From contig CAZFNV010000005.1 of NCBI GenBank assembly GCA_964520225.1, positions 1 to 56,999 on the forward strand: DNA of 56,999 bases, written 5' to 3'. The notes beneath the pieces were generated by a model. The model was not told the origin of the DNA and did no database searches. It worked only from the letters and a program-made list of their open reading frames with translations. This document shows, one piece after another, positions 1 to 56,999 of the stretch. Position 1 is the stretch's first letter. Every line of letters begins with the position of its first letter. A program made the translations under genes and the position numbers. The DNA comes from an uncultured Candidatus Saccharibacteria bacterium. GTDB taxonomy: Bacteria > Patescibacteriota > Minisyncoccia > Phycocordibacterales > UBA9973.

Positions 1-338
1 CATCGGTGGGGGTCAGGCTCTCACCTCCCCTAGACGTCATAGCCTTGGTAGTCCATTACACTACCAACTAGCTGATATCGCACAGGCCATTCCCAAAGCG
101 TTAAAACTTTCCTCTCGCGAGATATCGTGTATTAGTCCACCTTTCGGTGAATTATTCACGACTTTGGGGGATGTTCCTATGTATTACTACCTCGTTCGCC
201 ACTAATCAGTAACCCACATCCATACTTTCTTTGACTTGATGTAATCTCATCTCGGTCCGAATTTCAGTGGACTGATCCGTTCGACTTGCATGCCTTATCC
301 ACGCCGCCAGCGTTCATCCTGAGCTAGGATCAAACTCT
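1..338 (-). rRNA. rrs: 16S rRNA, 5' portion (gene continues off the left edge)
   Basis: Reverse complement of 318-338 is AGAGTTTGATCCTAGCTCAGG. It is followed by GATGAACGCTGGCGGCGTG...CATGCAAGTCGAACGG and GGCGAACGAGGTAGTAATAC, the canonical SSU 5' domain. Confidence 0.9.
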
Positions 339-609
339 AACTAAAAGTTAGCCTTTCGGCCGATCGTCAAAAGACGACCAGAACGAAACAAAACAAAAAA
401 CCCTAGCTCTAAATTATTATTTACTCAAGAAATAAATCGACTTGCATTTATGTTCTCAATTATTAATTCATAGAATTGTCAAAGAAACTCATCTCTCTCC
501 TTTGCGAGGAAAGAAAAACGCCTATCCCATACAGGAAAGCGCTGTGGAGCAGTCTAGCAAAATCTTAGATTCAAGTCAACCCCGTCGCTCGCGAGCGACA
601 GGGTCAAGC

Positions 610-640
610 GCAAAAAAGCCCCCAAAGGGGGCTTTTTTGC
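610..640. terminator. Bidirectional rho-independent terminator hairpin downstream of the SWIB gene
   Basis: gcAAAAAAGCCCCCaaaGGGGGCTTTTTTgc: a GC stem flanked by an A-run and a T-run. A second 16-nt palindrome, gtcgctcgcgagcgac, lies at 584-599. Confidence 0.7.
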
Positions 641-657
641 TATTACAACCCTTAAAT

Positions 658-915
658 TTAAGACAAATGCTTCGAGACCAGCTTGGTCATCTCAAACATA
701 TTGACCACGCCCTTACCCCCGAAAACTGCTTTCAGTTTATCGTCTGCATTTATATTGCGCTTATTGCTAGCATCTTGAAGACCATTCTTCTTGATATAAG
801 CCCATAGACCTTTCACTACTTCTGAGCGAGGCATAGGACCCTTACCCACCACAGCTTCTAGTTCAGAGCTTAGGTTCATTGGCTTCATAAATGCAGAATT
901 CTTTTTGTCTGGCAT
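658..915 (-). CDS. SWIB/MDM2 domain protein
   Basis: 85 aa; LSSELEAVVGKGPMPRSEVVKGLWAYIKKNGLQD...INADDKLKAVFG is the typical SWIB domain sequence. Confidence 0.8.
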   Translation of the reverse strand: MPDKKNSAFMKPMNLSSELEAVVGKGPMPRSEVVKGLWAYIKKNGLQDASNKRNINADDKLKAVFGGKGVVNMFEMTKLVSKHLS

Positions 916-980
916 AATTAAAAATAAATATTAGTAATACCTCTATTATACCATAGTCAAATATTTTAAGCTATAAGGTG

Positions 981-1103
981 TTAGATCCTGATTAGCCTAT
1001 TGACTAGTTCGAGAACGAAGGCCACCTCGAGCGCCACCCAGAAACTTGCCACACTTGCTCCCGGCAGAAAGTAAGCAACTACCCAGACAACAAGCGCGGA
1101 CAT
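981..1103 (-). CDS. Small hydrophobic peptide (40 aa), hypothetical
   Basis: Below the ORF-track cutoff. ATG at 1103 is preceded by AAGAGGTG. Product is MSALVVWVVAYFLPGASVASFWVALEVAFVLELVNRLIRI. The patch is locally GC-rich. Confidence 0.3.
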   Translation of the reverse strand: MSALVVWVVAYFLPGASVASFWVALEVAFVLELVNRLIRI

Positions 1104-1151
1104 TAGACACCTCTTTATAAAATTAATCATATATATTGAATTAATCTTTTT

Positions 1152-1556
1152 CTAATCAACCACCACCTGTGTGCAGTGTGCGCAGCGACGCGCAGATATC
1201 GGTATTTCACTTTCACACTCTCTGCACTTCTTAGTGGTGGGATCAGCTGGAGGCTCTTTACGCGAACGAACTACTAGCATATTCATCGGCTTCACCACCA
1301 AGAAGAATATAGAAGCGGAAACAAGTAAGAAGGATATCAAGGCGTTTAAGAAATGTCCGATTTTGAATTCGCTCTCGTTTACAGTGAACACAAGCCCGCT
1401 GAAATCAGGGACCCGAGCGATAGCCGCTATGAATGGAGTGATGATATCAGACACAAGCGCAGTCACAATCGCTCCGAAAGAAGCGCCCACCACTACACCG
1501 ACTGCGAGGTCAACCACATTACCACGCAGAAGAAATTGCTTGAATTCCTGAAGCAT
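1152..1556 (-). CDS. mscL: Large-conductance mechanosensitive channel MscL with a C-terminal CxxC...CxxC tail
   Basis: FLLRGNVVDLAVGVVVGASFGAIV is the MscL TM1 signature. The C-terminus is KKCRECESEIPISARRCAHCT. Confidence 0.85.
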   Translation of the reverse strand: MLQEFKQFLLRGNVVDLAVGVVVGASFGAIVTALVSDIITPFIAAIARVPDFSGLVFTVNESEFKIGHFLNALISFLLVSASIFFLVVKPMNMLVVRSRKEPPADPTTKKCRECESEIPISARRCAHCTQVVVD

Positions 1557-1560
1557 ATAA

Positions 1561-1971
1561 TTATTTCAATTTCATCCCGCACATTGCGCAAGATCCGCAA
1601 CCGCACATCTTGCCAGACACTGAATATGGTCCAGCACCATACCAAGCAACAGTGAGTGAAGAGACCAGTAGAAGTAGATCGAGTTCATAACCCCCAGATA
1701 GTCCTTTCGCGCCCTTAACTAAAACAATTGCAGACACCATAATCACCGCGAACAAGTACCCGACTACTCTGGTATATACGCCAAGAATCATTGCGATACC
1801 GCCCAAAAACTCTACCCAAGCCACTAGATACGCGAATATAGCCGGCATACCGAGAGAAGCAAAAAATCCAATGGTACCTTCCATACCTTGGAGCTTATCC
1901 CAGCCGTGGACCAAGAAAATAATACCCACGACTACGCGAAGTAGAAACATCCCACATACTTTATGATTCAT
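1561..1971 (-). CDS. DoxX family membrane protein with a Cys-rich tail
   Basis: LLRVVVGIIFLVHGWDKL and four TM segments. The C-terminus is GKMCGCGSCAMCGMKLK. Confidence 0.7.
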   Translation of the reverse strand: MNHKVCGMFLLRVVVGIIFLVHGWDKLQGMEGTIGFFASLGMPAIFAYLVAWVEFLGGIAMILGVYTRVVGYLFAVIMVSAIVLVKGAKGLSGGYELDLLLLVSSLTVAWYGAGPYSVSGKMCGCGSCAMCGMKLK

Positions 1972-2039
1972 AATCTATAAAAATTAAACTTGTAATCCGA
2001 CGTATATATTATATCAAACTTGTAGTAAAATATGTAAGT

Positions 2040-2711
2040 ATGCAAACTAAAATTATTTATTTTATCCGCCATGGCGAAACGCATCTAAATGCTAAAGGCA
2101 TCCGGCAAGGCAGAGATGGTGGGCTCACCGAGCGCGGGCGCGCTCAAGCGCTCGAAACAGCGAAAAGGTTTCCGAAGGAAACAGACCGCCCAGAAGTAAT
2201 AATCGCCAGCCCATATGAAAGGACAAAGGAAACCGCGAGCATCATCGCGAGCGAGCTCGATATGCAAGTAGAATATTCTGACCTTTTAGTAGAGAGACGT
2301 AATCCTTCCGAAATCATCGGACGCTCCGGAGAGGATAAAGAAGTAAAACACATTATCGACATAATAGATAAAAGTTTTCATGGGGACGATTTGCGCTACT
2401 CCGACGAAGAGAACTTTACCGACCTCAAAGAGCGCGCAAAGGAACTTTTAGAATACATAAAAACCCGCCCAGAATCACGGATAATAATGGTGACTCATTC
2501 TATCTTCCTGAAAATGGTCGCATCCTACATGCTTTTTGGCGAAGAACTGACTGCGTCGAAATACAATACCTTGAGTTACTTGAACCCTATCGACAACGGC
2601 GGTATCACTATCTGCTCATACACTAAACAAGAAAAAAGCTGGTTTAAAAAAGAAAAAGAGGAGTGGCAGATAATCACCTGGAACGACTTAATACAGGAAG
2701 AAACTATTTGA
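2040..2711 (+). CDS. Histidine phosphatase (phosphoglycerate mutase-like) family protein
   Basis: The N-terminal IYFIRHGETHLN carries the RHG catalytic motif. VTHS lies later in the protein. The gene ends in TGA. Confidence 0.8.
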   Translation: MQTKIIYFIRHGETHLNAKGIRQGRDGGLTERGRAQALETAKRFPKETDRPEVIIASPYERTKETASIIASELDMQVEYSDLLVERRNPSEIIGRSGEDKEVKHIIDIIDKSFHGDDLRYSDEENFTDLKERAKELLEYIKTRPESRIIMVTHSIFLKMVASYMLFGEELTASKYNTLSYLNPIDNGGITICSYTKQEKSWFKKEKEEWQIITWNDLIQEETI

Positions 2712-3705
2712 GAGATATTTCGTAGCGATCGAGTATTGCCTCGAATATGAGCGGAGCGACGATGGTTGCGTCGGATTCTATTACAAACATCGGCGTATCT
2801 ACGGTGAGTTTGTCCCAAGTTATTTTCTCATTCGGGGTCGCGCCAGAATATGAACCATAAGAGGTAGTGGAATCAGAAATCTGGCAGAAGTAGCCCCATG
2901 GGCGCACTTTTTTCTTGAGATCATATTTTATAGAAGGCACTACGCATATAGGAAAGTCTCCCGAGATTCCCCCGCCTATTTGGAAAAAGCCTAGCCCCGA
3001 ACCGTCTTTTGAAAGTTGCTCATACCAGTCATAAAGCTCCGTCATATATTCCACTCCGCTTTTCATCACGCTCGCCGACACAACACCCTCCTTCACATAA
3101 CCCGCGAAGATGTTGCCCAGCGTTGAATCTTCCCAACCCGGCACAACTATCGGCAAGTTTTTCTTCGCCGCTTCGAGCAACCAGCAGTGTTCCGGATTGC
3201 CTTCGTAATGATCTTTGAGTTCATCAGAAAGAAGTATCTGGTAAAAATATTGATGCGGGAAAAATCTCTCGCCCTTCTTTTCGGCTTCTTTCCACCTCTT
3301 GAGTATTATCGGCTCAACTACACGGAAAGCGTCCTCTTCTGGAATAGAAGTATCTGTCACTCGGCGCTCGCCTCGGTCTAGAATTGCCTGATCATCTTCT
3401 TTCGTGAAATATCTGTAGTCAGGATAGTCTTTATATTTAGTATGCGCGACTAGGCGAAAGACTGATTCTTCGAGATTCGCCCCAGTGCAAGATACGATGT
3501 GTATTTTATTATTTTTTATCATCGGCGCTAGCGTTACCCCGAGTTGCGCAGAAGACATAGCACCCCCCATAGCCAGCATCATCTTGCCCCCATCGTCTAG
3601 ATGTTTTTGGAAAGCCAAAGTAGCATCTTTCATCTGACGCGCGTTAAAATTATGGAATAATTTTTGGAATAAACCTAAAACTGAAGTTTTGTTAGACATA
3701 CTCAT
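2704..3705 (-). CDS. Deoxyhypusine synthase-like (homospermidine synthase-like) protein
   Basis: 333 aa; AMGGAMSSAQLG...IVSCTGANLEE...FFQIGGGISGDFPI match the DHS family pattern. Confidence 0.75.
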   Translation of the reverse strand: MSMSNKTSVLGLFQKLFHNFNARQMKDATLAFQKHLDDGGKMMLAMGGAMSSAQLGVTLAPMIKNNKIHIVSCTGANLEESVFRLVAHTKYKDYPDYRYFTKEDDQAILDRGERRVTDTSIPEEDAFRVVEPIILKRWKEAEKKGERFFPHQYFYQILLSDELKDHYEGNPEHCWLLEAAKKNLPIVVPGWEDSTLGNIFAGYVKEGVVSASVMKSGVEYMTELYDWYEQLSKDGSGLGFFQIGGGISGDFPICVVPSIKYDLKKKVRPWGYFCQISDSTTSYGSYSGATPNEKITWDKLTVDTPMFVIESDATIVAPLIFEAILDRYEISLK

Positions 3706-3778
3706 ATATTAGCATAGATGGAATAAAAGAAGGCAAGTTTGACTTGCTTTTAGCTGTTTATTGTGCAATAATAGATGT

Positions 3779-4012
3779 ATGAGTTTAGTTTCAGTTATAT
3801 TACCTTATGCGCAAATAATCTTTGCGGTCTTACTAATACTTTCTGTCTTACTTCAGCAAACCGGTGCTTCCGTAGGAGGTGCTTTGGGTGGAGGCGAAAA
3901 TATGAGCTTCCATCAAACCCGCCGAGGATTCGAGAAATTTCTTTTTTATCTTGCATTGATCTGCGGAGTGCTTTTTGCCTTATCCGCCCTTCTTGCTATA
4001 ATCATTAAATAA
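3779..4012 (+). CDS. secG: Preprotein translocase subunit SecG
   Basis: 77 aa with two TM segments. ILSVLLQQTGASVGGALGGG is the SecG signature. The ATG at 3779 is preferred over the TTG at 3761. Confidence 0.75.
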   Translation: MSLVSVILPYAQIIFAVLLILSVLLQQTGASVGGALGGGENMSFHQTRRGFEKFLFYLALICGVLFALSALLAIIIK

Positions 4013-4112
4013 GTAAGAAATGGTAAGTTCGCTTACTATTCTGAATGAACGCTTAGTTGTATTGTATTAGTTATATAATCATCAAATAGGATTTACCCTG
4101 TTTAAGTAATTA

Positions 4113-5876
4113 ATGGAAAACTTTCGAAATAGAATTCGCCAGTCGAGACTCGCTGGCACGCTACCTACCCGAGAGGAAATGAATGGCGCCCTAGCCTCTT
4201 TTTCTAAGCGCGAGTGGACTTTCTTTATAATATTTTTTGCCACACTTTGTGTCAGCACGTTACTGCTACTTAACACCATCAACCAATTCTTTATGGTGGA
4301 TACACCAGCGAGAGGCGGAAGCATTTCTGAAGGAATGGTAGGAACCCCTAGATTCGTCAATCCAATACTAGCAACTTCGCTTGCTGACCAGAGCGTAACC
4401 ACCTTGGTGTATTCTGGTCTTATGAGAAAAAATAGCGAGGGCGTGCTAGTGCCCGATCTGGCTGAGAAGTACGAAATCTCTGAAGATGGTCATATGTACA
4501 CCTTTACCTTAAAAGACAACTTGAAATTTCACGACGGCGAACCACTGACCACGAGCGACATATTATTTACTATAAACAAAGCTAAGGACCCCATAATCAA
4601 GAGCGCTCAGAAGCCCAACTGGGACACTGTGACAGTGGAATTAATTGACGACAAAAATATCGCCTTTACTCTCAAGCAAACCGGGGCTTCTTTTCTAGAG
4701 AACACCACACTAGGTATATTGCCTGAGCATATCTGGGGCGACTCCCCTGTCGAACTTCATGAACGCAACACTAATCCAGTAGGTTCTGGACCATACTTAA
4801 TTAAAAAAGTGGGCAAACATTCTTCTGGAACAATCGAAAGTTACGAACTCTCTGCTTTTGAAAATTTTGCGCTAGGAGAACCTTATATCACGAACATCAC
4901 TCTTCGTTTCTACCAAAATGAAGAAGAGCTGGTATCAGCATTTAGAGAAGGTAAGGTTCGACAGATAAGCTCCATTAGCCCAAAGAGCGCTGACGAACTC
5001 AAAGATGAAGGCGCACGCATAGAATATGCGATCTTACCTAGAGTGTTCGGATTATTTTTTAATCAAAATCACAATCAACTCTTTACAGACAAAGCAGTGG
5101 CCAAAGCTATCAGCCAGGCCGTAGACAAAGAAAGCATAGTTCGTGAAGTCTTGTCGGGTTATGGTGTGGCTATCGATGATCCGATACCTCCTAGTATGTT
5201 GGAATACCAGAAGATGGCACGACCAAACAATACAGACAGAAGCGAGCTCTTAGAGCAGATACTGTCCGACCTAGAAAAAGCTGGCTGGAAGAAAAATCAA
5301 GAGGGATTCCTAGAGAAAACTATCACCGATAAAAATAAGAAAAGTACAACCCCGCTCGAATTCTCCATCTTTACGAGCAACGCACCAGAGCTCGCGAAGA
5401 CTGCTGAGCTCATTCAGAAGAACTTGATGGACATAGGTATGCGCGTAGATGTGAAGACTTTCGAAGCAGGCAATCTGAACCAAAATGTAATCCGCCCTCG
5501 CGAATACGACGTGCTTTTGTTCGGCCAAATCATCAACCGCGAAAGCGACCTATATGTGTTCTGGCACTCATCTCAGCGCAAAGACCCAGGACTCAACATC
5601 GCGAGCTACACCAATGCTCGAGTAGATAAAATTCTAGAAGATGCATCTACTACCACCAATCCAGAAACTCGCCGAGAGAAATACATTCAGTTTGAACAAG
5701 AGATACGTAAAGATATGCCCGCAGTATTCCTCTATAGTCCTAAATTCATCTATGTTGTATCCCCTGAGGTAAGGAATGTATCACTTCTACACACCACGAA
5801 CCCAAGCGATAGATTTCTAAATATTCACTCTTGGTATCTTAATATAGAAAAGGTTTGGCAAATATTCGTCGACTAA
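4113..5876 (+). CDS. ABC transporter substrate-binding protein, family 5 (peptide/nickel type), N-terminal TM anchor
   Basis: 587 aa; YSGLMRKNSEGVLVPDLAEKYEISEDGHMYTFTLKDNLKFHDGEPLT is a typical SBP_bac_5 core. There is no adjacent permease. Confidence 0.8.
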   Translation: MENFRNRIRQSRLAGTLPTREEMNGALASFSKREWTFFIIFFATLCVSTLLLLNTINQFFMVDTPARGGSISEGMVGTPRFVNPILATSLADQSVTTLVYSGLMRKNSEGVLVPDLAEKYEISEDGHMYTFTLKDNLKFHDGEPLTTSDILFTINKAKDPIIKSAQKPNWDTVTVELIDDKNIAFTLKQTGASFLENTTLGILPEHIWGDSPVELHERNTNPVGSGPYLIKKVGKHSSGTIESYELSAFENFALGEPYITNITLRFYQNEEELVSAFREGKVRQISSISPKSADELKDEGARIEYAILPRVFGLFFNQNHNQLFTDKAVAKAISQAVDKESIVREVLSGYGVAIDDPIPPSMLEYQKMARPNNTDRSELLEQILSDLEKAGWKKNQEGFLEKTITDKNKKSTTPLEFSIFTSNAPELAKTAELIQKNLMDIGMRVDVKTFEAGNLNQNVIRPREYDVLLFGQIINRESDLYVFWHSSQRKDPGLNIASYTNARVDKILEDASTTTNPETRREKYIQFEQEIRKDMPAVFLYSPKFIYVVSPEVRNVSLLHTTNPSDRFLNIHSWYLNIEKVWQIFVD

Positions 5877-5893
5877 TTATTTAATTTAAAAAT

Positions 5894-7846
5894 ATGAAAA
5901 AGAAAAACAGGCTGTCCTTCAGCTCTATTAGCATCGAGTCAGATCAAGCAAATACTGGCAAAACTTCACACGCAGGTTCCCATACCACAGACAGGCATAA
6001 AACCAGCAGAAGTAGCACTCACACATCTCCCCGAAAGAGAACTTCGAAGAGTTCGACTTTCCAATACACCCAGAAAGGTTTCGGTGGCAAGCGCGGATCT
6101 TTCGGCAACAAAGGCGGAACTAAACTCCGAGAAGAATCCAAAATACCTCCAGTAGAGCCTGGAACTATACGCGTCATACCTCTCGGTGGCGTAGAAGAAG
6201 TTGGCCGTAACATGCTCCTGGTTGAATCCGAACATGACATCGTGGTGCTCGATGTGGGCTTTCACTTTATTGAAGAAGATGAAACCATGGGAGTAGATTT
6301 TACTCTGCCTAATTTCAAATATTTAGAAGAACGCAAAGAGAAAATCCGCGCTGTGGCCATAACTCACGGCCACCTCGATCACATCGGCGGTATTCCGTTC
6401 ATTATGGATCGTATTGGCAACCCTCCGATATACGCCCAGTATCTGACCACCCTCATGATCAAGAAGCGCCAGGATGAGTTCCCGGCTAACGCTCCGCTCA
6501 ATATCAATGTAGTCGATCCAGACAGCGTGATCCGCTTCAACGAGCTCGCCCTTGGGTTCTTCCCTGTGGTCCACTCTATTCCAGATTCGATGGGTGTGAA
6601 AATAATAACCCCTCTAGGCAACATACTTGTTTCAGGTGACATGAAGCTCGAGCACGAAGGCGCTCACGCCAGCGCAAGAGAGGAAAAGAAATGGACAGCT
6701 CTAGGTAAAGAAAAGCCTCTGCTCATGATTGCCGACTCTACTAGTTCAGAAATTCCCGGCTTTTCTATCGCCGAGAAAGAGGTGCAGAAAAACCTAGAGA
6801 ATATAATCCGCACCACCGAAGGGCGTCTGATAATCGGGACCTTTGCTTCTCAATTCGACCGCATGATCAGGATTGTGCAGATCTGCGAGCAATTTAATAA
6901 AAAAATAGTTCCCGAAGGGCGCAGCATCAAGAACAACTTGGAAATTGCAAAATTGGCTGGCCTCTTGAACGCTAAAGAAGAAACTTTCATTGAAGCCCAA
7001 GATGTCGAGAATTATCCTCCGAACAAAATAGTCATCATTGCTACCGGCGCCCAGGGTGAAGAATTCGCGGCGCTTATGCGTATGGCTACCAATAAACACA
7101 AATATCTGCGCCTTCACCCTACCGACACAGTAGTCTTGTCTTCTTCTGCTATCCCTGGCAACGAGCTCAATATCCAGAAGCTGAAAGACCATTTATATCG
7201 CCACGACTTGAAACTCATCCACTACGGTACAGCAGAAGTTCACTCCGGAGGTCATGCTCGCCAAGAAGATCTGGTCTTGATCAATAAAATGGTAAATCCG
7301 AAATTCTTCATGCCTGGATACGGCAACCACTTCATGCTCCGCATCCACGCCCAGCTCATCCAAACTCGCAACAACTTCCCTCGAGAGAATATAGTCGTAC
7401 CTGACAACGGTATGATAGTGGAGTTCTCAGATAACGGCAACAAAATGACCGTACGCAAAGAGCGTGCCCCTTCATCGCTCATGGTAGTAGATGGCTTAAA
7501 GATAGGCGATGTACAAGATGTAGTGGTACGTGACCGCGTGCTCCTCGCCCAAGACGGAATGTTTGTGATAGTTGCGCTTATCGACCAGAAAACAGGCAAG
7601 CTCAAAAAGTCTCCTGACTTGATCTCTCGCGGATTCGTGTATCTAAAAGAAAACCAGGAACTACTACATCAGGTAAGACTCATCATCAAGAAATCTGTAG
7701 AAGAAGCCCCGGTGAAGCGCGGTGGTGCACTCAACACAAATGACTTTGACCAGATCAAAGCCTCTCTCGGTGAGAATGTATCTAAATTCCTATTCCAAAA
7801 AACTGCCAAGCGTCCTCTGGTCATCCCAGTGATACTCAGTGTATAG
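5894..7846 (+). CDS. rnj: Ribonuclease J with a basic Ser/Thr/Lys-rich N-terminal extension of about 90 aa
   Basis: Metallo-beta-lactamase motif HGHLDHIGG, a beta-CASP region, 650 aa. Confidence 0.85.
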   Translation: MKKKNRLSFSSISIESDQANTGKTSHAGSHTTDRHKTSRSSTHTSPRKRTSKSSTFQYTQKGFGGKRGSFGNKGGTKLREESKIPPVEPGTIRVIPLGGVEEVGRNMLLVESEHDIVVLDVGFHFIEEDETMGVDFTLPNFKYLEERKEKIRAVAITHGHLDHIGGIPFIMDRIGNPPIYAQYLTTLMIKKRQDEFPANAPLNINVVDPDSVIRFNELALGFFPVVHSIPDSMGVKIITPLGNILVSGDMKLEHEGAHASAREEKKWTALGKEKPLLMIADSTSSEIPGFSIAEKEVQKNLENIIRTTEGRLIIGTFASQFDRMIRIVQICEQFNKKIVPEGRSIKNNLEIAKLAGLLNAKEETFIEAQDVENYPPNKIVIIATGAQGEEFAALMRMATNKHKYLRLHPTDTVVLSSSAIPGNELNIQKLKDHLYRHDLKLIHYGTAEVHSGGHARQEDLVLINKMVNPKFFMPGYGNHFMLRIHAQLIQTRNNFPRENIVVPDNGMIVEFSDNGNKMTVRKERAPSSLMVVDGLKIGDVQDVVVRDRVLLAQDGMFVIVALIDQKTGKLKKSPDLISRGFVYLKENQELLHQVRLIIKKSVEEAPVKRGGALNTNDFDQIKASLGENVSKFLFQKTAKRPLVIPVILSV

Positions 7847-7902
7847 CCCTCAGTAGTAGAATTTTTAAAAAATTTCACTACAGGGTATAATTGGGAATAC
7901 TG

Positions 7903-9051
7903 ATGAAAAATATCAATGTTATATATCTGGCCGGATTCCTGTTCTCATTCCCGATAGCTCTCGCCGCCTACATCAATTCGAGCTTCCTGGCTTCATTCAC
8001 TGGAGAAAAAATAGTTGGGATTGGTTACACCTTAGGATCTATTGTTTCTATCATATGCTTGTCGCTTGCGCCGAAGCTGTGGCGCAAGCTAGGTGGATAC
8101 ACCTTCCTGTCACTCGTCGCCCTGCTCGACATAGCTACATTTGCCACGCTTGCGTACACCACTCATGCCGAAGTGGCGATACCGGCCTTTGTGATAGGTA
8201 TTGCGCTCAATACTTTGATAATATTCTCACTAGACGAATTCATCGAGCTCTCAGCTGACAACGCCATCACCGGTAGAGTGCGTGGTAAATACCTTACCAT
8301 TGCGAGCTTTGCCTGGATTTTAGCCCAGCTCTCGATCGGAACAATATTCCAAAATCTGAATTTTCAGATGCTATACCTAGTGTGCGGAGTGGTGCTCACG
8401 ACATTCCTGCTCTTGGTTATAATTTATTTCAGGAACATTCAAACTTTTGAATACAAAAAACCGAACGTCTGGCACCTCCTTGGAGAATTCACTACTCATA
8501 AGAATCTAGTTCGCGCTTGTAAAATAAATTTCTTGCTCCAGTTCTTCTTTGCTTGGATGGTTATTTACACCCCGATATATCTGGGGGCACACTTAGGATT
8601 CACCTGGGCGGAGATCGGCAAGATATTCACGGTGATGCTCCTCCCTTTTATACTCATACCACTCCCGCTCGGCAAATATTCTGACAAAGTTGGCGAGCGG
8701 ACCATGCTAATGCTTGGATTCCTAGTTACATCCATTGCTACAATCTTAATATTTTTTATTAAAGTGCACAGCATACTTGTCTGGATGGTTATACTATTCC
8801 TTACTCGCGTTGGCGCTTCTACCGTAGAGACAATGAGTGATGTTTACTTCTTCAAACACATTGATCCGAAGAATGAAGAATATGTGAGCATATACCGTAG
8901 CGTCTCACCTGTCGCCTACATCACCGCTCCGATAGTTGCCCTATTCGTGCTCATCTACGTTCCCGCGTTTGAATATCTTTACTTGATACTAGGTTTAATT
9001 ATGCTCTCTGGAATATATCTGGCTTCACGTATTAGCAAACGAGATATTTAA
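7903..9051 (+). CDS. MFS transporter
   Basis: About 12 predicted TM segments. The ATG at 7903 lies 11 nt after TATAAT (7886-7891). Confidence 0.65.
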   Translation: MKNINVIYLAGFLFSFPIALAAYINSSFLASFTGEKIVGIGYTLGSIVSIICLSLAPKLWRKLGGYTFLSLVALLDIATFATLAYTTHAEVAIPAFVIGIALNTLIIFSLDEFIELSADNAITGRVRGKYLTIASFAWILAQLSIGTIFQNLNFQMLYLVCGVVLTTFLLLVIIYFRNIQTFEYKKPNVWHLLGEFTTHKNLVRACKINFLLQFFFAWMVIYTPIYLGAHLGFTWAEIGKIFTVMLLPFILIPLPLGKYSDKVGERTMLMLGFLVTSIATILIFFIKVHSILVWMVILFLTRVGASTVETMSDVYFFKHIDPKNEEYVSIYRSVSPVAYITAPIVALFVLIYVPAFEYLYLILGLIMLSGIYLASRISKRDI

Positions 9052-9474
9052 ATTACTTTTTTTGAGTAATTTGTTTTTGTAAATCCTAGGCTTATAAGCT
9101 TTCAGGCGTATTATCCGCACAGACAGCCCGAGCTTTTTCAAATCCTGTTTTAAGTTTTTCACATAAACCTTCTGATCGTAGCCGAGCGCTATGATATCGG
9201 GTTTAACTTTTAAAATATGAGGCAAATGTTTTGCGAGGCCAGACAGAACCACTTCATCTGCGAGGCCAGAACGTTTGATCATGTGCGCACGTTCCTTTTC
9301 ATTAAACTCTGGTCGCCTGCCTTTTATCCTTACCACATTTATATCTCGCGCCACCGACACGACCAAGCAAACATTCTCTGACAACTCTCTCGCCTGCTTG
9401 AATAAATTCAAGTGCCCAGGGTGCAGCCCGTCGAAAGTCCCGAACACCATTACTTTTTTCTTTAGTTTTTTCAT
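9025..9474 (-). CDS. Cytidylyltransferase-like nucleotidyltransferase (RibL/TagD-like)
   Basis: VMVFGTFDGLHPGHLNLFKQAREL carries the (T/H)xGH nucleotidyltransferase motif. Confidence 0.7.
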   Translation of the reverse strand: MKKLKKKVMVFGTFDGLHPGHLNLFKQARELSENVCLVVSVARDINVVRIKGRRPEFNEKERAHMIKRSGLADEVVLSGLAKHLPHILKVKPDIIALGYDQKVYVKNLKQDLKKLGLSVRIIRLKAYKPRIYKNKLLKKSNLNISFANT

Positions 9475-10094
9475 TTATACTCCACTATCTTCCCGGCTTT
9501 TATTTCCACCTTATCCGCCTTGCGCAACTTAACTTTTTTACCATCTACGCTATAGCGTAGATTGACAATTTCATAATGTTTCACTTTATCTAGCTCTTCA
9601 TCTATGCCCCACAGGTCGCCTGGAAGCACTTCCCAACCTTTTTCGAAATTATTTAAATTAAGTGGCGCCGAATACGCTCGCAGGGTTTTCACCCCGTTGT
9701 TTAGAAAATATTCGTGAAAGTATGACATCACGAGCTCACGAATATTTTTATACACCGGTTCACGATAGCGCAGTACGGCGTGGTTAGTTTTCGAAAGCGC
9801 GCCCCAATATCCGTTTATTCTAAAAGGAGCGATAACATGGTCGTAGTCTTCTTTAGTTGCTTGGAGATGCAATATCAAAGGTCGAAAGCCATGAATGGAT
9901 AATATGTACGCTCCCAACAGCGCTCCTTCGAAACAATGCGCCTCACCCGCGCGCAGAGCATAAAGTGGCGAACGCAGGGTCTCCCCCTTCCGCTCAAAAT
10001 TAAATCGCAAGCTATTCAAAAAATCTTGCACCTTGGCTGGAGTATTTAGCCTACGCAACAACCTTATTTCTGACTTAGTAAAGTTTGCGCTCAC
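9471..10094 (-). CDS. Hypothetical protein, possibly with a transglutaminase-like Cys/His/Asp fold
   Basis: [16 protein letters not shown] ... DYDHVIAPF. This is pattern resemblance only. Confidence 0.4.
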
Positions 10095-10741
10095 TTTAGA
10101 GTTACGCTCTCAATCACCACCGCCTCTACTGGCCTGTCGCCAGGAACCGTAGGCACGCCTTCGATCGCACGCACCACTTCCATCCCCGCTACCACCTTAC
10201 CAAACACAGTATGTTTAGTATCTAGAAAATTATTGTCTGCCGTATTGATAAAGAATTGGCTACCGTTAGTATTAGGCCCAGCGTTCGCCATTGATATCGT
10301 ACCTGTTAAATTTTTATTAGTTGGAGTTATCTCGTCGGCAAATTTATATCCTGGACCGCCAGTGCCCCAGTAGGCCATCTTAGAATCGTCCTTAGTCAGC
10401 GGATCTCCTCCTTGGATCATAAAGCCCTTTATGACGCGGTGAAATTTAACTCCGTTATAGAAGCCACCGCCGGCGAGCTTAGTGAAATTCGCCACCGTGT
10501 TTGGTGCCTCGCTTTCGAAGAACTCAATAGTAATGTCACCCATGTTTGTATGTAATGTTGCTTGCATAATTTTTACTGGTTCGTTAATAATTTCTTCCTT
10601 AGTATTATTGTTAATTACTTCTTCACCTTGACCATCTTCGAGAAGATTTTGCGACTCTGGCACTACATCTGGTGTCCGAGACAGCCAAAATCCTAACCCT
10701 ATCAACCCAACAACTATTATTATACTTAGATATTTATTCAT
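10091..10741 (-). CDS. ppiB: Peptidyl-prolyl cis-trans isomerase, cyclophilin type, membrane anchored
   Basis: [21 protein letters not shown] and [16 protein letters not shown]. Confidence 0.85.
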
Positions 10742-10756
10742 AGCGCTGGTTCAACA

Positions 10757-11302
10757 TTAATCTTCTTTCTTATAAAAGTGCGCTGTGAGCGCAGTTGCAA
10801 GTAGCGTTGTGTAAGTCATGAGCGAAAGCGATGGAAAAGATACCAACCCGCCAAATTCATGAACGAGCTGTTGATAACAAGAAATACCAGAAGCATCACA
10901 AGGAATATCGGCAGAATTACCAAAGTAGTAGAAGAAGCTCTGATATACCGCAAATACAAAGCCGACGGCAAGCAAAGGTAGGACATATTTCACGATCTTG
11001 CGATCCTTGTGCCATATAGCCGAGCCGAAGATAATAGGTAGCGGGAACAGGAATATTCTCTGATACCAGCACAGGTAGCAAGGCAGGAAGCCGACTATCT
11101 CAGAATACACCAGAGAAAAAAGTACCGCAGAAAGCGAAACAATGAATCCAATACTCAAGTAATGCTCATCAATGAACGCGAGATACGAATTCTTGCGAAC
11201 CCCTGCAAACAAAAGCACTAGTGCAATTATCGCCAAAGAAACCAAGCCTAGCGCCCCCGCACCCAAAAACATATTTAAGTATTGCACATTTTCAACATTC
11301 AT
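10757..11302 (-). CDS. Disulfide bond formation protein (DsbB/BdbC family)
   Basis: Four TM segments. CYLCWYQRIFLFP carries the CxxC, and a second Cys pair (PCDASGISC) follows. Confidence 0.7.
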   Translation of the reverse strand: MNVENVQYLNMFLGAGALGLVSLAIIALVLLFAGVRKNSYLAFIDEHYLSIGFIVSLSAVLFSLVYSEIVGFLPCYLCWYQRIFLFPLPIIFGSAIWHKDRKIVKYVLPLLAVGFVFAVYQSFFYYFGNSADIPCDASGISCYQQLVHEFGGLVSFPSLSLMTYTTLLATALTAHFYKKED

Positions 11303-11307
11303 GTTTT

Positions 11308-11718
11308 TTAAATATTTTCTGGAGGTAACTCACACCCAGTCTTTTCCGCTAAAGTTGCAACATCTGACTTACCTAGGCGTGACCCGTCCGCAAATTCCCA
11401 AGTCGGGTAACCCTCTATGCCTTTGACTCTACATTCTTCTAGCTGACCACGGCCGTCAAGCGTCGAACATTCTACATAAGGCAAAAGTTTCGCCGAAGAG
11501 CCAAACATTTTCTTTTGATCTTGGCAATGCGAACACCAGAAAGCCCCGTAGAAGACCGCCCCTTTTTCTGCCAGACATGTCGCCAGAGCATCGTATTTGC
11601 CGGGAACATCAGAGCTCTCACCACCATCCCCGCGCATTACTGCGAGTAAGATAACCACTAAGATCAAAACCGAAACCATTGATATAAAAATCTTTGCCTT
11701 TTTTTCCATGGGATTCAT
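11308..11718 (-). CDS. Membrane-anchored thioredoxin-like protein
   Basis: FYGAFWCSHCQDQKKMFG carries the CxxC. It resembles the Trx domain fused to VKOR proteins. Confidence 0.65.
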   Translation of the reverse strand: MNPMEKKAKIFISMVSVLILVVILLAVMRGDGGESSDVPGKYDALATCLAEKGAVFYGAFWCSHCQDQKKMFGSSAKLLPYVECSTLDGRGQLEECRVKGIEGYPTWEFADGSRLGKSDVATLAEKTGCELPPENI

Positions 11719-11748
11719 TCTATCATTTGCTCAAGTCTCGAGCAAGAA

Positions 11749-12897
11749 TTATTGATACTGTATGTATATCGGACGTGGGCGAAGTTTAAGTAGTTCCTCC
11801 GGCGTCATGAGCACAGTGCCCTCCTCCCACACATCATTCTTGTAGAAAAGTTTAAAACCCGTAAATTGCACTGGCTCTTTATACACGAACTGCTGGTAGG
11901 TATTACGTTTCTTAGCCGCCCCTCCCCAGCCATCCATATGCATCACTATCTGCACTTCTGGCAGTGGCACAATATTCTGATAGTTTGTAATCATATTTTG
12001 CGTATAGCGGTGTACCACTAGGACTTTCGGCGTGAGTTCATTCTCGCGCACTACTCGCGCCAGGAATTCTGTAGCATAATTAATATCCGTCGCGTCGAAA
12101 GTCCCCACCACCTTTCCTGGGCGGATGCCGTTCTTCATAGAAAATTCAGCGTCGATACCGAGGTGTACATTCGGCATTTTGAAATATTTTTCGAGCCTTG
12201 GCAGTTCTGCTTCAAGCGTCGAGAATCCAACCTGAATATCTAGGAATACTATCGCGCCGATTTTCTCAGCCATAGCGAGCACTTTATCTATCTCCGTATC
12301 CGGCATACGCGCGCGGTACATTCCGTCTGCCCCCGCGCCTGCTTGCGCCACCACAGCTATGTAGTGTAGCGCAGGTAGCGCCGGAGTCTCTGGGTCAGCA
12401 GTATTCCATTTGTCTACTTCCGTCTGCAAGCGCGCAAACATTTCCGCTTCGGGGTGTTCACCTAGCGCGCCCATTTTCTTGGAATACAGGTTACCGTAGT
12501 AGGCTATGATGCGCTTGAATGGCAGTATCGCCCCACCCTTCGGTAGCGCCGTTTCAGGAGGCCAGAGATGCACAACCGGCGCAGGCTCTTCAAGGATTAT
12601 TTTCTCTTCACCCGTCTCAGGATCTATTACTTTTTTCTCAACTGGCGGAGGTGGCGGTGGATTGTTGGCCAGTTCGTTTATTTTTCGCAGGTAAAGTTCT
12701 ACGTCGAGAGGTGGCACAACTTTTTTTGCTGGTGAAACCTGAGAACTTCCTTCCCCGCCATCCCGCACATACGTCACGCTCGTTTTGAAAAAATCGGGAA
12801 AGATAAAAAACATTGCGAAGAATCCTGCACACAAAGTCGAAAAGGCTACCAAGTGCCCCTTGTGGAATTTTAATTGCAATTTTTTCTTACCTTTCAT
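11749..12897 (-). CDS. Hypothetical secreted/anchored protein with a Pro-rich linker
   Basis: 382 aa with an N-terminal TM segment, a NNPPPPPPVEKK linker and a long clean ORF. No family was recognised. Confidence 0.5.
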   Translation of the reverse strand: MKGKKKLQLKFHKGHLVAFSTLCAGFFAMFFIFPDFFKTSVTYVRDGGEGSSQVSPAKKVVPPLDVELYLRKINELANNPPPPPPVEKKVIDPETGEEKIILEEPAPVVHLWPPETALPKGGAILPFKRIIAYYGNLYSKKMGALGEHPEAEMFARLQTEVDKWNTADPETPALPALHYIAVVAQAGAGADGMYRARMPDTEIDKVLAMAEKIGAIVFLDIQVGFSTLEAELPRLEKYFKMPNVHLGIDAEFSMKNGIRPGKVVGTFDATDINYATEFLARVVRENELTPKVLVVHRYTQNMITNYQNIVPLPEVQIVMHMDGWGGAAKKRNTYQQFVYKEPVQFTGFKLFYKNDVWEEGTVLMTPEELLKLRPRPIYIQYQ

Positions 12898-12915
12898 TGG
12901 CCGTCCACCCCGCTT

Positions 12916-13590
12916 CTACTTCAACAGAAATCGCAGGGTCGAGACCAAGCGTATCTTTTTGTATTCTGGAGAAGAAGGATCTTTGTCAGATATATCGAAT
13001 ACACCCTGGTTGCCACGGGAAACTTTACCCACACTAGAATTAGAATTCTCGGCAAAGTCGTCTGCCGTAGCCCGCGCGTTCTTTATAGCTTCCGCGAGCA
13101 TTTCCGGCTTGATGCTATTCAAATCAGAAAATTCAAAAGATATATAGTTGCCGTTTAGGACTACCCCGCTCTTGACCAGTAGTAGCGTGTCGTTCGAAGC
13201 CTGCTTCGCCAGGTCAACCTTCTTTGTATATACAGAGACTTGGTTGTTAGAGTTATATCTGAACAGCGCCTCCTTATATGTGTCTTGATAGATGTTTACT
13301 GGAGCCACGTTTATCTCACTCGCCTCGAAACCTTTGTCCATTAGGAATTTCTTTATAGCGCTATTATTCTTTTCAATATCCGCATACAGCGCCTCTACAC
13401 TGTTAGATTTCACCTCAAAACCGAGCGACCATATAGCTGTGTCCGCCTTCACTATCCTCTCCGATAAACCTTTAACTTCGATATATGAACCCTGCTTAGA
13501 GAAATCTCGCGCTGATAAAAAGAAAGCGATCGAGAATACCACCAACGCTGAGCTGATAACTAAAACCCCATTATTTTTTATTCGTTCCAT
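12916..13590 (-). CDS. SIMPL domain (DUF541) protein
   Basis: 224 aa with a signal anchor. Overall layout resembles 26-kDa periplasmic immunogenic protein/SIMPL family. Confidence 0.6.
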   Translation of the reverse strand: MERIKNNGVLVISSALVVFSIAFFLSARDFSKQGSYIEVKGLSERIVKADTAIWSLGFEVKSNSVEALYADIEKNNSAIKKFLMDKGFEASEINVAPVNIYQDTYKEALFRYNSNNQVSVYTKKVDLAKQASNDTLLLVKSGVVLNGNYISFEFSDLNSIKPEMLAEAIKNARATADDFAENSNSSVGKVSRGNQGVFDISDKDPSSPEYKKIRLVSTLRFLLK

Positions 13591-13626
13591 CCCGTAAGTA
13601 TACTATATGTAGAAAGAATTACCAAC

Positions 13627-14187
13627 CTAGTTGAGCATATTCTTCTCCACTAGTAGCGCCACGCAGACTCCGATGAAAGTAATAAGAATATATGCTGTCA
13701 TTATCGTCTGGTAACTCATACCGAAGCCGTCTGACATACCTAGGCCCAAAGCCGAAACCCACGACACCACCGACACAGCTCCAGAAGCGAATGCTACCCG
13801 CCTTACCGACCTCTCGCCTTTTGCAGTAAAGAATTTCTTTTTTAGTAAATGTGACCAAACATAAGTATTGAGTATATAGCCGTTCACAATAAGCACAGCT
13901 ATCACGCTCATCTTGGATAAAAATTTAGCCGAGGTCATGTACCCTGCCGGGTTAGACAGAAATATAAAAACGCCCGATAGAGCAATGATGAATAAACTGT
14001 AGAGAACAATCTTGGAAAATAATTCCAAAATTGTCATCTCTTTCTTGTTAAGGACCTTGTCTTTACTGAAAAAAGAAAAAAGCGCGTCTGACACTAACGC
14101 GCCACCCATGCCTACCACTACCGCGAGCACGTGCACCAGAGTCGCCTCCGCTTTCCAAGTATCAAAAAATTCTGTTATCTCCACCAA
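13627..14187 (-). CDS. Integral membrane protein, hypothetical
   Basis: 186 aa with about 5 TM segments. The start is uncertain (TTG/GTG right after a -10 box). Confidence 0.5.
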   Translation of the reverse strand: MVEITEFFDTWKAEATLVHVLAVVVGMGGALVSDALFSFFSKDKVLNKKEMTILELFSKIVLYSLFIIALSGVFIFLSNPAGYMTSAKFLSKMSVIAVLIVNGYILNTYVWSHLLKKKFFTAKGERSVRRVAFASGAVSVVSWVSALGLGMSDGFGMSYQTIMTAYILITFIGVCVALLVEKNMLN

Positions 14188-14271
14188 CTGATTTTACCCT
14201 GTAGTGAAACTTTTGCAAAGCTCCGTATTAAAAAAATTCTCCAGAAACGAAAGACACTGTGATTGTTTATA

Positions 14272-14607
14272 TCAAAGTTTATACAAATATTCTTTTATCC
14301 TATCTTTATCTTCATTTTCTTTTTCTCCTTTGAAATATACCTCTATGTACATAAATTTAATACTATTATTATGATACGCATAAATAAGACGGATTACTCG
14401 TGACCTTAATGATTCACAATGGACTCGTACTTTTATGATCGTTGTGTCACCTTCAATTTTAATTATAGTAAAATTCTTGCCGATTCCTGTAGGGCATTCA
14501 AGTAACACAGGCTTTATATCATCAATATCAGATAACAGTGTAGGATATTTCCTGGAAAGTTTTTTGAGTTCTTTTTCAAACTCAGGAAGCATAGAAAAAG
14601 TACTCAT
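14272..14607 (-). CDS. RelE/ParE-superfamily-like toxin (candidate PanT)
   Basis: 111 aa; FEKELKKLSRKYP...IIKVRVHCESLRSRVIRLIYAYH...IEVYFKGEKEN is the RelE/HigB-like pattern. It lies 5 nt downstream of the antitoxin gene. Confidence 0.5.
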   Translation of the reverse strand: MSTFSMLPEFEKELKKLSRKYPTLLSDIDDIKPVLLECPTGIGKNFTIIKIEGDTTIIKVRVHCESLRSRVIRLIYAYHNNSIKFMYIEVYFKGEKENEDKDRIKEYLYKL

Positions 14608-14612
14608 AGGAG

Positions 14613-15338
14613 TTAGTTGTCAGATACAGAAGTTTCGTCAGGGCGATAAAACACGTGTCTATAATTAAGTTCTTGCTTATCTTTTGCCACCCTCCAAGGT
14701 GTATCTTTGTGTGATAACTCAGACAATTCCTTCGCAGATTTTGAAGCCAAGCGAACAAGTTCGTCGTCAATATGTTTCAATTCTTGTGCAGACAACAAAG
14801 AAACATCTGGCTCTGATGTTACAAGATATTTCTTCTGATCATAATTAAAATGCTTGCTATTGACCTCAACCAGCTCACCCTCACTCTCCAAATCTCGAGC
14901 AATCTTCGCAAATGAAACCGGTGTAGGACCATACGTATTCCTAATATATTTTGCACCAATCAAATACCTTTGATATTTTTCATAATAATCAAAGTCTATA
15001 AAATAAAGGAGTTTATATAATGCGGTTTGCCCTATGTTTGGACGACTACCCACTTTACTAACAACATATAATAAAACTTGCTTGAAACGTTCAGTATTTT
15101 CTTTTGGAATTTCTTTTGGTTTAATTTCAAAATTCGTCTCCATATGAATATTTTCTTTCTCCGCTGTTTCTTTAGAAACACCGAAAATACTCGCCAAAAG
15201 CGCCTTTTGTTCTTCGGTTGGTTTGGACTCACCTTTTTCAAGCTTTATATACGTAGGACGAGAAATACCTAAAATCTTGGCGACTTCTGCTTGAGAAATA
15301 CCCGCCAATTTACGCTTTGTTTGTATCCAATTAGACAT
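14613..15338 (-). CDS. XRE-type HTH fused to a Panacea (DUF4065) antitoxin domain
   Basis: The N-terminal LAGISQAEVAKILGISRPTYIKLEKGE is the HTH. GQTALYKLLYFIDFDYYEKYQRYLIGAKYIRNTYGPTP is the DUF4065 signature. Confidence 0.75.
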   Translation of the reverse strand: MSNWIQTKRKLAGISQAEVAKILGISRPTYIKLEKGESKPTEEQKALLASIFGVSKETAEKENIHMETNFEIKPKEIPKENTERFKQVLLYVVSKVGSRPNIGQTALYKLLYFIDFDYYEKYQRYLIGAKYIRNTYGPTPVSFAKIARDLESEGELVEVNSKHFNYDQKKYLVTSEPDVSLLSAQELKHIDDELVRLASKSAKELSELSHKDTPWRVAKDKQELNYRHVFYRPDETSVSDN

Positions 15339-15375
15339 ATTAATATATTACCATAATATGCACATACTTATCAAC

Positions 15376-15395
15376 TTGACTGTGGATAATGTCAA
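15376..15395. promoter_or_regulatory. Inverted repeat in the XRE-Panacea promoter (candidate operator)
   Basis: TTGAC-N10-GTCAA lies upstream of TTGATA-N18-TAATAT-N6-ATG on the minus strand. Confidence 0.3.
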
Positions 15396-15549
15396 AATGT
15401 AAAATATGCGTATGGCAAAAATTAAAGGAAAATTAATACAAACAAATAACATTGGACCACTTCAGTATGTTAAAAGAAATAACTTGTCTGGTGATTTCTC
15501 GCATATTGTAAAAACTAAACAAATACCAAAAGGAAAGAAAAAGTCATAG

Positions 15550-15628
15550 CCCCCGCCTCAAAAATTTTCCGCCGAAAATTTTTAGGTGCAGTTTGCCTGC
15601 TTCTCCCATCCCGCCTACGGCGTGCTGG
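15550..15628. repeat. Repeat copy A: CCCCCG + A/T hairpin block, then a 41-bp block
   Basis: 15588-15628 (gcagtttgcctgcttctcccatcccgcctacggcgtgctgg) is identical 41/41 to 19187-19227. The hairpin block ctcAAAAATTTTCCGcCGAAAATTTTT is shared with 19084-19110 apart from one base. Confidence 0.85.
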
Positions 15629-15749
15629 CCTTGTGGCGCGAAGTTGGAACAATTGTAAGCCAATATCAAACATATGTCCATAAATAAACCAATTAAAAAA
15701 ACGGTCTGATTTTGTTGTATTTTTCCAGAAAAAGTATAATATCAACTAT

Positions 15750-16862
15750 ATGGAAAAGATCGAAAATACCACCACCTTACTTGACCCAATAAAGATCAAC
15801 TACTTCCACCCCGATAGCCTTCTTTTGGATGCTGAAAATCCTCGTTTTGCCGGCTTAATTGACTCAAAGGTTAGCAACAACGAACTCCTGAAAAAGCTCC
15901 GTAAGGAGATGTATTTGGACGAATTAATTGATTCTTTTCGAGAAAATGGTTATTACAATACCGAACCGCTTCTTGCCATAAAATCTAATAAGGATCCTAA
16001 AAAATTTATCATCATCGAAGGCAATAGAAGGCTCGCTGCTATTAAGTTGCTTTTGACTGACGAATTTAAAGGTAAAGTTGATAAGAAAATCATAAAGCAA
16101 CTTTCGACAGAAATTCCTGTTGCCGTATATCCAAGCAGAAAAACACTCTGGACTTATCTAGGTTTTAGACACATCAATGGGCCTAAAGAGTGGGATTCAT
16201 ACAGTAAAGCTGTATATGCACTGACGGTTCATGTTGAATATAAAATTCCCATAAAAGATATCGCTGACAAAATCGGCGACAAAAATCAAACTGTTGTAAA
16301 AATGTGTAATGGATTGAGATTATTACAACAAGCTGAAAAACAAGGTTATTTTTCTTCTGAAGATGTTGACTTAAAACGTTTTTATTTTTCTCACTTATAC
16401 ACTATTATTCAGAAAAATAACACTAAGAGTTTTTTAGGGCTTCCATCAAAGACGAATGAAGTATTCAAGGCAAATCCTGTATCCAAAAGTAAAATAAAAA
16501 ATTTACAACTTCTCTTAAACTTATTGTTTGGTAGCAAGGATGGTTCCGTAAAACCGGTTATTAAATCACAGAACCCAGATTTAAGAAACTTAGATGAAAT
16601 TATTGGAAATAAAAAAGCTTTAAAGTATCTTACTGAAAACAAGACAGAAAGTAATGTATTGGATAATGCTCTTAGTTTCACTGGAAGTGAAGAATCGGTC
16701 TTGGAAAGCCTTATGTTTAAATCTTTAAACACTCTAAGAAAAGCTAGCGGTATGCTATATAGTTACAAGGGGGATGATGAAACTTACAAAGAAGCCAAGG
16801 AAATAGAAACTGTTGCTAACTATATAGTTGCTCAGATGGAAATAAAGCGGAAGAAAAAATAA
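15750..16862 (+). CDS. ParB/Sulfiredoxin N-terminal-domain protein
   Basis: 370 aa; LLDAENPRF ... FIIIEGNRRLAAIKLL is the ParB-type GxRR box. TTGTTG-N17-TATAAT lies 9 nt upstream of the ATG. Confidence 0.6.
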   Translation: MEKIENTTTLLDPIKINYFHPDSLLLDAENPRFAGLIDSKVSNNELLKKLRKEMYLDELIDSFRENGYYNTEPLLAIKSNKDPKKFIIIEGNRRLAAIKLLLTDEFKGKVDKKIIKQLSTEIPVAVYPSRKTLWTYLGFRHINGPKEWDSYSKAVYALTVHVEYKIPIKDIADKIGDKNQTVVKMCNGLRLLQQAEKQGYFSSEDVDLKRFYFSHLYTIIQKNNTKSFLGLPSKTNEVFKANPVSKSKIKNLQLLLNLLFGSKDGSVKPVIKSQNPDLRNLDEIIGNKKALKYLTENKTESNVLDNALSFTGSEESVLESLMFKSLNTLRKASGMLYSYKGDDETYKEAKEIETVANYIVAQMEIKRKKK

Positions 16863-16863
16863 G

Positions 16864-17769
16864 ATGGCTGTTTTCATAGATTTACCTAAAATTCGTCAGA
16901 ATAATAAATTACAACTTTCTGACTGGATGGAAATAAGTGCTCTACTGGATAATTCCGATAATTCTTCCAGCCTTGAAGAGCTTATATCTCTTCTTAAGGT
17001 TTCTACTGATGATTCTGATGAGATCAGAGCGGATGTTTCTGCAGAGTTAATTTCTAGAACAAAAAAGCTTTCTACTGCATACCCTTTTTCGTTCAATGGA
17101 ATTATCCTCAAAGTAAAAAACCCTAAAGACTTTAGCAATCAATGGGCTTACATATTTTGTTTACTCATTTCTTATTTTGGTGTGAACAAGGGAGATTTAG
17201 GACTCTCACTCTGGAAACAAAAAGATGTTACTTCTTTATTTGAACACATTTCCACCATAGCAGCCAAACACTTTCTTTCCTCAAGTGAACATGAGGCAAA
17301 AGAGTTGAAATTTGGTTTTCCCAGAGATAGTTTAGATAAGAAATATAAATCTTTTAAAGCAGCACTAGAACTTTTAAAAAATGTAATTCAAGAAGGTACT
17401 CTTACTACTAATCCCAGCTATAGAAATCAAAAGGATGCTGGTCTTGATATTGTCGTCTGGAGAAATTTCCCTGATGGAAAAACAAATAAACTTTTACTAC
17501 TTGGTCAGTGTGCGGCTGGTAATGATTTTAAACAGAAAAGAAAAGATATACAAAAAATCGAAGGATTTTTCACTTTTCTCACAACCCCAATTAAAGGATT
17601 TTTTATTCCTCACGAGTTAGATGATGAAATATGGGGAGAACTTAGCTTTGATAGTTACATAGGAATTATATTTGATCGTAGTCGTATTGCATCTTACGCA
17701 AAAGCGTGGAATGGGCAAGGTTTTATATCGAATTTTGAGGCCATAAAGAACAAACTGAGGAAAAAATAA
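16864..17769 (+). CDS. Hypothetical protein, possible degenerate PD-(D/E)xK (Mrr-like) nuclease core
   Basis: 301 aa. It starts after a 1-nt gap from the ParB-like gene. DAGLDIVVW...LLLLGQCAAGNDFKQK resembles a D...QxK core, but the Lys position is Ala. Confidence 0.3.
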   Translation: MAVFIDLPKIRQNNKLQLSDWMEISALLDNSDNSSSLEELISLLKVSTDDSDEIRADVSAELISRTKKLSTAYPFSFNGIILKVKNPKDFSNQWAYIFCLLISYFGVNKGDLGLSLWKQKDVTSLFEHISTIAAKHFLSSSEHEAKELKFGFPRDSLDKKYKSFKAALELLKNVIQEGTLTTNPSYRNQKDAGLDIVVWRNFPDGKTNKLLLLGQCAAGNDFKQKRKDIQKIEGFFTFLTTPIKGFFIPHELDDEIWGELSFDSYIGIIFDRSRIASYAKAWNGQGFISNFEAIKNKLRKK

Positions 17770-17823
17770 TTGGCTGGCAATGGGTTGTGGCCATTTATAA
17801 TCTAATATGTTAAAATAAGCTTA

Positions 17824-18669
17824 ATGATTTATTCACCTCTGCGATATCCTGGAGGAAAAAATAAAGTCTCGAAGTTTATTCAAGATGAGGTTTTTAATGT
17901 TAACGATTTAAAGGGTGGTGTATATGTTGAGCCATACGCTGGAGGTGCTTCTGTTGCGTTAAATCTTTTGATAGAAAAAAAAGTATCAAAAATAATAATT
18001 AACGACTACGATAGATCGGTTTACGCTTTTTGGTATTCTGTTTTGAATGATACAGATGCATTTTGTGAAAAAATTAAAAAAGCACCCATTACAATAAAGA
18101 ATTGGAAAAAACAAAAAGAGGTACAAAAGCATAAAAAACAAGCTTCTCTTTTTGATCTTGGCTTTTCGACTTTTTTCTTAAATCGTACGAACCGATCAGG
18201 AGTGATCTCTGCTGGACCAATAGGTGGACTAAATCAGAAAGATAAGTGGAAAATTAATGCTAGGTTTAATAAAAAAAATCTTATTGAACGAATTAGATTA
18301 ATTGCTCAGCATAAAAATAATATAAAAATATATCAACTAGACGCGGTTAAACTTATTGAAAAGATTTCAAAAAAACTACCCGACAAAACACTTATATACT
18401 TTGATCCTCCTTACTATGTAAAAGGGCAAAAATTATACGTTAACTTTTATACGCATGAAGATCACATCTTAGTCGCAAATGCGGTAAAAGATATTAACGG
18501 TCCTAAGTGGATAGTTTCTTATGACAATGTAAAACCTATTGCTAATCTTTATACCAAATATAGAAAGAGAGTATATGACTTACCGTACAGTGTAATAAAT
18601 GGAACTACAGGAAAAGAAGTTATGTTTTTCAGTAAAAATCTAAAAATTAATTCTAAATTTCTTAGTTAA
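17824..18669 (+). CDS. DNA N6-adenine methyltransferase, D12 (Dam) class
   Basis: LRYPGGKNK, EPYAGGASVAL, FFLNRTNRSG and IYFDPPYY motifs. Confidence 0.85.
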   Translation: MIYSPLRYPGGKNKVSKFIQDEVFNVNDLKGGVYVEPYAGGASVALNLLIEKKVSKIIINDYDRSVYAFWYSVLNDTDAFCEKIKKAPITIKNWKKQKEVQKHKKQASLFDLGFSTFFLNRTNRSGVISAGPIGGLNQKDKWKINARFNKKNLIERIRLIAQHKNNIKIYQLDAVKLIEKISKKLPDKTLIYFDPPYYVKGQKLYVNFYTHEDHILVANAVKDINGPKWIVSYDNVKPIANLYTKYRKRVYDLPYSVINGTTGKEVMFFSKNLKINSKFLS

Positions 18670-18986
18670 TAGATGATACTTTTTTTAGCTACTTCTTTAA
18701 TTGCGTTAGCAATTTTTTCTAAATGAGTTTCGATTAACTGATTTGTAATTGATAGAGTATGGCATTTACTTTGGTCGGAATAATAAACACGGTTAAAGTC
18801 AAAAATAATTTGGAGTGGATTCGTGTAATGTTGTAAACCGTTAACTTCTATGTTCATAGGAACATCAGGGAGAAAAATATCTACATGCTTGTGCCCATCC
18901 CAGTATTCAAGCTGAGTTTTAATTCCTCGCTTATTTAATTCTTCAGCGAGTTTGAGAGTTTGTTTAGTTGAAATTATTTTTGGCAT
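18666..18986 (-). CDS. DUF559/Vsr-like small endonuclease-fold protein
   Basis: 106 aa; HVDIFLPDVPMNIEVNGLQH follows the DUF559 pattern (vDf...l.iEvDG..H). It overlaps the Dam gene's 3' end by 4 nt, convergently. Confidence 0.45.
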   Translation of the reverse strand: MPKIISTKQTLKLAEELNKRGIKTQLEYWDGHKHVDIFLPDVPMNIEVNGLQHYTNPLQIIFDFNRVYYSDQSKCHTLSITNQLIETHLEKIANAIKEVAKKSIIY

Positions 18987-19076
18987 AGACGCAAAAAGCC
19001 CATCACGGGTAGAGACCGAAGTCTCTCGTATTCGTTTCTAGATCTTGCTGGAACCCCAGGGCCCGCTCCGCATTCT

Positions 19077-19227
19077 CCCCCGTCTCAAAAATTTTCCGTC
19101 GAAAATTTTTGGACTGGGCACCTGCTCGTGGATTTTTATTGCTATAAAAATCACACTCCGCCGTTCTCGTCCTAGTCGCAGGCAAAGCAGTTTGCCTGCT
19201 TCTCCCATCCCGCCTACGGCGTGCTGG
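19077..19227. repeat. Repeat copy B: the same two blocks as copy A, split by a 76-nt GC-rich insert with extra hairpins
   Basis: 19077-19110 matches 15550-15583. 19187-19227 is identical to 15588-15628. The insert contains GTGGATTTTTAttgcTATAAAAATCAC and the palindrome gcaggcaaaGCAGtttgcctgc. Confidence 0.85.
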
Positions 19228-19281
19228 GTGTCTGGGATTGTATCCGAACGGAATTGTTGATAAATAAGGTTTAAAACTACT

Positions 19282-20385
19282 TTATACTCCAGACTTAGTT
19301 CGATTATCTTGTTTACATAACATCTGGCAATTTTCGGCTATAGTTTTTCCTCCTTCGTGCCATGGATTGATATGATCAGCTTCCATTTCTCCAATTGCAA
19401 ATTCCTTTTTACACACAGGACAAATACCATTTTGTCGTTCGTATGCTTCTCGCTTCATATTTGGTGTAAACGCTCGAATAGAGAGATATCTTTCTTTTCT
19501 AGTAAGCACATAAGGATAAATACCAGATTTTTTTGTTACATCTTCATTTTGCATTAATTCTTTAATTTCTTTTTCTAATTTTTTTGAATCAAGTTTTTTA
19601 TCCTTAAATGCATTGTAAAGTTCACCCCAATTTACACTAGACATCTCTTTTCTATAATTTGGAAAAGTTTCCCGCACCCAATGAATTACATTTTGAAAAT
19701 ATTTCCATAATGCGTCTGCGTTTTTATCATGCTGATGTTTTGCCATATAATCTTCTATCTTTTCATTATTTATCCACGATAAAGCAGTTTCTAGGTATTC
19801 TTGTCGAATAGGAGAACCTGTTATTAATTGTCCACCATCATTTGATAGTAAATATGCCACACAATTTGATTTACTAAATTTCAATTTTGCATCAGAAAGC
19901 CATGGGCCAGTATATACGGCATTTCTTAATTCTTGGTCAGTTAGTTTTTCACCAGCAATATTAATAATTTTAAACCAGTCAAGTTTTTCCTTATCGTTTC
20001 CTTCACAATGGTAAATCATAAGATCATAATTCATAATCTGATTTTGTTCTTCTTTGGTTAAATTATGAAACATTGCTATTCGTCCATTAAATTCAATAGA
20101 AAAATCTCCATTTACATATTGAGCGATACTGATTGTTCGTTGTTGTCCATCAAGCACTTCAAAATTACCATCTTCTTTCTTAACCCAATACATAACATTA
20201 AGCGGAAAACCATTTTTGATAGTATTTATCACTTCATCTCGTTGTTTTCCGCTATATACAAACTCTCTTTGGTATTTTGGGCGAATATCTAACTTACCAC
20301 CAAAAGCAGATACGCCTTCCTCGGCACTATCTTTATAGTTCTTAATAACTTCTGAAATTTTTATTTTATGTAAATTTATTTCCAT
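19282..20385 (-). CDS. DUF262 (ParB-like, GmrSD N-domain) fused to an HNH nuclease
   Basis: IRPKYQREFVY...FEVLDGQQRTISI is the DUF262 DGQQR box. The C-terminal CPVCKKEF...EADHINPWHEGGKTIAENCQMLCKQDNRTKS is the HNH. Confidence 0.8.
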   Translation of the reverse strand: MEINLHKIKISEVIKNYKDSAEEGVSAFGGKLDIRPKYQREFVYSGKQRDEVINTIKNGFPLNVMYWVKKEDGNFEVLDGQQRTISIAQYVNGDFSIEFNGRIAMFHNLTKEEQNQIMNYDLMIYHCEGNDKEKLDWFKIINIAGEKLTDQELRNAVYTGPWLSDAKLKFSKSNCVAYLLSNDGGQLITGSPIRQEYLETALSWINNEKIEDYMAKHQHDKNADALWKYFQNVIHWVRETFPNYRKEMSSVNWGELYNAFKDKKLDSKKLEKEIKELMQNEDVTKKSGIYPYVLTRKERYLSIRAFTPNMKREAYERQNGICPVCKKEFAIGEMEADHINPWHEGGKTIAENCQMLCKQDNRTKSGV

Positions 20386-20386
20386 A

Positions 20387-21556
20387 TTATTTTTGTGGTT
20401 TTTTATTTTTAATTAAAATTCTCATATAAACAACTTTTAATTCGCCATTTACATTAACAACTGGACCCCTATTAAGGTCATTATAATTTTTCGCATCTTC
20501 TATTGTATAAGTTTTTGTTCTTACACCTTCAGAGTTTTGTCTATCTGCTATCCAAATTATTTCAAACTGATCTGGGTTATATTTATCAAGAAAAGTAATT
20601 GGTACACCAATAACACCCTCATAATCCATTGGAATATCTGAAACTTTATTTACATTTATCGCTTCGTAGTTATCATACTTCGGATATTCTTTTGATGAAT
20701 ATTTTTTATAAAAAACCAAGTTTTCATGTCGCTTACCCGTATCAAGATTTGTATACCAATTTACTGCTGGAACTTTAACATACCCATCATTCGGGTTATA
20801 GCCTTTCCCTTTAACAAATTGCTTGTTGGCTTCAAGATCATTACTATAAGGAGTTTTATATACCATTGACATATTGAAACCATAACCAGACCATAATTTA
20901 TTTTCTTTTATCAATCTAAAAACTTCTTTATATGTAATTGCGTTCATATTTCCTAAAATTAAAAACTTCTTATTATATTCAATTAATTGAGCAACGTATT
21001 CTCTAAACAATGAAAATGGAGGATTGGTTACCACAATATCTGCTTGTTTTAAAAGCTCAACACTTTCTGGACTTCGAAAGTCTCCATCACCTTCCATTGG
21101 TGACCATTCGTTATTTTTATTTGATTTAAGTTGTTCAGCAATATCTCGCAAATCAAAAGCTCCATCGCCATCGAGATCATGAACTTCATTTATAATAAAT
21201 TTATTAGCATTCACTTTTGGGCGACCTTTTGGCGTACTAAGTGTTTTATTGTCACCAAATAATCCTAGTTGAGTATTAGCAATCGGTGATGGCTTGTAAC
21301 TCGTAGCGATAAGTTTCTTCAAACCTAAAGCATTAAAATTTGAGGCAAAATATTTAAAAAAATTACTTTCAAAAGGATCATCACAATTGCAATATACTAC
21401 CTTATTGCGAAACTGATCTTTGTAATGTTTTAACTCTTTTTCAATATCAACAAGCTGGGTATAAAACTCATCTTTTTTTGCTTGGTTAGCTTTGTGTAAG
21501 TTTTTGTTTGAAGATTTACTTTTCGTATTTTTAGCCATAAACCTATTATAACTCAA
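20387..21556 (-). CDS. N6-adenine DNA methyltransferase, M.EcoRI family
   Basis: As I recall M.EcoRI, the match runs along the length: KKDEFYTQLVDIEKEL, VVYCNCDDPFESNFFKYF, GDGDFRSPES, IVVTNPPFSLFREY, YPKYDNYEAINVNK, GVPITFLDKYNPDQFEI. Confidence 0.8.
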   Translation of the reverse strand: MSYNRFMAKNTKSKSSNKNLHKANQAKKDEFYTQLVDIEKELKHYKDQFRNKVVYCNCDDPFESNFFKYFASNFNALGLKKLIATSYKPSPIANTQLGLFGDNKTLSTPKGRPKVNANKFIINEVHDLDGDGAFDLRDIAEQLKSNKNNEWSPMEGDGDFRSPESVELLKQADIVVTNPPFSLFREYVAQLIEYNKKFLILGNMNAITYKEVFRLIKENKLWSGYGFNMSMVYKTPYSNDLEANKQFVKGKGYNPNDGYVKVPAVNWYTNLDTGKRHENLVFYKKYSSKEYPKYDNYEAINVNKVSDIPMDYEGVIGVPITFLDKYNPDQFEIIWIADRQNSEGVRTKTYTIEDAKNYNDLNRGPVVNVNGELKVVYMRILIKNKKPQK

Positions 21557-21582
21557 AAGGATATATAAAACTAAAGAAGAAT

Positions 21583-23022
21583 TTATTTATTAATTCCTAA
21601 CGTTTTCTTTGCTTTTTGTATAAAAATACTCATTTCTTTATCGTTTTCATAAGTATCTATAAAATCTTTTAAGATTATACTCCCTTTTTGCTTATCTTTT
21701 TTAAGGTATGTTACGAACCCTTCAATAAATATGAGATAAGGGTAAAAATTGGTTTTTTTTCTTCGCTCAATAAACTCAAAAACAGAATCAATTGATCCTT
21801 TTGACAATGAACCTCTTCTTAAAGCCTCATCATACAATTCAATTCCAGACTGAAATTTTTTATCTCGTTCAATTTTAAGAAATGCCTTACTTAATTTAAA
21901 GGATGCATCTTGTGGGTAGCGAGAAGCTTCTTCTAGGTGAGAATCAACTTTTTGTTCATACCCAGCACCTTTTAGGTAATAGTGGTGTGCTAAACTTAAG
22001 TTAGCATAATAATAATTCGGTTTGAATTCTAATGATTTCTCTTGATATTTTATGGCTTCATCAATATTGCCTTGACTGTAATAAAAACCGCCTATTAAAT
22101 TATTTTCTATTGCTAATAATTCTTTAGTTCTTGATAAGAGAGTTTTAAGATAGTATTCAGTTATACACCTAGGCTCTAATATTTGTAATAATCTTTCATG
22201 GTATTTCATAGCAACACCAACTTGTCCTGATACATATGCGGAAGAACCAAGAGAAAATAATATATTTTCTCTTATATTATCAGTAACTACTTCTAGTGCT
22301 CTCATCTCTTCTGCTACTGGGAAATCCCAAGGTTGAGTAATTAAAAAACTTGTAAATTCTTTACCCAAGTCTTCGCTAGTTTTTATATTGATTGGTTTGT
22401 GTTTTACGACATAATTAGGCTCTAGTTTGTAAAATTCCTTACCACCCTTGGATGATTTTTTTACTGATCCAAATAAAATAAAATTCCATTTTATTTTATC
22501 CATATTGACTTTCCATCTAGATTTTTTAAAGAGAGGATTCCAGAATTTATCTTTTTCCCTAATAATCTTTCTACTTTTATATTCATCCAACGATATAACA
22601 TGGAAAATATCTCCAAATCCTACATTACTAAGTGTGTCATCAATTTCTTTATAAATTTTAAAAATAAAAGATTTTGATTCCTTGTCCTCATATTTATTTG
22701 ATATCCCTATGTATACACCGACTTTATTTTTTGGGGTTTTTGGATATTTTATTTTTTGAAAAATTATTAAAAATAATAATAACCATATTAATGAAATTCC
22801 CCATAAATAAGTAAAGGTAATGTTGCTAGAAATATTACTTTGCAAAAAAATTTTATTTATCGTTACTGCTTCATGAAAAGTGGCTATAAAAGGAATAGAA
22901 AGTATACTTGTAAGTAAAATCACACCTAATGGTTTTTGCCAGTTATCTAAAAGCCATTGTTTTACATAAGTAAAAACAAAATCTTCTGCTTCTTTTTCTG
23001 TTCTCTTAAATATTCCGATCAT
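21583..23022 (-). CDS. Membrane-anchored TPR-repeat protein, function unknown
   Basis: 479 aa with two N-terminal TM segments and an unassigned central domain. The C-terminal repeats are TPR-like (GGFYYSQGNIDEAIKYQEKSLEFKPNYYYANLSLAHHYY). Confidence 0.55.
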   Translation of the reverse strand: MIGIFKRTEKEAEDFVFTYVKQWLLDNWQKPLGVILLTSILSIPFIATFHEAVTINKIFLQSNISSNITFTYLWGISLIWLLLFLIIFQKIKYPKTPKNKVGVYIGISNKYEDKESKSFIFKIYKEIDDTLSNVGFGDIFHVISLDEYKSRKIIREKDKFWNPLFKKSRWKVNMDKIKWNFILFGSVKKSSKGGKEFYKLEPNYVVKHKPINIKTSEDLGKEFTSFLITQPWDFPVAEEMRALEVVTDNIRENILFSLGSSAYVSGQVGVAMKYHERLLQILEPRCITEYYLKTLLSRTKELLAIENNLIGGFYYSQGNIDEAIKYQEKSLEFKPNYYYANLSLAHHYYLKGAGYEQKVDSHLEEASRYPQDASFKLSKAFLKIERDKKFQSGIELYDEALRRGSLSKGSIDSVFEFIERRKKTNFYPYLIFIEGFVTYLKKDKQKGSIILKDFIDTYENDKEMSIFIQKAKKTLGINK

Positions 23023-23051
23023 GTAATAATTTTTACTTTTTTACATTAATT

Positions 23052-24131
23052 TTAATCTTTTTCTTCTTTTTTCTTTTCATTTTTTCTTTCAGCTTTTAAT
23101 TTAAGTTTCATACCAGAAATTTCTAATACTTGAGATGCAGAAATAAATGCGGGATTATTCATCATTTTTAAACCTTCCACAAAACCTTTTGATTGTTCTT
23201 GGGTCGGCTCTCCTTTAACGATAGGATCAAGAAGGGTTTTTGTTATAGAAAATGTGTCATAAAAAAATGAGATGAAAGGATCGTGCCTTGCATCTTTAAA
23301 AGCATCCTCTGTAAAATACTTAACTGCTTCATCAAGACCCAAGAAAAGAATCTTGTCATTGTGATTATTTAAAATCTTAATTCCTTTTTTCTCAAAACTA
23401 GAGATGTAATTGGGTACATTTTGATTAATGTAATTTATGATATACCAACCCCAATCTTCCAATAAAATTTCATTTATTATTCCTGTGTCAGTAATGTAGA
23501 CTTTTTTACTTAACATACTTAAAGTTTTACCCATGTTCGTTTCATTTTCTGGTTCAGAAAAAATTTTAAAAACACCAATAGCCATACAAGTAAGTAATAG
23601 TTTCGGTTGAATGGTATTCAGTTTACTGAATTGTTCTTGAAATTCTTTAACATCTTCTTTCGGAATTTTATCTGATATTTCAATCTCGGCTTTAATCACA
23701 TCAATTGTATTATCTAAAATGTCTCCTTGTATAACCATAGTTCCCCAATCTTCTTCGTCTATGATTTTGTGCAATACGCTTTTATAAAGATTGGCAATAA
23801 ATAAATTATTACTTTCATTATCTTTTAAACCAAACTTAACTGCATATCTAGAAAAATTTCTTTCAATATTTTCTTTTTTGATTTGTGGTTCTTTTTTACC
23901 ACACTCACCCCTACAATCTAAATCACAACGATAATTTCTGTCTGAAACTCTAAGATAATGTTTTGATGAAGCAAATCTCAAAACACCCTTTTTAAAGAAG
24001 GGCGGTTTTGTTATTTCGTATGGTATTGTTTTTGGTTCTTTTTTCATTCCGCAAATAATATCCTTATTTTTTAAGGTTTTTGAAATTTTTCCTAAATTTC
24101 CGTCAAACCCCTCTTGGTATCGTATTCGCAT
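23052..24131 (-). CDS. Hypothetical protein (359 aa), Cys cluster near the N-terminus
   Basis: Long clean ORF containing CDLDCRGEC. No family was recognised. The true start may be the ATG at 24047 (MKKEPK), because the ATG at 24131 overlaps the divergent ATG at 24130. Confidence 0.45.
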   Translation of the reverse strand: MRIRYQEGFDGNLGKISKTLKNKDIICGMKKEPKTIPYEITKPPFFKKGVLRFASSKHYLRVSDRNYRCDLDCRGECGKKEPQIKKENIERNFSRYAVKFGLKDNESNNLFIANLYKSVLHKIIDEEDWGTMVIQGDILDNTIDVIKAEIEISDKIPKEDVKEFQEQFSKLNTIQPKLLLTCMAIGVFKIFSEPENETNMGKTLSMLSKKVYITDTGIINEILLEDWGWYIINYINQNVPNYISSFEKKGIKILNNHNDKILFLGLDEAVKYFTEDAFKDARHDPFISFFYDTFSITKTLLDPIVKGEPTQEQSKGFVEGLKMMNNPAFISASQVLEISGMKLKLKAERKNEKKKEEKD

Positions 24132-24275
24132 GTTATCGTTTAGTCAATTATTAGTCGAACGTATCCAAAAGTATTTCAAAAGGAAATATAACTTGGATAT
24201 TTCTGATGAAACAGCAAATGAATACCTGCATACGTTGGGCGGTATGTTTGCTGTATTTGCTGAAAGTGAGGGAAA

Positions 24276-24313
24276 GCCCCCGCCCGATTCCCTTTATGGG
24301 GACGGGCGGGGGC
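24276..24313. other. 11-bp GC hairpin, candidate replication origin / nick-site hairpin for the adjacent Rep
   Basis: GCCCCCGCCCG-attccctttatgggga-CGGGCGGGGGC, about 80 nt upstream of the Rep start. It is the only GC-rich patch in this AT-rich stretch. Confidence 0.4.
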
Positions 24314-24391
24314 AACCTCCACGCTCTCCCTGACTTGATAGTTGCCTTATATTAGACGACTAAGAATTATAAGACTTAATACTAAAGTTTT

Positions 24392-25309
24392 ATGGGCTAT
24401 AACAAATTTATTAGAAGTGGTAACCAATTAGAATTATATGAATATGAAAAAGATTTACCAATACGACGAACTCAACGAAAACGAAAGATTTTTCGTGGAC
24501 AATCAGTCGGAACTAGAACCTTCATTGGAAGATCAGAAGAAGGCACAGATACGCTTAGAGAAATTCTTGGCGGAGGAAGGATTCAAGACGAAAGAGAAAC
24601 AATTTCTTCCAGAGAAAGGGATATACATAGTGAGAATATTTCTTCTAGCGGAACAGATACACTTCAACTTCAACAATTTGCACAAAAGAAACAGCAGAAA
24701 CGCAGAGATAACGCACAACGCTCTGGAATGGCTTTTAGAAGAATCGTCTGTTCTAACCTTGAACCAACTGAAAACCCTTTACTCATTACTCTTACCCACA
24801 AAGAAAATCTCGGAGATATTTCCGAAAGCAACAGATTGTTTAAACTTTTTATCCAGCGTGCGAGAATTAAATACGGTAGAACGTTCCGCTACATTGCCGT
24901 ACCGGAATTTCAACGACGTGGTGCTGTTCATTATCACGCTTTGTTCTGGGGGCTACCTATTGAACTATACTATCGAGAACGGCAAACTCGTGAACTTGCT
25001 AACATCTGGGGAAACGGATTTACCGACATTGTTTTAACTGATGGAAATGAAAAACTTTCTTCTTACTTAGCAAAATATATGATTAAAAATTTACAAGATG
25101 AACGTTTATGGAATCAGAAAGTATATTTTTGTTCTCGTAATATTAAACGTCCAGTAATAGTAAGCGGTTTTGAGACTTTTAGGTTTATCGAGAAAGACTA
25201 TAATTTAGAAGCTCTTACTCCCGTTTTGGAGAGAAAATATGATACTCAATGGCTAGGCGAAGGTCGATATAGATTATTTGATGCTTCCAATTTAAAAAAT
25301 TTAGAGTAA
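24392..25309 (+). CDS. rep: HUH rolling-circle replication initiator (Rep_1/pC194-like)
   Basis: Motif 1 LLITLTHKEN, motif 2 GAVHYHALFWG (HUH), motif 3 SSYLAKYMIKN (catalytic Tyr), in the canonical order. Confidence 0.7.
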   Translation: MGYNKFIRSGNQLELYEYEKDLPIRRTQRKRKIFRGQSVGTRTFIGRSEEGTDTLREILGGGRIQDERETISSRERDIHSENISSSGTDTLQLQQFAQKKQQKRRDNAQRSGMAFRRIVCSNLEPTENPLLITLTHKENLGDISESNRLFKLFIQRARIKYGRTFRYIAVPEFQRRGAVHYHALFWGLPIELYYRERQTRELANIWGNGFTDIVLTDGNEKLSSYLAKYMIKNLQDERLWNQKVYFCSRNIKRPVIVSGFETFRFIEKDYNLEALTPVLERKYDTQWLGEGRYRLFDASNLKNLE

Positions 25310-25323
25310 TATCTTTAGTAATT

Positions 25324-26790
25324 ATGAAATACATTATTTACTGCCGAAAATCACAAGAAAACGAAGATAGACAAGTAATGTCTTTGGAATCTCAAGAATC
25401 TGAAATGTTGCAAATTGCTAAGAAAAATAATTTGGAAGTTTTAGAAATTCTCCACGAAAGCAAATCAGCAAAATCTTTAGGTCGTCCCGTTTTTGCTAAA
25501 ATGATGGACACAATTAAAAAAGGAAAAGCTCAAGGAATTATTTGTTGGAAACTTGATCGTCTCGCAAGAAATTTTATTGATGGTGGTTTAATTATTGATT
25601 CTCTACAAAAAGGAATTATTAAAGAAATTCGCACTTATGAATCCGTCCATTTTCCAAATGAAACTGTTTTTCTTTTGGCTATGCAATTCGGAATGGCTAA
25701 TCAGTACAGCCGAGATTTATCTACAAATGTTAAACGCGGAAATCGGGCAAAATTAGAAAAGGGTGAATGGCCTAATCATGTTCCACTTGGATATTTGAAT
25801 GACAAAGCTACTAAGACAGCCAAGATAGATAAAAAGTTTGCCCCGTATGTTGTGCGTGCGTATGAACTATATTTAACTGGTGGTTATACTCTTCCTCAAA
25901 TTTCACAAATTTTATATGACGAAGGTTTAAGAACTAAAACAGGTGGTATGTGTCGCTCGAATCAAATTCATAGATTTTTTATAAATCGTTTTTATTGCGG
26001 AATGATGGAACGAGACGGAAAAGTTTATAACGGAAATCATAAAGCCATTGTTTCTATTTCTCAATTTAATCAAGCTCAAGAAATTTTACATAATAGACAA
26101 CACCCACACCCTAAGAAATATTTTTACTCTGCTCAAGGATTTTTAAAATGTGAAAATTGTGGTTGTTCTTTAACTGTTGATACAAGGAAAGGACATCAAT
26201 ATTATTATTGCACTAACGGCAAAGGTAACTGCGAAGAACATAGATCTTATATGCGATCTGAATATGTAGATGAGATTTTATCTGAAATGTTTAAAGTCCT
26301 TGCATTTGATAAGGAAATTATTGAAATTTCATACCAAGCATATAAAGAGTTAAATATGCAGAAAGCGGACTACGTGGATACCAGTAAAGATAACCTCTTA
26401 AACGAGCTAAATGGGCTTCTAGACAAGGAATCTCTCCTTGTAGATAGTTATACTTCCCAAGTGCTTAGGAAAGAATTATACGAGCAAAAAATGCTTGAGA
26501 TTGATAATAGGCGAACTGAATTAAATAAACAATTGAAAGAAATTGAACTGAAGGGTGCTTTATCTGAATCTACTCTCGAACAGATCAAAAAGGTATTTTT
26601 AGATGGAAATACAGCGTCAGAAAAGTATTTGACGTTAAATGATTATGAAAAGAGAAAGATGCTAGAAAAGTTACTCTCGAACGCAACATTCAAAAGTAAA
26701 AATATTGTTAATTATCAATTCAAAAAGTTGTTTTCTCCTATGGCAAATACACCTAAAAATTGTGATTTGCCGACTCTGCTGGGAGACTAG
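25324..26790 (+). CDS. Large serine recombinase (integrase)
   Basis: The N-terminal resolvase domain is YCRKSQENEDRQVMSLESQ...DRLARN. It is followed by a recombinase domain, a Cys zinc ribbon (CENCGCSL...YYCTNGKGNCEEH) and a coiled-coil tail. Confidence 0.9.
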   Translation: MKYIIYCRKSQENEDRQVMSLESQESEMLQIAKKNNLEVLEILHESKSAKSLGRPVFAKMMDTIKKGKAQGIICWKLDRLARNFIDGGLIIDSLQKGIIKEIRTYESVHFPNETVFLLAMQFGMANQYSRDLSTNVKRGNRAKLEKGEWPNHVPLGYLNDKATKTAKIDKKFAPYVVRAYELYLTGGYTLPQISQILYDEGLRTKTGGMCRSNQIHRFFINRFYCGMMERDGKVYNGNHKAIVSISQFNQAQEILHNRQHPHPKKYFYSAQGFLKCENCGCSLTVDTRKGHQYYYCTNGKGNCEEHRSYMRSEYVDEILSEMFKVLAFDKEIIEISYQAYKELNMQKADYVDTSKDNLLNELNGLLDKESLLVDSYTSQVLRKELYEQKMLEIDNRRTELNKQLKEIELKGALSESTLEQIKKVFLDGNTASEKYLTLNDYEKRKMLEKLLSNATFKSKNIVNYQFKKLFSPMANTPKNCDLPTLLGD

Positions 26791-34796: not shown

Positions 34797-35465
34797 CTAT
34801 TTATCGCCTTTCGTGTCGCGCACTATTTTCCCATTCTCCATAGTGATGACTCTCTTCCCCACAGAATCGATAACTCCCCGGTTGTGAGTGGTAAGCACAA
34901 CTGTAGTGCCGAGATCATTTATTTTTTTCAATATCTGCACGACTTCATGTGTGTTCACTGGGTCGAGGTTACCAGTAGGCTCGTCGGCTATGATAAGCTC
35001 AGGCTGGTTGATGATGGCGCGAGCGATAGCTAGGCGTTGTTGCTCGCCACCCGACATCTGGCGCGGAAAGTGCGAAAGCTTGTGGCCGAGGTCTACTAAG
35101 TCGAGCACATGAGGTACATCTATTTCTATCTCCTCATCAGTCTTGCCAGCAGCCTCCATAGCGAAAGCTATGTTTTCATAAGCAGTTTTGTTCTGCAGAA
35201 GTTTAAAATCCTGAAATACCACACCTATTCGCCGGCGGAGCTTGTTGAGTTCTTTACCATATAGCTTATGAACATTGATAGACTCAAAGAAAACAGTTCC
35301 TCCGGTCGGCTCGTCGTCTGCTAAAATCATTTTCGTTAAAGTGGTCTTACCGGCGCCAGAGTGTCCAACAATAGAGACAAATTCACCTGCGGTAATAGTG
35401 AGAGTGACATCATCGAGAGCCACTTGATTGTCATATTTTTTGGTTACATTATTGAAATAAATCAT
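34797..35465 (-). CDS. ftsE: Cell division ATP-binding protein FtsE
   Basis: Walker [13 protein letters not shown] signature [14 protein letters not shown], Walker [13 protein letters not shown]. Confidence 0.9.
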
Positions 35466-35491
35466 TTTGCCTAAATATTATAGCACAGTGT

Positions 35492-36376
35492 TTACAAATT
35501 CTTCTCAGCTTCGATAAATTCATCTATATTCCCATCTAAAACATCGTCGATTTTGGCAGTTTCAACGTCGGTGCGGTGGTCTTTGACCATTTTGTACGGG
35601 TGCAAAACGTAAGAACGGATCTGATTGCCCCATTCTATCTCGGTATTTTTGAGTTTCATTGCTTCTTCAGTACTTTTCTTCTCTTCTTCGGCACGTTTGA
35701 AGATTTTAGCTCGCAGAATCGCGAGTGCTCGCTCGCGATTCTGCTCTTGACTGCGCTCACCGGAGGCATGCACCGCTATACCCGTAGGTATGTGCACGAC
35801 TCGCACAGCCGTCTCGCGCTTGTTCACATTCTGCCCGCCCGGACCACCTGCTCGTGAGAATTCTATTTTGAGATCAGCCGGCGGTATCACAAAATCTCGC
35901 TCTTCAAGTTTAGAGAATTTTGGCAAAACTTCTACCAATACAAATGAAGTATGGCGAAGTTTCTTGGCATCAAATGGCGACACTCGCACCAACCTATGAA
36001 CCCCAGATTCTTTTTTGAGGACCCCGTAAGAATTCTTACCAGATATTTCTATAGAAACATTTCGGAATCCGTTGTGGTCATTTTTATTCTCATGGATTAG
36101 TGTCGACTGCCAGCCCCGCCTCCCTGCATATTTGAGATACATATTAAAAAGCATCCCTGCAAAATCTTCCGCATCGTCTCCACCAGCTCCAGCAATAATA
36201 GTGAGTATGGCGTTACCCCTGTCGTATTTACCCAAGCCTTCTTTTTTGTTTTTTAAATCTGCAAGTTCTCGGAGTACCGCCTGAGCCCGCACTTTATTTT
36301 CCCAAAAATTCCCTTGCGCCATCTCCTCCTCGAGCTTGCTGATCTCTCCATCAATATCATTTACATCTTCCAGCAT
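35492..36376 (-). CDS. prfB: Peptide chain release factor 2 (short N-terminal domain, no frameshift site)
   Basis: RVSPFD (SPF tripeptide) and GPGGQNVNK (GGQ). The ATG at 36376 lies 6 nt after TGtTATAAT. Confidence 0.85.
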
Positions 36377-36404
36377 TCTGACATTATAACATAACAAAAT
36401 TTAA

Positions 36405-36436
36405 GGCCGGCGGCACCCTGAAGGGCACCACCGGCC
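36405..36436 (-). terminator. Strong GC hairpin terminator after the small GC-rich ORF
   Basis: Minus strand reads GGCCGGTGGTGCCC-ttca-GGGTGCCGCCGGCC, then TTAAATTTTGTT. Confidence 0.65.
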
Positions 36437-36457
36437 TGATCGTGCTCCCTCGTCAAA

Positions 36458-36634
36458 CTACGACAAGGAAAGCCTGTACTCGAAAATTGCGCCTGAGCCA
36501 AGACCTCTGGCTTCTTCCTTGGCCTCCTCTTCCGTCTTGGCCCGGAGGACCACCGGCAGACGCATGGACGCTGGAAGTTCACCCTTGCCAAAGAAACTGG
36601 CCATGGGCATGAACACAAACACTGGATACAGCAT
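36458..36634 (-). CDS. SD-led small ORF (58 aa) in a GC-rich islet, hypothetical
   Basis: GGAGGTGTAT precedes the ATG at 36634. Product is MLYPVFVFMPMASFFGKGELPASMRLPVVLRAKTEEEAKEEARGLGSGAIFEYRLSLS. A terminator follows. Confidence 0.3.
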   Translation of the reverse strand: MLYPVFVFMPMASFFGKGELPASMRLPVVLRAKTEEEAKEEARGLGSGAIFEYRLSLS

Positions 36635-36705
36635 ATACACCTCCACACTCCAAAATACCAAACTCTTCCAGTTTGTTTTACTTTCTCCGGATTTATAAAG
36701 TTTTT

Positions 36706-37518
36706 CTAACTTTTTGTTAAATTTATAACACCAGTAAAAACTGCCTCTGCCGGCCCGCGCATAATTATTTCCCCTTCTTCATTTTCTGACATTACTAGCC
36801 TACCACCCGGAAAATCTATGTTCACTTCTGGCTCTGCCTCACCGATATCACGCACCAACCGATACACCGCGCAAGCTCCAGACCCACACGCCAGAGTCTC
36901 GCCACAGCCACGCTCCCAGACTCGCACTTTGAATTCTTTTGAATTTACCTTTTCTACTAATTCCATATTTATCCTTTTTTTAAAAACCTGATTATTCTCC
37001 ACCGCCCGCCCCATGCTTGCAAAAGCATCGTATGACATTTCACGTATCCCGGAAGCGAAAGCTATAGCAAAAGGATTACCTAATGCTACAAAATGAAATT
37101 TTAAATTGTTGAATTCAAAATTTTCCGCCGGAAAATCTGGATGCTCTAAAGAAGCCCGCCCCATGTTCACAGCAAAAAGACCGCCCCCTTGACGAACTTC
37201 TTTTACTCCAGCTCTTGTCTCTATGTTGATAATATCTTTTTTAAAACCTAAATTTTCTAATGCAAATTTAGCCGTACAGCGCACACCATTACCACATATC
37301 TCAGCCAGCGTGCCATCTGCATTGTAATAATTCATAAAACAATCCGCTCGCTCGCTCGGTTCCACTAATATAACCCCATCGGCGCCTATACCTTTGTGCC
37401 TGTCACACAAAGCTTTTATCTGATCCTGCGAGAGCTCTATGCGGTCACGCACATCCATGTTATTGATCACAATAAAATCGTTGCCAATGCCATGCATTTT
37501 CGTAAATTCAAGATTCAT
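36706..37518 (-). CDS. dapF: Diaminopimelate epimerase
   Basis: FTKMHGIGNDF and the catalytic Cys motifs ICGNGVRC and ACGSGACA. Confidence 0.85.
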   Translation of the reverse strand: MNLEFTKMHGIGNDFIVINNMDVRDRIELSQDQIKALCDRHKGIGADGVILVEPSERADCFMNYYNADGTLAEICGNGVRCTAKFALENLGFKKDIINIETRAGVKEVRQGGGLFAVNMGRASLEHPDFPAENFEFNNLKFHFVALGNPFAIAFASGIREMSYDAFASMGRAVENNQVFKKRINMELVEKVNSKEFKVRVWERGCGETLACGSGACAVYRLVRDIGEAEPEVNIDFPGGRLVMSENEEGEIIMRGPAEAVFTGVINLTKS

Positions 37519-37612
37519 ATTATGAATTTTAACAACCCAAACCACCGCCTTTAAGTTTTCTTATATTAATGTTGTATTTGAAACTTTTTGTTAAATTTGC
37601 TAGAATCACGGG

Positions 37613-38281
37613 ATGATCAAAATACAGAGTGTAGTGCGGGATATTGTGCTTAGTGAGTTCGAGGCTTACTCGGCGCTCACGCTCGGCTTCATGAATATGT
37701 CGAGCTACGCGCACAAAATCCGCTCGCGAGTAGAAGCACTTTCTAAAAAGCAGGTTACTGTAGCCAGCCTCGTCGTTTCCCTCTCCCGCTTGCGCAAGGA
37801 GTTTAAAAAAGAAAAACCTTTAATCCGCGAAGTCCCGATACAAAACATCACCACCAAGCTTCCGATTACAGAGATAGCATATGAAAATGAAAATAAATTC
37901 TTAAAAGAATTGGAATCACTGAACAAAAAAATAAAAGTCTCACAGGAAGACTTCTTTACCATAACCCGTGGAACCAAAGAGGTGGACATAATTTGCTCGG
38001 CAAATTTAGAACAGAAAGTTTTGAAACATTTCAGTATGAAGCCGAAGTGGATAAACCGCAACCTAGCTGCGATAGGTATTTCTTATGGCGAGGAAGTTTT
38101 CGGCACGCCTAATGTATTCTTCTCCCTATTATCAGTCACCGCTCGCGCCCGCATAAACATAGAAGAACTAGTTTCCACTCCTACCGAACTCATATTTATA
38201 GTCGCCGAGCGCGACTTCGGGAAAACAGTTGCACTATTTTCTGATCTTCATCGGCAAGCGGAAAGCAAAACACGCTCTTGA
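37613..38281 (+). CDS. Hypothetical protein
   Basis: 222-aa clean ORF. TAGAAT lies 6 nt before the ATG. No family was recognised. Confidence 0.45.
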   Translation: MIKIQSVVRDIVLSEFEAYSALTLGFMNMSSYAHKIRSRVEALSKKQVTVASLVVSLSRLRKEFKKEKPLIREVPIQNITTKLPITEIAYENENKFLKELESLNKKIKVSQEDFFTITRGTKEVDIICSANLEQKVLKHFSMKPKWINRNLAAIGISYGEEVFGTPNVFFSLLSVTARARINIEELVSTPTELIFIVAERDFGKTVALFSDLHRQAESKTRS

Positions 38282-38353
38282 GCCGAAGGTGAGGATTGAA
38301 CTCACGACCCCGTCTTTACGAAAGACGTGCTCTACCAACTGAGCTACTTCGGC
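38281..38353 (-). tRNA. tRNA-Thr(CGU)
   Basis: Reverse complement is GCCGAAG TA GCTC AGTTGGTA GAGC A CGTCT TTCGTAA AGACG GGGTC GTGAG TTCAATC CTCAC CTTCGGC T. Confidence 0.85.
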
Positions 38354-38428
38354 ATTCCTGCATTCTAAACTAAACACCACTCGAAAGGAATGGTCTTTTC
38401 TTTTAGTTTAGTTTATAATATTACATAA

Positions 38429-38938
38429 ATGAGCTTAGGCAAATACATAGGTGATATGGTCTACGGGGCAAATGATGGCATCATTACAACTTTTGCTGTT
38501 GTCGCCGGAGTAGCTGGAGCAAATCTCTCGCCAAATGTGATTATTATTTTAGGATTTTCCAACCTCATCGCCGACGGCTTCTCTATGGCTTCCAGCAACT
38601 ACCTGGCCCGCACTTCGGAGAATGATTACAACAAAACTCTCGAAGGCCAGAGCGAGGTCACTCTGCATGAGAATCCTATTTACAACTCGCTCGCCACTTT
38701 CATTTCTTTCGTTATAGCTGGGGCAATACCACTCATCCCCTACACACTAAATACAGAAATCGACAGCCTGACTCTAGCCGTTATCTCAACTTCAGTAGCA
38801 CTTTTTGTCGTAGGTAGCTTGCGTTCGCTCGTTACAAAAGTCCGGTGGTTCATCGGAGGAGTAGAAATGTTTGCGATAGGCGCCTTCGCCGCCGGAGTAG
38901 CCTACTACATCGGCCACATTTTAGGCAAAATGGTTTAG
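38429..38938 (+). CDS. VIT1/CCC1 family iron/manganese transporter
   Basis: YGANDGIITTFAVVAGVAGA and a C-terminal TM bundle. Confidence 0.8.
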   Translation: MSLGKYIGDMVYGANDGIITTFAVVAGVAGANLSPNVIIILGFSNLIADGFSMASSNYLARTSENDYNKTLEGQSEVTLHENPIYNSLATFISFVIAGAIPLIPYTLNTEIDSLTLAVISTSVALFVVGSLRSLVTKVRWFIGGVEMFAIGAFAAGVAYYIGHILGKMV

Positions 38939-38947
38939 AATAAACTG

Positions 38948-39020
38948 AGCCGTTGCGCAGGATTGAACTGCGGACCTCGTCATTACCAATGACGTGCTCT
39001 ACCAACTGAGCTACAACGGC
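38948..39020 (-). tRNA. tRNA-Thr(GGU)
   Basis: Reverse complement is GCCGTTG TA GCTC AGTTGGTA GAGC A CGTCA TTGGTAA TGACG AGGTC CGCAG TTCAATC CTGCG CAACGGC T. TTGCAA-N17-TAGTAT lies upstream. Confidence 0.85.
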
Positions 39021-39067
39021 AAACACAAAATAATACTAGTTCATTTTGTGTTTTTTTGCAAAAGATT

Positions 39068-39811
39068 TTACTCAAGTAATGTAAGTGCAAGCATAAGCCC
39101 CACACCCACCAAGACTGCAATAAATTGCAGTATTGAGTTCTTTGCTTCTGTAGTTTTCTGCATTTCTGGTATCAAGTCCGCCACCGCTACGTAGATGAAT
39201 CCTCCCGCCGCTATCGGTAGCGACCAGACAACCAAGCCTTCACCTGCTCCACCGAGCGCAAATGCGACAAGAGTGCCGAGCACAGCCATTAAAGCAGACA
39301 GAAAGTTTAGAAAAATAGCACGTGCTCGTGAATACCCAGCGTGCAGAAGCACAGCAAAGTCACCTATCTCTTGTGGTATTTCATGAAGCAAAACTGCCAG
39401 GGTGGTGGCAACACCGACAGGCACGCTAACAAGAAAACTAACTCCAATAATGAATCCATCGATGAAGTTATGAAACCCATCCGAGAATAGAACTAGTTTA
39501 CCGACAGGGTGCACATGCCCTTCTCCTGCATCGTCGCTATGATGGTGCCAGTGTAGGAACTTTTCAAAGATCATAAAAGTGAATATGCCAGCCATAATCA
39601 GTAACCCAACGTTTGTCCCATTACCTATCTCCTCGAAAGATTCCGGAATAAGGTGGATGAATGCGTCTCCCAGGAGCGCCCCGACAGCTAAACTCACAAA
39701 AACGAAAATATATTTTCGAATGAAATCTTCTCGAGCTGAGAGTGTCGTAACCCCCACCAGAGAAACCAAACTAACAACGAATGTAGCTAAAAGCCCGTAT
39801 GCGTATAACAT
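39068..39811 (-). CDS. ZIP family zinc transporter (ZupT-like)
   Basis: HNFIDGFIIG, LHEIPQEIGDFAVL and a His-rich loop, HWHHHSDDAGEGHVH. Confidence 0.85.
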   Translation of the reverse strand: MLYAYGLLATFVVSLVSLVGVTTLSAREDFIRKYIFVFVSLAVGALLGDAFIHLIPESFEEIGNGTNVGLLIMAGIFTFMIFEKFLHWHHHSDDAGEGHVHPVGKLVLFSDGFHNFIDGFIIGVSFLVSVPVGVATTLAVLLHEIPQEIGDFAVLLHAGYSRARAIFLNFLSALMAVLGTLVAFALGGAGEGLVVWSLPIAAGGFIYVAVADLIPEMQKTTEAKNSILQFIAVLVGVGLMLALTLLE

Positions 39812-39820
39812 AATATTAAT

Positions 39821-40231
39821 TTATGAACATTTCTTACAGAACCCAAAAAGTTCTAAAGAATGATCTTGTATTTTAGTAAATGACGAGGAGTTACGTATTA
39901 CCCCGTGTAAAGCTTTCTCCACTAAACCATTAGCAAAGTCCTCCATAGCACCACAAGAAACACAAGTAATATGATGATGGTGCTCATGGCAAAGCTCGAA
40001 ATAAACTGAATCCTTACGGAGGTCTATGCGACGCAAAATACCCGCCTTAGTAAAAGATAGTAGCGTGCGATAAACAGTAGCTTCGTTTATGCCCGCATAT
40101 TTTTTATGTCGGCTGATGACTTGAAACACCCCTTCTGCGCTCAGTGGCTTTCGAGCCACCTGGAAGGTGTTCAAGATAGCCAGCCGCGCAGGAGTAACTT
40201 TCAAGCCTTTTGCACGCAATAAATCCTCCAT
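39821..40231 (-). CDS. Fur family regulator (Zur-like)
   Basis: Winged helix followed by CHEHHHHITCVSCG ... FGFCKKCS. Confidence 0.85.
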   Translation of the reverse strand: MEDLLRAKGLKVTPARLAILNTFQVARKPLSAEGVFQVISRHKKYAGINEATVYRTLLSFTKAGILRRIDLRKDSVYFELCHEHHHHITCVSCGAMEDFANGLVEKALHGVIRNSSSFTKIQDHSLELFGFCKKCS

Positions 40232-40250
40232 TTAGGGAGTATATACTAAA

Positions 40251-40265
40251 TGCAAATCATTTGCA
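40251..40265. promoter_or_regulatory. Candidate Fur/Zur box in the zur promoter
   Basis: Perfect 7-1-7 palindrome TGCAAAT-c-ATTTGCA, 20 nt upstream of the zur ATG and next to TATATACT. Confidence 0.5.
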
Positions 40266-40274
40266 AGTGGATAA

Positions 40275-41378
40275 CTAGGCGCTCTGCTTGGTGTGGAGCA
40301 CATAAACCGCAAGCAGTGTGGTTATCGGCACGGTTAAAATAAGCCCGATACTGCCCACCACTGTTCGGATTATTTCCGTGGCAAATATTTCTTGGTTGAT
40401 AATATTACCTATCGAAGTATCGGAGAATTGAAAGAGTAGAAGTATAGGCAGAGCCGCACCAGTGTAAGCCAGAGCGAGAGTGTTGATCAGTGCGCCTATG
40501 TGATCCCGCCCTACACTCAGCGCTTTCTTGTATACATCGGTGCGTGATAAATGTGACGCAGAATCATAGATCTCTCGCACGACGGCGACTTGAGTTACAG
40601 CTATGTCGTCAAGTACACCCAAGACTCCGATCATCATCCCACCGAGCAGAAGCCCTGTGAAGTCTAGAGCCCCCTGTGTGCTCAAATTCAGATAAAAAGC
40701 TTCTTCGCTTATAAGGCCACTGAGCCGAGCAAGCCCAACACCAGCATACGCCAACACCCCGGTCATACACACTGCAACCGTTGTCCCCAGAAAAGCAACA
40801 GTAGTAGTTCGGCTGAAACCATGCGACAAATAAATAGCTAAAAATAAAATTACTATCGAAACGAGAATGCTAGTAGCAACTGGTGGGTAGCCGGCGAGTA
40901 ACCCAGGAATAAGGACGTACAGAATTACAAAAAAGCTACCGAATAGAGCGAGTAACGACCGCAGACCTTGCGCACCAGAGAAAATCAAAACAACTACAAT
41001 AAAAAGGCCGATGAAAAATAAAATCACCGACAAACGATCAACGTCTTTCACCGCATACACCTCCCTACCACTGAAAATATCGACACTATGATAAAGGAAA
41101 AATTTATCTCCCGCTTCGAGCGCTACATAGTCATTCTCCATCTCTACCACTTCCCCATTCCGCTCACCCTCAATTATCCGGACAGAGATAGTTTGGGAAC
41201 TGTGCTCTATATCTGTGCCTGGTATATTGCCTTTCGTCTCATTTAGAACCTCGAGCACCTCGGCCCGCAGTATTTCCACCTTGTCTGGCACGATCTCCTG
41301 CGCCAGAGAAAAAGCTGGCACAAAAAATAGAGCCAAAAAATATGCAATAAGAAATTTGCCGAAAAATTTAATTACCAT
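40275..41378 (-). CDS. YibE/F family membrane protein
   Basis: An N-terminal extracytoplasmic domain followed by about 7 TM segments. The ATG at 41378 is preferred over the TTG at 41393. Confidence 0.6.
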   Translation of the reverse strand: MVIKFFGKFLIAYFLALFFVPAFSLAQEIVPDKVEILRAEVLEVLNETKGNIPGTDIEHSSQTISVRIIEGERNGEVVEMENDYVALEAGDKFFLYHSVDIFSGREVYAVKDVDRLSVILFFIGLFIVVVLIFSGAQGLRSLLALFGSFFVILYVLIPGLLAGYPPVATSILVSIVILFLAIYLSHGFSRTTTVAFLGTTVAVCMTGVLAYAGVGLARLSGLISEEAFYLNLSTQGALDFTGLLLGGMMIGVLGVLDDIAVTQVAVVREIYDSASHLSRTDVYKKALSVGRDHIGALINTLALAYTGAALPILLLFQFSDTSIGNIINQEIFATEIIRTVVGSIGLILTVPITTLLAVYVLHTKQSA

Positions 41379-41407
41379 AATATTCACCCGCAACCTAAAC
41401 AGAAAAT

Positions 41408-41770
41408 TTATTTCTGGGATTTGTAGAAATAGTACAAAGCAAGAGGCGCAGCCCAGTTAGCAAATCTTTCGATGAAGTCCCATATTGGCATGCCCACTAG
41501 TGGCCTTACAAGAGCTGTCCAAAAACCCCAAAAAGCCATCCACAATAGAACAGGTCTTACTGGCTTAACTAAGACTAAAACTGCTAATAAAATATCCACT
41601 ACCCCAACCGCTAATATAAAAGTTGTAGCTGTTGCGGTATCGAGCCCAGTCAGTTGTTCAACCCATCTTATCCAATCAGCTTTCCCTAAAAGAGCGAAAA
41701 CTCCATGTCCTAAAAACTCGCCAGCAACACCAATTCTCAAAACCCATTCTAATTTTTTTGAATTAGTCAT
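41408..41770 (-). CDS. Small membrane protein (DoxX-like)
   Basis: 120 aa with four TM segments. Confidence 0.45.
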   Translation of the reverse strand: MTNSKKLEWVLRIGVAGEFLGHGVFALLGKADWIRWVEQLTGLDTATATTFILAVGVVDILLAVLVLVKPVRPVLLWMAFWGFWTALVRPLVGMPIWDFIERFANWAAPLALYYFYKSQK

Positions 41771-41868
41771 AAAAATAAATAATTAATAATTCCTATTAAT
41801 TATACTACTTTTTATTAAACTACCTAGCGCGACTTAGTGGATGGTGTTAGAACTAGTTTAATCCCCAC

Positions 41869-42294
41869 TTAGCGTACTTCTCCCAGGAAACGGTTATAAG
41901 TCTCTTGTTTATAAATATTTTGCTCCCCCTGTTCTTTTTGATATTCCGCATCATAAAAATAAAAAAAGGTTTCAGAAAAGATACTCTCGTTTGTAACAGC
42001 ATCAAAGATTACTTTTGTAATAGTATAACCATTACCAGCTGGATTACTCTCATATCCATTCCAAAGAACAACGCAACTACCTCTTTTTTTACTATAAAAA
42101 ATTTCATCGGGGTAAACATTGTCTATATCCCCGCTTGTGTAATAAGTACGTATACGCTCTGATGCTTGATTTTTAAATTCAGCACAGAATGCATTATTTT
42201 TTAATGAAGCACCCGAGAAAAACAATAAGAATACATTTAGGGATAGAGAAATAACGAGGACAATTGGCAACGAATCCCATAGTTTTTTATTCAT
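41869..42294 (-). CDS. Hypothetical anchored protein
   Basis: 141 aa with an N-terminal TM segment, in AT-rich DNA. Confidence 0.45.
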   Translation of the reverse strand: MNKKLWDSLPIVLVISLSLNVFLLFFSGASLKNNAFCAEFKNQASERIRTYYTSGDIDNVYPDEIFYSKKRGSCVVLWNGYESNPAGNGYTITKVIFDAVTNESIFSETFFYFYDAEYQKEQGEQNIYKQETYNRFLGEVR

Positions 42295-42485
42295 AGTTAG
42301 AGTTTAACAGACGGGGGTCATCAAGTCGAGTTTTCCAACGTTATAGAGATATGACATTTTCGCACATACTAAATGGTTAAAAACGTTAATAAACGGCAGA
42401 AATCATGGAAAATGGTGGATGACTCCCCTGATAAACAGGGCAATCACAGGGGATGGTCTAGGCTGAAGAACAGCATAGATAACAG

Positions 42486-42632
42486 CTAGGGCTTCTTTTT
42501 TATCACATCAAAATAATCTTCCAAAGAAAACTCTGCGAACTCATATAAGTAAGTCCTAATTTCTTCAATTTCCTTATCGGAATACTTTTCGCCACCACTC
42601 AACAATTCCCTACATTTATTGATCGATATCAT
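42486..42632 (-). CDS. Small ORF (48 aa), hypothetical
   Basis: MISINKCRELLSGGEKYSDKEIEEIRTYLYEFAEFSLEDYFDVIKKKP. It shows weak resemblance to the ORF at 24130-24333. Confidence 0.2.
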   Translation of the reverse strand: MISINKCRELLSGGEKYSDKEIEEIRTYLYEFAEFSLEDYFDVIKKKP

Positions 42633-42717
42633 GCTGTTTTATCAGTATGTTAATCTTCATATCCATATTTTCCAACATACTCAGGGTATTTTTTCTCGAA
42701 TTGACTCTCAAGTCAAA

Positions 42718-43380
42718 CTATTGTGCCTCTGGAAACATACTTTCAGGACTATCTGTTGATAAAACATTTCGAACTATCAGCACAGCCCAAACCTCTTCAG
42801 ATTGTTCGAAACCCTCGTTATCTTTGTTTTTATAGTAATTTTGAATCTCTTCTTTAAATACGCGGTCAATATACTCAATTATACGTTCCTTTTGGGAACC
42901 AGATAAACTAACTGCCCCGTTTCCACTTTGCCACACTGACGATACAGCTGCTCCTAATATTTTCTCTCTTCCTTCTTTTAATTTTACGATAAATCTACCC
43001 ACTCCTTGATCTGTGGGATGTTCAATGATACTAAAAAGGGATTCGTTAGCCGCCTTAAGATCTGATAAGCCTATATTAAACTCTTCAACACTTTCTTTGA
43101 TGTAGTCTCGAGTGTTGCCACCCCAACTTCCTATAATTCGTGATGCATTATCGATATGCTCCTTCATGGAATATGCCCCTTCATAATAGTTATCGGTAGA
43201 GATAATATTAGTCTCCCTAGTAGCACTAATCTCATTTAATACTTTAATTACATCAAAAACGAACTTCTCGTTTTCTGCTCGCCTTGAACTAATAGTAGAA
43301 AAGTAGATTCCACCAATAATTAACAACAAGATTAGCGGACCAGATATTCTGGAATACGTTTTAAAATTAAAATTATTCAT
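42718..43380 (-). CDS. Hypothetical anchored protein
   Basis: 220 aa with an N-terminal TM segment, in AT-rich DNA. Confidence 0.45.
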   Translation of the reverse strand: MNNFNFKTYSRISGPLILLLIIGGIYFSTISSRRAENEKFVFDVIKVLNEISATRETNIISTDNYYEGAYSMKEHIDNASRIIGSWGGNTRDYIKESVEEFNIGLSDLKAANESLFSIIEHPTDQGVGRFIVKLKEGREKILGAAVSSVWQSGNGAVSLSGSQKERIIEYIDRVFKEEIQNYYKNKDNEGFEQSEEVWAVLIVRNVLSTDSPESMFPEAQ

Positions 43381-43428
43381 AATGTCTGTCTTTTAAAAAA
43401 CTTTTTAACCTCTATTAATTAAGCAAAT

Positions 43429-43938
43429 TTACTCGACAACTTTTGCTTTTTCTTTAATGGCGTCTTCCTCTTTTGGATACTTAGTAGTAATCCAATACCC
43501 CAAAGCCCTTACTCCGTAAATCATTGCTAAGTTTAAAACAATCATCAGAGCCGCCATTATTCCCCCGTTAAACAAAGCAACCAAGAAAGCTGTAAAAAAT
43601 ACCCCTAGTCCTAGGAAAATTATACCTACCAGAATTCCTATTATTCCCCAATACTGGTAAGTAATACCTAAGCAAAGCAACCAAAACAATGCTCCCCATA
43701 TATAGGTTAAATAATGAATACCGAGACCTGTATATATTCTCATCTTTGGCACCACAGAAATAAATACTAATAACAAAATTAGGCCAAACACCCATGTGTT
43801 TATCGCCGCAAAGAGATCAAAAAGATTTAAGAGGACCCAAAAACTTCCTTTCACGAAGAGAATAATACCCGCGAATACAAAAACCATAAGTATTAGGCCC
43901 GAACCTATTCCCCCTATTTCTTTAATTCTCTCAAGCAT
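43429..43938 (-). CDS. Polytopic membrane protein, hypothetical
   Basis: 169 aa with about 5 TM segments. Confidence 0.45.
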   Translation of the reverse strand: MLERIKEIGGIGSGLILMVFVFAGIILFVKGSFWVLLNLFDLFAAINTWVFGLILLLVFISVVPKMRIYTGLGIHYLTYIWGALFWLLCLGITYQYWGIIGILVGIIFLGLGVFFTAFLVALFNGGIMAALMIVLNLAMIYGVRALGYWITTKYPKEEDAIKEKAKVVE

Positions 43939-43950
43939 TATTATGTATCT

Positions 43951-44337
43951 TTACCAAAGCCAATTAAAAAACCTACTGATCCAGCCTTTCTTTTCTGCTT
44001 GAATGGTGGGTATTAAAGTTGTATTTATCGTTTGTCTGCTTACATTACTAACTGGAGTTTTATATTCAGGCGCTGGAGAAGTATATCCTGTGCCATTAGC
44101 ACCATATGTACTCTTTATCGGTTCTTTAGCCTGCGGAATCCCTTTAGACCTGTGGTAGTGGTACTCCCCAGTAGAAAGACCCCAATTCGCACAATTTGTA
44201 CGACAAGTATGCCCTCCCGAAGAATCTGTTCGACCAGGATGTGCAGATGAGATGTTCGGAGCTAAAAAAGTAAATACAATAACAATTGTGATTGATAATA
44301 ATCTATTTATTGTAATATTTCCCGTGATCTTATTCAT
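43951..44337 (-). CDS. YHYH-motif secreted protein
   Basis: AHPGRTDSSGGHTCRTNCANWGLSTGEYHYHR. Confidence 0.55.
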   Translation of the reverse strand: MNKITGNITINRLLSITIVIVFTFLAPNISSAHPGRTDSSGGHTCRTNCANWGLSTGEYHYHRSKGIPQAKEPIKSTYGANGTGYTSPAPEYKTPVSNVSRQTINTTLIPTIQAEKKGWISRFFNWLW

Positions 44338-45082
44338 TAAAGAAATCTTTATATCCCTGTATTAATACGGCAACTGCATATCTACTTCCTGTTTCTTCAT
44401 AGAATTTTTCATTATCAGCCAAAATACCTCCAAACAATCTCTGTATTGTAGATAGGAAATAATTTTTTACATCTTCTTTAATAATGTTCTCCTCTCCTTC
44501 CTCGCTAAATTCTACGGTCACCATGGGAAGCAACACAGCTGTTTCGACTAGCCTAAGGTAAATATCGTGGGTAGAACTTTGGAATGTAGCTACCTGATAT
44601 TGAAATTCGGCTAAGTCTATACCTGCAACAACGTCAACATCTCTTAGGTATTCAATCCAGTTTGAATAAGCGTCCTGAAGTAAAAGGGCAGACACGCGAA
44701 TAGACATTCCTGTTGTAGCTATAACCTTGTTTCCTGAGTTAGGTAAATCTTCGGTTTTATCTATCACTCCTTGTAGTTTTTTAAAATCATTCATCGATTC
44801 TATTAACTCATCAACGATGACATTATTTGGATCGGTTGTTGTTTTGTCGATCACAGAGATATAATGTAAATCCATCAAAGCCAACAGGGTTTGCTCGAGC
44901 TGAGTTTTTATTTCCTCGTCGTTCAAAGTGTTTATTGGCTCAAAATCTTCTTCGGAAACAAGAGAATTAATCCCCTGCGCAGAATCATTGCCATCTTTAT
45001 TCAACAAAAAATACCCGCCGAGTAGAATGATTACTATTAGGATTATTCCTGTTAGATTGTCTTTATTCATATTAATTTTCAT
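44330..45082 (-). CDS. Hypothetical anchored protein
   Basis: 250 aa with an N-terminal TM segment, in AT-rich DNA. Confidence 0.45.
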   Translation of the reverse strand: MKINMNKDNLTGIILIVIILLGGYFLLNKDGNDSAQGINSLVSEEDFEPINTLNDEEIKTQLEQTLLALMDLHYISVIDKTTTDPNNVIVDELIESMNDFKKLQGVIDKTEDLPNSGNKVIATTGMSIRVSALLLQDAYSNWIEYLRDVDVVAGIDLAEFQYQVATFQSSTHDIYLRLVETAVLLPMVTVEFSEEGEENIIKEDVKNYFLSTIQRLFGGILADNEKFYEETGSRYAVAVLIQGYKDFFNE

Positions 45083-45214
45083 TTAACGCCCCGAGAAACA
45101 AGAATAAAATTACTACTCAAACATATTGAAATTCTACAATAAAATGTTAGAATTGGCTAGTAAGAGTGTTTATAAATAAAAAGGCATAGCCAAAGCTATC
45201 CCTTTTTTCCTCTG

Positions 45215-45502
45215 CGCGAGCGAGCGGATTTGAACCGCCGACCTCTTCCGTGCACGTAATCCCTTATTTTCATAAAGGCGTGGACTATATCTTCACCATA
45301 AACTTTCGCTTTTAGGTGCTTTGGTATCTAGTCTCTACGGCGCCCCCGATACAAAATCGGGGTTCCCTCGGTATTCGCATACTCCGACCCTTGGTCGAAG
45401 GTTAGCCTTCACCGATATCCCAAAGAGTTTCAATCCGCCATTTCGGCGGAAAGCTGCAGTAAATCTACAGGGAAGCGCTCTAACCAGCTGAGCTACGCCC
45501 GC
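45215..45502 (-). tRNA. tRNA-Asp(GUC) interrupted by a group I intron in the anticodon loop
   Basis: Exon 1 (45502-45467) is GCGGGCG TA GCTC AGCTGGTTA GAGC G CTTCC CTGT. Exon 2 (45252-45215) is CAC GGAAG AGGTC GGCGG TTCAAAT CCGCT CGCTCGC G. Spliced, the loop is CUGUCAC and the discriminator is G73. Confidence 0.75.
45253..45466 (-). ncRNA. Group I intron (IC3-like, ORF-less, about 214 nt)
   Basis: P1 is CUGU|AG-auuua-CUGCAG, with a U.G pair at the 5' splice site. P2 is CCGCC-gaaau-GGCGG. P3 pairs CUUUGG with CCAAAG. The core CCGUAGAGACUAGAUACCAAAGCACCUAAAAGCGAAAGUUUAUGG closely parallels the Azoarcus tRNA-Ile intron core as I recall it (GUAGAGACUAGACGGCACCCACCUAAGGCAAACGCUAUGG). The intron ends in G. 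Confidence 0.75.
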
Positions 45503-46148
45503 GTATTTTTATATACTTTTCAAACTTTTCCTTCTTTCTCTCAAGAAATAAGGAACATCTACTATTATACATAATTTTGTATAAAATCAAAGAGTCTCCT
45601 GTACTGTATTTTAGGTCAAAACCTCCTTTCTTTTTTATTAGAGAACCACCTGCAATACCCATCCTCATCAATCTATCTTTAAGAGTGGCTAAAAATTTTT
45701 CACTCCCGGATGTAAAATAAGCACTCAACGTGAATGTTCGGCCTTTATTTTTGCAACCAGCCCAAACTCCCCCATCGCCATCAAAATATCCCCGAATAAA
45801 ATTCGATAAGAATTTGTCTGGAATCTTAGGTAATAATACTGTTTTACTTTTTCTCTCAGTCATACCGAGCCTCAGTAAATCTTCACACATTTCTTTACTT
45901 CCTATCTGTAGCCTATAAGAGGTTTTCCATTTTCCACTTCTTTTTCTTTTAGAAATAACGTGAGTAGAACTCACAGCAGTCTTAATCTTTTCCAATATAT
46001 CCTTGTCATTTATCTGCAAAGACCAAAACCATGTATCTCTCTTAGTATGAATCAAATTTCCATCTGCTATCAAAAAACCAAAAATATAGGCCATAACACA
46101 TGTCCATTGCTTGAAGAAATTTTTATTTATTTTTCGGTGTATAGGCAC
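45480..46148 (-). CDS. LAGLIDADG homing endonuclease (double-motif, free-standing)
   Basis: It carries two dodecapeptide motifs, YIFGFLIADGNL and IRGYFDGDGGVW. The 3' end runs 23 nt into tRNA-Asp exon 1. The start is either the GTG at 46148 or the ATG at 46094. Confidence 0.85.
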   Translation of the reverse strand: MPIHRKINKNFFKQWTCVMAYIFGFLIADGNLIHTKRDTWFWSLQINDKDILEKIKTAVSSTHVISKRKRSGKWKTSYRLQIGSKEMCEDLLRLGMTERKSKTVLLPKIPDKFLSNFIRGYFDGDGGVWAGCKNKGRTFTLSAYFTSGSEKFLATLKDRLMRMGIAGGSLIKKKGGFDLKYSTGDSLILYKIMYNSRCSLFLERKKEKFEKYIKIRGRSSAG

Positions 46149-46202
46149 ACTTATATTATACCTCGTGACAGGACAATATACTAACCACTATAATAGAATA
46201 TA

Positions 46203-46278
46203 TGGTGTCGGCGGGAAGACTTGCACTTCCGACACTGGGCTTATGAGTCCCATGCTCTACTACCTGAGCTACGCCGAC
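46203..46278 (-). tRNA. tRNA with CAU anticodon (elongator Met or Ile2), CCA encoded
   Basis: Reverse complement is GTCGGCG TA GCTC AGGTAGTA GAGC A TGGGA CTCATAA GCCCA GTGTC GGAAG TGCAAGT CTTCC CGCCGAC A CCA. The T-loop is unusual (UGCAAGU) and there is an A31/G39 mismatch. Confidence 0.75.
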
Positions 46279-46304
46279 ATAAAGCAAACTGCTTTACTTT
46301 ATTA

Positions 46305-46387
46305 GGGTGGCGTTACCACCGACTAAAAGCATGAGGACGGTGCGAGGCCGTAAGGCCGAGCCGTCCTTTCTACCAAGGCAAACACCC
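46305..46387. other. 83-nt GC-rich three-stem element of unknown class between divergent tRNA genes
   Basis: A closing stem pairs GGGTG with CACCC. Inside are hairpin GGTGG-cgtta-CCACC and hairpin GGACGG-tgcga-GGCC-gtaa-GGCC-gag-CCGTCC, which has a GNRA loop. Confidence 0.25.
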
Positions 46388-46406
46388 AAGAAATATATCA
46401 GAAAAC

Positions 46407-46435
46407 TTGAAAAAATCCAAGTTTTGATATATAAT
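46407..46435 (+). promoter_or_regulatory. Near-consensus sigma70-type promoter for the plus-strand CAU tRNA
   Basis: TTGAAA-N17-TATAAT. The -10 box ends 6 nt before tRNA position 1 (46442). Confidence 0.6.
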
Positions 46436-46441
46436 ACGGAT

Positions 46442-46512
46442 AGCGGGATAGAGAAGAGGCATCTCGTAAGGCTCATAACCTTAAGACCCACGTTCGATTC
46501 GTGGTCCCGCAA
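46442..46512 (+). tRNA. tRNA with CAU anticodon and an A1xA72 mismatch (initiator-like acceptor end)
   Basis: AGCGGGA TA GAGA AGAGGCA TCTC G TAAGG CTCATAA CCTTA AGAC CCACG TTCGATT CGTGG TCCCGCA A. The 3' end ...CCCGCAA parallels that of E. coli tRNA-fMet. Confidence 0.7.
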
Positions 46513-46527
46513 CAAGTTTAAGCTAAT

Positions 46528-47199
46528 CTATATATACCCGTAATTGCGAAAAATCTGCTCATATAGAGCTATGATCCTTTTAGCTTCGTGGTGTGAAAGC
46601 TCAAACGAAAGACCTTCATGGGCTATGCGGTTACGAACTGTATGCGCCTCCCAAGCGAGGCTGAGCCCACGCAATGTATCCTGATTCGCCATCTTGAGCC
46701 TGTCCCCCAGTGAATCCCCTTTAAACCCGAGGTCAACGGTCAAGTCTTCAAGCATCGAGTCAGCTTCGATGATAGCTAGCTTCCAATCGCTCGAACTCTG
46801 AGAAAAAAGATAAGTTAAGGTTTTATTCCAACGCTCGTTCTTGGACACTCCGTGCTCCTTCCTTAATTCTTCTTCTTGCTTACGTTTGTGCGCATACTCC
46901 ATCATTTCATGATGCAGGTGCTCGTGCTCCTTCTTCCTGATCTCAAACATCCGAACTGCGCAGTAGAAAATAATAGATATAAAAAATATAGACAAAATGG
47001 TCAACACTGTCTTGTAAAGTGAATATACCTCAGGGGTGGCTATGCGCATATAAACACCCTGGATAAAGCCAAGCCCTTGTCCGAAAAGGTAGTCAGGGTT
47101 CAGTAGATCAGATTTTAAAAAAGAAGCCCCTGACACAAAAACAAACAAAAAGAGTATAACCGCAAGTACTGATAGTTCAAAGGAAAATTCTTTTAGCAT
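46528..47199 (-). CDS. Hypothetical membrane protein
   Basis: 223 aa with two TM segments followed by a soluble helical domain. Confidence 0.45.
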   Translation of the reverse strand: MLKEFSFELSVLAVILFLFVFVSGASFLKSDLLNPDYLFGQGLGFIQGVYMRIATPEVYSLYKTVLTILSIFFISIIFYCAVRMFEIRKKEHEHLHHEMMEYAHKRKQEEELRKEHGVSKNERWNKTLTYLFSQSSSDWKLAIIEADSMLEDLTVDLGFKGDSLGDRLKMANQDTLRGLSLAWEAHTVRNRIAHEGLSFELSHHEAKRIIALYEQIFRNYGYI

Positions 47200-47224
47200 T
47201 TATTTATTTTAAAATAAACCAAAA

Positions 47225-48655
47225 TTAATGTATAGCTCTTTCAAAGTCTTTCCCTACTTCAAAAAGCGCGTCTTCGTGAAAATGCGGCGCCATGAACTGG
47301 ATTGAGAAAGGTAGCCCTTCTTTTGACATTCCTGATGGCAAGGCAATAGATGGCACTCCAGAGAGATTCGCTGGCGCTGAGAAAATGTCACACAGATACA
47401 TAGCCACAGGATCGTCCATCTTCTCACCTATTTTAAATGGCAAGACTGGTACGGTGGGAGTGAGTATCAAGTCCACTTCTTTAAAAGCATTCATTACCTC
47501 CTCGCGAACTTTCTCTCGAACTTTGAGGGCCTTGTTGTAGTACGCATCATGGTGCCCATGCGAAAGCACATAGCTACCGAGGAGTATCCTTCTGCGCGCT
47601 TCGCGCCCGAAGCCTTGACCCCGACTCTTTTTATAAACTTCAGTAAGGTTCGCACCCGGGGCGCTATAGCCATAACGTATACCATCAAAACGCGACAGGT
47701 TGGTAGAAACTTCAGCCGGCATTATCACATAGTAAACGGCTAGAGAATACTCAGCATGCGGAAGTTTGATATCCACTATTTCATACCCGGCTTTTTTCAA
47801 AAGCTCTAGAGAGTTTTTAAAATTTTCCATTATCTCTGGCTCGACACCTTTTTCGAAGAGATGCCACGGCACGCCCACCTTCTTGGGCTTTGAACTCTTG
47901 GAGCTAGGCCCTAGTTTTTTACGCAATTCCTCTGGCGCAGAGGTACTGTCTTCTTTATCATACCTAGAAAGTGTATTGAAAATTATCTCCGCGTCCCGCA
48001 CACATTTACCAAATGGTGACACCTGGTCTAGTGAGTTACCCATAGCTATGATTCCGTGCCGAGAAAGTGCACCATATGTCGGCTTGAGTCCAACAAGCGA
48101 ACAAAAGGCTGCTGGCTCACGCACAGAACCACATGTTTCCGTGCCGAGGGTAAGCAGCGCCATATCCCCCGCCAGCGCTGCCGCTGAACCTCCAGAAGAG
48201 CCCCCGGGTACTCGAGTAGGATCAATAGGGTTCCGTGCAACACCGTATGCGGAAGTCTGGTTAGAAGAGCCCATAGCAAATTCATCCATGTTTGTCCGAC
48301 CCAAGAACACGACACCCGCGTCCTTAAGACTTCGCACCACTGTAGCGTCATAAGTCGCCACATAATTTTCTAAGATCTTTGAACCAGCAGAGGCCTTGCG
48401 CCCTTCGATCAAAATATTATCTTTGAGCGCCGTTGGTATACCAGTGAGGATTGTGGCACTTCCATCAACAAACTTTTTCTGCGCGATTTCTGCTTGTGCA
48501 AGGACATCATCGAAAACTTCCAGATACGCATTAAGCTCAGGATTCTTCTCTTTAATCACTGTTAAATATGTCTGCGCTAATTCTACGCAAGTGTATTTAC
48601 CAGCTTTTAAGTCCTCATGCGCCTTTTCTATTGTTAATTCTTTAAGATTTATCAT
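47225..48655 (-). CDS. gatA: Asp/Glu-tRNA amidotransferase subunit A
   Basis: Amidase signature GGSSGGSAAALAG, 476 aa. Confidence 0.9.
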   Translation of the reverse strand: MINLKELTIEKAHEDLKAGKYTCVELAQTYLTVIKEKNPELNAYLEVFDDVLAQAEIAQKKFVDGSATILTGIPTALKDNILIEGRKASAGSKILENYVATYDATVVRSLKDAGVVFLGRTNMDEFAMGSSNQTSAYGVARNPIDPTRVPGGSSGGSAAALAGDMALLTLGTETCGSVREPAAFCSLVGLKPTYGALSRHGIIAMGNSLDQVSPFGKCVRDAEIIFNTLSRYDKEDSTSAPEELRKKLGPSSKSSKPKKVGVPWHLFEKGVEPEIMENFKNSLELLKKAGYEIVDIKLPHAEYSLAVYYVIMPAEVSTNLSRFDGIRYGYSAPGANLTEVYKKSRGQGFGREARRRILLGSYVLSHGHHDAYYNKALKVREKVREEVMNAFKEVDLILTPTVPVLPFKIGEKMDDPVAMYLCDIFSAPANLSGVPSIALPSGMSKEGLPFSIQFMAPHFHEDALFEVGKDFERAIH

Positions 48656-48927
48656 TACAGAATTTTTTTAACTTTCAAAAATCCGTCTTTCTGCGCAGGA
48701 AATTGCTCAACAATAGAATCTCGGGAGAAATTCCTATCCATAGGCAGGTCTTCGCGCCACACATTATATACATCAAGATTTGTATTAACATCCCCAACTT
48801 CCACAGATTCTATCTGCTTTACATAGCTAAGTATCCCCTCCATATCGTGAAGGAGTGATTCTTTTTCTTCATTACTCAAATCGAGCTTGGCCATCTCTGC
48901 CAACTTCTCAACATCTTGTATCTGCAT
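48655..48927 (-). CDS. gatC: Asp/Glu-tRNA amidotransferase subunit C
   Basis: 90 aa, overlapping the gatA start by 1 nt. LAEMAKLDLSNEEKE is typical of GatC. Confidence 0.8.
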   Translation of the reverse strand: MQIQDVEKLAEMAKLDLSNEEKESLLHDMEGILSYVKQIESVEVGDVNTNLDVYNVWREDLPMDRNFSRDSIVEQFPAQKDGFLKVKKIL

Positions 48928-48951
48928 AAGATGAGTATAGCAAAAATGAGT

Positions 48952-49842
48952 CTACCCTACCAGCGCCTTAATACGCTCTTCGGTAGGTGGATGTGTGGCA
49001 AAAAGGCCTGATACTTTCTGGCTAAAACTTTTTTTCTCACTGCCTGTTGGGTCGGAAATATATAAGTGCGCAATAGCTTTCGACTGGCGATGCATAGGCT
49101 GGCTATACTCAGATATTTTACGTAGCGCATTTGCCAAACCTTCTGGATAACGAGTGAGTAATGCACCAGATGCGTCGGCTAAAAATTCTCGCTTGCGCGA
49201 AATAGCGAGCTGGATAAGTGTCGCGAAAATTGGCGCAAGAATAGAAAGAATTATACCGATAAGAAAAATGACTCCGTGAGCCTTGTTATCGTTGTCTCGC
49301 CCGCCCCACATCAGATTGCGAGTAAAAACATCCGCTATAATAGAGACAAAACCCACCAAAACCACCACCACAGTGGAGAGTAGCATATCTCGGTTACCTA
49401 TATGAGAAAGTTCGTGCGCCATCACACCCTCGAGCTCCGCCTTGTTTAAAATCGCGAGGAGTCCCGTGGTAGACGCCACAACTGCATGGTCTTTGTCTCG
49501 CCCTGTGGCAAAAGCGTTTGGCGCAGGGTCATCGATTACGTAAACCTTCGGCATCGGAAGCCCGGCTGTGATTGCTAGATTCTCTACGCTAGTATAAAAA
49601 TCAAAATACTCTTCCCTTTTTGCCTCTTTAGCACCAGCCAGCTTGAGAACTATTTTATCTGAAAACCAATACGAGAAAAAGTTCATCAACACACTAAAGA
49701 CAATAAAGAAATAAAGAATTATTGGATCATTATAGTAAGCGCTGAAAGTCCAGCCGAGCGCTATCACCACTCCGAAAAACGTAGCCATCAAAGCCCATGT
49801 TTTCCAAACATTTTCAGACTGATGAGTATAAAGGTTAGACAT
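48952..49842 (-). CDS. htpX: M48 family zinc protease HtpX
   Basis: VMAHELSHIGNRD carries the HExxH motif. Four TM segments. Confidence 0.85.
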   Translation of the reverse strand: MSNLYTHQSENVWKTWALMATFFGVVIALGWTFSAYYNDPIILYFFIVFSVLMNFFSYWFSDKIVLKLAGAKEAKREEYFDFYTSVENLAITAGLPMPKVYVIDDPAPNAFATGRDKDHAVVASTTGLLAILNKAELEGVMAHELSHIGNRDMLLSTVVVVLVGFVSIIADVFTRNLMWGGRDNDNKAHGVIFLIGIILSILAPIFATLIQLAISRKREFLADASGALLTRYPEGLANALRKISEYSQPMHRQSKAIAHLYISDPTGSEKKSFSQKVSGLFATHPPTEERIKALVG

Positions 49843-50393
49843 TAGAACTTCACTTCTACGTTTTGTTGCGCAGCATCGTTGTCAGCAAGGTCAAAGAATT
49901 CCATCTTCGCAAAGCCGAACATAGAAGCTATCAGGTTTGAAGGAAAAGATTCTACTTTTATACCAAGGTCGCGCACATTTGTGTTATAAAATCTGCGGGC
50001 AGCCTGGATCTTGTTCTCGGTATCAGAAAGCTCGCGCTGGAGCTCCAAGAAATTCGTGTTCGCTTTCAAATCTGGATACGCCTCTGACACTGCGAATAGT
50101 GACTTGAGCGCGCCAGTGAGCATATTCTCGGCTTGCGCATGCGCAGCGGTCGGGCCAGATGCACTCATAGCCATATTGCGTGCTTCCGTAACTTTCTCAA
50201 AAGTGCCGGACTCGTGTGTTGCATAACCTTTAACCGTGTTTACCAGGTTAGGGATAAGGTCATACCTGCGCTTGAGTTGAACCTCAATATCTGCCCAAGC
50301 TTCCTTGGCACGATTAACTAAACTGACAAAGCTATTGTAAATAGACACCGCCCAAACTGCGAAAACCACAACTAGAATAATTAAATACATCAT
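49842..50393 (-). CDS. lemA: LemA family protein
   Basis: RYDLIPNLVNTVKGYA...AYPDLKAN...ARRFYN. Confidence 0.85.
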   Translation of the reverse strand: MMYLIILVVVFAVWAVSIYNSFVSLVNRAKEAWADIEVQLKRRYDLIPNLVNTVKGYATHESGTFEKVTEARNMAMSASGPTAAHAQAENMLTGALKSLFAVSEAYPDLKANTNFLELQRELSDTENKIQAARRFYNTNVRDLGIKVESFPSNLIASMFGFAKMEFFDLADNDAAQQNVEVKF

Positions 50394-50425
50394 TTTCGCA
50401 TTATAGCACAAAAACGAGAGTCAAG

Positions 50426-51328
50426 CTATTCTGCCTTTTGCCTTTCTGCTAGTGTCACCAAGAGTGGTGATGCAAGGAATAGCGAGGAATATGTACCAAA
50501 GAACATACCGGCTGAGAGCATAATAGCAAAATATTTTGTAGATAGAGGGCCGAAGAATACCAGAGCCATCAGTACAAGTAACACGGTGAGTGATGTGCTG
50601 ATAGAGCGCACGAAAGACTGATCCAAACTCCTGCCCACCACTTCGGCAAAATCTATTTTGTGCAAATTTACTTCTGCTTTTAAATTCTCACGAATGCGGT
50701 CAAAGATAACTATAGTGTCGGAAACCGAAAGCCCGAGTATAGTGAGTATTGCCACCACGAAAAGAGTATCGACTTCTGCACCGGTAAAGTGTGAAAGCAC
50801 TGAGAATATACCGACAGGTATGATTATATCGTGAAGTAGCGCGACTACAGCTATTAACCCATAACGCCAAGACGATACTGGCTCTGATACTCTACGAAAA
50901 GCAAACGCAATGAAGCATATGATCGCGAACGCCACAAGAATTATGGAGATAATGGCTTTGCGCGTTAGTTCTTTACCCACTGAAGGTCCGATAGAATTAA
51001 AAGATTTTTCTTGTAAAACATTTTCACCTCCATTCGAGAGCGCAGAAATCAGTGCATCATGCTCTGCGTCAGTTAGATCGCGCGACTTCACTATATAGCC
51101 CAGTTCCCCTATCGGCTGAAGTAAAACTGAACCAAAACCAAGTTCTTCTATTGAAGTATATAAGCTTTCTTGAGTCGGACGCTCTACTCCGTACTCGACT
51201 TCGGTAAGTGCGCCACCTTTGAAATCAATACCGATATTAAGCCCTAAAAACAGCACCGACAAAATAGCTAGTGACACTAGTGCCACAGATATACCGATAA
51301 ATATTTTTTTGTGTTTGATAATAAACAT
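50426..51328 (-). CDS. secF: Protein translocase subunit SecF
   Basis: GIDFKGG near the N-terminus, 6 TM segments, directly downstream of secD. Confidence 0.85.
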   Translation of the reverse strand: MFIIKHKKIFIGISVALVSLAILSVLFLGLNIGIDFKGGALTEVEYGVERPTQESLYTSIEELGFGSVLLQPIGELGYIVKSRDLTDAEHDALISALSNGGENVLQEKSFNSIGPSVGKELTRKAIISIILVAFAIICFIAFAFRRVSEPVSSWRYGLIAVVALLHDIIIPVGIFSVLSHFTGAEVDTLFVVAILTILGLSVSDTIVIFDRIRENLKAEVNLHKIDFAEVVGRSLDQSFVRSISTSLTVLLVLMALVFFGPLSTKYFAIMLSAGMFFGTYSSLFLASPLLVTLAERQKAE

Positions 51329-51331
51329 AAT

Positions 51332-52696
51332 TTATTTAGACACACCGCTACTCCATAAAAATCTAGTTACTTTATTTTCCCCTAGTCCGACTAAGAGCGA
51401 CAACAGTATTCTCGTAACGAAAAAGGCAGAAAGTATAGACACAGAAACTCCTATACCCAGAGTAAGAGCAAAACCTTTGATAAGCGGAGTTCCGAAAGAA
51501 AAAAGAATAGTCGCCGCCAATAGATTTGCAATACTTGAATCTCTGATAGCAAGCCAGGCACGTTCAAAACCAAAGGTAAAAGCATCCGCGACAACCTTGC
51601 CACTTCTTAATTCTTCTTTTATTCTTTCGAAAATTAACACATTCGCATCAACTGCAATACCTAAAGATATTATGAATCCAGCAATACCTGTCGCTGTTAG
51701 CGTAACTGGAATAATTTTAAAGATAGACAATACTGTAACAACGAAAACGCAAAGCGCAAGCGATGCCACCAAGCCCGGCAAACGATACCAGAATATCAAA
51801 TACGCCACCACCAAGATAAAACCTATCAAAGCTGCATACACTCCTTCATGGAGAGCCTTGTCGCCTAAAATAGCACCAATAGTTTGAGTAGAAACAAGTT
51901 CGATAGGCACAGGAAGTGCTCCAGAGTTGAGCCTGCCTACCAGGGTTCTCGCCTCGGCTGGATTAAAACCGCCAGATATAACAGCTTGCCCATTTGGAAT
52001 CTCCTCACGAACTACAGGTGAAGAAATTATCGAGCCATCTAGATATATTGCCACCATTCTACCTATGTTTTGTTTAGTAATTGTTGAGAAAAGTTTCGTG
52101 CCGGTATCGTCGAACTGCAGGCTGACTACTGGCTCGCGAGTATTTGGGTCAAACTCGAGTGTCGCCCTTTTTAGATACCTCCCTGTAAGTTCTGTAGATT
52201 TGAAATTGCTATCGATCACTCCGAGATCAATGTTGCCGTTGGCATCAGGCACAACCACCTTCTGCTCACCTTCTGGCACTTCTACTTTGAATTCTAAAAG
52301 TGGAGTCTGTCCTATCATTTCTATCGCTTCTGTCACATCTGTCACTCCCGGCAAGTCAACAATGAGTTGCTCTTCTTCGCCGGACACAAAACCAGCGCGC
52401 TTCACTTGCACTATAGGCTCTGACACGCCGAATAGATTGACTCTGCGTTCGATGACGTCACGAAGCGCATCCATAGACTCACCCACATCCACCTCACCGA
52501 GTGCGCTGACATCGGCCTTGTACACCAAATGCGTTCCCCCAGAAAGGTCAAGGCCTAAACGAAAAGGATAATCTTGGAAAAATGAAGACTCGTTCGCAAA
52601 GTTAGCATTTAGCCGAGGCTCGCTTTTATACACAAAAAACCCGAGGACGCCCCCCAGAATTACAAGTAGTAGTGCGGATGCTAATTTCTGCCTCAT
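51332..52696 (-). CDS. secD: Protein translocase subunit SecD
   Basis: LGLDLSGGTHLVY and the C-terminal RND-like TM bundle. Confidence 0.85.
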   Translation of the reverse strand: MRQKLASALLLVILGGVLGFFVYKSEPRLNANFANESSFFQDYPFRLGLDLSGGTHLVYKADVSALGEVDVGESMDALRDVIERRVNLFGVSEPIVQVKRAGFVSGEEEQLIVDLPGVTDVTEAIEMIGQTPLLEFKVEVPEGEQKVVVPDANGNIDLGVIDSNFKSTELTGRYLKRATLEFDPNTREPVVSLQFDDTGTKLFSTITKQNIGRMVAIYLDGSIISSPVVREEIPNGQAVISGGFNPAEARTLVGRLNSGALPVPIELVSTQTIGAILGDKALHEGVYAALIGFILVVAYLIFWYRLPGLVASLALCVFVVTVLSIFKIIPVTLTATGIAGFIISLGIAVDANVLIFERIKEELRSGKVVADAFTFGFERAWLAIRDSSIANLLAATILFSFGTPLIKGFALTLGIGVSVSILSAFFVTRILLSLLVGLGENKVTRFLWSSGVSK

Positions 52697-52698
52697 AA

Positions 52699-53232
52699 CT
52701 ACACCATTCTATACATTTTAACAAAATAAGCAACCAGAGCTCCAAGCACAAAACCACCTAAAATATCCATGGGAAAATGCACTCCGGCAGAAATTCGGGC
52801 CAAGCCTATAATCACAGCCGAGAATATAAACCACCGCCCGATTTTTTTATGTAAAAGATATATTGAAACAGCAAGCGCCATAAATAGTGTAGAGTGCCCA
52901 GATGGAAAAGCAAATCCTGTTTCAGGGATGAGAGAGGTCACTCCCGGTAAAGAAATAAATGGCCTTTCAATATGTATTAAAAGTTTTAATATCGCGCCCA
53001 AAACCCAAGCAAAGCCGGCTGTTATAAACACTAGCAGTATTTCCTTTTTCTTATGCAAGAAAACTTGATAGGGGTTTTCCGCCCGAAAAACTTCATGGTG
53101 AAAAAGAAGGAATAGCCCCGCCAGAATGACAACTAAATAAGGCCAATAAACTGCCAAAAAAACAATGACCCCATCGATAATGGAATTCTGGTGTGCGAAA
53201 TTATAGAAAAAATAAAATATGGCTTCGTTCAT
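52699..53232 (-). CDS. PAP2 family phosphatase (undecaprenyl-diphosphatase-like)
   Basis: KLLIHIERPF, PSGHS and SAGVHFPMD motifs. Confidence 0.75.
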   Translation of the reverse strand: MNEAIFYFFYNFAHQNSIIDGVIVFLAVYWPYLVVILAGLFLLFHHEVFRAENPYQVFLHKKKEILLVFITAGFAWVLGAILKLLIHIERPFISLPGVTSLIPETGFAFPSGHSTLFMALAVSIYLLHKKIGRWFIFSAVIIGLARISAGVHFPMDILGGFVLGALVAYFVKMYRMV

Positions 53233-53246
53233 ATTAATACATTATC

Positions 53247-54080
53247 TCACTGAATCCGCCCCTGCGCCACTTGGAGTACATTCTTAAAGAGCATCGCCAC
53301 AGTAATCGGCCCAACGCCACCTGGAGTCGGTGTAATAAAACTTGCTTTATCTTTTATAGATTCCATATCTACATCTCCCACTATCGAACCATTTTCTTCT
53401 GAGGTTCCGGCATCTATGATCACCGCCCCATCTTTTATCATGTCGCCGTTTATATACTTACCTTGGCCCAGACCCGAGATTATAACATCAGCAGATTTTA
53501 GAAGCTCATTTTTGTTCTCGGTCGCTCGAGTTACTACATCGAGAGACAGACCCCTAAATTTGAGCAATGCGCTCACGGGAGAACCCACCAGAACCCCCTG
53601 CCCCAGAATAAGTATTTTTTTATTTTGCAACTCAAGTCCGAGTGAATCTAGGGCATGAGCACAGGCAAGCGCTGTAGGATAACCGATTTGATTTTCATTA
53701 TCGTAGAACTTACCACTCGCCACACTGCCTAAACAGTCTACATCGAGCTCGGGCAGAATAGCATCGAGCACCTTCTGCCTATCTAAATGCGCAGGTAGTG
53801 GCAACTGGACTATGATACCGCACATGTTCTCCACCTTGTTAAGCTTTTGTATCTCCGCCACCAGCTCATCAGTAGTGATTGTTTCTGGAAATTGAGCGCG
53901 ATGAAATTTAAAACCCAGAGATTCCGCTGTCCGAGCTTTTATATTCACATATTGCACCGATGCGGGATCGTTGCCCACCAAGACATCACAAAAAACTGGC
54001 ACAAATGGCAAGCCGGCCACTTGAGCTTTTACTGATTCCAAAATTTCTTTACCTATTTTCCGTCCATCTATAATTTGCAT
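53247..54080 (-). CDS. folD: Bifunctional methylenetetrahydrofolate dehydrogenase/cyclohydrolase
   Basis: MQIIDGRKI..., VQLPLP, GRS-type Rossmann region and TPTPGGVGPITVAML. Confidence 0.9.
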   Translation of the reverse strand: MQIIDGRKIGKEILESVKAQVAGLPFVPVFCDVLVGNDPASVQYVNIKARTAESLGFKFHRAQFPETITTDELVAEIQKLNKVENMCGIIVQLPLPAHLDRQKVLDAILPELDVDCLGSVASGKFYDNENQIGYPTALACAHALDSLGLELQNKKILILGQGVLVGSPVSALLKFRGLSLDVVTRATENKNELLKSADVIISGLGQGKYINGDMIKDGAVIIDAGTSEENGSIVGDVDMESIKDKASFITPTPGGVGPITVAMLFKNVLQVAQGRIQ

Positions 54081-54121
54081 TTTACTTTATGAACTTTGTA
54101 ACCTTATAACTTTACACTTTT

Positions 54122-55279
54122 TTATATTCCTAAAAATTCATTTTTCATATCATCACGATGTGCCGACCTGCTATATCTCTTCATGCTCATAAGTATTCCT
54201 AAGCCCATGAACTCAGCGAGCAAGTGCGAACCTCCGTAGCTCATAAATGGTAATGGAATACCCGTGATAGGCAACATCCCCAAGTTCATACCCACATTGA
54301 CGAATATATGGCTCATGAAGAATATAGCCATACCCATCCCGAAGAGCATCTCGAAATTCGAAGCGCCGAGTGACGCTATCTCTAGAATACGAGAAATGAC
54401 TAGAAAGTAAAGTATAAGGATGATGAGTGACCCTATCATGCCCCACTCTTCTGCAAAAGCCGCAAAAATAAAGTCTGACTGTGGCTCTGGTAGAAATTTT
54501 AATCGCGACTGTGTGCCGAAGCCGAGGCCCTTACCCAGAGCTTGCCCGCTTCCTACAGCAACAGTGGACTGAAACGCGTTATAACCAGAACCGTGAATAT
54601 CAGCAAGAGGGTTTAAGAAGTTGATGATTCTCGCCTTTTGATACGGAGCGAATACGAACAGCCACAGCATCAGAAAAGCCACTGCCCCAGCCAAGAAAAC
54701 TAGAGCAAGATGTTTTTTAGAAATTCCAGACACCAGCACCATGCCGAGCCATATGCAAAATATTATTATGGTCGAGCCGAAGTCTGGCTGGAGTAGCACC
54801 AGGACTAACGGCACCAGCGCATAGAAAAAAGATATAAAGATATGTTTGACATCCCGTATCTCCACGTGCCGGCGTGAAAAATATTTCGCAAGAATTAGCA
54901 CCAGCGCAAGCTTCATCATATCAGCCGGCTGAAATGAGAAAAACCCTAGGTCAAACCAGCTCTGCGCGCCGTGAGAAATTTTACCGACCACAAATAGTAA
55001 AAGTAATATGAGGGAGAGCGTAGAGAAAATAAAAACCAAGACATATGTATTCTTCAGAAACCCAAAATCAATAAAAGAAAATATAAAAAATACAGCGAAA
55101 CATATAGCGACCCAGATGATTTGACGCTCAGCAAAGTCCGCCTGCCCTTCTGTACCCGTAAAAGACTTCATAGTTACTAGCCCCGCGCTCACGATAGGAA
55201 TAATGTATAGCACTAGCAACCAGTCGGTCGTGAAGCGTAGTTTCTTTATAAAATCCACGAATGAGTGAACCAGAGTCAT
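54122..55279 (-). CDS. SEDS family protein FtsW/RodA
   Basis: 385 aa with about 10 TM segments; SGYNAFQSTVAVGSGQALGKGLGFG. Confidence 0.85.
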   Translation of the reverse strand: MTLVHSFVDFIKKLRFTTDWLLVLYIIPIVSAGLVTMKSFTGTEGQADFAERQIIWVAICFAVFFIFSFIDFGFLKNTYVLVFIFSTLSLILLLLFVVGKISHGAQSWFDLGFFSFQPADMMKLALVLILAKYFSRRHVEIRDVKHIFISFFYALVPLVLVLLQPDFGSTIIIFCIWLGMVLVSGISKKHLALVFLAGAVAFLMLWLFVFAPYQKARIINFLNPLADIHGSGYNAFQSTVAVGSGQALGKGLGFGTQSRLKFLPEPQSDFIFAAFAEEWGMIGSLIILILYFLVISRILEIASLGASNFEMLFGMGMAIFFMSHIFVNVGMNLGMLPITGIPLPFMSYGGSHLLAEFMGLGILMSMKRYSRSAHRDDMKNEFLGI

Positions 55280-56061
55280 TACTTTAGCTTAGCGTCAAAT
55301 ACATTGAAGAGAGGAATTATTTCTTTCGTAACCACTTCACCCTGAAAGCCGAGTGGCCAAGTGAATGACACCACCCGCGCCTCTTCACCGGAAAAATTCT
55401 CGATGTATGTTTGGCTTGTGCCTATAGCGTTACCCAGGCTGTCATAGAGTATGGCTACTACATTTACATTTGGAATATTGAAAAGTGAAGCATTCTTTAG
55501 AGTAGCAGAGAGACGTGGCTTGTCTGCCTCGCCCTCGAGCATTACACTTGAAGTGAGTATTTTGAGTTGATTGATCTTGTCTGACGACACCTTTACCCAG
55601 TCCGGCGTACTAGTAAATTCAAAAGTTGTATATACTGGCACCGAGTTTCCTAGATCTATAGCTGGCTCAAATACGGCGAAGTTGCCCGAAGGTGGAATAA
55701 ATGTTACACCCTCGCGCTTGCCTATGTATATATTGTTGCTATCGGCAAAACGGAAACGGTATGAAATTTTATTAACCGCAGAATCTTGGTTGTGATTCTC
55801 GAGATACGCGACTGCGTTGTAGCGCCCCGGAACAACCTCGAATGCGCGCGACCAGAGTATTGACACGGGATCCGTCTCAGCGATGCAAGCCCGCGGGCAA
55901 ACACCGCCACAGTCTACCCCCGTTTCAGTGCCATTCTGCACACGGTCAGCGCAGGTAGGCTCACGATTCAAATATGGATAAGCAATTAAAAAACCTAGTC
56001 CAGAAATTACAATCAAAAGTATAAATAAATCCAAAATCTGCCGTTTAAAAGCCCAAGTCAT
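55279..56061 (-). CDS. Hypothetical anchored protein with a Cys-rich segment
   Basis: The ATG at 56061 (MTWAFKRQ) is preferred. Contains CADRVQNGTETGVDCGGVCPRAC. Confidence 0.45.
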   Translation of the reverse strand: MTWAFKRQILDLFILLIVISGLGFLIAYPYLNREPTCADRVQNGTETGVDCGGVCPRACIAETDPVSILWSRAFEVVPGRYNAVAYLENHNQDSAVNKISYRFRFADSNNIYIGKREGVTFIPPSGNFAVFEPAIDLGNSVPVYTTFEFTSTPDWVKVSSDKINQLKILTSSVMLEGEADKPRLSATLKNASLFNIPNVNVVAILYDSLGNAIGTSQTYIENFSGEEARVVSFTWPLGFQGEVVTKEIIPLFNVFDAKLK

Positions 56062-56100
56062 GTAGGTAGTATAGCAGAAATTTTCGCCCAGAAATAGTGT

Positions 56101-56129
56101 GAGGCCGGGTCCCGAAGGACTCCGGCCTC
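56101..56129 (-). terminator. GC hairpin after the small GC-rich ORF
   Basis: GAGGCCGGGTCC-cgaa-GGACTCCGGCCTC, with one mismatch. Confidence 0.45.
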
Positions 56130-56173
56130 TGGCCACACTCTACGCCTTAGGCGGAACGTGACAGCTGATCTTG

Positions 56174-56431
56174 CTAGTGGAGGTGCGCGCGACGTTCGCG
56201 CGCCGCCACCCGAATTTCTCGGATCTCATCGGGTGGCAAGACTTGTCTCGCCTTCCTCTTTCTTTCCTCATCCCGCCGAGACTTCCGACGGGCGCGCTGG
56301 TCGCGGGCCCACAGGATGAACCTCTCCCATGGGTCGATGCCGGTCAAAAACAACACCAGCATCCTAACCCAGACCAGAGCTAGGCCCACCACCACCAACC
56401 AGAACGCAACCACCATGCGGTCAAACAACAT
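56174..56431 (-). CDS. SD-led small membrane protein (85 aa) in a GC-rich islet
   Basis: AAGGAGGTGGGTCCA precedes the ATG at 56431. The product has one or two TM segments (MLFDRMVVAFWLVVVGLALVWVRMLVLFLTG) and then an Arg/Lys/Glu-rich tail. Confidence 0.4.
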   Translation of the reverse strand: MLFDRMVVAFWLVVVGLALVWVRMLVLFLTGIDPWERFILWARDQRARRKSRRDEERKRKARQVLPPDEIREIRVAARERRAHLH

Positions 56432-56454
56432 TGGACCCACCTCCTTCTGTTTAT

Positions 56455-56483
56455 ATTATATACCAAATAAAACAAAAAGTCAA
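56455..56483 (-). promoter_or_regulatory. Consensus sigma70-type promoter for the 56431 ORF
   Basis: On the minus strand: TTGACT-N17-TATAAT. The -35 box is embedded in the 18-nt perfect palindrome GTCAAGCTTAAGCTTGAC (56479-56496). Confidence 0.6.
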
Positions 56484-56485
56484 GC

Positions 56486-56746
56486 TTAAGCTTGACGGCG
56501 GATTTGTTCCTTTTTTATTGTTTCTATCAAGTCTATGGTGGTCAGGTATTCTTTGGCTATTCGTTCCCTATCGCTAGAGAGCGATATATTGTCCAGACGT
56601 TCTTTGAATATCAGATCATTTTCCTGCCTCACCAGTAGGTCGCGCAAGTCTTCTGCCTTACGAAGTGTTTTCTGCAATTCTTCGCTATCCATTTCCTGGA
56701 GCGCCTTTTGGCGATCCAGAGAATTGTCAGCTTGTTTTGCTTTCAT
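56486..56746 (-). CDS. Hypothetical coiled-coil protein
   Basis: 86 aa from the ATG at 56746, charged and helical. Confidence 0.4.
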   Translation of the reverse strand: MKAKQADNSLDRQKALQEMDSEELQKTLRKAEDLRDLLVRQENDLIFKERLDNISLSSDRERIAKEYLTTIDLIETIKKEQIRRQA

Positions 56747-56811
56747 AAAATTAACCTCACCTAGGCCTACCAATAAATAATACCGTGCTCACACTAGGTG
56801 TCAATCCCCCG

Positions 56812-56834
56812 CTGACAAGGCTAAACCTTGTCAG
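56812..56834. terminator. Terminator hairpin
   Basis: CTGACAAGG-ctaaa-CCTTGTCAG, overlapping the stop codon of the partial upstream ORF. Confidence 0.5.
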
Positions 56835-56999
56835 TTACTTTGGATCTCGCAATGATTGCTAAGCTAGCCAGAACATAGAGCACGCTCACCCACTTGAACA
56901 CCTGCTCTGGGTAAGGAGAAAATAGATCTCCTGCCCCAGGCTCGGGATAAAAAATAAAAAGTAGAGTTGCGATAGGAATAAACCATTTTGCAAATTTTT
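56821..56999 (-). CDS. 3' end of a membrane-protein gene running off the right edge
   Basis: Open frame ...KFAKWFIPIATLLFIFYPEPGAGDLFSPYPEQVFKWVSVLYVLASLAIIARSKVTDKV*, with no start inside the window. Confidence 0.35.
   Translation of the reverse strand, partial: KFAKWFIPIATLLFIFYPEPGAGDLFSPYPEQVFKWVSVLYVLASLAIIARSKVTDKV

Follow-up and report, generated by a model that had tools for sequence, protein, structure and literature searches.

The locus described here raises the question of whether a free-standing LAGLIDADG gene and the ORF-less group I intron in the neighbouring tRNA-Asp gene belong to one system of collaborative homing, as known from phages, or whether the gene invaded the tRNA spacer independently. 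The initial annotation of this DNA had put forward both readings. The window, that is, the whole stretch of 56,999 nucleotides (57 kb) that was analysed, holds only one copy of the endonuclease gene, and the locus around it is made up of the following parts:

46203..46278, minus strand: tRNA-Met(CAU), left flank of the spacer that holds the endonuclease gene (ARAGORN and Rfam tRNA, 57 bits)
46148..45480, minus strand: free-standing double-motif LAGLIDADG homing endonuclease gene, 222 aa (ORF list, Pfam and structure model)
45480..45502, minus strand: 23-nt overlap of the ORF 3' end with tRNA-Asp exon 1, the stop codon being the TAG of GGT-TAG-AGC at tRNA positions 21-23
45467..45502, minus strand: tRNA-Asp(GUC) exon 1, 36 nt, ending ...CCUGU (ARAGORN, introns allowed)
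45253..45466, minus strand: ORF-less group I intron of 214 nt between anticodon bases U35 and C36 (Rfam RF00028; ARAGORN i(37,214))
45214..45252, minus strand: tRNA-Asp exon 2, from CAC GGAAG to the discriminator G (ARAGORN, introns allowed)

The spacer between the tRNA-Met(CAU) and tRNA-Asp(GUC) genes is filled by an intact ORF that runs from a GTG start at 46148 to a TAG stop at 45482..45480, and bases of tRNA-Asp supply seven of its codons as well as the stop. The GTG is taken as the start instead of the ATG at 46094 because the N-terminal extension MPIHRKINKNFFKQW agrees with the family consensus, and the existence of homologous protein clusters (n=1030) argues against a chance ORF. Pfam LAGLIDADG_3 (PF14528) matches the protein in two stretches (E=3.7e-14), and both LAGLIDADG motifs can be located:

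46056..46091, minus strand: LAGLIDADG motif 1, residues 20-31 AYIFGFLIADGN, FLIADGN, with catalytic D29; A28, D29 and G30 invariant in the alignment
45768..45800, minus strand: LAGLIDADG motif 2, residues 117-127 FIRGYFDGDGG, YFDGDGG, with catalytic D125; R119-G126 invariant in the alignment

D29 and D125 are both invariant in an alignment of 25 homologues. The AF2 model of the protein (pLDDT 89.5, pTM 0.88) shows the pseudo-symmetric double alpha-beta-beta-alpha-beta-beta-alpha fold, with helices and strands in the order expected for LAGLIDADG proteins, and its top Foldseek matches are I-Tsp061I (the best), bI3 maturase, I-WcaI, I-AniI and I-SceI, all at probability 1.00. A sequence search of solved structures returned a single weak match, 2dch (E=8.6e-5), and the NCBIfam profiles gave nothing above threshold, with sub-threshold matches to intein hosts only. 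By its motifs and fold the endonuclease is of the single-chain two-motif LAGLIDADG type, and it is probably enzymatically active, considering the invariant pair of catalytic Asp residues and the confident two-domain model that matches LAGLIDADG endonucleases. Like the monomeric LAGLIDADG enzymes of the I-Tsp061I / I-DmoI type from archaeal rRNA introns it has a compact two-motif fold of ~200-220 aa, and I-Tsp061I is its best match in both sequence and structure at an identity of only ~20%.

Unlike those enzymes and the LAGLIDADG genes of CPR rRNA insertions, which are embedded in introns of rRNA genes, the window ORF precedes the intron along its whole length and occupies the interval from tRNA-Met to exon 1; it is thus free-standing. 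ORF, Pfam and tRNA coordinates all confirm that this double-motif ORF occupies the spacer between the CAU tRNA and tRNA-Asp outside the intron, as first annotated; it is not encoded within the intron that it would serve. Rfam finds no intron around the ORF, and the 222-aa protein is devoid of intein flanks. The start coordinate first given for the gene, 45467, is the last base of tRNA-Asp exon 1. CPR genomes are rich in LAGLIDADG genes, including rRNA insertions (PMC11270868), and the same survey nowhere mentions tRNA; a literature search found no paper on a LAGLIDADG gene linked to tRNA-Asp in CPR.

The intron is matched by Rfam Intron_gpI (RF00028) at a marginal 50.6 bits against a gathering score of 50 (E=1.5e-11), in E-value mode only. 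It contains the J8/7-P7 signature AAGAUAUAGUCC and a P1 helix in which CUGU|AG pairs with CUGCAG, with a U.G pair at the 5' splice site, and it ends in ...ACGUG with a terminal G. An alignment of 35 homologous introns has 36 consensus pairs, of which 31 show compensatory changes as counted by a script of our own that ignores kinship. The 214 nt hold no ORF, which bears out the earlier description of 45253..45466 as ORF-less. When the exons are joined, ARAGORN returns a canonical 75-nt tRNA-Asp(gtc); the CCA end is not encoded in the gene. Both ARAGORN in default mode and Rfam in gathering mode miss this intron-containing tRNA-Asp, which is found with introns allowed and in E-value mode, so that default tRNA finders will miss split tRNA-Asp genes of this kind.

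Collaborative homing is a proposed route from ORF-less introns and free-standing endonucleases to mobile introns. Its two examples come from phages, namely F-CphI with the psbA intron of cyanophage S-PM2 (Zeng, Bonocora and Shub 2009) and mobE with the nrdB intron/I-TevIII of T-even phages (PMC2790892), and are reviewed in PMC3984707. The window locus is reminiscent of these in that a free-standing endonuclease gene lies beside a gene whose group I intron is ORF-less or has a defunct ORF. It differs from them in its setting, which is cellular CPR bacteria and not phages, in its enzyme, which is a LAGLIDADG protein and not of the HNH or Endo VII-like kind, and in its proposed target, which is a tRNA gene and not a protein gene. 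Two features are seen only in the window family, namely that the endonuclease gene overlaps the target gene and that an indel allele seems to replace the intron in many lineages. A further comparison is offered by SegB of phage T4, a free-standing GIY-YIG homing endonuclease inside the T4 tRNA gene cluster (PMC2330249), which likewise lies between tRNA genes and promotes the inheritance of its own tRNA region (intronless homing), but which belongs to another enzyme family and to a phage and lacks the tRNA overlap, the intron and the target mimic at the promoter. The PD-(D/E)xK endonuclease of a bacterial tRNA group I intron shares the anticodon region of a tRNA gene as target; its gene lies inside the intron, whereas the window gene lies outside it and upstream of exon 1.

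The comparison with relatives that have or lack the ORF and the intron, which the initial annotation had proposed, was carried out on a related set of 80 endonuclease loci (42-67% identity) and on a blind sample of tRNA-Asp genes drawn regardless of gene or intron, with 106 scorable loci. In the related set tRNA-Asp lies immediately downstream of the endonuclease gene in every one of the 80 loci and overlaps it in 62, and tRNA-Met lies upstream on the same strand in 60. The spacer measures 40-70 nt without the endonuclease gene and 640-750 nt with it, and the right edge of the element falls at the first tRNA bases in most loci. These data show that the short tRNA-Met(CAU)/tRNA-Asp(GUC) spacer, against the 5' end of tRNA-Asp, is the fixed home of this endonuclease family in Patescibacteria (CPR), and by sequence comparison the same arrangement of endonuclease and tRNA-Asp occurs in hundreds of these ultra-small bacteria.

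Occupation of this home is patchy. Only nine of the 106 loci in the blind sample hold the gene or a recognisable part of one, eight of the 80 related copies have internal stops, the endonuclease of L082 is a frameshifted pseudogene, and C-terminal footprints of 20-31 aa abut a standard tRNA-Asp in L121, L170, L091, L111 and L197. Such patchy presence, degeneration and loss among related genomes is the pattern of a free-standing homing endonuclease. The sequence TGTATAAT in some empty spacers was considered as a native promoter and rejected, since it is what is left in the DNA of the endonuclease codons I-M-Y-N. The same pattern of pseudogenes and deletion footprints makes it very improbable that the protein has been domesticated, having ceased to act as a mobile endonuclease and now serving the host either in maturation of the tRNA-Asp intron or in regulation of the tRNA operon through DNA binding. 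The presence of bI3 maturase and the bifunctional I-AniI among the structural matches would fit such a role, as would the association of gene and intron and the mimic resembling a binding site over the promoter, both described below; however, both catalytic Asp residues are invariant, which is unexpected for a pure maturase or repressor, 45 of the 80 carriers have no intron to mature, and the intron occurs without the protein in L186 and L138. Maturase activity was rejected as the main function.

The layout of the window, with the endonuclease gene beside an ORF-less intron, recurs in 35 of the 80 related loci, and the other 45 have no intron, so the gene is independent of the intron. In the blind sample the two are nevertheless strongly associated: seven loci have both, two the intron only, two the gene only and 95 neither (p=5e-8, odds ratio ~166; the counts ignore phylogeny), and with the analysis restricted to the same tRNA-Met synteny the corresponding numbers are 3/1/2/53 (p=0.001). 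The association is sharpest in the testable class of tRNA sequence, defined as TAGCTCAACTGGTTAG..CCTGT, for which endonuclease-free loci provide a background; the other D-loop types of carriers (GGTTAA, GGCTAA, CGGTAG and GGAGTG) fall outside this comparison and may be immune variants. Within this class an intron or a 1-nt D-loop insertion is found in 28/28 endonuclease-positive as against 2/97 endonuclease-negative loci, and none of the 28 positive loci has an uninterrupted standard tRNA-Asp site. The carriers have either the intron and 8-nt spacing (14+7) or no intron and 9-nt spacing (5+2), whereas the spacing is 8 nt in 95/95 intronless non-carriers (p=5e-11 against carriers); the +1 D-loop allele accordingly occurs in 7/7 intronless carriers and 0/95 intronless non-carriers. 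Exceptions, in another subclade that lacks the mimic, are the carriers L016 and L030, in which an intronless tRNA-Asp shows a perfect GGTTAG-N8-CCTGTCAC.

It is proposed that the endonuclease recognises ~22 bp in the ordinary tRNA-Asp gene, consisting of GGTTAG in the D-loop, 8 bp and CCTGTCAC in the anticodon loop, a site derived entirely from the mimic and the allele patterns. Chromosomes free of the endonuclease would be cut at this site, and repair would then copy the endonuclease gene, 20-40 bp upstream, together with the donor version of the tRNA. A chromosome carrying the endonuclease would have to be free of a cleavable site, and this could be achieved by the group I intron, which splits CCTGT|CAC in the window and in ~44% of carrier species and would leave the tRNA-Asp unharmed by splicing out of the RNA. 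In other carriers the 1-nt insertion after GGTTAG would alter the spacing of the half-sites. Immunity would thus apparently be reached in at least two ways, by the intron and by the 1-nt D-loop insertion, and at intron-bearing loci the process would amount to collaborative (trans) homing. The intron site is offset by ~8 bp from the middle of the inferred 22-bp site, whereas in classical intron/endonuclease pairs the two coincide.

The best explanation as a whole, which we favour with moderate confidence, is that the ORF belongs to a large family of free-standing, selfish LAGLIDADG homing endonucleases that would target tRNA-Asp, with an intron or an indel as self-immunity, and that this is collaborative homing in cellular bacteria. 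The suggestion of collaborative homing thus gains from the association in the blind sample and from the lack of uninterrupted sites in 28 loci, and it loses in that more than half of the carriers are intronless and that endonuclease and intron similarities across 28 loci are uncorrelated (rho 0.09, Mantel p=0.2). The lack of correlation implies that the two are not one long-term co-inherited unit, and the idea of a single long-lived composite element was dropped.

The same lack of correlation, and the fact that the association counts ignore phylogeny, would suit two unrelated selfish elements that favour the same tRNA gene, their co-occurrence reflecting lineage history in an element-rich clade. 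This is improbable in the light of the endonuclease tree, over which the intron, the +1 insertion and other alleles are interspersed, with inserted T, inserted C and differing acceptor stems scattered among intron-bearing neighbours; moreover, the association holds within one narrow tRNA sequence class and in conserved synteny, and the +1 allele occurs only with the endonuclease gene (7/7 vs 0/95). Of the alternative that the gene had invaded the spacer independently, the independence from the intron stands, but the comparative data favour collaborative homing.

Classical LAGLIDADG enzymes recognise their own insertion point, and the enzyme could by analogy recognise the empty junction between spacer and tRNA-Asp 5' end, with the intron and the D-loop insertion as neutral hitch-hikers. 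No further immunity would then be needed because the insertion itself destroys the site, and both markers, being no more than 40 bp away, would be co-converted. In agreement with this proposal, most loci have the element's right edge fixed at the first tRNA bases and half of the carriers are intronless, and homing is regularly accompanied by co-conversion of flanking markers (PMC3984707). It is nevertheless unlikely: the spacer upstream of tRNA-Asp varies between lineages, so half of the junction site would vary as well, and pure hitch-hiking predicts some carriers with a standard tRNA, of which there are 0/28 in the testable class. Recognition of the junction also leaves unexplained the missing co-phylogeny of endonuclease and intron and the conserved full-length mimic of tRNA positions 18-38. 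In sequencing runs the locus occurs only in DNA metagenome contigs and in no RNA run, and among these contigs no endonuclease-free or intron-free allele of the window strain was found; a 232-nt 'joint' in sequencing contigs is another tRNA with a GAU anticodon arm. The sequencing contigs recovered for the locus are mostly cross-matches of other tRNAs.

If tRNA-Asp is indeed the target, the locus family would bring collaborative homing into cellular bacteria, with a LAGLIDADG enzyme and with a tRNA gene as target, and would represent an intermediate that occurs naturally and abundantly along the Bonocora-Shub route to mobile introns. Endonuclease pressure, and not intron mobility alone, would then explain the introns in CPR tRNA-Asp genes, and both the tRNA introns and the odd D-loops of CPR genomes could be understood as products of selection. 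The family provides hundreds of natural replicates in different states (gene and intron, gene and indel, intron alone, gene footprints, empty sites), as well as a concrete 22-bp candidate target with three predicted resistant forms.

The candidate target is seen a second time in the window, directly upstream of the endonuclease gene:

46165..46186, minus strand: target mimic GGTTAG-tatattgt-CCTGTCAC, with the letters and the 8-nt spacing of tRNA-Asp positions ~18-38 in the intronless form
46155..46160, minus strand: TATAAT, a -10-like box 6 nt before the GTG, conserved in position across loci and often TGnTATAAT

The window mimic has zero mismatches and is unique in the 57 kb at up to two mismatches. 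With the same tolerance a mimic occurs upstream of the endonuclease gene in 38/80 loci as against 0/1580 random windows, and it is absent from the endonuclease-negative loci of the tRNA-Asp sample. Exactly 16 nt separate its end from the start codon in 24 of these 38 loci. It contains the intron insertion point CCTGT|CAC and still has GGTTAG at loci whose own tRNA has GGTTAA. Its reverse complement GTGACA forms a -35-like box in the window, and because the letters of the mimic double as promoter parts, its conservation could partly reflect promoter function instead of protein binding. The mimic was rejected as a decaying half-gene of tRNA-Asp, since endonucleases of 42-67% identity share it at an unchanging distance of 16 nt and differ solely in its middle part, and also as part of a native tRNA-Asp promoter, since endonuclease-free spacers are heterogeneous and without it.

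The gene's promoter-like boxes are overlain by a nearly exact target copy whose centre is TATAAT-like. This suggests autoregulatory binding, and in what is the most speculative step of the proposal the mimic is probably an operator at which the endonuclease binds over its own promoter without cleaving. I-TevI reportedly represses its own expression by binding an operator similar to its homing site and placed across its promoter (Edgell et al. 2004). The likeness at the window consists of sequence resemblance and fixed position only, and enzyme family and host differ from those of I-TevI. From the position of the -10-like box the endonuclease mRNA is predicted to be leaderless or nearly so.

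At its other end the ORF runs 23 nt into tRNA-Asp exon 1 (45502..45480), as the initial annotation had stated. Across 72 related loci the overlap is 10 nt in 33 and 23 nt in seven, and the commonest stop codon consists of tRNA bases U8-A9-G10; as judged from this comparison, taking the stop codon from the tRNA is the rule across the family, and an overlap of 23 nt is one of its less common forms. Gene callers will shorten or miss such endonuclease ORFs. As the stop lies inside the tRNA, cleavage of a read-through transcript by RNase P would remove it from the endonuclease message, so that maturing the tRNA and translating the endonuclease would be rival fates of a single molecule. Docking at the 5' end, with a U8-A9-G10 stop and RNase P freeing the tRNA, would be a new way for a selfish gene to reside on an essential gene without intron or intein. 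The full combination, in which a LAGLIDADG enzyme attacks tRNA-Asp from a 5' berth, an intron or 1-nt insertion provides escape, the enzyme reads the promoter mimic, and RNase P and translation exclude each other, in at least 506 species genomes, is put forward tentatively, at somewhat less than even confidence.

The earlier claim that the overlap implies one transcript for endonuclease mRNA and tRNA precursor does not hold, although a single transcript is possible: the gene has promoter-like boxes of its own, and a second -10 hexamer without synonymous variation lies within the ORF.

45564..45572, minus strand: ATGTATAAT, codons M193-Y194-N195, a perfect -10 hexamer inside the ORF, 62 nt upstream of tRNA-Asp

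This hexamer in the 3' coding region may be a candidate promoter that gives tRNA-Asp a transcription start separate from that of the endonuclease. All 54 loci with the MYN motif use ATG TAT AAT, and elsewhere in the same ORFs TAT makes up 73% of Tyr codons and AAT 77% of Asn codons.

The free-standing LAGLIDADG gene of the window is an element docked at tRNA-Asp, which occurs with or without an intron in that tRNA. On the minus strand the locus runs from tRNA-Met through a 54-nt spacer and the ORF to tRNA-Asp, and the reading frame ends 23 nt inside tRNA-Asp exon 1, where its stop codon is the TAG of GGT-TAG-AGC. The initial annotation, which placed a double-motif ORF in the spacer between tRNA-Met and an intron-split tRNA-Asp with a 23-nt overlap of exon 1, was exact on these points.

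Features of the locus
46278..46203, minus strand, tRNA-Met(CAU), the first of the locus features
54 nt, minus strand, spacer from tRNA-Met to the ORF
46186..46165, in the spacer before the ORF, GGTTAG-tatattgt-CCTGTCAC, a look-alike of part of tRNA-Asp (the mimic)
46148..45480, minus strand, LAGLIDADG ORF of 222 aa
45502..45214, minus strand, tRNA-Asp(GUC), split by an intron
45466..45253, minus strand, tRNA-Asp intron of 214 nt

The ORF encodes a two-motif LAGLIDADG protein (Pfam PF14528, E=3.7e-14) whose catalytic aspartates, D29 and D125, are both invariant in an alignment of 25 homologues. Its AlphaFold model is confident (pLDDT 89.5, pTM 0.88) and best matches monomeric LAGLIDADG enzymes with I-Tsp061I first, the entry of which is also the sole PDB match at the sequence level. 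Residues 1-18, MPIHRKINKNFFKQW, agree with the family consensus, and the GTG at 46148 is therefore the true start. Homologous proteins fall into 1030 clusters, nearly all of 200-230 aa and from Patescibacteria.

Scanning one genome per species yielded at least 506 relatives, and 80 loci with 42-67% identity were kept. In all 80 the gene is directly followed by tRNA-Asp(GUC), and 62 of the ORFs terminate within the tRNA. In the set of 72 loci placed by ARAGORN the overlap is 10 nt in 33, where the stop codon is the tRNA's own U8-A9-G10, 15 nt in eight, 23 nt in seven (the variant of the window) and 21 nt in two, and the remaining 18 have a gap instead. tRNA-Met(CAU) lies upstream on the same strand in 60 of the 80 loci, tRNA-Thr genes are found downstream in related loci as in the window, and the Met-to-Asp spacer is mostly 40-70 nt long without the gene compared to 640-750 nt with it. 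The arrangement is family-wide and no accident, an element of about 650-700 bp being lodged in the short spacer of two conserved tRNA genes.

The tRNA-Asp intron, located between anticodon bases U35 and C36, is a group I intron, with an Rfam group I match of 50.6 bits against a gathering score of 50 that is seen only in E-value mode. P1 contains a U.G pair at the splice site, the last intron base is G, a normal tRNA-Asp fold results when the exons are joined, and an alignment of 35 homologous tRNA-Asp introns has a consensus of 36 pairs of which 31 show compensatory changes. Using ARAGORN with introns allowed, anticodon-loop insertions of 180-270 nt were also seen in other tRNA genes of Patescibacteria loci, namely tRNA-Met CAU (L022, L030, L038, L070), tRNA-Thr GGU (L063), tRNA-His GUG (L069) and tRNA-Arg GCG (L080). 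With these candidates, tRNA introns appear to be common in the group and not special to tRNA-Asp.

The intron is present in 35 of the 80 carriers, as loci with the gene are called here, and absent from 45 (the state of six of the 80 was read directly). The gene is therefore independent of the intron, and a maturase role, considered as the main function of the ORF, is excluded. The intron also exists without the gene, cleanly in L186 (tRNA-Met, 62 nt, intron-bearing tRNA-Asp) and also in L138. In a blind sample of metagenome tRNA-Asp genes, drawn by exon-1 pattern irrespective of gene and intron and with 106 scorable loci, seven have both gene and intron, two the intron only, two the gene only and 95 neither, a strong link (Fisher's exact p=5e-8 on raw counts, kinship ignored) which is also found in the subset with tRNA-Met synteny (3/1/2/53, p=0.001). 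Endonuclease and intron identities are uncorrelated over 28 loci (rho 0.09, Mantel p=0.2), although the window's nearest endonuclease relatives, L046 and L002, also hold the nearest introns (78-81%). Judged by these identities the pairing is re-made and not passed on as one block, which fits selection for the pairing and weakens simple co-transfer.

The gene or a recognisable part of it occurs in nine of the 106 blind-sample loci. Of the copies in the 80 genome loci, 69 look intact and eight have internal stops, the L082 copy is a frameshifted pseudogene, and in five 'empty' loci (L121, L170, L091, L111, L197) 20-31 C-terminal codons are left against a standard tRNA-Asp. Its distribution is that of a selfish element, such invasion, decay and loss being the pattern expected of a homing endonuclease gene.

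Further fragments are found around the site. A conserved hairpin-like element, GCGGnnG-TAAGAGA-nnn-CTTTC-nn-CCGCTnGC, in which a stem like that of a tRNA acceptor encloses a small GAAA-type hairpin, is located in L007 (~4680-4720), L034 (~4673-4710), L082 (~560-600) and upstream of tRNA-Asp in L189. Its place is between the endonuclease gene and the real tRNA-Asp, and in one empty locus it is likewise found upstream of tRNA-Asp; it could represent a collapsed copy of tRNA-Asp or a signal for processing. A tRNA-like 5' fragment (GCGGCTGTAGCTGTTTTGG...) stands between the gene and the real tRNA in L010 and L028. In the three empty loci L110, L122 and L123 a fragment similar to GAGCACCCGCC-nnG-GCGG precedes an intact tRNA-Asp by about 40-60 nt; apart from its altered loop it looks like the tRNA-Asp anticodon arm, and it could be left over from an earlier rearrangement at the site.

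Within the testable tRNA class, TAGCTCAACTGGTTAG ... CCTGT, both intronless carriers of the blind sample have one extra base after GGTTAG (GGTTAG-T/C-AGC), and all 95 intronless non-carriers have the standard GGTTAGAGC. In the genome set the same class comprises 14 intron carriers with standard spacing and five intronless carriers with the extra base. Combined, and with kinship ignored, the stretch is disrupted in 28/28 carriers (21 by intron, seven by insertion) versus 2/97 non-carriers, and the insertion alone gives 7/7 versus 0/95 (p=5e-11, kinship likewise ignored); among the carrier D-loop types the empty-site control covers the GGTTAG class. Some loci have T as the inserted base and others C, their acceptor stems differ, and a neighbour-joining tree of the endonucleases shows the +1-base loci interspersed with intron-bearing neighbours; the insertion state therefore arose or was acquired repeatedly. 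Exceptions to the disruption pattern are L016 and L030, where the gene stands beside an intronless tRNA with a perfect site. Their subclade is without the mimic, abuts tRNA-Met, usually has its stop before the tRNA and may have a different specificity.

The mimic shares its letters and its 8-nt spacing with tRNA-Asp positions ~18-38 in their intronless form and is the single such match in the 57-kb window. Allowing at most two mismatches and at most 150 nt upstream of the start codon, it is found in 38 of the 80 loci, compared with none of 1580 windows taken at random from the same set of loci; for 24 of the 38 the distance from its end to the start codon is exactly 16 nt. It was not found in the empty loci of the blind sample. 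GGTTAG is kept in the mimic even beside a resident tRNA with GGTTAA, which rules out a plain copy of the adjoining tRNA. Its middle 8 nt are TATAAT-like. Downstream comes a second TATAAT (often TGnTATAAT) with its end 6 nt from the start codon, and a leaderless message is predicted from this. With 6+8+8 = 22 bp the mimic has the length usual for LAGLIDADG sites, in which the central bases are read with weak base specificity. On the opposite strand to the gene, a promoter-like site (46165-46194, plus strand; GTGACA-18 nt-TATAAT, 11/12 matches) points to tRNA-Met (46203-46278), itself on the other strand, and its -35 box GTGACA is the reverse complement of the mimic's CCTGTCAC.

One model fits the intron link, the +1 allele and the mimic together. 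The enzyme would recognise GGTTAG-N8-CCTGTCAC inside an ordinary tRNA-Asp gene, and cutting of an empty chromosome there would force repair from the carrier, which would copy the gene, 20-40 bp upstream, along with the carrier's resistant tRNA allele. Resistance could be gained through the intron, which would split CCTGT|CAC in the DNA and not in the mature RNA, or through the extra base, which would mis-space the two half-sites. Over the promoter, the enzyme would bind the mimic without cutting it, to which I-TevI autorepression is a parallel; this is the least secure step. In the window the arrangement would be that of the collaborative homing described for two phage systems (PMC3984707; PMC2790892). 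Collaborative homing, raised in the initial annotation, is partly supported and is the best-fitting model for the window, but the gene itself exists with or without the intron. The position of the intron, off-centre in the inferred 22-bp target, is a poor fit to the model.

With its stop codon located within the tRNA, the endonuclease message would lose its stop if RNase P cut a read-through transcript. The M-Y-N codons (45572..45564, minus strand) are ATGTATAAT in 54/54 loci with the motif and contain a perfect -10 hexamer at a distance of 62 nt from the tRNA. At other positions of these ORFs TAT makes up 73% of Tyr and AAT 77% of Asn codons, and the invariance despite this usage therefore argues for a DNA-level constraint on the hexamer, which may start a separate tRNA transcript. 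In the empty loci L111 and L197 the M-Y-N piece is left as a footprint, 9 nt ahead of tRNA-Asp. A single endonuclease mRNA/tRNA transcript, taken as implied in the initial annotation, is a possibility and not a necessity.

Free-standing homing endonucleases and collaborative homing are already known. In full-text literature searches no description of a LAGLIDADG gene linked to tRNA-Asp in CPR came up, and a CPR survey of LAGLIDADG genes describes rRNA insertions only, with tRNA not mentioned (PMC11270868). What appears to be new is the host group, the enzyme family with its tRNA target, the use of tRNA bases as stop codon, the indel allele as an alternative to the intron, and the promoter mimic.

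Two loci of typical tRNA-Met/endonuclease/tRNA-Asp layout bear non-Patescibacteria labels, L042 (Pacearchaeota archaeon) and L007 (Azotimanducaceae), which may reflect mis-binning or real transfer. The carriers L025, L037, L042, L044 and L079 have unusual tRNA-Asp D-arms (GGGCC.GTGGA.CAGCCTGGAG...) that look archaeal. The 5' end of a 16S rRNA gene (1-345, minus strand), truncated at the window edge, is expanded near positions 75-85 of the Rfam model, with about 60 nt in place of about 10; CPR rRNA genes typically show expansions of this kind. A 223-aa predicted membrane protein with no Pfam match (46528-47199, minus strand) adjoins the tRNA-Met genes and contains the motif ...AWEAHxxRNxIAHE..., and a similar C-terminal motif is encoded upstream, at an equal relative position, in the two distant loci L154 and L186.
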